Positions 1-64,000 of a stretch of 64,000 bases of DNA are shown here, in pieces. This DNA is from Octopus vulgaris (lineage: Eukaryota). The position numbers and the translations under genes were made by a program. Where the stretch lies: the NCBI GenBank assembly GCA_951406725.2, contig OX597826.1, positions 55,924,001 through 55,988,000 on the forward strand. Reading direction: 5' to 3'. The notes beneath the pieces were generated by a model, which ran no database searches, had not been told where the DNA came from, and was given only the letters and a program-made list of their open reading frames with translations. Position 1 is the stretch's first letter. Every line of letters starts with the position of its first letter.

Positions 1-65
1 GAAGTGAATCTTACGGTTTTTGTGTGTTTCTTAATTGGCTTATAAACACTTTCCACGCTGCAATT
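1..65 (+). mobile_element. Partial copy of the fold-back/hammerhead repeat family seen at 62271-62545
   Basis: GAAGTGAATC..GGTTTTTGTGTGTTTCTTAA.TGGCTTA.AAACAC.TTCCACGCTGCAATT aligns with few mismatches to 62475-62539; truncated by the window edge. Confidence 0.8.
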
Positions 66-409
66 AATAAATCATTTGAATGAAATGGTGTAAATGAGAG
101 CCTTAGTTATGCCAATGCAGAAACTGGTTGTCGGAAGTCGTAAGTCAGTTAAAATAAACCTCCTATCTTATCATCTAGGCGCGATAAGCAATGAGCAAAG
201 AGAATGTTTCCATTCAATTATTCTTCCTTTGAAAAGACGATACTCGGGGTGAGCGAATGAAGTTATGATGGATGCCCAATGTTGGATGTGACATCGTGAC
301 GACCCCAGACGAAATTTATAAAATAAAATCATATTCAAGGGCGCTTTTCAAAATTTCCGTAAAATATATTCTTCCATAAGACGGGAATATTTGAATAGAA
401 ACAATATGA

Positions 410-565
410 ATCTTGCTAGCTTCGAGGAGCACTAGCCATAAAAAGCGGTAGAAGAGGCAGAGAGAGAAGAGAGCTTGTTTGTGGACCAGGTGCTGGAGTA
501 TGTTCATATACCAGCTGCTCGTTTTCTGGATCTTGTCTAGAATATCTGTACGTATGTAAAGGAAA
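410..565 (-). mobile_element. Degenerate CR1/Jockey-group LINE ORF2 C-terminal fragment
   Basis: Minus strand reads DILDKIQK...LQHLVH...SLCLFYRF, then frameshifted FYG*CSSKLA. This resembles the LDRIQ..RA / L.HRR..SL.LFYR..G.CS.EL region downstream of RT in CR1-like LINEs. Confidence 0.5.
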
Positions 566-1202
566 AGTGCTATTCCAGCAATACTACTTAAACATCGAGG
601 AAGCCGAGAAAATAAAACTACCATATTCCGTACAGTAGACGAGCTGAGGGAAAACTAAAATCAGATTTGTAATCAGCGTCGAGAACGCATTCAGAAAATC
701 CTCATAATAGTTAATGGGTCGTTTTTCATAGGTTCATAATATATAAGAGCTCATGTATCATTACCAATGGTTCCTGTGTTTAATCGATTGTTATCAATGG
801 GTCCATAACGCATTATAATTAATGGATTGTTACAGATGAATTCATGATGTTTAATGGGTCGTTACTATTAGAGGATGGATAGTCATACAGTGTGTCAAAT
901 ATATGAGCTAGGTGAAACCCTTGGCTCTACAGATTAACTCAGATAAGGAGAAGCAAATCTATGGTTCAGAGAAATTAAGTGATATGATCCCCAACTGGTA
1001 TCGAACTGCTATCGATGATTTAACATGGCAGAAGCTTTACCACCACTCAACGGATTTCGTGTCAAACATCATTAGAAGCACGCGACTAAATGTTAATTAC
1101 TTTATACTCTATACACGGAAACAATATATCACCTTCGCAATCAGGTTGTAGTTATATGCATAGATTACATATACTCACACATACGTACAAACATGCATAA
1201 AT

Positions 1203-1261
<59 letters not shown>

Positions 1262-1357
1262 TATGTATGTATATATTTTTATATATATAAATAAATATAT
1301 GTATATGTATACATATATACACATATATACATGAATGTATGAATGGGATATACTTAC

Positions 1358-1403
<46 letters not shown>

Positions 1404-2312
1404 ACATATATACGTGTATGCATGCGCACACGGCGGGTATGTGTATGTATACAAGCATAATAAATACACATATATCTATTCATAGTTGCATATATATGTA
1501 TGGGACTGTGTCTGTATACCCACCCATCCACACATATACACACACACACACGCGCGCGCGTGCGTGCATATATACCTAGATATACACATAGCAACCATGT
1601 AAATGAAAAAAAAAATGAGTAGAAATGTAAAATACGGTTGAGAATACGATATCAATTAATCTTGATATCGCACATTTTTTTTTTGTTCCCCTTTATTAGA
1701 ACAATAGTCACAACAAGCGAAGCGTGTTATCATGAGATAAATGTCATATCAGAATGGGAGAGAGATATTGGTGAGATAAACGTGTGGCTTAACCATGCGT
1801 GGTATTAAGACAAAACTAGAATTCCGCATAAAAATAACCGCTAGTCAATTCTTATCTGGCTAAATATTTCTAGCCATTAGTCAATGAGAATGTATACATG
1901 TGTGTGTGTGTGTGTGTGTGCGTGTGTATGTGTGAGAGAGAGCGTGATTATAGATGTATATAAGTATAAATATGTGTGTGCGTGTGTATGTGTATGATGT
2001 ATATGTTTGTGCATATTTATATGCATATGAGAGCGTTTGAGGTGTGTGTTTGTATATATCTGTATGTAAATGTATTAATATATCTTTAAACATACACACA
2101 TATATATATACGTACATACATATATATACATATATATATGCATATATATATATACATATGCAAAACTATATATATTATATATACATACCTGTATACACAC
2201 GCGCACACATATGTATGTGTATATATATATATGTATGTATGTATGTATGTATACATATGTGTATATATATGTATATACAAAATAGATAGGTAGATAGATA
2301 AATAGGTAGATA

Positions 2313-2426
<114 letters not shown>

Positions 2427-2820
2427 ACTTTCCACACACACACATACGCACACACACTCGTTCTATTATACAAACAGTCATATGCATATTTGTACGTACG
2501 CACAAATACACACATATATATATACATATACAGGCATATGTATATACGTATACATATATGCACACGTATGACTCTTACTTACTTAAAGAATACGGGTTTC
2601 TTCATTGTTCACGTCTACTCACAAGATGTTAGTCAGGTCGAGATTATATTACAAAACACCTGCCTATGATGACACGTTGTGGAACAGAACAGGGAAGCAC
2701 GAATGCCGAGTGACTTTATTAAATACACAGGTATATATACCCGCGCCTTTAGAAACATTCATGCCTGTATACATCCATCCATTCATACATACATACATAC
2801 ATACATACATACATACATAC

Positions 2821-3012
2821 ATCATCATCATCATTGTTCGAGCGTGGTCGAGACAATGGAATTTACCATGCTACGCCAGACTTCACGGTCCATCATGGCA
2901 TTACGGAGGTCCTGTTGCTGGATGCCTGTATCCCTGGAGATTACATCAGGGTAGGAGAGTGTGCGCCCTCTGGTATTGCGAGTAGATGGCTTCCAGAGGA
3001 GAAGAGTAGAAA
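2821..3012 (-). mobile_element. 5'-truncated RTE-clade LINE 3' end
   Basis: Translation LLLWKPSTRNTRGRTLSYPDVISRDTGIQQQDLRNAMMDREVWRSMVN matches the typical RTE ORF C-terminus (W.P...RGR...D.I..D.......AM.DR..WR). It is followed directly by a short (TGA)n tail and flanked by (TACA)n. Confidence 0.75.
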
Positions 3013-3089
3013 TACATGCATGCATGCATGCATACATACATACATACATACATACATACATACATACATACATACACACATACATACAC

Positions 3090-3245
3090 GTAATACACTG
3101 CCTAAATACCAATCTTGAGAAATTAGGCTTCTCAAAACCAGAAAGTAGAAAGCAAGTTCTAAGACTACAGATCTAATCCCTCTAGGTTAGGAACCGGCTC
3201 TTTCTCTGTTGGCAAGAAACCTTGAAATAAAACTGAACAATGACG
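3090..3245 (+). mobile_element. Short remnant of a putative RLE non-LTR retrotransposon 3' end within (TACA)n (same family as 50511-50735)
   Basis: TACCAATCTTGAGAAATTAGGCTTCTCAAAACCAGAAAG..AAGACTACAGATC aligns to 50531-50597; reads TNLEKLGFSKPESRKQVLRLQI. Confidence 0.55.
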
Positions 3246-3774
3246 CACATACATAACATACATACATACATACATGCATGCATGCATACATACATACATA
3301 CATACATACATGCATGCATGCATACATACATACATGCATACATGTATGCATACATACATACATACATACATACATACATACATACATGCATACATACATA
3401 CATACATGCATGCATACATACATTCATACATACATGCATGCATGCATACATACATACATACATACATACATACATACATGTATGCATGCATACATACATA
3501 CATGCATACATACATACATACATACATGCATGCATACATACATTCATACATACATACATACATACATACATACATACATGCATGCATACATACATACATG
3601 CATGCATGCATGCATACATACATACATACATACATACATACATGCATGCATACATACATACATACATGCATACATACATACATACATACATACATAGATA
3701 CATACATACATACATACATACATACATGCATGCATTCATACGCACATACGAACATACATACATACGTACATATG

Positions 3775-3888
<114 letters not shown>

Positions 3889-3929
3889 TCACATATGTCT
3901 GTGTTGTTATTTTTGTACACACATATATA

Positions 3930-4055
3930 TGCAAAGGATGGTCCAAAAGTCACGAGGTATAAAAATGCAGTTTGTGCAACAGCTGAAATCATCAGATTAA
4001 GCCAACAGATGCTAATATGCACTTAGATGTCGTGACCTTTAGTTCACTCCGTATA
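3930..4055. mobile_element. Possible small Tc1/mariner-type MITE
   Basis: Imperfect terminal inverted repeats GGATGGTCCAAAAGTCACGA / TCGTGACCTTTAGTTCACTCCG, in TA-rich flanks. Confidence 0.35.
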
Positions 4056-4226
4056 TCTACACATACGCACATGCATATACATAAACATACCTGTATACAC
4101 ACGCACACACATACACACACACACATATATATACATACAAACACACAAACATACATACATACACACAATCATATGCATATGTATATATGTATACATACAT
4201 TATACATATATATATACACACATACA

Positions 4227-4257
<31 letters not shown>

Positions 4258-4675
4258 TCGCACACACACATACATGCACACACACGCGCGCATTCATATT
4301 CATATACATATGCCTTCCACATTTAATATTATTAATTTTAATTACATCTGGCACTCGCACGGGAACCACTAACCACTTCACAATGATCCAGATGTCACTT
4401 TCTTCTCTAAGTTATGTTTGTGAATATGACATAAAATTCCACCATGTTTAATATGGCGGCACGAATAAAATCACGCGAATTTCCGTTTGAAGATCCACCG
4501 TATTCAATACATTGCCTAATATAATTAATTAGATTTGAATTTCATTGGTGAAACTGACATTAATGAGTTATTACCAAAGCCATTAATACTGTATTAATAT
4601 ACAAGTTCACTCGGATCCAGTATTGAGTTCTATGTGTGGTTTTTCTGTTATCGCACCAAGATAAATATGGCAGGA

Positions 4676-4773
<98 letters not shown>

Positions 4774-4875
4774 ACTAACTAACTAACTATTTATCTATCT
4801 ATTTATTTATCTATCCAGCTATCTGTCTGTCTATCTATCCGTACACCCTCTCTTACTCTCTTTCCATCTATCTAA

Positions 4876-4931
<56 letters not shown>

Positions 4932-5175
4932 ATATATATATACACACACACAAATATATATATATTTATTTAGTTATATATGTATGCATATGTATAGATG
5001 TATGCATATATGTATTTATATACGCATATACATATGCATATATGCATATGCATGTGTGTGTGTGTGCATATTTGGGTGCGCGCATGTGTATACATACATG
5101 TGTAAATTTGCATCCATGAGTCTATAGATACAGTATAAATTCTTAACACGACTGTATATACAACTTAACATGACT

Positions 5176-5258
<83 letters not shown>

Positions 5259-6159
5259 TGCGCGAAGTATATATCACTGTATATATGTATTGTCATATAT
5301 TGAGATGCATCATGCACTGAAATTGCCTCTCAAAACCCAGGATTCTTGCAGGCGGCGAATTGGTAGAGTCGTTATAGCATCGGTAAAATGCTTTACGGCA
5401 TTTGTGACGACTCTCACTGTACTGCGTTCAAATTCCGTCGAGATCAACTTTGCCACTTATAAGTTAGCTGCAAATAAAATGGTGCCAACCTTGGTAGGGA
5501 ATGGTGAAAGTGTTAGAACGTCGAAATGTATGTGGTATGGTATTTGCTCCAGTTCTTTACGTTCTGAGTTCAACTCCTGCCGTGGACTACACAGCTGGCA
5601 GTCTTAACCCATCAAGCAGATAAACACCATCACATGGCATTTTCGCTACCTTTAGCACAGTCCACTCTGCTGCAAGAATTCGGACAAGGTCATGGATAAT
5701 CTGTAAAGAGAAATGGCCGTTGCCTTTCCTTGTGACTAACAAAGTAAAAAATAAATTTTGGATTAGATTTTTGGTTTGCGTATATCTTCCAAGCCCCCTC
5801 CAGTGCCTCTAGCCCAGCAAAGAGCCATGGTCAATACCTACCCCTTTAAAGAAAGATGATTCAGATGCCGTATACCATCCAGCTCTCTCTTTCTCTCTCT
5901 CTCTCTCTCGTTAAGTCCTGTTAAGTTGTATATACAGTCGTGTTAAGAATTTATACTGTATCTATAGACTCATGGATGCAAATTTACACATGTATGTATA
6001 ATGGGTAGCACTAAATTGGACCTTCATTCTTGCAGTTTCGAAGGCCCTGAAAGTGACCCTTGCTACTGCATTGCTTTCTGAATAAAAAAAAACTGAAAAA
6101 CTTTCATAGCGCAGGCATAGCGGACACAGGCATAGCTGGAGCAGATTGGACTGGTGTTG

Positions 6160-6590
6160 GTATGGCTGAGTGGTTAAGAACTTCGCTTTGCAGCCGAGTG
6201 GTTTCGGGTTCAGTCCCACTGTGCGCACCTTGAGCAAAAGTTTTCTATTATATCTCCCGGTTGTGAATGAATTTGGTAGGCGGGAAATGTGTGCAAACCG
6301 GTCTTATATATACAGGTGGGTGTATGTGTGTGTTTGAGTGTGCGTGTGTGTGTTTGTGCATGTCTGTTTGTCTGTCTGTCTGTCCTTCTTTATGGTGATA
6401 TTTGCCCCCCACCATCGCCTGGCAATCGGGTTTGCTTACGTTCCCTTCCCGTAACTTAGTTGTTCTGCAAAAGAGGCCGATTTAAGAACAAAAAGACGTA
6501 ATTACTGGGGTCGATTTATCCAACCAGCCTCTCCAAGGCGTTGACCCAGCATGGTCGCTGTTCAATGAATGAAACAAGTAAAAGGTAAAA
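6160..6590 (+). mobile_element. SINE family A, diverged copy
   Basis: tRNA-like A/B boxes (TGGCTGAGTGGTTAAG; GGGTTCAGTCCC), internal (TG)n spacer, tail ..GAAACAAGTAAAAG; homologous to 15519-15914. Confidence 0.75.
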
Positions 6591-7688
6591 CATAATACAA
6601 AGACAGAGAAGCAGAGAGAGAGAATTCACAAGCCATTTATACTACAATTCAACTGTTAAAGAATTGCTCCAGAATAGTCTTCGGTATAATGGTTAAAACA
6701 AGGTATAGAATGGAAAGAACTAAATGACATGTCTCCTGTGGCTTCCATTTAATTGAAAACTCATAGTTAACAAGAATGTATTGTTAGTCTCGTTTTTGTT
6801 TTCAATAGTTCTGTGAGTTACTGCAACTCAACAGAAATTCCTCAGTTCCAGCCTGAGGCCATCTAGTGCAAATTTGGTTTCCGATATTTCCACTCACCTG
6901 ATAATATCTATGTAATAGCATTTTTACTAGTTTGCTCCAGTGTTATCAGCATACAATGTATTCTTTATCTAGAAAACAGGAATATAAACATCTAAATATA
7001 TGTACGTATACGCATGCATGCAGATATATATATATATATGCATATGTGTGTGTGAGTGTGTGTGTGTGTGTGTGTGTATGAATGTATGAGTGCATATATG
7101 TGTATATGGAAGTGTGATGTATGTATAAGCGTGCGTGTGTCATCTGTTTGGCGGGATGTTTCAGCATCTTGTATGCGTACATGTCCATATATATTGATGC
7201 ACGTGAGTATCAATTCCCTGTATATAATTACATATAGAGACACCTTTTTTATGAGGCAATATACATATCTACGCACAGCATGTAATATATATATATATAT
7301 ATGTATGTATATTTATGTATATATACATATATATATATATATGTGTGTGTGTGTGTATGTATATACATATACGTATGAATATATTTGTATGTATATATAA
7401 CTTTTAAGCTATTATCAGCTTATCGGTAGCTACACTCAATCGCACAAGGTTTGCGCACAAACATGCACACAAAGAGGAGAAATGCGTATAAATGCAAATG
7501 CATTGAGATGCATATTTAAATTGCGCAACATGATGTGCATGTGCGCGCGCATGTGGCTGTATGCATATATATATTAAGCATGAAGCATGTATATAGTGTA
7601 CGTGCACAGTCTTTCAACATGTCTGTGTTTCTGCGATTGTTTAGGCGATTGTTTTTCAATGTTTGTATGGTTATATTCAAACTTGCCC

Positions 7689-7768
<80 letters not shown>

Positions 7769-7896
7769 ATACACTGAATGAGGAAGGTCTGTCATATTCG
7801 TTTGTGTGCGCGCGTAATTGTATCTATATGTATGTGTATATGTATGTATATATATATACATACATATGTGCTCATATATATACATGTGTGTATATA

Positions 7897-7938
<42 letters not shown>

Positions 7939-8863
7939 TATATGTGTGTGTATGTATAAATTTACATGTGTATATACATAGTTATGTATGTATATGTAGA
8001 CATATGTATGCCTATATACATATTTATAAACATATATTTATATTCCCCTTACACACACACACACACAGATACGTATATTTCTTCATGTATTTGACATACA
8101 GTTATACATACATATTATACGTATGTAAATGTATATATATATAAACTTTAAGTGTGTGTGTGTGTTGTGCGTATACCTTTCTGTATGAAATGTATGTATG
8201 TATGTATGCATGCATGTATGTATGTATGTATGTATGTATTATGTATGTATGCATGCATGTATGTATGCATGCATGCATATATGTATGTATGTATGTATGC
8301 ATGCATGTATGTATGTATTATGTATATATGTATGTATGTATGTACGCATGTATGTATGTATGTATGTATGTATGGATGGATGGATGGATGGATGGATGGA
8401 TGGATGGATGGATGGATGGATGGATGGATGGACGGATGTATGTATGTATGTATGTATGTATGTATGTATGTATGTATGTATGTATGGATGGATGGATGGA
8501 TGGATGGATGTATAATGTATGTATGTATGGATGGATGGATGGATGGATGGATGTATGCATGTATACGAAGCTGCACGGATGTACGTATGAGCGTCGACCG
8601 TGTCAGAGAAAGATAAAGAATGAGTGACTAAGAGTGACTAAGAAAGAGAAAGTAAGAAAGATAGGGAAAGAGAGAGAGAGAGAGGGAGAGAGAGAAACGG
8701 TGTCGGGTGAAGTTGACGGATGCCTGCCTCGGTGTTATTTTATCTATGTCTTGATAGCTGAAGAAGATGAAAGACCCAAGAAGTGAGAAGAAAACAACAA
8801 AATTAAAACGAAATATTCCAAATTTATGATAAACATTGTAAAATAATATATACAGATACATGG

Positions 8864-8960
<97 letters not shown>

Positions 8961-9099
8961 TGTAGAATAATGTGTAAGGAATGGTCCTTCTTATCAGCTG
9001 TAGTGTTGAACTGGCTGTAAGGTTGCCGCCACCCAACGCTAATATCCAAAACCGAAACCAACGTCATCTTTTCTACGATTCATGCGGCCTTCATTCACG

Positions 9100-10700
9100 A
9101 CCAAAACCGCCACCGCCGACACCACCTCCACCACCAGTGCTGCTCACGCAAACACCACCGCCAATGCTTGCCTCCGCTAATACCTCTCTGCCATCTTGCT
9201 TCTCCACCGTCAGTTACACCAGCAATGCCACCATCATCACCTTCGCCATTTCCATCACCACCACCACCACAACCACCACTTTCATCTCCGCCACCATCTT
9301 TATGACTCACATTACTGGCAACCTCATCACCACCACCACCACCGCTAGCATCACCATTACCACCATCACCACCAACATCACCACCATCACCACCACCATC
9401 ACCACCACCATCACCACCAACATCACCACCATCACCACCACCACCACCACCACCACCACCACCACCATCACCACCACCATCACCACCATCACCATCACCA
9501 CCATCACCACCACCATCACCACCATCATCACCACCATCACCACCATCATCACCACCATCACCACCATCACCACCACCATCACCACCATCAACATCACCAT
9601 CAACATCACCATCACCACCATCAACACCAACATCACCACCATTACCATCACCACCATCATCACCACCACCACCATCACCATCCCCACCATCACCACCACC
9701 ATCACCACCATCACCACCATCACCACCATCATCACCACCACCACCATCACCACCATCACCATCACCATCACCACCATCACCATCCCCACCATTACCACCA
9801 CCATCACCCACCAACCCTCACTATTACCACCACCACTGATGCCATCACACTATCATCACCATCACCTCCGCATCATCCCCACCACCCTGTTTCTCACCTC
9901 TACGGCTACCACCACCACCACCACCTCCAATCACATTACCATCACCCTCACCCCCAACCACCACCACCGTCAGTATCACCGCCACCCGCATTACTTCTAC
10001 AACAAGCATCATCACCATCATGAGCACCTCCATTCACCACCACCACCACCACCACCATAACCATCATTATCCTACAGACTACAACTAGAACGATTTACAC
10101 TGCAAACACGACTACTACAACCGTGGCCACTATCTCGACCACTACCTCTAATACTATCACCAAGACTACCACAAGCACCCACACACCCAACTACCACAGT
10201 ATCATTAAAACTTACCATAATCTCTCCATTCGACCACGTCTGCCACTACCACCGCCACCACCATCACCACCAACAACAACAACAATTACACTAATACCAC
10301 TATTAGCACTACCACCAACACTACAATTACCACTGCAGCAACTACAATTAATAATAATACCACCACCTCAGCTACTACTTCTTATAATTGCACCACCATT
10401 TCTGTTGCTACTACTACTAGAACTACTACTACTAATACTAATACTAATACTATTATTACTAATACTTTAGACATCACTACTACTACTATCACCACTGCTG
10501 CTGCTGCTGCAACAACTACCACTACTACTACTACTACAACCATTACTACTATTGTTATCACCACCACTACTGTTGTTACTACTACTACTACTACTACTAC
10601 TACTACCATTACTACTATTATTATCACCCCCACTAATGTTGTTACTACTACTACTATTACTACTACTACTACTACTACTACTATTACTACTGCCGTGAGA
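9100..10700. repeat. Degenerate (CAC/CAT)n then (TAC)n trinucleotide array
   Basis: About 1.6 kb of ACC/ATC/ACT repeats; source of the spurious 359-aa Thr/Ile ORF. Confidence 0.9.
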
Positions 10701-10993
10701 CCCATGTGTGAGGTGCGATGGTGGTGCTAACTTTCACAGCCTTGTTTGGTGTAATGTGTAATCATTTGGATTTACACGATAGGATAATAAAGGTCAGAAA
10801 GGGCAAAGAGAGAGAGAGGAGAAAGAGAGGCATGGAGAGAGAGAGAGAGAGAGAAAGGAAGGAGGGAGGGAGAGAGTGAGTGAGTGTATATGTGTGCCTG
10901 TGTGACTATGTTTAAGAGAAATTGAGAGTGGGGAGAAAGAAAATAGTTTAAAAGAGACAGAAGAGGAGGATAGCAATCCAGATATAATAAAAG

Positions 10994-11034
<41 letters not shown>

Positions 11035-11041
11035 TTTAGGC

Positions 11042-11072
<31 letters not shown>

Positions 11073-11364
11073 GAGATACAGAGAGAGAGAGAGAGATTTA
11101 GGCAGATTGATAGATAGATAGATAGATAGATAATCTATATCTGTCCATCCATCCATCTATCTATCGACGGACAACAGACAGAAGAGAGACAGACAGATAG
11201 ACAGACAGATTGGTTGATAGATTGATAGATAGGGAGAGAGAAAAAGAGAGGTGGAGATAGTGAATAGTGTAAAACGGTGCATGAACGATAGATAAACGAC
11301 GTAACGGAGAAAAAGAAAACAATGAGAGAGGGAGGGAGAGACGGGGAGAGAGGGGAGAGAGAGG

Positions 11365-11400
<36 letters not shown>

Positions 11401-12067
11401 GTGTGTGTGTGTCTGTGTGCGTGTGTATGTACGATAGAAACGAGGGAGTAACAGATGTAAGTAGAAGAAAGTCTGTGTAAAGGAGAAAGAAAAAGTACAA
11501 AAGGCTGGGAGAGAGAGAGAAAAAAAGAAAGGCACAGAAATAGTAAAACTTGAAGAGAGGGTGAGAAAGAGAGAGAGAGGGTGAGAGAGAACGTTTGCAC
11601 GCCAAGAAGCAGTAAACGGAAGAAAAGTGGGAGAAAGAAAGGACGAAAGAGAAAGAGAGAGAGGGTGGGAAGGAGAGAGAAGTGTAACTAAAACGAGATA
11701 CAGATTGTGCTTTTATGAAATGTCTAAAAACAAACTCGAGCATTAAACTTGATGGCAAAACTTTGCACCTAAAACAGTCATTCTTGTATAGTTTCTTGTA
11801 TTTTTTTGTTTGTCTTCGAGAAACATTTATCGTAGTTTTGTAACGATATTTTTGTCCAAACATTTCTTTATACAAACATTAGCCCTAGCGTTGAAACATT
11901 TTAACGAAGCTTTCTCTATCTTATCTTTTTTACTGCTTTTTCTCACGATACTAGGAGGGAACCATTTTATATATTTTTTTTGGCTGTTACTCGATCTGCT
12001 AGAAATGGTAACCAAATCTCCTTCAAATCAAATTCTAAATAGCTTTAATCATTAACTTGTCTCGATC

Positions 12068-12570
<503 letters not shown>

Positions 12571-12574
12571 CGGT

Positions 12575-13390
12575 GCAGTAGCGCACCGTGTAGCCGTTTC
12601 TCAGATGAAGCGTCAAATCTTTATAAATATATTGAAATCTAACTTTCTTTAGTTTGCCAAACAATTAGCTTTTCTTCATTTTTCTATTCTCAGTTTTATG
12701 TTTCTTTAGCTGTTCCCATTGATATTCAAGGCGAGGTTTCGTCTAATACACTTTCTCTTTTGTGTAACCCCACAGGTAAAAATTACATGGAGTGAGATCT
12801 GGACTTCTTGGAGTTCTGGACTTTTGGACTTCTGCTGTCACAGTTTTCAGGTTTTAGCTCCTGCACGTAATGGGGTTTCCACGGACGAAAATTTAATTCT
12901 TTATGCAACTCTGTAGGTATTGTGAGTCTTGTTAGTCCACTTTCACGAGATGCTTCACGTGTTGATTTTTGCTGGCTGCGATTAAACATTTCGTGCACTG
13001 TTACCACGTTCTCCGCTGATCGGAGATGTGGTTGGACGGCCATTTCTTCTCGCTTCGTTCACGGAGCCCGTGGTCGTCAGATTTGCATGACAACTTTTTA
13101 TTGTCTCCGGACGTAGTGTTGCATGCTTACCTTTCCATGCACGCCACCATCTCTGAAACAAAGCAATGGAATTCTACACTGCATAGCGTGCTGCCATCTT
13201 AACTGGCTCCTGAACAATCAAGCGACCGGCCATCTGGAAAATGAGAAATAAGAAATAAGACAATACGAAAATAAGAAATCCCCATTAGTGTTGTCTGTTT
13301 GAAAAATGTTTTCGTCACGACTTCAGAGACACTAAAAATTCTAAAAGCAATTTCTAATGCCTAGTTACTTTGCACCCACACTTTATAAAT
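12575..13390 (-). mobile_element. Degenerate, internally deleted Tc1/mariner-superfamily DNA transposon
   Basis: ORF 12783-13043 RSAENVVTVHEMFNRSQQKSTREASRESGLTRLTIPTELHKELNFRPWKPHYVQELKPEN resembles the N-terminal HTH/linker of Tc1/mariner-like transposases (SP.KS.R..S...G.......L...L...PYK...VQEL). A candidate terminus (CTTTGCACCCACACTTTATA) lies at 13368-13387, next to (TA)n. Confidence 0.7.
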
Positions 13391-13439
<49 letters not shown>

Positions 13440-13440
13440 C

Positions 13441-13508
<68 letters not shown>

Positions 13509-14247
13509 GTATATATGTATGTACATATATATATATATATATATGTGTGTATATATATATATATATATGTACACACACATATTTACATATACATATGTGT
13601 GTGTGTGTGTGTGTATAAATATGTACACGAATATATGTATACAGTGTATGTGTACGCGTGTGTCTATATATGCATATGCTTATAATTATATGCAGGCATC
13701 TTATGTATATGTATATGCATGTGCATGTATATGTGAATATGTTTATATACAAGCACACACATACAAACATATACACACATACACAAACGCACACGTCCAC
13801 ACACACACACAAAAACACACACACACAATCACATACACACACAAGCAATCGCACACACACACACACACAGCACACAGAGGCACAAACACACACATACGCG
13901 CACAAGTATCTAATCTGCGTCTTTAGGGGTTTAATTATTTCTATATTTTTCAAAAACTCGTACACAACTTGACACAACAACAAAACTTATTTGACACAAC
14001 AAAGCAGAAAAAACCCCCCAAAAATACGTAGAAAACAAATAACAGCAACACACTAAAAACGAAAAAACAAACAAAAAATTGGTGTCAACATCTCAAACCT
14101 ATAGAATTTCCACTTTGTATATCTATTTATTTATTATAATTTGTTTACTATTTTTATCTATTTATTTATCATTTATTTATTTATTCATTTATTTATGATC
14201 ATCATCATCATTATTATCATCATCATCATCATCATTATCATCATCAA

Positions 14248-15060
<813 letters not shown>

Positions 15061-15380
15061 GAGTAAGTGGGAGAGCAATGCTTGCCATCAAAGTGACACA
15101 GGGGTAAAATATACAAAGCCCAGTATACACATCATGACTACCCGTCTGATAAGGACACACCAGGCACATGCTGCACAACCGCATGTGTGTGACATTGCAT
15201 GTGGGGCCCAGTTATAATTTTCTTCAGGTTGAGTAGCCCATCATGCTCAAAAGTTCCCTGAATAAGGGTTATTGAAGGATGTTGAACGAAACATCCATAT
15301 ATCCAAAGGTGAATTATCCAAACCCCCAAGAATTCCTCACAACACATGGCTATGATGCTCCCCCAGTACTTCTGCTCGTG
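15061..15380. mobile_element. Unclassified complex-sequence insertion between (TTA)n and (TATG)n arrays, possibly a retroelement 3' UTR
   Basis: About 320 bp of higher-GC unique sequence sharply bounded by microsatellites; no credible ORF. Confidence 0.35.
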
Positions 15381-15518
15381 TATGTATGCATGTGTGTATG
15401 TATGTATGTATGTATTTATGTATGTATGTATGTATGTATGTATGTATGTATGTATGTATGTATGTATGTATGTATGTATGTATGTATTTATGTATGTATG
15501 CGTGCATATATGTATGTG

Positions 15519-15914
15519 GGCGCAGGAGTGGCTGTGTGGTAAGTACCTTGCTTACCAGCCACATGGTTCCGGGTTCATTCCTACTGCGTGGCATCTTGGG
15601 CAAGTGTCTTCTACTATAGCCTCGGGCCGACCAAAGCCTTGTGAGTGGATTTGGTAGACGGAAACTGAAAGAAGCCCGTCGTACATATATGTATGTTTGT
15701 GTATATATTTGTATGTCTGTATTTGTCCCCCCCCACCCCAACATCGCTTGACAACCGATGGTGGTGTGTTTCCGTCCTCGTAACTTAGCTTTTCGGCAAA
15801 AGAGACCTATAGAATAAGTACTAGGCTTGCAAAGAACAAGTCGTTGGGTCGATTTGCTCGACTAAAGGCAGTGCTCCAGCATGGCCGCAGTCAAATGACT
15901 GAAACAAGTAAAAG
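15519..15914 (+). mobile_element. SINE family A (tRNA-derived, CORE-like segment, internal microsatellite)
   Basis: GGCGCAGGAGTGGCTGTGTGGTAAG (A box), GGGTTCATTCC (B box), CTTGGGCAAGTGTC (CORE-like), TA/TG spacer, tail GACTGAAACAAGTAAAAG; more than 10 copies in the window. Confidence 0.9.
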
Positions 15915-17607
15915 CAGCTGCATTGATTTTGCAGATTAAACCGTTCACGGTGGGATGGGGGGTATTCCACTAAGACTGTAGAGCAAGGACTAAAACCAGC
16001 AAAAAATAAGTAAAGCGTTAAGACTGAGTTTGAATGAAACGCTTCGCATGATTTTCTCTCACTTATTGAATGTTATTAATTGATCTTAGTCTGTGCTAAA
16101 TCGTTGGCGAAGTCGACAATATATTTTTGGCTTCGTTAATATCCTTCTGCGAGACACTCACGTGTCGAATTTAATACAGCTATGTTTGGTAATATATGTT
16201 TCAATATGTATAAGCAAGCTCGTAGTTTAGCGAGCTCATTAGTTTTAAGCGAACTAGATAATAGAAGTTTTGTCTTGCTCGTTGAGTTCTACATTAATTC
16301 TTTACACTTCACATATATCGAGTTAACCACAAAAATATTGCTTTCGCTTACACACACACACACACACACACACATGTATACACGCACAAACATACACGCA
16401 CATATATATTCATATTGTATATATGTATGTAATATATAATATACATACCTATATGAATATATATGTGCATGTATATATATATATGTGTGTGCGTGTGTAT
16501 GTGTAACTATGTATGTATGCATGTATGTATGTATGTATGTATGTACGCATGTATATATATGTATATATCTGTATCTGTCTATCTATATGTATATACATAT
16601 ATATATATGTACATATGAATGTATATGTATATATCCATACATACATACATACATACATGCATTCATACATACATACATACATACATACATACATACATAC
16701 ATACGTACATACATGTATACACGCAAACATATATATATTATACGTATAGAAAGAGAGAGAAAGATGAAGATAGAAGCATATATGTTTACAGAGAGGCGTG
16801 GAAAGACGACGTCTGTGAAAGAGGAAAAAAAGAAGTTACACATAACAGCAATACGGTATAATGAACCAATATGTTTAGATAATTATTTTGTCTGAAACAA
16901 ACGATAATTGAAAATGCCAGAAAATGGCTGAAAAGTTTCCCAGTCCGGAAAGATAATCTATCGACAGCTAAATACAGGATAGACTATATGTGCAACGATT
17001 GCAATTATGCAGCAATGACCGTTGTGAAAACTTAGTGATTAACGTCGAAAATGGAGTTGGTGCTCAGTCTTAACTTCTACAGGAGAAAACAAAAAGCTGA
17101 ACATGTGAAGGAATAAAGAGAATTGATGGATGAAGGTCACTGGTTCACATAAATAGAGGGCGTTGCTGTAGCAATACATGTGGATAATAACAGAAACAGC
17201 TAGCTATTGTTAGGCGTTCGTGATTATATCTAGCGGCTCAGCTGAATAGTTTTTATTTTTATTTTTATTTTGTTTTATTTCTTTTTTTTTTACAGATGAG
17301 GTCTAGATTGGCTGTGCGTGTAGCATCAGCCCTGTCCAGCTATGTGATCTGTATTTTTATTTATAGAGCAACTGCCCTTCGTTGCTGACCTGTAATTGGT
17401 CAGAGGAGTGAAAAGGAAGCAAACCTTTGGATTGCAGTTTTGGCAATATAGTATGAGTGTGTGTATGTGTGCGTGTGTGTGTGCGTGTGAGTGTGATGTC
17501 ATTATTATGAATGATGATCATACATCGTGAAACTTAAAGTTTGAGGTCAGCTTTGCATTTTGAGAACATGGAATAATATGAATGTAGTTCATGATTAATT
17601 CCTTTGA

Positions 17608-17780
17608 TAAGAGGTGTATTCCAGAAGTTTTGAAAATTTTTTTTCAAGAAGCAGATGTAATTAGTTTAGATTGCTAAATTTTCAGTATATTATTACGATG
17701 CATCGAATAAGCTGACCTGCTGACTTTTGTTATTCCAGATTGAAGTAGATGGCTGTACCAGCACTTTGAACATACTCTGA
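17608..17780 (+). mobile_element. Mariner 5' end remnant
   Basis: TAAGAGGTGTATTCCAGAAGTTTTG is the reverse complement (few mismatches) of the mariner end CAAAACTTTTGGAATGCACCTTGTA at 29312-29336. Confidence 0.5.
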
Positions 17781-18194
17781 TTACTCTTTTACTCTTTTAC
17801 TTGTTTCAGTCATTTGACTGCGGCCATGCTGGAGCACCGCCTTTTTAGTCGGGCAAATCGACCCCAGGACTTATTCTTTGGAAGCCCAGTACTTATTCTA
17901 TCGGTCTCTTTTGCCGAACCGCTAAGTTACGGGGACGTAAACACACCAGCATCAGTTGTCAAGCAATGCTAGGGGGACAAACACAGACACACAAACATAT
18001 ACACACACACTTATATATATATACATATATACGACATGCTTCTTTCAGTTTCCGTCTACCAAATCCACTCACAAGGCATTGGTCGGCCCGGGGCTATAGC
18101 AGAAGACACTTGCCCAAGATACCACGCAGTGGGACTGAACCCGGAACCATGTGATTGGTAAGCAAGCTACTTACCACACAGCCACTCCTGCGCC
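17781..18194 (-). mobile_element. SINE family A, full length
   Basis: Reverse complement of 15519-15914 consensus, with (ACTCTTTT) tail repeats. Confidence 0.9.
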
Positions 18195-18337
18195 TACTGA
18201 TTGTCACAGCTGAATTATTTTCGAGAATGCAATCGGAGCTTTTGGAAGCTCGTTATGCAATAAACTTTAGTTTTAAACTAACAAGAATGAATGGTATAGA
18301 AACATATGAAATGCTCCAGATTCCTTATGGAATAACA

Positions 18338-19125
18338 TTTTCTTATTTCTTTACTACCCACAAGGGGCCACGCACAGAGGGGACAAATAAGGACAGACAA
18401 ACAGATTAAGTCGATTATATTGACCCCAGTGCGTGACTGGTATTTATTTAATCGACCCCGAAAGGATGAATGGCAAAGTCGACCTCGGCGGAATTTGAAC
18501 TCAGAACGTAGCAGCAGATGAAATACCTATTTCTTTACTATCCACAGGGGCTAAACACAGTGAGGACAGACAAGGACGGACAAACGGATTAAGTAGATTA
18601 TATCGACCCCAGTGCGTTACTGGTACTTATTTAATCGACCCCGAAATGATGAAAGGCAAAGTCGACCTCGGCGGAATTTGATCTCAGAACGTAACGGCAG
18701 ACGAAATACCTATTTCTTTATTACCCACAAGGGACTAAACATAGAGGGGACAAACAAGGACAGACAAACGGATTAAGTCGATTATAACGACCCCAGTGCG
18801 TAACTGGTACTTAATTTATCGACCCCGAAAGGATGAAAGGCAAAGTCGACCTCGGCGGAATTTGAACTCAGAACGTAACGGCACATGAAATACCTATTTC
18901 TTTACTACCCACAAGGGACTAAACACAGTGAGGACAGACAAGGACAGACAAACGGATTAAGTAGATTATATCGACCCCAGTGCGTAACAGGTATTTATTT
19001 AATCGATCCCGAAAAGATGAAAGGCAAAGTCGACCTCGGCGGAATTTGAACTCAGAACGTAGCGGCAGACGAAATACCGTTAAGCATTTCGCCCGGCGTG
19101 ATAACGTTTCTGCCAGCTCGCCGCC
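18338..19125 (-). mobile_element. SINE family B (tRNA head + Meta-like central domain), four-unit stack
   Basis: One head GGCGGCGAGCTGGCAGAAACG at 19125 and four 183-184-bp units, each with B box GAGTTCAAATTCC (one copy mutated) and GGTCGACTTTGCCTTTCATCCTTTCGGGGTCGAT..AAGTACCAG. Confidence 0.9.
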
Positions 19126-20672
19126 TTTCCACGTTTCTGTAGACTTCTTGGTTGTTAATGAGTACCAGCCGGCTGCTGTTGCAGCTCTCTTTCCTTGTTA
19201 CATTTGAGATGTGCCACGGAAACAAGGACAAGAGGACTGGCTTTGAACGAAGGCATGATTCATACGAGCAAACCATTCTCGCTCGCGAGTGGCGGCTATC
19301 TGCACACTGTTACTACAGGTAACGATACTAAAGTCATTCATGTGCAGAGAGAGAACTGTAGAAGATACTACCGAACTTTGACTTACACCAGAGGTGATAT
19401 TACGGTGGATGGACAGTCCTATCCATGCATGCTGCGTATGAGCAGTCTAGCGATGAGAAGCGTTAGATAACATATTTGGGTAACTTAGTTAAGAGGCTCT
19501 CATACCAAATGGATTCAAAGTATTTGCCGATGTTGAAGAGATCGATATTGAACGATATTATCAAAATTCTTGACGGTAAAAAGCCAACAGTGTGTGACGT
19601 AAGAGCCGATGCCACTGTTTGGTCTAGCTCAACAGAAGCTGTACAGGTAGTCGCTAAGCCGTGCAGTTATTCAATACTAACAAAGGAAGACTGATTGTGT
19701 TAGAAAGGAGAATGTTTATGACCGTATTCATGGGACTTTTACATGCTGTAATTAAGCGCGATGTTTTGATTGATGACTGGATCAAAGAATTTCCCGTATT
19801 GAGAATGCAACATACTGTCGCGAATTCTCAGATGTGAGTATTAGATCTTTGGCAAGAGAGGGAGATTGAGAGAGGGGGGGAACAGACGGAGAGAAAGAAA
19901 GACAGAGCGAGACGAGAGAGTGAGAGAGGGGGGAAGTAGAGAAAGTGTGAAGAATGTGATAGCGATAGAAAGATATCTCTTAACAGTAGTAGGGATAATA
20001 AAAGGGACATCGTCACAGAACTAGTTATCTTGTTGGGGGTGGAATGATTTGCAGAGGCGTTCAACATTGGAGACTGTATATACGTAACTGTCTGACGCCA
20101 AAAATGGGGGATGTAAGTAGAAAAAGCGCTTTGTTGGGTGCGTGCAGAAAAGAATTAGAAACAAATTGAGGTAGAATACAAAAGCTTTTTCTATAACAGT
20201 TCTACACGCAGTACCAAGGCAAATAGGTGTGTACAAGGTTGAGAGAGACTCTCTTCAAAAAGGACTAGAAAATTCGGTTTCAGTTTGGGAAGCAAAAAAT
20301 CTTGTCCAGTTTTATAATTAGCTGAACTTTTTTGATAATAGTTAAAGCGATGTGACAGAGGCTAGTGGGTATAATGATGTGATATATGTTGTTTCATTAG
20401 CAAGAAGACTGTACTTCTGCAAAGAAACCTCGTAGTTATGTGATAATAACTACCCACATATTGTATTTTGTTTTATGACGAGTAACGATATCATCACCTT
20501 TTTTTTTTTAATTAAGCGGAAACAGCTGAAGTGGAGCTGGCAGAACTACGAAAACCTAACCATTCCATAGAATACTAACTACAGATTTAACCAAGAGATT
20601 TGTAAGAATGTTTTGAATGTAATTGTAGTTTAGCTCGAAGCTAATCGTGCTAGAGCTATTCTGTGATCAAAA

Positions 20673-20949
20673 GGATTCTAATAATGTAATCCACATTAGA
20701 TTATCCCATTACATTATCTCAATAGAGAAAGGTAATACTTTATGGAGAAATGGTTGCTATATCTAGCAGGTCGAGTGATTACGTAGAGGATTCTTTATTG
20801 ACGCTTTACTGGATTCCAATAATGTAATCCACATTAGATTATCCCATGTATTCTTTCTCAATAGAGAAAGGTAATACTTTACGGGAAAATGGTTGCTATA
20901 TCTAGCAGGTCGAGTGATCACATAGAGGATTCTTCTTTGACGCTTTAGT
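20673..20949. repeat. 138-bp tandem duplication
   Basis: GGATTC.AATAATGTAATCCACATTAGATTATCCCAT...GACGCTTTA at 20673 and again at 20811. Confidence 0.9.
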
Positions 20950-21564
20950 GTCTTGTTAATTCACAGTACTGAGATCAAATCATGCACTCATACGGAATTG
21001 AATGACAAAATCAATTCAATGATACGATGGTATCTTTTTTTTATGTTTATGAAAGATCTGTGAAGTGGCCAGAGAAAAAAAAATGCATTCCGGTGTTTAG
21101 TTTGCGTTATGAGATGAAATGTCACTTAAGTCGGACTTAGCATTTCATTCCACTGGAGTCCATAATATAATACCAGTCGTGTTCTGGCATTAATTTAATC
21201 CACCAAATCTTACTCAACGAATCTGCAACAATTTCCCAATGTTACAATTCCGTATTATGATTTGCTTAGGACAGAAATACTTTATATACTAGAATTATAT
21301 AGAAAGAGAATGTATGTGTTATTCATGCTTTCCATAGGGAATATTGCGAAGTGCATTCGAAAGGCCTTCAGAATCAAGTTCGGATTCCACTCATCCGGAA
21401 ATTAAATGTTGCTGCTCCACACTTAACACATATTTATAACATTTATTGACAAATGCTTTTGTTGAATGTTTTGCTGGTTTGCTGGCTTCAGAATAATTAT
21501 GGATACCATTCCTAAGTTTCTTTAATTTGCATCAAATAATATATATTTGAACGGCATACAACTG

Positions 21565-22760
21565 GAATAGCAAGTTCTTGTATCTGAGAGTCATACATTT
21601 GTAGCCACAAGGTCTTATATCTGAGTATAATACACCTGTCACAACAAGGTACCGTACCTAACACACATGATCGTAACAGCAATATCTCGTACCCGAGCAT
21701 CAAACAAATGTAATAGCAGTGTCTTCTAGTTGAGCATCATACAACTGTCACAGTAAAGTCTCGTGTTTGAGTAACATACATCTGTAACTGTAAGGTTTTG
21801 TATCTCGGCGTTATATAACTGTAACAGAAAAGTCTCATATATGAGTAACATACAACTCTAACTGCAAGATTTTGTATCTCAGTGTTATATAATTGTAACA
21901 GAAGATTCTCATATTTGAGTGTTATATAGCTGTAACTGCAAAGTCTTGTATAACAGTATTATACAATTCAACAGAAAAGTGCGGTAGCTGAGCGTCACAC
22001 GATTACACCAGCAGTGTCTTGTATCTGATCGTCACGCATCAGTAACTACGAGGTGTGATAGCGGAGCGTCAGGCAAGTGTAAAAATAATGCCTCCTGTCT
22101 TATCATCATACTATCAACCACACCGTTTCGTATACAGTTGTGACAGCAATGTTTAATATCTCAGTAACATGAAGGACCAACCCTTTGGTCACAAATGACC
22201 ATGGGATCACACCTCTCCGGGGCACAAGTCCGGGCAAGGTTATTTATGGAAGACCAGCAGTTACCCATGCATACTAGCCTCCCTTCTCCATGCCACCGAT
22301 GTTATCTAAGGGAAAGGCAAAGGCCGATACAGCTTGGCACTAGTGACATCGAAACTCATTTCTACAGTCGAGTGAAGTGGAGCAACGTGAAATAAAGTGC
22401 CTTGCTCAAGAGCACAACATGCAGCCTGGTCCGGAAATCAAACTCACTATCTCATGATTACAAGCCCACTGAGCTATGTGCATTCACATATCAGTAACAT
22501 ACAACAGTAGCAGTAATCTAGCGTATCTATTCCTTATGCAGCTGTACCAGAAATGCCTCATCGGTTGAGCATCATACAGTTGTAATAGATATATCATGTA
22601 GCTACCTTTCATACAACTGTAAAGAAAGATCTGGTAACTGAGCCTCATACAACTGGTTTCGTATAGTATCTGAGTGTTGTACTCAAATACGAAACGAAAC
22701 CATTCTATTCCTGTTAGAAAAGGAATAGCAAGGAATCTGAGCATCACACATTACAGCAAG
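21565..22760. repeat. Degenerate 37-bp minisatellite (about 20+ units), interrupted by a SINE
   Basis: Consensus approx. GCAAGGTCTTGTATCTGAGCATCATACAACTGTAACA, with 37-bp spacing at 21716, 21753, 21790, 21827 and 21864. Confidence 0.8.
22171..22490 (-). mobile_element. tRNA-derived SINE (family C type) with TSD
   Basis: Minus strand has GTGAGTTTGATTTCCGG (B box) and GCTCTTGAGCAAGGCACTTTATTTCACGTTGCTCCA. TSD TCAGTAACAT at 22161-22170 and 22491-22500. Confidence 0.75.
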
Positions 22761-23734
22761 AACTCTTATTAATTTAAGATATTTTCTTTTCCTGCTATTT
22801 TCCATTTTGTGTTATGGTTAAGCCAAAAGGTGTAAATGCAATAAGCATATCCCACCTTTTTCAGATCCCTCGGTACCGGTGGGAACAAGTTATCATCGGA
22901 CCGGAAACCTAGTTGAAAGGCTTAGAACAAGTGTTAAAAATACCCAAGACCCAAGTGGTGGCAGCTGCGGCAGAGGTGGAGGTGGTTGTTGTTGTTGTTG
23001 TTTTGCTGCTGCTGCTGCTGCTACTGCTACTCGTGATTTTTGATATTGGTGTTGGCCGTAATGATGGTTGTGGTTGTAGTTGTAGTGGTGGTGGTGGTGG
23101 TGATTATGGTGGTGGTGGTAGTGGTGGTGATGATGACGACGACGATGGTGATCGTGTTAGTGCTTGTGGTGGTGTTGCTGGTGGTGACGGTGGCGTTGAT
23201 GGCGGTGGTGGTTGTGTTGATGGCGGGGGTTGTGGTGGTGGTAGCGATGATGATGGTCGTTGTTCTATAGTGATGATGATGGTTGGAGTGATAGTGGTGG
23301 AGATGGGGGTGTGCTATTGGTATTGATGGTGGTGGTAGTGATGCTGATGGTGGATTTGATGTTTCTAGTGATGCTCCTGCTCTTGCCAGGGTGGTGTGGG
23401 TGCTGGTAGTGGCGGTGGTTGTCTTAGTGGTGGTGGTGGTGGGGTCGTCGTCTTCGTGATGGTGGTAGTCATCGTCGTCATGGTCGTGGTCGTGGTAGTG
23501 GTGGTCGTTGTCGTGGTCGTGGTGATGGTGGTAGTCATCTTCGTGGTGGTGGTGGTGGTGGTCGTCGTCGTCGTGGTGATGGTGGTAGTCATCATCGTCG
23601 TCGTCGTCGTCGTGGCCGTGGTGATGGTGGTGGTGGTGGTGGTGGGAAAACCGAGCAACAGCTTATAGCGTTTCAAACAAGACGACATTTAAGTCTTTGA
23701 GCGAAAATGAAAACATAATCCTTCTTTACCACAT

Positions 23735-23788
<54 letters not shown>

Positions 23789-24055
23789 GCACATACACAC
23801 ACGCACATACACACACACACACGTTTACACAGCAAAACGTCGCCCTCTCCCATCACACACAGACACATACGTATACCCACATACATATACCCACGAGCAT
23901 AGACACACATATATCCACATATACATATACAAAACCCATACATTCATACAAATTCGTTCTTAACTGCTCTGAAGTGTAAGCATCAATGTACCAGCTTCAG
24001 TTCCGCACAATCGAAGAATAAGTTCCAGGACCATTCTCTTTTCTTGGTGAAGCTC

Positions 24056-24086
<31 letters not shown>

Positions 24087-24801
24087 TGTATGTATGTATG
24101 TATGTATGTATGTATGTATGTATGTATGTATGTATGTATGTATGTATGTATGTATGTATGTATGTATGTTTGTAAGCATGTATGTATGTGTGTGTGTATG
24201 TATGTATGTATGTATGTGTGTATGTATGTATGTATGTATGTATGTGTATGTATGTATATATGTATGTATGTATGCATGTGTGTGTATACATGTATGCATG
24301 TATGTATGTATGTATGTGTGTATGTATGTAAGTATGTATGTATGTGTGCATGTATGTATGTATGTATGTGTGTATGTATGTAAGTATGTATGTATGTATG
24401 TATGTATGTATGTGTATGTATGTATGTATGTATGTATGTATGTATGTATGTGTATGTATGTATGTATGTATGTGTGTGTGTATGTATGTATTTATGTATG
24501 TATGTATATATGTATGTATGAATGTATCAGTCTGTATATATGTAAATATGAATGAACGAATGAATGCACACATGTATGTAAGTATATGCGTGTGTATGTG
24601 TGTGTGCGTGTGTGTGTGTGTGTGCGTGCTTGTATGTCAAAATCTATGTCTACAGGGCTGGATGTACGCATGTATGTATGTAATACACATACACATATAT
24701 ATATATATGCATACAAATATATGTACATACATATATAAATTTACATATTAGCAACTTATTGTATGTATATTTACGTATACAAATATTCCTCTCCCCCTCT
24801 C

Positions 24802-24864
<63 letters not shown>

Positions 24865-25216
24865 TCACACGTATAATATATACCGAGATATTTACATCCA
24901 TATATATATATACATCTACAAACATATGTACATATATATATTTATATGCATCCATGTGTGAATTTATAAATATACATATATATATATATATATATATACA
25001 CATATGTACATAATGCACACAGAAATGTAGATATTTATTCTAGCACTTATACGCACATATATCTCTATGCATTTATGTATAAAAATGTCTTTATTATATG
25101 CATATATAAATGTATAAATGTGCAAATGTATTTATCTCTGTATTTGCACATATACATATGTCCATACATAAAGACTTACACATATATGTGTCCATATGCA
25201 CATATGTATATATTAA

Positions 25217-25272
<56 letters not shown>

Positions 25273-26708
25273 ATGTATATGTATATAACTAATCAAGTCT
25301 GTTAGCCTAAGGGACAGCGTGTTTCAATTTTTAACAGTTGGTTTTAGCTGCGAACCCATCTCTTGACACAGCAATGATGATATATCCGTATCAGAATTCA
25401 TTGATTGGGTGAAATGATGCTTGGCTTGCTGTGCAGATCAATAGAAAATCGATATATCTTAATTCCTTTATTTGATGATGGATCTGTCTCTTATCATGTG
25501 TAGAATCATAAATATCTTATCAAAAATGCATTAGTGGAGCCTATTATACCCGAGGGCCTACTAAGCTTTTATGGTCAACCCTTTTATCTTCTTACACTTA
25601 ATTTCCTCACAAATATTATCAGCTGCATCGAATGGTTAGTAGGGTAACTCTATTGTTTGTTCTTCAACCCAAAACTTTTATTACTCAACACCTATCAGCT
25701 AAAGTCTCGAACATTGAGTGACAGTGATTCTAAAATATGTGTCCTTTACGTAAACGATGTATATGTATATATGTATATATGTATATATGTGTGTTTGTGT
25801 GTGTCTGTGATGGGTCAGAGAAAGAGAGAGTGAAAGAGAGAGGGGGGGTTGAGAGATGTAAGTGGGAATGAGGAACGGGGTGGAAATGGCGCTGGCTCGA
25901 ATTAAAGCTGTAAGAAATAAAAGTATTACATCTGATTCTCTTTTCCTGTATCTATCTTTCTCTTTATCTCTGTCTCTGGCTGTCTCTTTCTTTCTCTCTA
26001 TCGCTTCGTCTCTGTTTCTTTTCCTCTCGCTCGGTGTCCCTCTCTTTCATATCACCTTATTGCTCCCTCCTCGCTCTCCCTCGCTCTCCCTCTCGCTTTC
26101 TCTCTTTATGTCTGCTTCAACTCCCATTACACGTATTCATCTCAAATCAGTCGCAATGAGATATGTGTAAACAAGAGCACACACAGACTTACTACCTCTA
26201 TTTCTTGTGCTTTGAAAATGTTCAGCTTTTAGTAACAGCACCAGCGACAGCAGCAGCAGCAGCAGCAGCTCAAACAGTAGCAGCAGCCTTAGTTATATCA
26301 AACAGCAATGGCAGCAGCAACAGCGGAAGCAGCAGCAGCAGCAACAAAAAGTGCCATAGCAGGACCTACAGCAGCAACAGCAGCAGCCGGCTGCAGCAAT
26401 ATCAACTGCAAAAGCATCGGCAGCAGCAGTGGCAGCTAGAAATAATAGCTAAAATCTCCCTCAATTTACACACTCCAAAATTCTTACCTATCACAAGCAC
26501 ACTAGACAATCTAGTCTATGACACACACACACACGCATACACACATATATATATATGTATGTATATACACAAACATATATACATATATGTATATATATAT
26601 ATACATATATACATATATAACATATATACATATATGTATACATATATGTATATATGTTTGTATTGTGTGCGCGCGTCTGTGTGCGTGCGTGTGTGTTTGT
26701 TCGTGTGG

Positions 26709-26747
<39 letters not shown>

Positions 26748-27229
26748 AAGATCGTGTTTACCACGGCTGGATTATCTTGGATCATAAATTTGCTCAACCA
26801 GAGGTGATCCGGAGATAAACCATCGCCACCACCACCACCACCACAACCACCATCACAACAACTGTAATAATGACCTGGCATGACCGCCACGACATCAACA
26901 CAACCGTAGTTAGAATAATTGTCCTTCAAAGCGGTTCTCTAAAATTCCTAAAAATAGCAGCGCATAATCTTTGACTACACAACTGAAAACTTCTCAATAT
27001 CATTTTTAAAACCACATCAGATATTGGAGTTCTACACGATCCTAAAAAGGTGGAATAGTCACAGCTGGAACGTCTTTGAGCACAAATCAGTTGGATCAGG
27101 CTTGAAACAACAATCACCGCTGTTCTTGCTTTTATGTTAGCGCCTGGTGTATACCTAAGCAAAGTAACTTACCTCTACTCACCCATTCTGAAGCCTTACT
27201 CATGTTCATTGAAGACCTTGTTACTTCAA

Positions 27230-27587
27230 TTCACGTGATCACGTGACCAACCAAGCAATCAGATGTTGTTATACATCGCTGGTCATAACGCGCTTTTCGC
27301 ATTATTTTAGCCTTCAAATGATGCCACCCGGCTGGGTAGGAGGGCAAGCCAACAATCTCCCATTGATCGACGAGGAACTGGAAGAATGTGAAATGAAGTG
27401 CTTTGCTCAAGAACAGCATCGGCAGCAGCAGTGGAAACTAGAAATAACAGCTAAAATCTCCCTCAATTTACACACTCCAAAATTCTTACGTATCATAAGC
27501 ACACTAGACAATCTAGTCCATGACATACACACACACACACACGCATACACATATATATATGTATGTATATACACAAACATATATACA

Positions 27588-27625
<38 letters not shown>

Positions 27626-27812
27626 TACATATATACATATATGTATACATATATATATACATATATACATATATACATGTATACATATCGACGAGGAACT
27701 GGAAGAATGTAAAATGAAGTGCTTTGCTCAAGAACACAGCGTGAGCCCAGTCAGGAATTAGAACCCACAATCTAGCGATCGTGAGTGCAACAGCCGAACT
27801 ACTAAGCCGCTT
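27230..27812 (-). mobile_element. Degenerate family C-type SINE carrying an internal templated insertion
   Basis: GCGGCTTAGTAGTTCGG head and TTCTTGAGCAAAGCACTTCATTT on the minus strand; 50-bp direct repeat at 27366-27415 and 27687-27736 flanks the insert. Confidence 0.65.
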
Positions 27813-28655
27813 CAAGTAATTTGCTAAAACGACGGAGATTTTCCCAACGATTACCTTTCATGAATTACGCTTCTTTTCACCATCATAGCCCAACATTTAG
27901 ACTGCCAACTGGCAGAATCGTTAAAGCGTAATAAACGTAACTCATCTCGCATCATCCTCCAATGAATCTACCCTTGCTCACTGAAACCCCTGGTAGCATA
28001 AATAATTTGTAATCTACTAAAACGATGGATATTTGCCACCGACTACCTTTTCTTTATGTTTCTAGTCATAATTACAGCTCAGCATTTAATTTGCCAACTG
28101 GCAAAGTCGTCGAAGCGTAAGGCAAAATATCCTACGGTATCTGTTTCAGCTCTCTGTGCTCTGTGTTTGGTACATAGTCTCTGGCACTTCATTTAACTTG
28201 CAGATATTTTTGCACAGTGATTTGTAAAGCAGAACGTACTGGAGGGTTGAAACCAGCCACTAACTTGTGTGAAACGTGTCTGTAAATTGGATTAATCTTG
28301 CATTAGTTTATAAGTCTTACAATCCAAACCCTTAAGTACATATACAAATCTGGAAATGATATGGATTGTACCAAGATTATATGTCAAGGATATGACCAAT
28401 CGACCTGCTAGAAATAGTGACTAAATTTCTACCGTCATACAAAAGGGGAACATATTGATTAATGTCCAGCTAGTTATACAATACGTGATCGTCAAAGTTG
28501 GAACGTCTTTGATCATAAATCTTACCTGACCTTAAACAAGAACAATTAACAACAATAAAGAACTCATTTAAGTATGTCATCTTGATTACACGAATTGGCG
28601 GGATGGTCACATCAGGATTGACTGGGGCCAATCAACAACGATAAGTGTTTCTAAT

Positions 28656-29337
28656 TTGGATGAAACCGAGACGATCTACAAAGATTACTTTGTAGAAGCT
28701 TTTAGGGTGTTCAGGAAGAGATGTCATCGTAAAAGACCAGAGCACAAGGAGAATGCACCAGTCCGAAATTCCATCTTGATATCAAACATGACAGAGATTG
28801 TCATCAAGACTATCCCTCATCCCCTCCCTACAGTCTTGAGCAGTGGTTTTTTAATTAGGTCCACATGGCCCTTGGGGCTGGGTCAATAAAAGATTTTGAT
28901 GTTGAAGTTTATGTACAATAAATTGTTTATACTTCTACAATACACAAATCTTTTTTAAATACAAATCTTAATAATACTTAGTTATAAAAATATAACGTGA
29001 TATTCTTAAACACCAAATGGCTTTGTGGGGGGCCATCCGAGTAAAAGAGGAACCAAAGGGGCCCATGCTTGAGAAACACAAGTCTAAAGATTACTCTCGG
29101 TGACTTGCGATTCCTTCCCAAGCTGAAGGAGAAACTGAAGTGGCGTGTGACAAGTGCTCTGGACACTTTCACTTTTGGAGACTTCTGAGAGAACGTCGCA
29201 AAGAAGTTGGAACGCATCAACAGATGCATTGTTGTCAAAGGGTCCTATTTTGAAGGAGATTATCGTTATGTACATTCTTGAGGTTAATAAATGTCTCTCA
29301 TGGGAAAGTCACAAAACTTTTGGAATGCACCTTGTAG
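28656..29337 (+). mobile_element. Degenerate mariner transposase 3' part with right TIR, split by a hAT MITE
   Basis: TIYKDYFVEAFRVFRKRCHRKRP..ENAPVRNSILI..IKTIPHP, then after the insertion D..FLPKLK..VTSALDTFTL..RCIVVKGSYFEGD (mariner DNAP.H, YSPDLAP.D region, C-terminal G.YFE). Terminal AAAACTTTTGGAATGCACCTTGTA. Confidence 0.8.
28841..29081. mobile_element. hAT (Charlie/Buster-like) MITE
   Basis: Ends CAGTGGTTTTTTAA.. and ..TTGAGAAACACAA. 8-bp flanks GTCTTGAG / GTCTAAAG resemble the NTCTAGAN-type hAT TSD. Confidence 0.6.
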
Positions 29338-29963
29338 GAGAATAATTCCAAGTTCATCTCCAATGATTCTAGTATTTTGCAATGCCATGTATAAGCAGTA
29401 GTCACTAGTGGTAGATGTTGTTGTGCCCCTCGTTCTGGTTTTTGCTTATTACCAGATCGAACGTTACCGATCAGACTTATGATAAAAATAGTCCAACCAT
29501 GAGCATCCCGTCTTTCCCTTATGTACAGGAAACCAGACCCAAGTTACGCAACGTGTATATTCTAATACAGTAGACTATGTGTGCATGTACCTTGGTGTAA
29601 CCAAATGTGTGTATGTTTGAGGGATGTATGTGCGTGTGTTAGTGCGTAGACTATTTGTTAGGGTGTTGCAGTCACAATCTCGAGATCATAGCTTCAATTT
29701 CTGGACCACGTGGCCTGTTGTATTCTGGAGCAAAAACACTTCATCTTGCGTTGCTCTACAATCATATCAACACCTTACATGTACATCGCGGTGTACACCA
29801 GTTCGGACACCGTCGGTTTGATGGAATGGGTGAGCTAATGTAAAAGTACATACATTTGATCGCTATAAGCAAATCCTTTGAGCCAGTCGTTTGGCTTGAA
29901 ATTGCAAAGCTGTGTTTCTCAGACCAGGAGAAACTACCATCATTATTATACACATATTAGCAA

Positions 29964-30411
29964 GCGAGCAAGCAGAATCGTTAGCACTCAGGGCGAAATG
30001 CTAAACGGTATTTCGTCTCTCTTGGCGGCGAGCTTGCAGAAACGTTAGCACGCCGGGTGAAATGCTTAGCGGTATTTCGTCTGCGTTACGTTGTGAGTTC
30101 AAATTCCGCCGAGGTCGACTTTGCCTTTCATTCTTTCGGTGTCGATAAATTAAGTACCAGTTACGCACTGGGGTCGATGTAATCGACTTAATACCTATGT
30201 CTCTCCTTGTTTGTCCCCTCTGTGTTTAGCCCCTTGTGGGTAATAAAGAAATAGGTATTTCGTCTCTCTTCACGTTCAAATGCCACAGGGGTCGACCAGC
30301 CTTTTAGCCATTCGGGATCGATAAATTAAGTACTAGTTACAAACTAGGGTCGATGTAATCGACTGGTCCCCTCCCCACAAATTTCAGGCTCTGTGTCTAT
30401 AGTAGAAAGGA

Positions 30412-30412
<1 letters not shown>
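29964..30412 (+). mobile_element. Nested SINE family B: younger copy (30024-30253) inserted into the head of an older copy
   Basis: Identical 17-bp TSD GGTATTTCGTCTCTCTT at 30007-30023 and 30254-30270. Confidence 0.85.
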
Positions 30413-30484
<72 letters not shown>

Positions 30485-30514
30485 CATTATTATTATTATT
30501 ATTATCATTATTAA

Positions 30515-30730
30515 GGCGGCGAGGTGGCAAAATCGTTAGCACGCTGGGTAAATGCTTAGCGGCACTTAGTCCGTCAGCACACTCTGAGTTCAAATTCCAG
30601 AGGGTCGACCTTACCTTTCATCCTTTCGGGGTCGATAATATAATTACTAGTTGAGTACTGGGGTCGATGGAATCGGCTAGCCCCCTCTACCAAAATTTTA
30701 GGCCCTGTGCCTTGAGTAGAAAGGATTATT
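30515..30730 (+). mobile_element. SINE family B, short-tail subfamily
   Basis: GGCGGCGAGGTGGCAAAATCGTTAGCAC head, Meta-like domain, tail GCCTTGAGTAGAAAGGATTATT. Confidence 0.8.
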
Positions 30731-30770
30731 ACACACACACACACACGCACACACACACACATACATATAT

Positions 30771-30993
30771 ACTCTTTTCCTATCTTACTTGCTTCAGTCA
30801 TGTGACTGTGGCCATGCTGGAGCACCGCCTTTAGTCGAGCAAATCGACCCCAGGACTTATTCTTTGTAAGCCTAGTACTTATTCTATCGGTCACTTTTGC
30901 CAAACCGCTAAGTTACGGGGACGTAAACACACCAGCATCAGTTTTCAAGCGATGTTGAGGGGACAAACACAGACACACAAACATACACATACT

Positions 30994-31035
<42 letters not shown>

Positions 31036-31206
31036 CATATATACGACGGGCTTCGTTCGGTTTCCGTCTACCAAATACACTCACAAAGCTTTGGTCGGCC
31101 CGAGGCCATAGTAGAAGACACTTGCCCAAAGTGCCACGCAGTGGGACTGAACCCGGAACCATGTGGTTCGTAACCAGGTTCCTCACCACACGGCCACTCC
31201 CACGCC
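30771..31206 (-). mobile_element. SINE family A, full length
   Basis: Reverse match to family A; internal (CA)n(TA)n spacer. Confidence 0.9.
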
Positions 31207-31400
31207 TATATATACATATATATATGTATAATAGACACAGGCACAGACACACACACACACACATACGCACACGCACACAAACAAATTTGTATGCTTATGT
31301 GTGTGTGGGTAAGTATTTATATGTTTGCGGGAATGTATTCAGTGCTTGTGTTTTGTTTGACATTGTGTGTGTGTGTGTGTGTGTGTGTTTGTGCGCGCGC

Positions 31401-31438
<38 letters not shown>

Positions 31439-31539
31439 TTGTGTGTGTGTGCGCGTGTGTTTTGCACGTGTTATCGTTCATCATTCCATGTAGGCAACTG
31501 TAACAACGAATAACCTGCCACCGATACTGCAGATATACA

Positions 31540-33680
<2,141 letters not shown>

Positions 33681-34198
33681 TAGTGGTGGCCGCACTGTGA
33701 TGGAATGGAAGAGGTGTGTTGCACTAATAGCGGCTGTGTTTGTGCACGCTATAGTGAGTAAAGGTAAATATCCAGAGGTGCTTACAGTGTGCTTGTTGTT
33801 CGACCGCAGCTCAGTTCTAGTCAAGGAGACACCTTCAAAGGAATTCCAATCGTGGCTATCCTGTCTTTATCCTACGTTCAGGAGGCATAAGACACCATTA
33901 TCTCCCTTCTCTCTTTAGCTATCATATCCTGGATGTTCCACTGAGTTTGGATGGGAATGCTGGAAAGGCATCTCCACTAGCGACAACACATGTGCCTAAA
34001 ACAATTACCGAAGTATGGTACATGTTACTAAATGATGGTTACTTGTGAATAACGGCTATGGTTCTTGATTTTGCCTTTTAAATGGCATTAGCGTATAATA
34101 TGACGAAAACTTGGCTCTCGCTGTGTAATGGTTCCCAGTGGTATAAGAACTGATTGTGATTTTAATGGTGTTGGTGCTCCCTTTTGATTGTACTATTA

Positions 34199-34527
34199 GG
34201 AGCACTCCGTCGGTTGCGACGACGAGGGTCCCAGCTGATACGATCAACGGAACAGCTTGCTCGTGAAATTAACGCTTAAGTGGCTGAACACTCCATAAAC
34301 TCGTGTACCCTTAACGTGGTTTTCGGGGTGATTCAGTGTGAGACTGTGTGACAATGCTGGCCCTTTGAAATACAGGTACTTCTCATTTTTGCCAGCTGAG
34401 TGGACTGCAGCAACGTGAAATAAAGTATCTTGCTCAAGGACACAACGCGCCGCCGGGAATTGAACTCACGACCTTACGATCATGAGCCGAATGTCAAGCC
34501 CCTAACCACTAAGCCACGCGCCTTCAC
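34199..34527 (-). mobile_element. tRNA-derived SINE (family C) with 11-bp TSD
   Basis: Head GAAGGCGCGTGGCTTAGTGGTTAGGG..GTGAGTTCAATTCCCGG; TSD TTGTACTATTA at 34188-34198 and 34528-34538; 3' tail shared with 57536-57923. Confidence 0.85.
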
Positions 34528-36152
34528 TTGTACTATTAATGGCAGTATTGTTATGCCTTTGAGTAAGGAAAGACCTCATAGAGTGGATGTAAGACCGAAA
34601 CAGTTCCCTCTCTTCTATAATATCTGGAACTATACAGTCCAATATATCTTTGTTTAAGGTATTAGGATGCTGTTTGAAAGTTCTGCCTGTTATTTCTTGC
34701 AGATTGGCGCAGACCCTAACAGTTATCTTGCTTTGATGGTTTAGATTATCCGTTGTGATATATTTAGTTTGGAATATATTTAGTTTGAACAGTGCAGTTT
34801 CTTGTAGTAAAAATAATACAAGACACATTGGTTTGTTTTCAATAGTTTAGTATCTATAACAATTATTGTACCTACCGGACTTTTGCACAACCGGCTCCCT
34901 ACTCTATGAGTACAGTTTCTCGTCTGTAATACGACTGCAAAGCAATTTAGCACTGGGAATCCGTTGTCTGAGTTCTAAGATTTTGAGCAGTGGGGTATCT
35001 TAGTCACTATTCTTTCCAGGTCTCCTCTACCACAAAATAGTAGCATCTATCAGAGCCGCAGCTATGGGCCAGTTAACATACAACGGAATTGCCACTGGAC
35101 AATAACTCACTGACACCCTCAATGGACCCAGGGCTAGTAAGGCCCTTCAGCTCTTTAGCTGCTCATCTAAGAGAAGATAAATGCTGTACATTGATAACTA
35201 CTGGACTCGTGGCACTTGTTGCACTAGATCAATATAAGTTTGAAGGACGAGGGCGTAGGACTGGCTCTACACAAAGCATAGCCACTATCATAATATTCGT
35301 CGTGCAGGTTGTTTGTTCATCACACCAAATCACTAGTACTACCACAACCACACTTTGAGAACACTGTGCAGTTGTGTTATGCTGAAATCTAATTCGTCGA
35401 AGCGACGTGAGTGCATTATATATGTGTGTATTTGTACATATATATATATATATATATATATGTATTAGACATGCCACATATCAAAACGGGCTGCGCGCCA
35501 ACATACTCAGTAAAATTGAAATGAAGTCCCTAACGAACCTCTCTCTCGAGCGTTTCGCGCTCGATACCATTTCTTTCGAATCCCTTACTCCCATCATAAA
35601 CTGATTTTACTTCATGTTGAACATTCTAGGGCGGAGTTTGCTATCCGTTTCCAACGTTTGCACACATGTATAATGTATCTGTACACATTATCGATGGCCG
35701 CGGACTTTAATAAGTTCATCCAGACTTTGTTTTTTCATCCTGCAGGGTATCCAATCACCTTTCTCACTAAGCTAGCTTAGTAGGGTTACCAGTTTGGTTG
35801 ACGACGGTTCGACAGTGAAGCTGGTTGTACTGGATTACGTGTTACCAGTAGCGTTCAAAAGCGACCTGACCTATTCTGATAGGAAAACCTGGAAGCAAGG
35901 AATCTTTGACGAAGTGGGGATGTTCGAACGAAAAGCAAACGAGTGGTCACGGATAAGATTATCATTAAAAGACAATCCCGTCGACCCTACCGTTCCTCAT
36001 CTAGTCTATGAAGCCTATGGCTGCATATATCTGTCTTGCACCGGCTTGATGATCCATCAGAGAAGGCAAGCAGAAAGACCTGTTACAAGCAACAACGAGT
36101 TCTTTGTTGGGTCCAACCATACATCCACTGCCTGCCAGAAAGCGTGTATAAA

Positions 36153-36751
36153 GGCGGCGAGCTGGCAGAAATGTTAGCACGCCGGACGAAATCTTGGCGG
36201 TATTTCGTCTGTGTTCAAATTCCGCCGAGGTCGACATTGCCTTTCATCCTTTCGGGGTCGATAAATTAAGTACCAGTCACGCACTGGGGTCGATGTAATC
36301 GACTTAATCCCTTTGTCTGTTCTTGTTTGTCCCCTCTGTGTTTAGCCCCTTGTGGGTAGTAAGGAAATAGGTATTTCGTCTGTCGCTACGTTCTGAGTTT
36401 AAATTTCGCCGAGGTCGACTTTGCCTTTCATCCTTTCGGAGTCGATAAATTAAGTACCAGTTACACACTGGGGTCGATGTAATCGATTTAATCCCTTTGT
36501 TTGTCTTTGCTTGTCCCCTCTGTGTTTAGCCCCTTGTGGGTAGTAAAGAAATAGGTATTTCGTCTGTCGTTACGTTCTGAGTTCAAATTCCGCCGAGGTC
36601 GATTTTGCCTTTCATCCTTTTGGGGTCGATAAATTAAGTAACAGTTACGCACTGGGGTCGATGTAATCAACTTAATCTTTTTGTCTGTCCTTGTTTGTCC
36701 CCTCTGTGTTTAGCCCCTTGTGGGCAATAAAGTAATAAGAAATCAGAAACA
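36153..36751 (+). mobile_element. SINE family B three-unit stack with 16-bp TSD
   Basis: One head, with junctions AAATAGGTATTTCGTCTG at 36370 and 36554 (184-bp period); TSD AGAAAGCGTGTATAAA at 36137-36152 and 36752-36767. Confidence 0.9.
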
Positions 36752-36968
36752 AGAAAGCGTGTATAAATTGTTCAGGTTTATCAAGGCTCATGGAGTACAC
36801 AGAGGAAACTCATCAGAATGATCAGGAACAACCAAGAAGTTAGAAAAATTGGAAGAATTTCGATGGATGTCGAACTTGTAACAAATTCTGTAAATCGCAG
36901 GCAGGATTCACGAGTCATTGTCGTTCTCACATGTAATGGTGCAGTACACTTTATTTAGCCAGCCATGG

Positions 36969-37068
36969 NNNNNNNNNNNNNNNNNNNNNNNNNNNNNNNN
37001 NNNNNNNNNNNNNNNNNNNNNNNNNNNNNNNNNNNNNNNNNNNNNNNNNNNNNNNNNNNNNNNNNNNN
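36969..37068. other. Assembly gap (100 N)
   Basis: Run of 100 N, probably a fixed-size scaffolding gap; contiguity across it is unverified. Confidence 0.99.
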
Positions 37069-37764
37069 CCAAAGTCATTCCATTCACTATCCCTTTTAAT
37101 AGATATTGTAAAGATTATCAAATACATCCTTTTTTAAAGGCTGGCAGTGATAACATGATGGAGAATTTGCAGATATTTCTAGGATATCGAGGGAGCGCCG
37201 AGAGATCCATCTTGTTGCTCTTATTGTTCGTGAGGTTTAACCCCAGGCTAACTCTGAACCTGCAGACTTGTGGTCAAAAATTTACCAATTGTGGTTTTTC
37301 GTATATCATTCACTGATATTTCTTTCTATGTTTATAAAACCGTGGGTTATGTTTTGAGAGAGAGGGAGAGACTTAGCTGCTATTTCTAACCAGTAGGAAA
37401 GCTATGTAGTGTGTGTGTACGTGACGATAAAATAAAGTACTTATCGAGTACCGGGATTGATATGATCGATTATTCCCTTCTCAGAATTGCTCGTGTTGAA
37501 CCAAAATTAGAAAAACTATTGTCCTTAATGTTAGGGACAGCGAGCTAACAGAATCGTAAGCGTGTCGAGCAAAATCTTTACTGGTATTTCTTCCGACTCT
37601 TTACATTCTGAGTTCAGATCTCACCAAGCTCAAGTAAGAATTTTATTTTTTCAGGGTCGTACTGGGGTCAATAGTATCTTCTGATCCCATCCCCTCAAAA
37701 CTGGTGTTTATTGTCTTTTACCATTCGAGTAATACAGTTGGAAGAAGTTCTACATTAATGATAT

Positions 37765-37957
37765 ACGAAGGGGTGCTGAAATGTTCCTGGTTTTTAGGTT
37801 ATCTCGAAAGGCCTAGTTTTAGACTTAACATTCTGAGTACTTTTACAGGGCTTAGAAAAACTGAGGGACTGTTGCAATAAGTGAATGAATCTGAGAGGGG
37901 AATATGTTAAATAAAATCATAATTAACTGATCCTTCTGTATTTTCTTTTACCCAAAG
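37765..37957 (+). mobile_element. Mariner-derived non-autonomous remnant
   Basis: TACGAAGGGGTGCTGAAATGTTCCTGG TIR-like start and AATAAGTGAATGAATCTGAGAGGGGAATATGTT (mariner C-terminal KC..LRGEYV). Confidence 0.55.
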
Positions 37958-37959
37958 AT

Positions 37960-38770
37960 AACATTCTCGAAAAAAGTTTAGGCGTCGAGAATGTGAGAGC
38001 TAATGTCTTTCGGGTCGCTTTCGGGCCGAGAACTATCATGGATAACTTTCGGAAATCCCTCCCCTGACGGTGCAGTCGAGGAACACTGCCGGTTTGAGAT
38101 AAACCCTTCAGGCATGGAAGTGCCAAAGGTGGGTCTACTCGGACAAGGGGCGACAAAACCGTACCGCACGCACTCGTGCAGTGCCCGAACATTGCTTGTT
38201 GAGTTATGTCGCTTAGCAGGTGCCGTTTGTAGGACGAATCCGACTAGAAGCTGAGTCCATCGTGATCACCCCACCATCCTCTTTTCACAAGGATGAGCAG
38301 ACGGTGTTCCTACCTGAGTAGTGGCTACGGCGAAAGAGATTGTGTGGTGGACGAAGCAGAAAGGATTGCGCAAATACACCTCGCTCTTCAGTCAAGCTCC
38401 TATCGACCTTCTTTAAATACATCCTGGAAAGAAATGTGATTGCGGAGGGGAAAGCTCTCACTCCAAGTTAATTTGTGAAAAAATAGATGATAGCGGTAAA
38501 AATGGTTAGGGTGAATGGACCTGCTCTGAGCATGCTCTTGTAGACTTGAGAGAACTTGGTCAAGAATTCATACCATTGGAGGTCAGAGTAATCCTGGATC
38601 TATGAGTTTCCTTGACTAACCCGAGCTGGAGATTCTCCTGTATCAAGCGGACAGCATCATTCTTGTTTTCACATGATTTGTATACAACGTATAATTTTAT
38701 CTTATTTCATAATCTTTTCCCGTTCTTTCTCCTTATCTTTTATGCAAATTCTTGTGGCAAATAAAAGAAG
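37960..38770 (+). mobile_element. Degenerate L1/Tx1-clade LINE 3' fragment (zinc-knuckle region + 3' UTR)
   Basis: Frameshifted reading gives RCSRGTLPV*DK..RHG and KTVPHALVQCPNIA (LP....L / ET..H.L..C motifs of the L1/Tx1 C-terminal CCHC domain); ends TTGTGGCAAATAAAAGAAG. Confidence 0.6.
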
Positions 38771-38791
38771 TCATTATTGTTACTGTTACTC

Positions 38792-38930
38792 CTTCTTCTT
38801 CTTCTTCTTCTTCTTCTTCTTCTTCTTCTTCTTCTTCTTCTTCTTCTTCTTCTTCTTCTTCTTCTTCTTCTTCTTCTTCTTCTTCTTCTTCTTCTTCTTC
38901 TTCTTCTTCTTCTTCTTCTTCTTCTTCTTC
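38792..38930. repeat. Perfect (CTT)n microsatellite
   Basis: About 46 uninterrupted CTT units. Confidence 0.98.
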
Positions 38931-39217
38931 AAATCAGGACTCGCCATTAGCCACAAAGAATAATCTCTAATTCTAGCCTTCTCTAAGCTACTAAGAATGT
39001 TTGAGGCAACTTGAAGATCCACCCACCACACGCGATAGGCTGGCGGTTGCACGGGCGCGAAAGCTACGTTGTTATTCTCATTCCGTAAACGGTGGCTTTT
39101 AACGGGTGGAGAGCTGAACCATCCTGGGGTACAGAGGATTCGCAATTTAGACTAGTGTCTGAAAGTTTACCACACCATAGTGGATTACACCATGGTTCGT
39201 TCCTCTGCTTTGTGACA

Positions 39218-39411
39218 GAAGTAGGAAGAAAGAATGAGAGAAAGTTGTAGTGAAAGTGTACAGCGGGGTTCACCAACCCTCCCTGCCGGAGCCTCATGGA
39301 GCTTAGATGTTTTTGCTTAATAAACACTCACAATGCCCAGTCTGGGAATCGTAACCGCGTTCCTACGACCGCGAGTCCGCTGCCCTAACCACTGAGCCAT
39401 TGCGACTCCTC
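39218..39411 (-). mobile_element. SINE family C (tRNA-Arg-like head), 3'-truncated
   Basis: Reverse match to 57536-57735 (GCAATGGCTCAGTGGTTAGGGCAGCGGACTCGCGGTCGTAGG). Confidence 0.8.
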
Positions 39412-39657
39412 CACTGTTGTCGTTGTCAGGGCAGCGTGCTGTCGGAATCGTGATTAAGCCGGACAAAATATTTAGTGACACTTCTGTCGGCTCTTTACGT
39501 TCTGAGTTCTAATTTTGCTGACTTCGATTTTGCCTTTCATCTTTTTGAGGTCGATGATATAATTACCAGTCATGCACTGGAGTCAATGTAATCGACCAAC
39601 CCCCTCCCACAAAATTTCCGGCCTTGTGTCAATAGTAGAAAGGATCATTATCATTAT

Positions 39658-40042
39658 TATTACATCCGCCTAGGCGAAGGCGGGAGTATTGTTTTCAGTC
39701 GTTTTTGTTTCTTTGTTATTTTTATGTCCGTGGACAAGATATCTCAAGAACCACTGGATAGATTCGGATGAAACTTGCAGGGATGTTTGGTCTCGAGACA
39801 GGCACGAACTACTTAGATTTTGAGATCGATCCGGTACCGGACAGGGATTCTGGATTATTTTTCCTGTTTTTTTTTTTTTTTACTTAATTTTTGAGAGCGG
39901 TCGGGTTCATTTTTAGTATTCTCGTTTGTGAGAGGAGTCGAGTTTATCTCAGATATTCTCATTTTAAAAATCATCTCCGGCTAATCGTTGAGAGGACGCT
40001 GAAATTGACTTGTCGGAGGTTTGCGCTCTGAATGCTCTTGTT
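39658..40042 (+). mobile_element. Helentron-associated non-autonomous element (HINE/DINE-1-like)
   Basis: 5' TTACATCCGCC followed by nearby inverted GGCGGGAG, T-rich GTTT/GTCC tract, GGATGAAACTT core, 3' subterminal TCGGAGGT and terminal stem-like GCGCTCTGAATGC before TT. Confidence 0.55.
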
Positions 40043-40104
40043 GTTGTTGTTGTCGTTGTTGTCGTCGTTGTTGTCGTCGTCGTCGTCGTTGTTGTTGTTG
40101 TTGT

Positions 40105-40332
40105 ATGAAAACACAGCTTATTTTTCTGGATATGATGGGAAATGTCAGTTGTCTACAGCCAGCAGGCTAAGATGACACTTGTTTACTGATCGTGCTTCAA
40201 GAACCCTGCAAAGAATTCTTGCAGTTCCAAGCAATGCTGATTTTTGTAGGTGTTCTACCTTCACACTTGCGCCAATCTTTTTCAGCCATGTTGGTAGTTA
40301 AGTTTTGATACTCCAAGTGCACCAATCAATAT
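40105..40332 (-). mobile_element. Second Dong/R4-like RLE LINE 3' end, degenerate
   Basis: Minus strand IGALGVSK..PTWLKKIGASVKVEHLQKSALLGTARILCRVLE, homologous to the C-terminus at 14376-14520. Confidence 0.75.
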
Positions 40333-40495
40333 TTATATCACGTCTGCTCTCTTCAATGACCACAACCCTCGTATTTCCCACTTCAAATCGTCATAGTTGT
40401 TTGTTTTTTTATTGTTTATTTTTTCTTCTTCATTTTCGTATTTCCCACTGCAACTATGAAAATGAAGAAAAATTATTCATAAAAATTACTACTTT

Positions 40496-40557
<62 letters not shown>

Positions 40558-40581
40558 TTATTATTATTATTATTATTATCA

Positions 40582-40651
<70 letters not shown>

Positions 40652-40856
40652 CATTATTATTATTATTATTAGGCAGTAGGCTGGCAGAATTGTTAGATGA
40701 ACGAAATGCTTAGCGCTACGTTGAGTCCAAATTCCGCCGAGGTCAACATTGCCTTTCATCCTTTTGAATTAAATACCAGTGAAACACTGGGGTCAATGTA
40801 ATTGACTCGTCCCCCTGCTCCAAAATTTCAGACCTTGTGCCTTTTGCAGAAAGAAC

Positions 40857-40920
<64 letters not shown>

Positions 40921-41184
40921 GTCATTACTAGTGTTGTTATCATTATCGTTCTCTGAGTTCAAATTCCACCGAGGTTGGCTTCGCCATGTATCCTTTCGGG
41001 GTCGATAAAATAAGTACCACTTGATCGATGCAATCGACTATACCCTAATATTTCCGGCCTTGTGCCAAAATTTGAAATCATTATTGCTGTCAAGTACTGG
41101 AGTCGGTGTCGTCGACCTAACATCCTCCGATAAACAAAAAGAAAAAATACATTTCGTTTTTTTTGTGCCTATAAAAGAAAGGAT

Positions 41185-41566
41185 TATTATCACCATCATC
41201 ACCATCACCACCATCATCATTACTATCTTCATCATCATCATCACCATCACCATCATCACCATCATCATCACCATCATCATCATCACCATCATTATCATCA
41301 TCATCATCATCATCACCACCATCATCATCGCCATCATCCTCATCATCATCATCACCATCACCACCACCGTCATCATCGTCATCATCACCATCGTCATTAT
41401 CATCATCATCACCATCACCATGATCATCATTATCATCATCTCCATCATCATTATCATCATCATCATCACCATCATTATCATCATCACCACCACCATCATC
41501 ATCATCACCATCACCATCATTATCCCCATCATCACCACCACCATCATCCTCATCATCACCACCACG

Positions 41567-41600
<34 letters not shown>

Positions 41601-41617
41601 TCATCACCACCACCACC

Positions 41618-41679
<62 letters not shown>

Positions 41680-41680
41680 T
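41185..41680. repeat. Degenerate (CAT/CAC)n array
   Basis: Direct reading. Confidence 0.9.
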
Positions 41681-42450
41681 TTTTAAATTTTTGCTATTGT
41701 TCTTTTGTTGTTGCTGCAGCTGTTGGATAAATTGTTTATTGAATGTTGTTGCTGTTTTCTTATCACGTTTCTTTTCTTGTATTGTTTTGTTGTTTTGTTT
41801 TTTTGTGTTTTTTTGTTTGTTTGTTTTTTTTGACGTTATCGATATCCACGGTCGCTATTGTTGTTATTGTTGTTACTGATGTTGTCGTCTTGTCGTCGCT
41901 GTCCTTATCAATTCAACCATCTTTATTACTGCTGCCGTTGCTCGCCTTATCAAAATATCACCGCCATAACACTGCCATATCATCATTATATCACACAAGT
42001 ATTTCATTTATTATATTCCTGTCATATCAACAGATGTCTTTACATTTCATTTCCTTTTCTTCATTTTTTAAAAATATTTTTTTATCTTTTACGCATTTTA
42101 TATCTTGTTTTATTTATATTTTATATATTGTTATTTTTTCTCCTTATGTTTCACCTCTTTCGTTTTCCTTTATTAACGTCTTTCTACTTAATTCATTCTC
42201 TTATTGTCTTTCTTTGTATTTTACTTGTTGCAGTCATTGTACTACAGCCATGGTGGGGTACAGCCTTGAAGAGTTTAGTAGAACAAATTGACTGATCCGC
42301 GCTAATTATTTTTTAAAATAAATTCGGCTCTCATTCTCTTGTTCTCTTTCGCCGAGACGCTAGGTTACGGGGACGGAAGCAATTCAACACTAGCTGTCAA
42401 ACAGTGGTTGGGCGACAAAAACAAAAAGACACATACACATTCAGGGATAC

Positions 42451-42569
<119 letters not shown>

Positions 42570-42571
42570 TG

Positions 42572-42772
42572 TCTCTTTATTAGCCACACAGGGCTGAACA
42601 CAGACGGGACAAATTACAAAGTAGAGCTTTTCTTTTTGGGGAGGAAAAAAATATGGGGTAGGTTTTCGATGAAAAGGGATTGTAAAAAGGGAAGAAAAAA
42701 AAGATCAATAGGGATCGTGTATCACAGAAATGTCATGATATAAAGTGTAAGGGGGAAACAGATACGGTTTAG
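42572..42772 (-). mobile_element. Probable LINE 3' UTR fragment between (GATA)n and (GACA)n
   Basis: Minus-strand end TTTGTCCCGTCTGTGTTCAGCCCTGTGTGGCTAATAAAGA resembles the SINE B tail; the upstream part is unrelated to the SINE. Confidence 0.5.
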
Positions 42773-42821
42773 GCAGACAGACAGACAGACACACAGATAG
42801 ACAGACAGACAAACATATAGT

Positions 42822-42868
<47 letters not shown>

Positions 42869-43596
42869 CAACACGACGAGCATCCACACAGTTTCCTTTT
42901 TTTTTGTCTTTTCTGTAATGATCAAATGCGTTCCAGTAGTGACCACCCTGTTTTTTCTGTTTTGTTTTCTTCTTATTTTTTTAGGTATATATATTAACCT
43001 TATCGAGTCCGATAACATAAGTATCAGTCATGCACTGGGGTCGATGTAATCGAATTCTCAAAATTTCTCAAAGCTTTTTCTATTTTATGCTAAAAGAAGA
43101 AAGAATTATTCATAAGGATGGGGATGGAGTTGTATGGAAAAATCCAAGCGGTGCTCCAGCATAGCCGCAGTCAAATGAATGAAACAAGTAAAATAATAAA
43201 TGAATATCTATTCCTTTTCTTTGTTAATTTCCGAAAGAAACGATTCTGAGCTTGAAATATTGGTTTCAATTTTTGGCACAAGGCCAGTAATTTCGGAGGA
43301 AAGTCGATTACATCGACTCCAGTGCTCAACTGTTACTTATTTTATCGACCCTGATATATATGTATATATATATATATATATATATAAACAAGAAGGGTAG
43401 TAATATTATTTACTACCAGGTGCCTAGCACAAAAGACGAATTAGTCATAAGACAAAAATATTATTCATATAGAAAAATATTATTCATGTAGTTATACAAT
43501 TAAGGGCTCCTAAATAAAGATGCCAAGTGCTGGGAACACAAAAAGGGGATGAATTTATCGAGAGTGAAAATCAAAAACGTTTACCGATAACTTTAA

Positions 43597-43674
43597 CAAC
43601 TCGTACCGCGGTTTCTGCTTCTTTCTAGCAAAACACAGAATATGTTTGCTAAGGCCAGCTTCATCAGCGAGTCG
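43597..43674 (-). ncRNA. Type I hammerhead ribozyme (copy 1)
   Basis: Reverse complement of 44538-44615. Confidence 0.85.
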
Positions 43675-44041
43675 CCTGAATTTAATCGAGGTCTGCAGCG
43701 ATGTGGGACTATGTGTTAAACCCGACTACTAGCAGATCTTAACTTTTCAGATCTCTGCGCAGACGCAAAATTTACACGGGCATGCCGGGAAGAATTTTAC
43801 GAATAAATTCATCATGTAGTATGCGAATATAAACAAGAAGGGTAGTAATATTATTTACTACCAGGTGCCCAGCACAAAAGACGAATTAGTCATAAGACAA
43901 AAATATTATTCATATAGAAAAATATTATTCATGTAGTTATACAATTAAGGGCTCCTAAATAAAGATGCCGAGTGCTGGGAACACAAAAAGGGGATGAATT
44001 TATCGAGAGTGAAAATCAAAAACGTTTACCGATAACTTTAA

Positions 44042-44119
44042 CAACTCGTACCGCGGTTTCTGCTTCTTTCTAGCAAAACACAGAATATGTTTGCTAAGGC
44101 CAGCTTCATCAGCGAGTCG
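44042..44119 (-). ncRNA. Type I hammerhead ribozyme (copy 2)
   Basis: Reverse complement of 44538-44615; 445 bp from copy 1. Confidence 0.85.
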
Positions 44120-44537
44120 CCTGAATTTAATCGAGGTCTGCAGCGATGTGGGACTATGTGTTAAACCCGACTACTAGCAGATCTTAACTTTTTTGATTTT
44201 CACTCTCGATAAATTCATCCCCTTTTTGTGTTCCCAGTACTCGGCATCTTTATTTAGGAGCCCTTAATTGTATAACTACATGAATAATATTTTTCTATAT
44301 GAATAATATTTTTGTCTTATGACTAATTCGTCTTTTGTGTTGGGCACCTGGTAGTAAATAATATTACTACCCTTCTTGTTTATATTCGCATACTACATGA
44401 TGAATTTATTCGTAAAATTCTTCCCGGCATGCCCGTGTAAATTTTGCGTCTGCACAGAGATTTGAAAAGTTAAGATCTGCTAGTAGTCGGGTTTAACACA
44501 TAGTCCCACATCGCTGCAGACCTCGATTAAATTCAGG

Positions 44538-44615
44538 CGACTCGCTGATGAAGCTGGCCTTAGCAAACATATTCTGTGTTTTGCTAGAAAGAAGCAGAAA
44601 CCGCGGTACGAGTTG
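44538..44615 (+). ncRNA. Type I hammerhead ribozyme (copy 3)
   Basis: Helix I CGACUCG/CGAGUUG (7 bp); core CUGAUGA 44545-51; helix II GCU..UAGCAAA/UUUGCUA..AGC; GAAA 44597-600; palindromic helix III ACCGCGGU; predicted cleavage GUA after 44608. Confidence 0.88.
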
Positions 44616-44824
44616 TTAAAGTTATCGGTAAACGTTTTTGATTTTCACTCTCGATAAATTCATCCCCTTTTGTGTTCCCAGCACTCGGCATCTTTATTTA
44701 GGAGCCCTTAATTGTATATATATATATATATATTTATTATATTATATTATGTTATATTATATTATACTATATATATATATAAATATATTTATATATATAA
44801 TGTGTATGCATATATATATGTATG

Positions 44825-44858
<34 letters not shown>

Positions 44859-45357
44859 TGTATGTATGTATGTATGTATGTAGTAATATGTATATATGTA
44901 TGTATGTATGTATATATTGCTTCATGGAAACTATACAACTTTAACGTGCGTGTGTATGTGTATGTGAGTGCGTGTGCATGTTTTAGTACTTTAAATGTTT
45001 CATTGAATTATGACCAAGCTAGAGCTCCAGTTGGCATTCAAATGTAAACATAAACCAAAATATGCAGGCGTTGGCATATTTCTTAATAGGTAAAGCCCTG
45101 CAATGCCCAGGACTTTTAGCAAATTCAGCCATATTTCAGACCTTAATGCCTAAACGTTGTAAATTAAAGACTGGATTACGTTCGTGACATTATTTTCAGC
45201 AGACAAAAGCCTTCAACAACCAGCATTATAATTTAGTGAACGGAAAAAGAAACGTAAATATCTTCCTCAGTTAATTGGTTAATTTAATGAATGTTTTAAC
45301 ACATTGTTAAGAATTACTTTAATTAATTCAGTAATGCACAATCAAGAACTATATCAG

Positions 45358-45530
45358 CTAAAAGAAACATGATTTACGTGCCGTCTTTGAGGTAAATGTT
45401 TTTATTGTTTCACTAGAATCGATCTTCTCAGCCAGTTCATTCTCAAGACTAAAGAATGCTGGGTCACTTAGTCTTTCCTGTGTCATCGTGTTCTTCAAGA
45501 AGTTATCGAGTTTTAATTTCTCAGCAGTTC
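45358..45530 (-). mobile_element. hAT transposase C-terminal dimerisation-domain fragment
   Basis: AEKLKLDNFLKNTMTQERLSDPAFFSLENELAEKIDSSETIKTFTSKTARK resembles KLKLIKNYLRSTM.QERL..LA.LSIE....ID...I..FA..KARK. Confidence 0.75.
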
Positions 45531-45565
45531 TAATATTAACTAGATTGTACAACATATTGGAGAGT

Positions 45566-45772
45566 AATACCTATTTCTTTACTACCCAAAAGGGGCTAAA
45601 CACAGAGAGGACAAACAAGGACAGACAAAGGGATTAAGTCCATTATATCGACCCCAGTGTGTAACTGGTCCTTAATTTATCGACCCCGAAAGGATAAAAG
45701 GTAAAGTCGACCTCGGCGGAATTTGAACTCAGAACGTAGCGGCAGACGAAATACCGCAAAGCATTTCACCCA
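45566..45772 (-). mobile_element. SINE family B single unit, 5'-truncated
   Basis: Reverse match to the 184-bp unit; tail followed by GGTATT. Confidence 0.85.
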
Positions 45773-47719
45773 ACCTGCATTTGGTGAAATGTCGTGTAGC
45801 TTGCAATTTTTTTATAGCGTTTGTATTCTCCCTTCTTTCTGTTTTAGTGTGACATCCTTGCGAGGGAGTGACAGAAAGAGAGTTTGGCAAGGCCGAAACG
45901 TGAAATCTTTCTTGGTCCATTCGTGTAACTTAGCAGAGGAGAAACTCCCCCACTACCACTACAACCAGTAATTCACTGGTATTTTAATAACCAGCCACAT
46001 AAAAATAAAAGGCAAAATCAACATGGTGGGGATTTGAACTCAAAGAGAAGAGAGTCGGTACAAATACTGCTCTAATAACTACAAATTCGCCAACACCTTC
46101 CATTGATTCTAAGAGGTCATCTGGGTATATTGCAAGCTTCCTTTTCTGTTACGCTTCGAAATTTTTAAACGACTTCTCTCAGTTTGAAGTAAAACTTGTA
46201 AGTAATTTTTCTACAATTACAAACACAAAACTAGGAGTCTGCAGGTTTAAAATTTATTTCCACCCACACTGCGAGCTTTTTTCCAACCCTTGAAGGATCC
46301 AGAGGTTAGAAAACAAGCATTTATAAGTGATGTGAGCGAGAGATTGTCCATGAAGGCTTTGATGAGTGCTTGCCTCTTTTCTGGCTTGCTGACTTACCCA
46401 GAATGTTCATTATTAAACAAAACAAAAAAAAAAATAATTTTAAAATTTAAAAAAAAGAAAAGAAAGAGAGATAGAGGGAGAGAGAGTCACCAATGTAGTA
46501 GTGTCGTATTAGGTGATTAACCGTTTTTCCATATCGTGTCAGTCTGATATCAGCTGGCCAGGAGAAACTGTGTATACTGTGATAGCACTAGATAAGGTAT
46601 TCTAACCTTTGGAAGTACATGATATCTCTTTAATACAATTTCGAACAGCATGTATCTTATGGAGCCATAACCGCTGGTCAAATTTGCGTATTTCAGACAA
46701 AATAGGAACACCTGGCTCGCTTTTTTTCGGTACTGACGTGTCTATAAAATCGTTTCATCTGAAAATAATTAGAGTGTCTAAGAGACAACAAAGAAGAAAA
46801 TCTTGCTCTCCGTGTGAGGCAAAAAGATGACCTAAAATTGGTTGATGTTCATAGCTTTCTTCTCTTCAAACATTCTTCCACCATATCTCCATGACTGGCT
46901 GATCTTTTCTTCACACACGCACAGAGAAGGTAACATTTTAGAGTCCTCCAAAGTAGTCCTTAAAGACTAGGTGAAATACTCCACTTTCTTTAAATCTTCA
47001 CATATCTATTAATTCATTTACATCTTCTTTTCTTACTGTTCTATCTTTTTTTATCTTTCTTTCCTTATGTCTTTCCTGCAAAGATCATATGCATTCCAGC
47101 AGTGTCAACTCTCTTCTGTTTTGTTTTATATTTTGTAATTTTTTTGTATATTATGGACCAATACGTTACCCTTATCAGGTTAGATAAAATAAGTACCAGT
47201 CATACACTGGGGTCCAAAGCTGGCCAGGATTTCGTTTCTTCTTTCCATTGTCTGTATCTCATTCAAGTGAAATTCGTGCGGTTCGGCAAAAGTGATTGAT
47301 ACAATAGGTACTAGGTTTACAAAGAATAAGTTCTGGGGCCAGTCTCTTCGACTAAAGGAGGTGCTCCAGCATGGCCACACTCAAATGACTGAAACGTGTA
47401 AAAGAGTAAAAGAGTATATACAATACATATATATATTTATATATATATGTAAATATATATGTACATATATATGTAAATATATACATGTATGTATATATAT
47501 ATATATACATACATATACGTGTGTCTGTGGCGCACGTGTGTGTTTCTGTCTGTATGTATGTGTGTGTGCGTGTATCTGTGAGTGTGTGTGTGTGCCTGGG
47601 TGTGTGCGTACTTGGGTGTGTATTCAAAAAATGTCTTTTTAAGTCTCTTTTATTGTCGTTATAAAATTCTAGGATTGAAAATATTCGTTATAACGCATAA
47701 TTCGTTATATAAGCATCTG

Positions 47720-48895
<1,176 letters not shown>

Positions 48896-48987
48896 CTTTA
48901 AAATGTCACATACCACACACCACACAAATTCGCTAGAATGGAGATGCAGATGTTCCTATACACATACATCCTTGCATAAATACATAT

Positions 48988-49024
<37 letters not shown>

Positions 49025-49196
49025 TGTATATATATATATATATATACATATATATGTATGTGTGTATGTATATGTATATGTATTTATGCGAGGATGCATG
49101 TGTATAGGAACATCTGCATCTGCATGTATATATATATATATATATACATATATATGTATATATATATATATATGCACATATATATACACACACACA

Positions 49197-49229
<33 letters not shown>

Positions 49230-49437
49230 TTAACGAAGCGTGACGTCTATAGGATTACGGCCGTTTCGCAATATTCTTCATGCAGTATTAATTTCAGTAT
49301 GATTATGTGTGTGTCTGTGTGTGTGTGCGTGTGTGTGTGTGTGTGTGCATATGCACGTGCTTTTGTGTGTGCAAGTGTATTTGTACGAGTAAATTAAAAT
49401 GCGCGAGATTGTATTTGTGTGTGTATGTGCGTGTATC

Positions 49438-49480
<43 letters not shown>

Positions 49481-49551
49481 ATATGTTTTTGCATGTATAG
49501 ACACACAGACACACACACGCACATACATACACACACATATAGACAAGCATC

Positions 49552-49607
<56 letters not shown>

Positions 49608-50510
49608 TTAATGTTTGTATCTACGTAACACTTTATGCAAATGTGTCATTTCATTTTATTTAAAATCTCGTCATGGTAACATTTGCGTAGTATCCTAAAT
49701 GTGATTAGAAAAACGTGTGAATATCTATGAAAAGTCATACATCCACAAATATGTGGATTCGAACAGTGTGTATAGGTGAGTATAAGCATATATATGTGTA
49801 TGTGTGTGTATAGTTATATACACACACATACATACATACATACATACATACATACATACATACATACATACATACATGCATACATACATACATACATACA
49901 TATATGCTTTAGCGATCGCACATACAGAACAAATGTGGTTATTTGGATACGCCAAATTTGCAGCAAAATGGCGTTTCGGAGAAGCCTCTCCTATTAACAC
50001 TGGTGTGAAACTCCTGAACGTCATAACCCAAGCGAGACAACTCGCCTTGGATCGAGTCAACAGTGATGCATGCAGATATTTATATATATGTATATAAATA
50101 TGCGTGTATGCATGTGTGTGTGTCTGTGTGTATAGATAGATAGATGGATAGATAGATAGATAGCGACAGAGAGAGAGAGATACATGTAAACTGATATGCA
50201 CGCATACTTATACATAAACATACATACATACATAATACATACATGCATACATACATACATACATACATGCATATATACATACATGCATAGATACATATAT
50301 ACATACATATATACATACATACATGCATACATACATAATACATACATGCATACATACATACATACATAATACATACATACATACATATATAATATATATA
50401 TGCATACATACATACATACTACATACGTGCAAACGTACATACATACATACATACATACATACATACATACATACATACATACATACATACATACATACAT
50501 ACATACATAC

Positions 50511-50735
50511 TTACCACAAACATGCAGACATACCAATCTGAAGAAATTAGGTTGCTCAAAACTAGAAAAGAAAAAGCTGATTCGAAGACTTCAGATCCAA
50601 TCCATCACCGGAACTGTAAAAATCTGTAAAACTTTCCAGAAGTTTGTCATTTTAGTATATAAGAGCATGTCTAGATATGCAAGTATATGCATGAGAAGAC
50701 ATACATAAAACAAAACATATCAATCTGCATGTAAA
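50511..50735 (+). mobile_element. Putative RLE non-LTR retrotransposon 3' end within (TACA)n
   Basis: TNLKKLGCSKLEKKKLIRRLQIQSITGTVKICKTFQKF resembles the Dong/R4 terminal Q....GT..I motif; (TACA)n on both sides. Confidence 0.55.
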
Positions 50736-51502
50736 CATACATACATACATACATACATACATACATACATACATACATGCATACGTACATACACACATAC
50801 ATACATACATACACAGATACATACATATACACATATATATACATATATGTATATATACATATATATATATATACATATATATATATGTATATATATATGT
50901 ATGTATGTACATACATACATGCATGCTAACATACATACATACACACACAAACATACATACACACACATACATACATACATACATAAATACATACATACAC
51001 TCACATGCTTACACACACATATATACATATATACAAACATACATACTACATATGTACATACACTGACATACCTGCATGCACACATACGTACATACATACA
51101 CACGCATACATACATACACACACATACATTCATACCAGCATACTAACATACATACATAGACACACATACGTTCATACATACATACATATACATACATGCA
51201 CATATACATACATACACACACATGCACACATACATACATACATACATATACACTTACATACATACACACACATACACACACACATACACTCATACACACA
51301 TACATACATACATTCATACATACATACATACATACATACATACATACATGCCTATGGATATGCGTAATTCTCTGCAAAACTGAAGTACTCGAGCGCATGT
51401 TCAATCGCGTATAAGTTGTTATGTATGTAGATTAGAATTGAAACCCAGTCATTGTTTTCGGAAAATCTGCATAGGATATGGTAAACACACATATGTCTAA
51501 TT

Positions 51503-51658
51503 GCGTGGCCGTATGGTAAGAAGTTTGCTTCCCAACCATGTGATTCCGGGTTCCGTCGTACGGTGCATCACATGGGGCAAGTGTCTTCTACTATAGCCTT
51601 TGGTAGACCAAATCCTTGTGAGTGGGTCTGGTAGACGGAAACTGAAAGAAGCCCGTCG
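51503..51658 (+). mobile_element. SINE family A 5' half
   Basis: GCGTGGCCGTATGGTAAG..GGTAGACGGAAACTGAAAGAAGCCCGTCG; ends where the hammerhead insertion begins. Confidence 0.75.
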
Positions 51659-51660
51659 CA

Positions 51661-52030
51661 CATCCATATTTTATTATACAGTTATTTGCAGTCTTGCCTT
51701 AGACCCTGAAGATGTTGCACCGACAATTAACGCCATAATGCACACGTAACTGTATGCAGCGTTTGCAGTCGAAACGGGCGTAGGGAAGATTGCTTTAAAT
51801 AACTGTATAATAAAATACGGATGTTTAAATCTCCTTATCAATTTGATTATTTACTGCTTGGCCCTAAAAGGATACTCGGATTTACCAAACGAGGAAAATA
51901 ACCGAGTCTAGTAAATTATCACTAACTTGAGCATCACCAACATAGGCTCTGGCTAACTAGCATTGAGAACCGATCTAAGAATTAACACCGTAGGGGCCAG
52001 GATTATATATTCCTTCAAACCATTTTCGGA

Positions 52031-52031
<1 letters not shown>
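51661..52031 (+). mobile_element. Penelope-like/retrozyme-like fragment with hammerhead and short inverted 5' copy
   Basis: 27-bp inverted repeat at 51661-51687 / 51797-51823 enclosing CC-CTGAAGA..TGCA..TGCA..GAAAC-GGGC-GTA-GG. Confidence 0.6.
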
Positions 52032-52067
<36 letters not shown>

Positions 52068-52131
52068 ACACACACACTCACACACACTCACACACAGACA
52101 CACACATATCTCTTCTTGAGATTTTATAAGC

Positions 52132-52184
<53 letters not shown>

Positions 52185-52187
<3 letters not shown>

Positions 52188-52399
52188 TTGTTTCAGTCAT
52201 TTTACTGTGGCCATGCTGGTGCATCCCCTTTATACGAGCAAATCGACCCCAGGACTTATTCTTTGTAAGCCTAGTACTTATTCTATGGGTCTCTTTTGCC
52301 GGACCGCTAAGTTTCGGGGACGTAAACACACCAGCATCAGTTGTCAAGCGAAGTTGGTGGGACAAACACAGACACACAAACATACACACATACACACAG

Positions 52400-52432
<33 letters not shown>

Positions 52433-52590
52433 CATATATACGACGTGCTTCTTTCAGTTTCCGTCTACCAAATCTACTCACAAGGCTTTGGTCGGCCCGG
52501 GGCTATAGCAGAAGGTGCTACACAGTGGGACTGAACCCGGAACCATGTGGTTCGTAAGCAAGCTACTTACTACACAGCCACTCCTACGCC
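52185..52590 (-). mobile_element. SINE family A
   Basis: Reverse match with a small internal deletion. Confidence 0.9.
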
Positions 52591-53298
52591 TATATATATA
52601 TATATATATTACATATACATGCACGTACATTTACATACACATGCAAGTCAGTAATGTAGTTGGACGCATACCCGTGTCTGCCTGCGCCTGTGTATGTGTG
52701 TGAGAGAAGGAAAGTGTGCATATGAAAGTGTGTATATGTCAGCGCGCGCGCGCGCACGCGGATGTGTGCTTGTGTTCGCGCGTGCGTATATAGATGTCAT
52801 AGGTCAACTTCAAGCCGGGTTCACAAAGGTTACTCAACATCAATAACAAAAAAGGAAAAAAAAAAAACAATAAACATAAAAACCACCACAACAACAGCAA
52901 CAGTATCACTACGACTACCACCACCACCGCCGCCACCACCACCACCACCAACAACAACAACAGCAGCACCAACAACAACCACACCAAAACGAAAGTCTCT
53001 ATGAAAAACACTGTTATCACCTGCGCACTAACGATCTAATTGTAAAGAAGAGAGATGGCTGAATTCATGATGAATTGATGAATAAATAATGAAACGTTGT
53101 ACAAACTTTTACAAAATTTATGATAATTCCTACATAAATAACAGAATAAAGAAAATGTTTTCATCATATTCACTACCATTGATTTTATTGCTGTCATTGT
53201 TCTTGCGGTTGCCGTTGTCGACATCGTCGTCGTCGTTGTTGTTGTTGTTCTTATTAATATAATTGTTATTGCTGTTATGGCGTCGGATTCGCAAATTC

Positions 53299-54670
53299 TG
53301 TAGAGCGATGGGTGAGACACCATAGAATGGTAGTATTATTTAGCTGTGTGTCTTCACGTTTCGGAGTTCAGTTTCCACTTGAGTGCACGGTAGAGCGATG
53401 GGTGTTTAGCTGTGTCTCTTCACGTTTCGGAGTTCAGTATCCACTTGGGTTCACGGTAGAGCAGGCAGAAACGTTAGCACAACGGGCGAAATGCTTAGCG
53501 GTATTGTGTCTGTCGTTGCGTTCTGAGTTCAAATTCCGCCGAGGTCGACTTTGCCTTTCATCCTTTCGGGGTCGATAAATTAAGTACCAGTTACGCACTG
53601 GGGTCGATGTAATCGACTTAATCCGTTTGTCTGTCCTTGTTTGTCCCCTCTATGTTTAGTCCCTTGTGGCCAATAAAGAAACAGATGGGTGAAATATCGT
53701 AAAGTGTTAGTGTTGTTTAGTTGTTTCTCTTCACGTTACGGAGTTCAGTATCCACTTGGGTTCACGGTAGAGCGATGGGTGAAACATCGTAAAGTGTTAG
53801 TGTTGTTTAGCTGTTTATCTTCACGTTACGGAGTTCAGTATCCACTTGGGTTCACGGTAGAGTGATGGGTGAAACATCGTAAAGTGTTAGTGTTGTTTAG
53901 CTGTGTGTCTTCACGTTACGGAGTTCAGTATCCACTTGGGTTCACGGTAGAGCGATGGGTGAAATATCGTAAAGTGTTAGTGTTGTTTAGCTGTTTCTCT
54001 TCACGTTACGGAGTTCAGTATCCACTTGGGTTCACGGTAGAGCGATGGGTAAAACATTGTAAATTGTTAGTGTTGTTTAGCTGTGTCTCTTTACTTTCGA
54101 GTTCAGTATCCACTTGGATTCACGGTAGAGCGATGGGTGAAACATCGTAAAGTGTTAGTGTTGTTTAGCTGTGTGTCTTCACGTTTCGGGGTTCAGTTTC
54201 CACTTGGGTTCACGGTAGAGCGAAGGGTGAAACACCGTAAAGTGTTAGTATTGTTTAGCTGTGTATCTTCACTTTTCGGAGTTCAGTTGCTACTTGGATG
54301 CACGGTATGACGAGGGGAGAGACTCCAAAAAAATGGTAGTAGTGTTTAACTGTGTGTCTTCACGTTTCAGAGTTCAATTGCCACGGTGGAGCGATGGGCG
54401 AATCACCATTAAGTAATAATTAGTTGTGTATCTTCATGATTCGGAATTCAGTCTCCACTTGGGTGCATGGTAGAGTAATGGTTGAAATACCATCAAGTGT
54501 TAGTATTCTTTAGCTGTGTGTCTTCAGGTTTCAGAGCTTAATTGTCACTTGGGTACACGGTAGAGCGATGGGCGAATCACTGTGAAGTAATAGCATTGTT
54601 TAGCTGTGTGTCTTCGCGTTTCGGTGTTCTATTGTCTCTTGGATTCGCGGTAATTTTCATCCTTCAAAGG
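53299..54670 (+). repeat. 90-bp minisatellite (about 12-13 units), with a SINE B copy inserted at 53462-53683
   Basis: AAAGTGTTAGTGTTGTTTAG recurs at 53701, 53791, 53881, 53971 and (with one mismatch) 54061; central units near identical, distal units diverged. Confidence 0.9.
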
Positions 54671-55305
54671 GTGCACAAAATAATTAGATAAGTAAATAAT
54701 TTCGAAAAAGAGTTATGACCTGGGAATTAGGATGCAAGGGATGATCTTAATCGGTATAATCTATACCCTCCAAAAATTTGAATCCTTGTGTATTGATTTT
54801 AGAAATAATAATCATCATCATTGTCCTACTCAAGATCGTCAACGTCCTCCTCATCATCATTATCTTCGTCATCGACATCGCTATCATCATTGTTGTAGTC
54901 GTGGCCATCGCCGTCGTGATCGTCATCGTTGTTACTTGCATTATCATCGCCATCATCATCATCATCATCGTCATCGTCATCACCACCATCATCATGGCAG
55001 CTATTATTGTAGTGATTGTTTGCGGAGTGTGTCGATATTTGTTTAGTTCCATTATTGAATTTCTCTCCAACACTGTTTGCTGAAGAGACGATAAATTATA
55101 CATCAACGCTGGACAGCAAAATATTCAGGGTTCCGTTAATTAATGTTACACCCGGGATGGATCAATCTCAAGGGTGCCCTCAATATTATAAGGATGAGCG
55201 TCCAATCAAAAACATTATTTACTGTGTCAACTATTCCAGTAATCCAAAGAGTCCTTCCAACTGACACTTTAGATCTTAGAACCAATTTTAGTCATTAGAT
55301 TCGGC

Positions 55306-55358
<53 letters not shown>

Positions 55359-55425
55359 GTGGAGTTAAAACTTACTTGGAAATGGATGCGAGGCGTTCAA
55401 TCATATAATAATATAATAATTATAT

Positions 55426-55479
<54 letters not shown>

Positions 55480-55612
55480 CGGTTACTTAGCGGTTCGGCA
55501 AAAGAGACCGATAGAAGAAGTACTGGGCTTACAAAAGAATAAGTCCCGGGGTCGAGTTGCTCGATTAAAGGCGGTGCTCCACCATGGACGCAGTCAAATG
55601 ACTGAAACAAGT

Positions 55613-55678
<66 letters not shown>

Positions 55679-55730
55679 CATACATATATGTACATTGATA
55701 TTTATGTATGTATATACACATTCATATTTA

Positions 55731-55952
55731 GGCACGGGACGTCACAGAACGTAAACAACATGAAATACGAAAACTTTTTTTTGCAAATGGCGAAAGAAAC
55801 AAATGGAAAAAAAGGCAAGCAACATAAAGAACGACGCTTCATCGGTTGTTGGCTGTTTGTCGTGAATTGCTCGAAATACGGAGTAGAAAAACAAAGTTCG
55901 TATTCCATGTTTTCGTATTTCATGTTGTTAACGTTCACTGACGTCCTGTGCC
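55731..55952. mobile_element. Small fold-back insertion with 44-bp imperfect terminal inverted repeats in a TA-rich microsatellite
   Basis: GGCACGGGACGTCACAGAACGTAAACAACATGAAATACGAAAAC / GTTTTCGTATTTCATGTTGTTAACGTTCACTGACGTCCTGTGCC. Confidence 0.7.
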
Positions 55953-56023
55953 CACATATGCATATGTATATACGTATATATGTAACTATGTACATATATG
56001 TATATATGCATATATATACTATT

Positions 56024-56067
<44 letters not shown>

Positions 56068-56174
56068 ATATATGTATATATATATATACAAATATATGTA
56101 ATATATAAATATACAGATATATTTATATATATATATACATGCATACTTATATATGTATACACACGCACATATCT

Positions 56175-56568
56175 TTTGTCTTTTATCTGTTACCTGTTTC
56201 AGTCATTTGAGTGCGGCCATGCTGGGGTACCACGTTGAATTTGTAGTCGACTGAATCGACCCACCCCGGCACTTATTTTTTAAGCATGGTACTTATTCCA
56301 TCGGTCTGTTTTGCCGAACCGCTAGAATACGGGGACGTAACACACGAACACCAATTGTCTTGTGGTGATGGGGGAACAAATGGTGACACACACACATAGA
56401 TGCATATATATATATACGACTGGCTTCTTTCAGTTTCCGTTAACCAAATCCACTCACAAGGCCCGAGGCTATAGTGAAAGACACTTGATCAAGGTGTCAC
56501 ACAGTGGGACTGAAACTGGAACCATGTGGTTAAGATTCAACCTTGTTGCCACACAAACACTTCTGCAC

Positions 56569-56570
<2 letters not shown>
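56175..56570 (-). mobile_element. SINE family A, diverged
   Basis: Reverse match to family A head, body and tail. Confidence 0.8.
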
Positions 56571-56621
<51 letters not shown>

Positions 56622-56663
56622 CATATATATTTATATTTTATATATATATATATGTAGAGAGAG

Positions 56664-56718
<55 letters not shown>

Positions 56719-57003
56719 CATATATATTGTTCTGGTCTTTGCCGGCGTCACACGTAATCTAAAAGTCTATTTTTCAGCTTAGCTCAAAATGCCTGGGTAT
56801 ATTCGTCACTGAAGAGACCAAACGAGGTCAAAACTGCGTATCTTACGATACTCTGATCGAGTCTTATGTCTATTCAATTCACAAGTGTCTTTTAAAAAGT
56901 TTACTCACGACAAAATATTTCACTAGTATCAGACCATGTTTGTATGTATGATATGAATATTATACACTTCGTAACTTCAATCAATTGCGACGTTGTTTCC
57001 TTC

Positions 57004-57065
<62 letters not shown>

Positions 57066-57535
57066 CGTGTGAAGGCCACTGTCTTGTCATGTGCTGCAAC
57101 TTTAGAAACTGCAAGTGTCAGCCAGAAAGCCAATATTTTACTGATGAATATATTGAACATTTTTACTTCATTGATATGAAAACAAAAACTCTCGATACAA
57201 GAATTGACCTCACACTTTTTTCATGATAAACGAGTGAATGCCTTCCTTCATCTCAATAGTTTATTGAGTTTGACAGTCATGGTTTCAAGAATTTAGGATA
57301 GGATATCTACTTCACATACAATGAATTATTATAATGCCTTGCTTGAAAGAAGCAAAAATGCTACTTGAAATCTTCTGTTCCACAATGTATTTTAATTCTT
57401 ACATTAATTCTTCTCACTGTTAACCTAATAGATTCTCACTTCTGTTTCCTGTAATCATACAATGGCGCATTGATACAATGAAACTGGACTTCTATTTCCC
57501 TAATGTGGATTTGCTGAATCACTAGAGAGTCAGAA

Positions 57536-57923
57536 GTGGAGGCGCAATGGCCCAGTGTTTAGGGCAGCGGACTCGCGGTCATAGGATCGCGGTTTCGATT
57601 CCCAGACCGGGCGTTGTGAGTGTTTATTGAGCGAAAACACCTAAAAGCTCCACGAGGCTCTGGCAGGGGATGGTGGTGATCCCTGCTGTACTCTTTCACC
57701 ACAACTTTCTCTCACTCTTACTTCCTGTTTCTGTTGTACCCGTATTTCAAGGGGCCGGCCTTGTCACTCTCTGTGTCACGCTGAATATCCCCGAGAACTA
57801 CGTTAAGTGTACACGTGTCTGTGGAGTGCTCAGCCACTTACACGTTAATTTCACAAGCAGGCTGTTCCGTTAATTCGGATCAACCGGAACCCTCATCGTC
57901 GTAACCGACGGAGTGCTTCCATC
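57536..57923 (+). mobile_element. SINE family C (tRNA-Arg-like head) with 12-bp TSD
   Basis: GGAGGCGCAATGGCCCAGTG..GGACTCGCGGTC..GGTTTCGATTCC; TSD AGAGAGTCAGAA at 57524-57535 and 57924-57935. Confidence 0.88.
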
Positions 57924-58980
57924 AGAGAGTCAGAATAGAGGCCTTGCAGTACTTCTTCCAGCTCCTTAAGTTCTGCGTTCAAATTTCACAAAGGCCAATT
58001 TAACCTTCCATCCTTTCAGGGTATATAAAATAAACTATCGGTCAAATACTGATCCGATGTAATATCCTCGAAAATTTGATGCACTGTACCTAAAATAGAA
58101 AGAATTAATTTAAAGCGGTTTTAAGAATAGCAACAGAAATGATTAAATAAGGCATTAGGTGTAACTTGAAACCCTCTAGTGTGTGTATATTTGCGTGTGT
58201 AAGAATTAAGATACGTCTTATAGAGGTAATAGATTATTCCGATATGCCTATTTTGAAGAAAAAAACCTCAAAAAAGCTCAATAATTATTTAACGATTTTC
58301 AGAACTACGCATTAAGTCTACAAAGATTATTTGGAAGAGAGGTAAAATAATTCAGAAAACTCACTCAGGTGAAAACTAGCTACCTATAAGCTCCCTATAT
58401 AAATTGGATTTAACGGTCTTCGTGTAAGTAAGGCAAGGAAATTTTTATTAATTATAACTGCGCTCTCGGTGATTAGAACACTCATTAGTTTTAATGATAA
58501 ATTCTGTTGAAAAAACAAACACAGGGGAAAACAACTACTGAAATTTTAATTGATTAAAATTCATTCAATGTGGAATGCTATGGGGTGTGGGTTTCATTAG
58601 TCGTTGTCAACATCGGTGTATGCTTTTTAATAGCCAGAAGATGAACGAGAAAGGTCGTTAGTACACTTGCTCTTTCTCTCTTTCTTTCCTTCCTTTCCTC
58701 TATTTGTCATTTTTACTCGTAATATAGGTGGTTGTTTTGAGTTCAAATTCCGCTGAGGTCGACTTTTCCTTTCATCTTTTCGGGGTCGATAAATTAAGTA
58801 CCAGTTGCGTACACGGGTCGATCTAATCGACTGGCCCCCTCCCCAAACGTTTCGGGCCTTGTGCCCTATAGTAGAAAAGAATATAGGTGTCTTCTTTACA
58901 AAGTGAATATCGTAGACATTCAGTTCGGATCTGTTCCTTTTCATAGACAGCTCGGTTAATTAATTTTCTTTAACTAAATA

Positions 58981-59145
58981 GGCACAGGAGTGGCTGTGTG
59001 GTAAGTAGCTTGTTTACCAACCACATGGTTCCGGGTTCGGTCCCACTGCGTGGCAACTTGGGCAAGTGTCTTCTACTATAGCCTCGGGCCGACCAAAGCC
59101 TTGTGAGTGGATTTGGTAGACTGAAACTGAAAGAAGCCCGTCGTA

Positions 59146-59197
<52 letters not shown>

Positions 59198-59428
59198 CGT
59201 GTGTGTTTGTGTGAGTGTGTTTGTTCCCCTAGCATTGCTTGACAACCGATGCTGGTGTGTTTATGTCCCCCTTACTTAGCGGTTCGGCAAAAGACACCGA
59301 TAGAATAAGTACTGGGCTTACAAAAAGAATAAGTCCCGGGGTCGAGTTGCTCGATTAAAGGCGGTGCTCCAGCATGGCCGCAGTCAAGTGACTGAAACAA
59401 GTAAAAGAGTAAAAGAGTAAAAGAGTAA
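58981..59428 (+). mobile_element. SINE family A, full length, (GTAAAAGA)n tail
   Basis: Near-consensus copy with an internal (TA)n spacer. Confidence 0.92.
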
Positions 59429-59432
59429 ACAC

Positions 59433-59707
59433 TTTGAAATTTCGTATACTGGTAGAATGTTTCATATAGAACATCTTTTACTCTTAGCGTTGTTGAGAAA
59501 GTTTCTATTTTCGAAATTATTTCGTGTTAAAGTTGTCGTATTTCAGTTAGTTTTATTCAGCTGAATACACGTCATTGATTGGTTGAAATTACCGAAATAT
59601 GACAACATTAACACGAAATATCTTCGAAAATAGAAACTTATCTCAACAACGCTAAGAGTAAAAGATGTTCTATATGAAACATTCTACCAGTATACGAAGT
59701 TTCAAAA
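59433..59707. mobile_element. Palindromic MITE/fold-back element
   Basis: About 110-bp inverted arms TTTGAAATTTCGTATACTGGTAGAATGTTTCATATAGAACATC.. / ..GATGTTCTATATGAAACATTCTACCAGTATACGAAGTTTCAAA. Confidence 0.85.
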
Positions 59708-59713
59708 AGAAAA

Positions 59714-59875
59714 GGCGTAGGAATGGCTGTGTGATAAGTAGCTTGCTTATGAACCACATGGTTCCGGGTTCAGTCCCACTGCGTGGTACCTTGGGTGAGT
59801 GTCTTCTACTATAGTCTTGGGCCGAGCAAAGCCTTGTGAGTGGATTTGGTACACAGAAACTGAAAGAAGCCCGTC

Positions 59876-59932
<57 letters not shown>

Positions 59933-60166
59933 TATATGTGTATGTATGTGTGTGCGTATATTTTTGTGTATCTGTGTTTGTCCCCCAACATCGCTTCACA
60001 ACCGATGCTGGTGTGTTTACGTCCCCGTAACTTAGCGGTTCGTCAAAAGAGACCGATAGAATAAGTACTAGGCTTATAAAGAATAAGTCCTGGGATCGAT
60101 TTGCTCGACTAAAAGGCGGTGCTCCAGCATGGCCACAGACAAATGACCGAAACAAGTAATAGAGTA
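59714..60166 (+). mobile_element. SINE family A, full length
   Basis: Near-consensus copy with an internal (TA)n spacer. Confidence 0.9.
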
Positions 60167-61773
60167 GTCGAGCAGCCCATCAAAAGGAAAAGATCCTTCT
60201 GTTCTTTAATCAGTTATTGATACTGATTCAAATAACGCACTCCTAGAGCTGTTGTGTTTAATCATTAAAATGCGTTATTCATTGCATGTGTTCTTGCAGT
60301 ATAATTCAGTAATTGGCCAATTACCGCGTGGACATCGTGCGAGGAGACCTCTTTATGGAATGTTTTTCCTTTCTCTAATTTATTGGAAGACCAATTTATT
60401 GGAATCCAAAGAGGACGTTCTCTACCTAATATCAAATTCATGATAGATATGAAAATAACTTCACAATTTTTTTCTTTACCAACTCAGATTATAAGAAGCA
60501 GCTGAGTCTAGCTTCAATATTGTCAAAGTTTACACTGCAACAATTGTCACTTCTCTTACAGTACATTCACAACGTATCTAACCATTTAACAAACGGATGT
60601 TCTTATCGCTGTATCGCTGCAGGCACAATTATGATATTTAAAAATATTTCTTTCTTGTAGCGAATATTCTTACGTACATGATTCAATGTATTACAACGAT
60701 ACTCTGGGATGACAAACACATTTTTAGAAAATACTATCTCAGGATCCTGGGTTCAGTCTTACTGCTGATAAGTTACCGCATCTGCAGCCTGTTTGTTCCC
60801 AAACTTATTAAAATTACGCTTTTCCTCCGCATCGTAAAAACTTCAAATAACCTGCACATATTTCTCGATTCAACATCTACAACCATGCAATTGCCTTCAT
60901 CCGAAAGAATGTCTACTGGTTCGTAAACGTACTTCAAACGGACTTACTACGCTCCGGTTAAAACTAACACAGTTTCTTGAACGTAAATCGGATCAACTTC
61001 AAATTCTTTCAATTTACGCTACGACGCACATCTGGACTTTTTTTTCAATAACAACTTTCAAGCCCCAGTTCTACTTTTTCAACATTTATCTGGAGTTTTA
61101 AATCAAATAAGATAAACTATGTTATCAAAACTTCTTCGTATTCCAACGAACAGCAATTTACATTTCACATTTCTGAAACAGACGAAATATTACTTCACTA
61201 TATCTCGTCCTTTAATCAGCATTCAGAACTATTATCACTAGTAGTTCATTATTTAAAAACTTTATATTATTCAAGTACATTAACCCACAAAGCGCTGGGG
61301 TTTGCATGGACTGCTGATCACATTTTATGAAAATGAGACTACCATCCGCACAAAAAAAACAAACAAAAAGATAGTTAAAATATCTTCTTAATATATAATG
61401 GTAGCAAGTTTTACATTATCTGAAAAGTCATTAGACGAAGTATTAGTCCTCTTGCATTCTGGGGGGTATCGGAGCATTTGAATAACATTAGACTCCAATA
61501 TACGCCCATGAATTAAATGCATCTATCTGGGCCACGATCTTGGCCCGTCAATTTTTATGTATTAAAGCATTTATCCAACTTCACAGTAGAACTTAGACAA
61601 TGAGACTTACATATTTTTTCCACAAGATACGTATATATATATATATATATATATAAGGAGAGTTCGCTAAAAACACAAAAGACGAAGACAGGTAGTGTAT
61701 AAAACAAACAGATGTATTAGTATAACGCACACGAATTTAAAAATGTCTTTTACGTTTCGAGCCTACGCTCTTC

Positions 61774-61827
<54 letters not shown>

Positions 61828-61867
61828 AATATTTTTGCTGAAATATTTTTGCTTTTGGTTCTGGGGG

Positions 61868-61938
<71 letters not shown>

Positions 61939-62270
61939 GATCAACAGCAATTCTTCCAATGAGATGCTTTATCAGCGAAGACCACGCAGTGTCTATAAGA
62001 TTTTATCCCGGCCAAATCTTTCGAAAATTTTGAAACCAATTGCGTAACTGCAAATATTACAAATTCCTCCATGTTGAGATGCCACTTATTTTTTCCTTCC
62101 TCTTTCCTTTCATACATTAGCGTCCTTCTCTCACTTTACTCCACCTTCCTCTCACTCTTCCATTTCTTTCTTTTTCACGATTCCCAACAAACCTTATATA
62201 TGCATTATTCTCTCTAAACGGAGATGTACTTGCATAGCAAATGATTTGATCTGAGATCGTGTGCTGAAAC

Positions 62271-62545
62271 GAAAACAATTGCAGCGTGGAAGGTGTTTGT
62301 AAGCCATTTAAGAAACACACAAAAGCCGTTCGATTCACTTCAACATTTAAGTTTAATTTGTCAAAATATCTTCGTCGCTTTAAGACCGCGACCTGTTCAG
62401 CACGGATTTTCGTCAGTGAACAGGTTGCGGTCTTAAGGCGACGAAAATATTTTGACAAATTAAACTTAAATGTTGAAGTGAATCGAACGGCTTTTGTGTG
62501 TTTCTTAAATGGCTTACAAACACCTTCCACGCTGCAATTGGTTTC
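62271..62545. mobile_element. Head-to-head fold-back of a Penelope-like terminal repeat carrying a candidate variant hammerhead
   Basis: Arms 62271-62399 and 62417-62545 are nearly perfect reverse complements with a 17-nt spacer; second family member at 1-65. Confidence 0.75.
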
Positions 62546-62654
62546 TCAAAACGCTTTTCGGAAAACTTGATAAGTTGAAAGATGTGACTAAACTATAGAC
62601 ATTATACAATCCGTAATATATGTAGGCGTGCATGAATGCATGCACGTGTGGAAC

Positions 62655-62724
<70 letters not shown>

Positions 62725-62734
62725 TGTGTGTGTG

Positions 62735-62930
62735 GGCGTAGGAGTGGCTGTGTGGTAAGTAGCTTGCTTACGAACCACATGGTTCCAGGTTCAGTCCCAC
62801 TGCGTGGCACCTGTCTTCTACCATAGGCTAGGCGTACAAAGAATAAGTCCTGGGGGTCGATTTGCTCGACTAAAGGCAGTGCTCCAGCATGGCCACAGTC
62901 AAATGACTGAAACAAGTAAAAGAGTAAAGA

Positions 62931-62933
<3 letters not shown>
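62735..62933 (+). mobile_element. SINE family A with large internal deletion
   Basis: Head joined directly to the tail. Confidence 0.85.
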
Positions 62934-62994
<61 letters not shown>

Positions 62995-63149
62995 TTTTTG
63001 AATTTAGTTTGCAAGATTCTTTATGTGAGATCGTATGTTGAAGCATATTTTGTTGTGTCTTGGGAGAGTCTTTCTCTTTCAGTGCCTTATAATTTAACAC
63101 ACTCACCGGTAAAATTTCCACTCATTTACACATTTATTTTTCTAAAATT

Positions 63150-63200
<51 letters not shown>

Positions 63201-63356
63201 ATGTATGTATGTATGTATGTGTATATGTGTATGCGTGTCTGCACACATATATTTTATATTGTTATTTTGGGGTTTTTTCTTGCCAGTCTTCTCATACCAT
63301 TTGATAGTTTCTTCTTTTTCAGCGGAATTGTTTTGTATTCTAACTTTTGGCGATGC

Positions 63357-63426
63357 CTTGATGTCACAGTAAAGGCCTCTTTACCATTATGATTTTATTT
63401 TTTTATTTTACCACCATCACCACCAC

Positions 63427-63459
<33 letters not shown>

Positions 63460-63546
63460 TATAATCGTCACCATCATCACAATCATCTTCATCACCGCCA
63501 CCACCACACCCACCCTCACCACCAACAACAACAACGACACCATTAG

Positions 63547-63578
<32 letters not shown>

Positions 63579-63860
63579 CCATCATCATAATCATCACCAC
63601 CACCACCACCTTGATGTCACAGTAAAGACCACTTTACCATTATGATTTTATTTTTTATTTTTTATTTTTATCACCATCATCATCATTATAATCGTCACCA
63701 TCACCATCACCACGATCATCATAATCATCTTCATCACCGGCGCCACCACCCCCACTACCACCAACAACAACGACACCATCGTCATCATCATCATAATCGT
63801 CAGCATCAGCATCATCACCACCACCACCACCACCACCACCATCATTATCCTTCATCATCA
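63357..63860. repeat. About 252-bp tandem duplication of unique leader + (CAT/CAC) array
   Basis: CCTTGATGTCACAGTAAAG..TTTACCATTATGATTTTATTTT at 63357 and 63609. Confidence 0.85.
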
Positions 63861-64000
63861 TGATCCTTCATCACGGTCATCATCATTATTTTCGTCGTTA
63901 CCATCGTCGTCGTCGTCACCCCGTCAATCGCTTCGCTTTCAGCACATAAATCGCAATCAGCCGTCACAGTCACCTGACATGACATCGTTTCGTATTTTTC

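Follow-up and report, generated by a model that had tools for sequence, protein, structure and literature searches.

Within a window of 64,000 nucleotides of Octopus vulgaris DNA (the whole stretch analysed here; assembly GCA_951406725.2, contig OX597826.1, positions 55,924,001 to 55,988,000), we found a locus that is probably one insertion of a young, non-coding, 445-nt hammerhead family, called family A in the following, copied in trans by the reverse transcriptase (RT) and endonuclease of a Penelope-like element (PLE), with circular monomer RNA as the probable template. Family A is a real and young family of the retrozyme type, moved by PLEs and previously unlisted as far as we searched, and its class has already been described. 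The contribution made here is evidence, at the level of single insertions, on what moves animal retrozymes.

Two outward-pointing arms of a 445-nt unit

At this locus (Table 1), the unit has a period of 445 nt and a GC content of 38%, and is numbered from the base after the predicted cut. It is non-coding, as no frame is free of stops beyond 56 codons (all frames, inspected by eye). The tandem and inverted arrangement reported in the initial annotation is confirmed: the two arms are ~99% identical and point outward in the ribozyme sense. The units of the left arm differ by two mismatches (43425 and 43525), and the right arm departs from the adjoining left-arm sequence by five substitutions, one of them inside the junction overlap, and carries a 1-nt deletion in its final partial unit. 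The arms do meet head to head in a T-run region, as initially described, but the joint is not a T-run only, and consists of a short imperfect overlap. The further claim that the 3' ends differ, each stopping at a TATA that merges into the flanking (TA)n, holds for both the left (position 222) and the right (position 111) end.

Table 1. Features of the locus, in window coordinates
Feature	Position	Strand	Remarks
Left (TA)n target tract	43354..43386		Period 2, 16.5 copies
Left arm	43382..44192	-	811 nt = 1.82 units; starts at unit position 302, D (distal) end at 222
Right arm	44186..44718	+	533 nt = 1.20 units; starts at unit position 23, P (proximal) end at 111
Head-to-head junction	44186..44192		7-nt imperfect microhomology common to both 5' ends, one mismatch
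Right (TA)n and AT-rich tract	44715..44800		P-end TATA = 44715-44718
Predicted 8-bp hairpin	43396..43417	-	14 nt upstream of the D end
Predicted hairpin	44687..44706	+	12 nt upstream of the P end; an equally strong fold precedes 12% of unit positions
Type I hammerhead motif	44538..44615	+	Predicted cut after 44608
Type I hammerhead motif	44042..44119	-	Predicted cut after 44049
Type I hammerhead motif	43597..43674	-	Predicted cut after 43604

No Penelope-type ORF is evident by eye among the 24 frames of at least 200 aa in the window, which are mostly simple repeats. One frame of 251 aa (14376-15131, minus strand) resembles in its second half, by eye, the end of a non-LTR retrotransposon protein, and gave no Pfam match. 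The window also contains a common short repeat with a 184-nt unit, which forms tandem arrays at 18344-19078 and 36208-36737 and is found as single copies near 43001-43056, 43301-43356 and 45636-45698.

A young and dispersed family

The hammerhead core pattern has 135 exact matches in the genome versus none for a reversed control, and the motif is therefore not a product of chance; a 34-nt segment of the unit has 262 exact matches (control 0). A DNA search of the genome with the unit gave 930 candidates, of which the best 40 were scored. Our family-A sample consists of 87 loci, with 10 kb examined around each: 40 are top DNA matches, which biases the sample towards long copies, 27 come from the first 100 of the 135 pattern matches, and 20 (out of 21 new ones) from the first 100 of the 262 segment matches. 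Identity to the unit is 90-100% for most copies. The median arm measures 1.0 unit and the longest 9.85, and 18/128 arms are longer than two units. Two adjoining outward-pointing arms are present in 40/87 loci, with varied junctions, which makes an assembly artefact an unlikely source of the inversion. Twenty-four of these 40 junctions overlap by 1-17 nt, six are blunt, and ten include 1-18 extra bases. Any target-site duplications would be masked by the (TA)n flanks at the loci examined. One locus (L264:4700-5500) displays, between two family-A fragments, an inverted element lying between (TA)n tracts and bearing a CTGACGA motif; it adjoins the 3' end of a third PLE (PLE-3), so that several TA-targeting elements are stacked in one tract.

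Near-identical sequence occurs in at least 20 sequencing runs from three organisms, none recorded as RNA and 14 only guessed to be RNA. Contigs of four runs of the guessed type span the unit and its head-to-tail joint, for which genomic tandems account equally well. A contig of run X9, also guessed to be RNA, covers 44455-44634 at a depth of 2.4, and nine of its ten listed changes relative to the unit are T>C; such a bias would be expected if the antisense strand of a hairpin transcript had undergone A-to-I editing.

A hammerhead motif with a long helix II

Each motif comprises a helix I of 7-9 bp, CUGAUGA, a long helix II, GAAA, and the palindromic helix III ACCGCGGU. The core elements CUGANGA, GAAA and NUH are present and the type I order is kept, with family-wide core variants confined to N7 and H17. 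The three hammerheads announced in the initial annotation are thus present as type I motifs, but calling them intact went too far, as they are non-canonical: the G10.1-C11.1 pair is present, but bordered on either side by an additional A, and helix II does not close directly on G12, an extra base sitting between position 11.1 and G12. Recognition by the Rfam hammerhead model, which the annotation had suggested as a check, failed, with no match at the gathering score and no hammerhead at E<=10 either, plausibly because helix II is ~45 nt long. The fold constrained to the hammerhead has an energy of -17.3 vs -19.3 kcal/mol for the best fold, i.e. 2 kcal/mol above the minimum, and the self-duplex of the helix III palindrome is computed at -14.1 kcal/mol.

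Conservation of the core is circular evidence, because the search pattern itself contained the core; this does not apply to helix I and the base of helix II, which covary through compensating changes among family A and the three related families B, C and D described below. In a common subfamily the base of helix II is reduced to 2 bp, and in one locus to 1 bp; both have still spread, and the common subfamily speaks against strong selection on cleavage. The extra 5' base beside helix II (after A9) is usual in PLE ribozymes (PMC4209133), and the passages covered of the PLE ribozyme literature contain no description of the extra 3' base. Cleavage is reported for an axolotl family mismatched at the base of helix II, where it is better as a dimer (PMC7229834), and for only 1/9 Xenopus dimers (Li et al. 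2026; 10.64898/2026.07.22.740005). A circular fold of the unit has 62% of its bases paired and surpasses shuffled sequences modestly (z -2.0, 4/100 shuffles being as good), and the antisense strand folds equally well. We also observed a subfamily (17 matches, including C14:29228765 and C14:29230397) in which a 2-nt insertion in helix III breaks the perfect palindrome, and which nonetheless makes tandems and inversions. With a tandem unit and two consecutive predicted motifs in its left arm, the locus fits the definition of a non-LTR retrozyme at the level of sequence.

Paired 3' ends in (TA)n

The 3' ends of the 128 arms fall into two narrow ranges: 69 are of the D type (214-231) and 42 of the P type (103-118), leaving 17 elsewhere. 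The targeting of (TA)n initially proposed extends to the whole sample, with TA-rich DNA flanking 110/128 arm 3' ends. From P (~111) to D (~222-229) the distance is about 111-118 nt, a stretch that corresponds to the tail of PLEs, which lies between two internal RT start sites, as demonstrated in vitro (PMC11167929). Where both ends of a two-armed locus could be classed, they are P+D in 29/30 cases and D+D in one (p=3e-8 against 0.5); the remaining 10 of the 40 two-armed loci have at least one unclassed end. This count leaves out L039, whose arms are 820 nt apart, and arms with a score <60, among them the short second arm at each of L066 and L067.

TATA words occur in the unit at 108, 133 and 218, and only about 2-3 arms end at the middle one, which indicates that TATA alone is insufficient to set the start. 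The hairpin predicted at 43396..43417 shows one compensatory pair relative to family B, and an equally strong fold precedes only 2% of unit positions. In a fixed-window hairpin test, 4/6 P and D sites of families A, B and C were in the top 12%, and 2/6 were not.

Autonomous PLEs and related hammerhead families

The initial annotation proposed that reverse transcription was primed at two TATA sites, from both ends of a (TA)n break. Fixed internal starts of this kind are supported for both arms, and autonomous PLEs of this genome show the same pattern. The PLE-like ORF next to L032 (PLE-1) matches RVT_1 (E 0.0015) and GIY-YIG (E 0.00088), both under the Pfam cut-offs; the whole 1312-aa frame has no Pfam match, and a search of solved structures returned nothing relevant. 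We classify PLE-1 as a PLE on the basis of its predicted domain order and of a cysteine linker resembling the one reported for the Neptune and Nematis clades (PMC8557442). It is very young and has many copies that are 98-100% identical, with open frames of up to 1312 codons and a tandem period of ~4.6 kb. Its copies stop in (TA)n at either of two sites separated by 56 nt. Both sites are paired in 14/14 resolved two-armed loci (counted by hand; three more are unresolved). PLE-2 (L273-L302) is very young, with 775-codon frames and a tandem period of 4271; its tail, read from the examined loci, is ~28 nt long, and its ends are paired in 5/5 loci (counted by hand). The genome searches with these PLEs gave 9,941 and 17,699 candidates, 150 of which were scored in each case. 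Hammerhead-like motifs occur in both elements: in the 3' region of PLE-1 (L171-L182; L175:3763-7698), which has an internal microsatellite, the core CUGAUGCG replaces CUGAUGA, and PLE-2 (L050:880-930) has CCGAAGA in every copy read, with the palindrome AGUACU.

The same rule extends to other hammerhead families. Family B (L128-L136), a sister of family A, has a 436-nt unit with 305/417 aligned bases identical to family A (~70%), and U/U in place of the A/A flanking helix II; its tail is shorter (~99 nt) because it is without a 19-nt internal duplication, and its two ends are paired in 6/6 loci (by hand). Family C (L233-L252, L137; 1,379 search candidates) is a 546-nt hammerhead tandem repeat that is nearly unalignable with the 445-nt unit and follows the same rule of two ends and inversion, with pairing in 14/14 loci (by hand), a tail of ~107-112 nt, and three loci with an odd end. 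The older family D (L204-L229, 18 loci), found with a relaxed short-helix pattern, has a short helix II, the same helix III and little likeness beyond it; several of its copies end in (TA)n ~170 nt past the cut site, and no PLE ORF match was found within 1.5 kb upstream of the motif.

In light of these shared features, we regard mobilisation of family A by PLE machinery as very likely. The 3' ends of PLE-1, PLE-2 and PLE-3, three PLEs among many, have no alignable likeness to the unit (z 0.0, -0.4 and -0.7); together with tails of 28 and 56 nt, and not 111-118 nt, this indicates that the driving PLE is not found among the three tested.

Nature of the RNA template

The units of a given locus have a common haplotype, differing at family-wide variant sites by 1.0/kb between opposite arms (85 pairs) and 1.9/kb within an arm (183 pairs), compared with 20.1/kb between loci. 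L122, a mixed and diverged array, is included in these figures and left out of the rare-allele counts that follow. Among rare substitutions at multiply covered sites, 24 are present in all units of their locus, nine in some and 110 in one. The one-unit alleles are rich in C>T and G>A (39/110 vs 3/24 of all-unit alleles, p=0.03) and resemble later genomic mutation; the all-unit alleles comprise 10 T>C vs 3 A>G, and are not significantly different from one-unit alleles in this respect (p=0.29). The some-unit alleles are found mainly in L044 and L047, a few recurring in non-adjacent units, which suggests mixed templates or later homogenisation. Seventeen of the 24 all-unit alleles fill at least two units of one arm, with a maximum of 7/7 units across both arms; filling two or more units of an arm in this way calls for either a bottleneck through a monomer or later homogenisation.

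The junction at the cut site has no gained or missing bases in 152/152 passages. Moreover, 5' ends lie within 10 nt of the cut site in 5/128 arms versus ~6 expected by chance, and they are spread along the unit (uniformity p=0.24 for the first 99 arms), with no region avoided and none favoured near the cut. Clean passages and the lack of a pile-up of 5' ends show that the usual template is not a cut linear monomer, which leaves a circle or an uncut multimer. Between these we lean towards a circular monomer RNA, which is favoured by the single haplotype of an insertion, the clean junctions and the unpiled 5' ends.

The same PLE-driven insertion could use instead an uncut linear multimer from a young homogeneous array, the hammerhead being an inherited passenger. 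Clean junctions and unbiased 5' ends are equally compatible with such a template, helix II bases are weakened in common subfamilies, and it is reported that in vitro ribozyme cleavage is dispensable for PLE insertion, with ribozyme mutants inserting normally and uncleaved RNA being the main substrate (PMC11167929). However, arrays of up to 9.85 units require a means of growth, and the 17 rare alleles that fill two or more units of one arm weigh against a multimer, as does the fact that only two rare alleles cross from arm to arm while being absent elsewhere, the pattern expected of a mixed linear source. Nor is any 5' flank carried along: flank matches at the 34 single-arm loci are mostly to common repeats 77-86% identical, and two short ones (~60 nt) at 92-95% do not abut both junctions. 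We therefore consider an uncut multimer unlikely, and retain the circular monomer as the preferred template.

Independence from PLE coding sequences

Family A was initially presented as possibly a young retrozyme family, to be judged by genome-wide linkage to an RT/GIY-YIG ORF. Its young age, dispersal and independence are upheld: sense continuity with a PLE ORF (RT plus GIY-YIG) was found at 0/87 loci, every unit is preceded by another unit, (TA)n or unrelated DNA, and the pieces of PLEs near family-A loci are separate insertions. The one candidate fusion to a PLE ORF (L271) was rejected, being an antisense insertion that abuts a decayed PLE copy. It is accordingly very improbable that the copies are the 5'-truncated ends (pLTR remnants) of an unsampled autonomous PLE. 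They do bear all the marks of PLE ends, and the 87 loci examined cover part of the family, 100 of the 135 and 100 of the 262 pattern matches having been listed, but none enters an ORF in sense, the sole abutting case is antisense, and arrays can consist of up to ~10 pure units.

We give hardly any credence to satellite growth by unequal crossover combined with DNA fold-back, or to an assembly artefact, as the origin of tandem and inversion, since, although local amplification is discussed by Li et al. 2026 (10.64898/2026.07.22.740005), one arm could nest in the other at 19/29 P+D loci and L044 and L047 show a few alleles that reappear in units which are not neighbours, there are fixed and paired P and D ends (29/30) with the same rule in autonomous PLEs, 40 independent inversion junctions, and 10/29 P+D loci where neither arm fits inside the other, which speaks against fold-back copying, and against the self-priming reading of PMC3846280, at those loci.

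A model for the insertion

According to our model, multi-unit copies would be transcribed (RNA evidence for this is weak). Their hammerheads, likely dimeric via the palindromic helix III, may well excise a 445-nt monomer that is ligated into a circle, as the retrozyme literature and the haplotype data lead us to infer. A presumed PLE protein would then cut a (TA)n tract, in line with the target bias observed for the insertions, and each DNA end would prime reverse transcription at P or D through 3-5 nt of AT microhomology; in the observed pattern, one DNA end takes P and the other D. Reverse transcription would continue to a variable extent, passing the cleavage site and coming round to additional units. 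Head-to-head joining of both 5' ends would follow, often through short microhomology, as is seen in the copies. At one-armed loci, it is likely that only one cDNA was retained.

A more specific version, which we put forward tentatively, has one circular RNA read by a pair of PLE proteins from both ends of one (TA)n break, each end being obliged to use a different, structure-marked start. The P+D rule is compatible with the in vitro data of PMC11167929, where start sites have no homology to the cut DNA and do not differ between strands, since under the rule P and D are both open to each strand; what it adds is a constraint on a single event.

Relation to described elements and significance

Family A resembles the animal non-LTR retrozymes (PMC7229834; Li et al. 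2026) in its tandem arrangement of a non-coding unit whose length falls in the 150-450 bp range, a single type I hammerhead motif in each unit, arrays from dimers to multimers, co-occurrence with PLEs and a GC content under 50%; like a mussel retrozyme family (PMC7229834), it is also without the typical tertiary-contact bases. It differs from them by its very long helix II, flanked on both sides by an additional base. The retrozyme passages covered of these papers do not describe ends at two fixed sites, inverted arms or targeting of (TA)n, and no pLTR relative was found among three PLEs, versus 21 PLE matches reported for the Xenopus families (Li et al. 2026). The hammerhead repeats of the newt and axolotl satellite-2 type (PMC7229834) have a weak palindromic helix III as well, but number ~126,000 motifs, compared with hundreds of copies here.

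With endonuclease-bearing PLEs (PMC3846280, PMC8557442, PMC11167929, PMC4209133), family A shares partial tandems, a head-to-head inverted and 5'-truncated arm, a one-ended tail with two internal start sites, an AT or (TA)n target, and a type I hammerhead in which A9 is followed by an extra base and helix III is palindromic. A tail on one inverted arm has likewise been described for PLEs (PMC3846280, PMC8557442). Unlike these elements, family A has no RT/GIY-YIG ORF, its tail is 111-118 nt long as opposed to 30-40, and its starts coincide with short AT microhomology, in contrast to the published PLEs. P+D pairing is near-obligate in family A, whereas the portions covered of these papers call the PLE tail optional or often one-ended. 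The locus resembles a PLE end in behaviour without being an autonomous PLE.

As to novelty, the initial annotation suggested that the family may be undescribed, and we found no paper in the open literature on family A or on a counted P+D rule (Repbase and Dfam, outside the scope of the search, may hold it as an unnamed repeat); the combination of tandem, inverted and two-end form, however, is a published PLE signature (PMC3846280, PMC8557442, PMC11167929). PLEs have been named strong candidates as movers of animal retrozymes, the circle as transposition template being left open (PMC7229834), and Li et al. 2026 back mobilisation by PLEs through co-occurrence and pLTR kinship. How PLEs form tandem and inverted insertions is called undefined in PMC8557442.

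Family A is a transposon family with no sign of a host function. Copy after copy, this protein-free ribozyme repeat bears the PLE end signature, in a genome that also contains intact and very young PLEs following the same rule. The P+D rule, which is nearly strict, and the evidence for a single haplotype merit further work. A 445-nt RNA with two mapped start sites offers a small substrate for tests of circle versus linear templates and of one site per end. If the more specific version put forward tentatively above is true, the one-site-per-end rule would be general for PLE insertion (five families here), and these insertions would be direct genomic footprints of animal retrozymes transposing as circles on PLE machinery.
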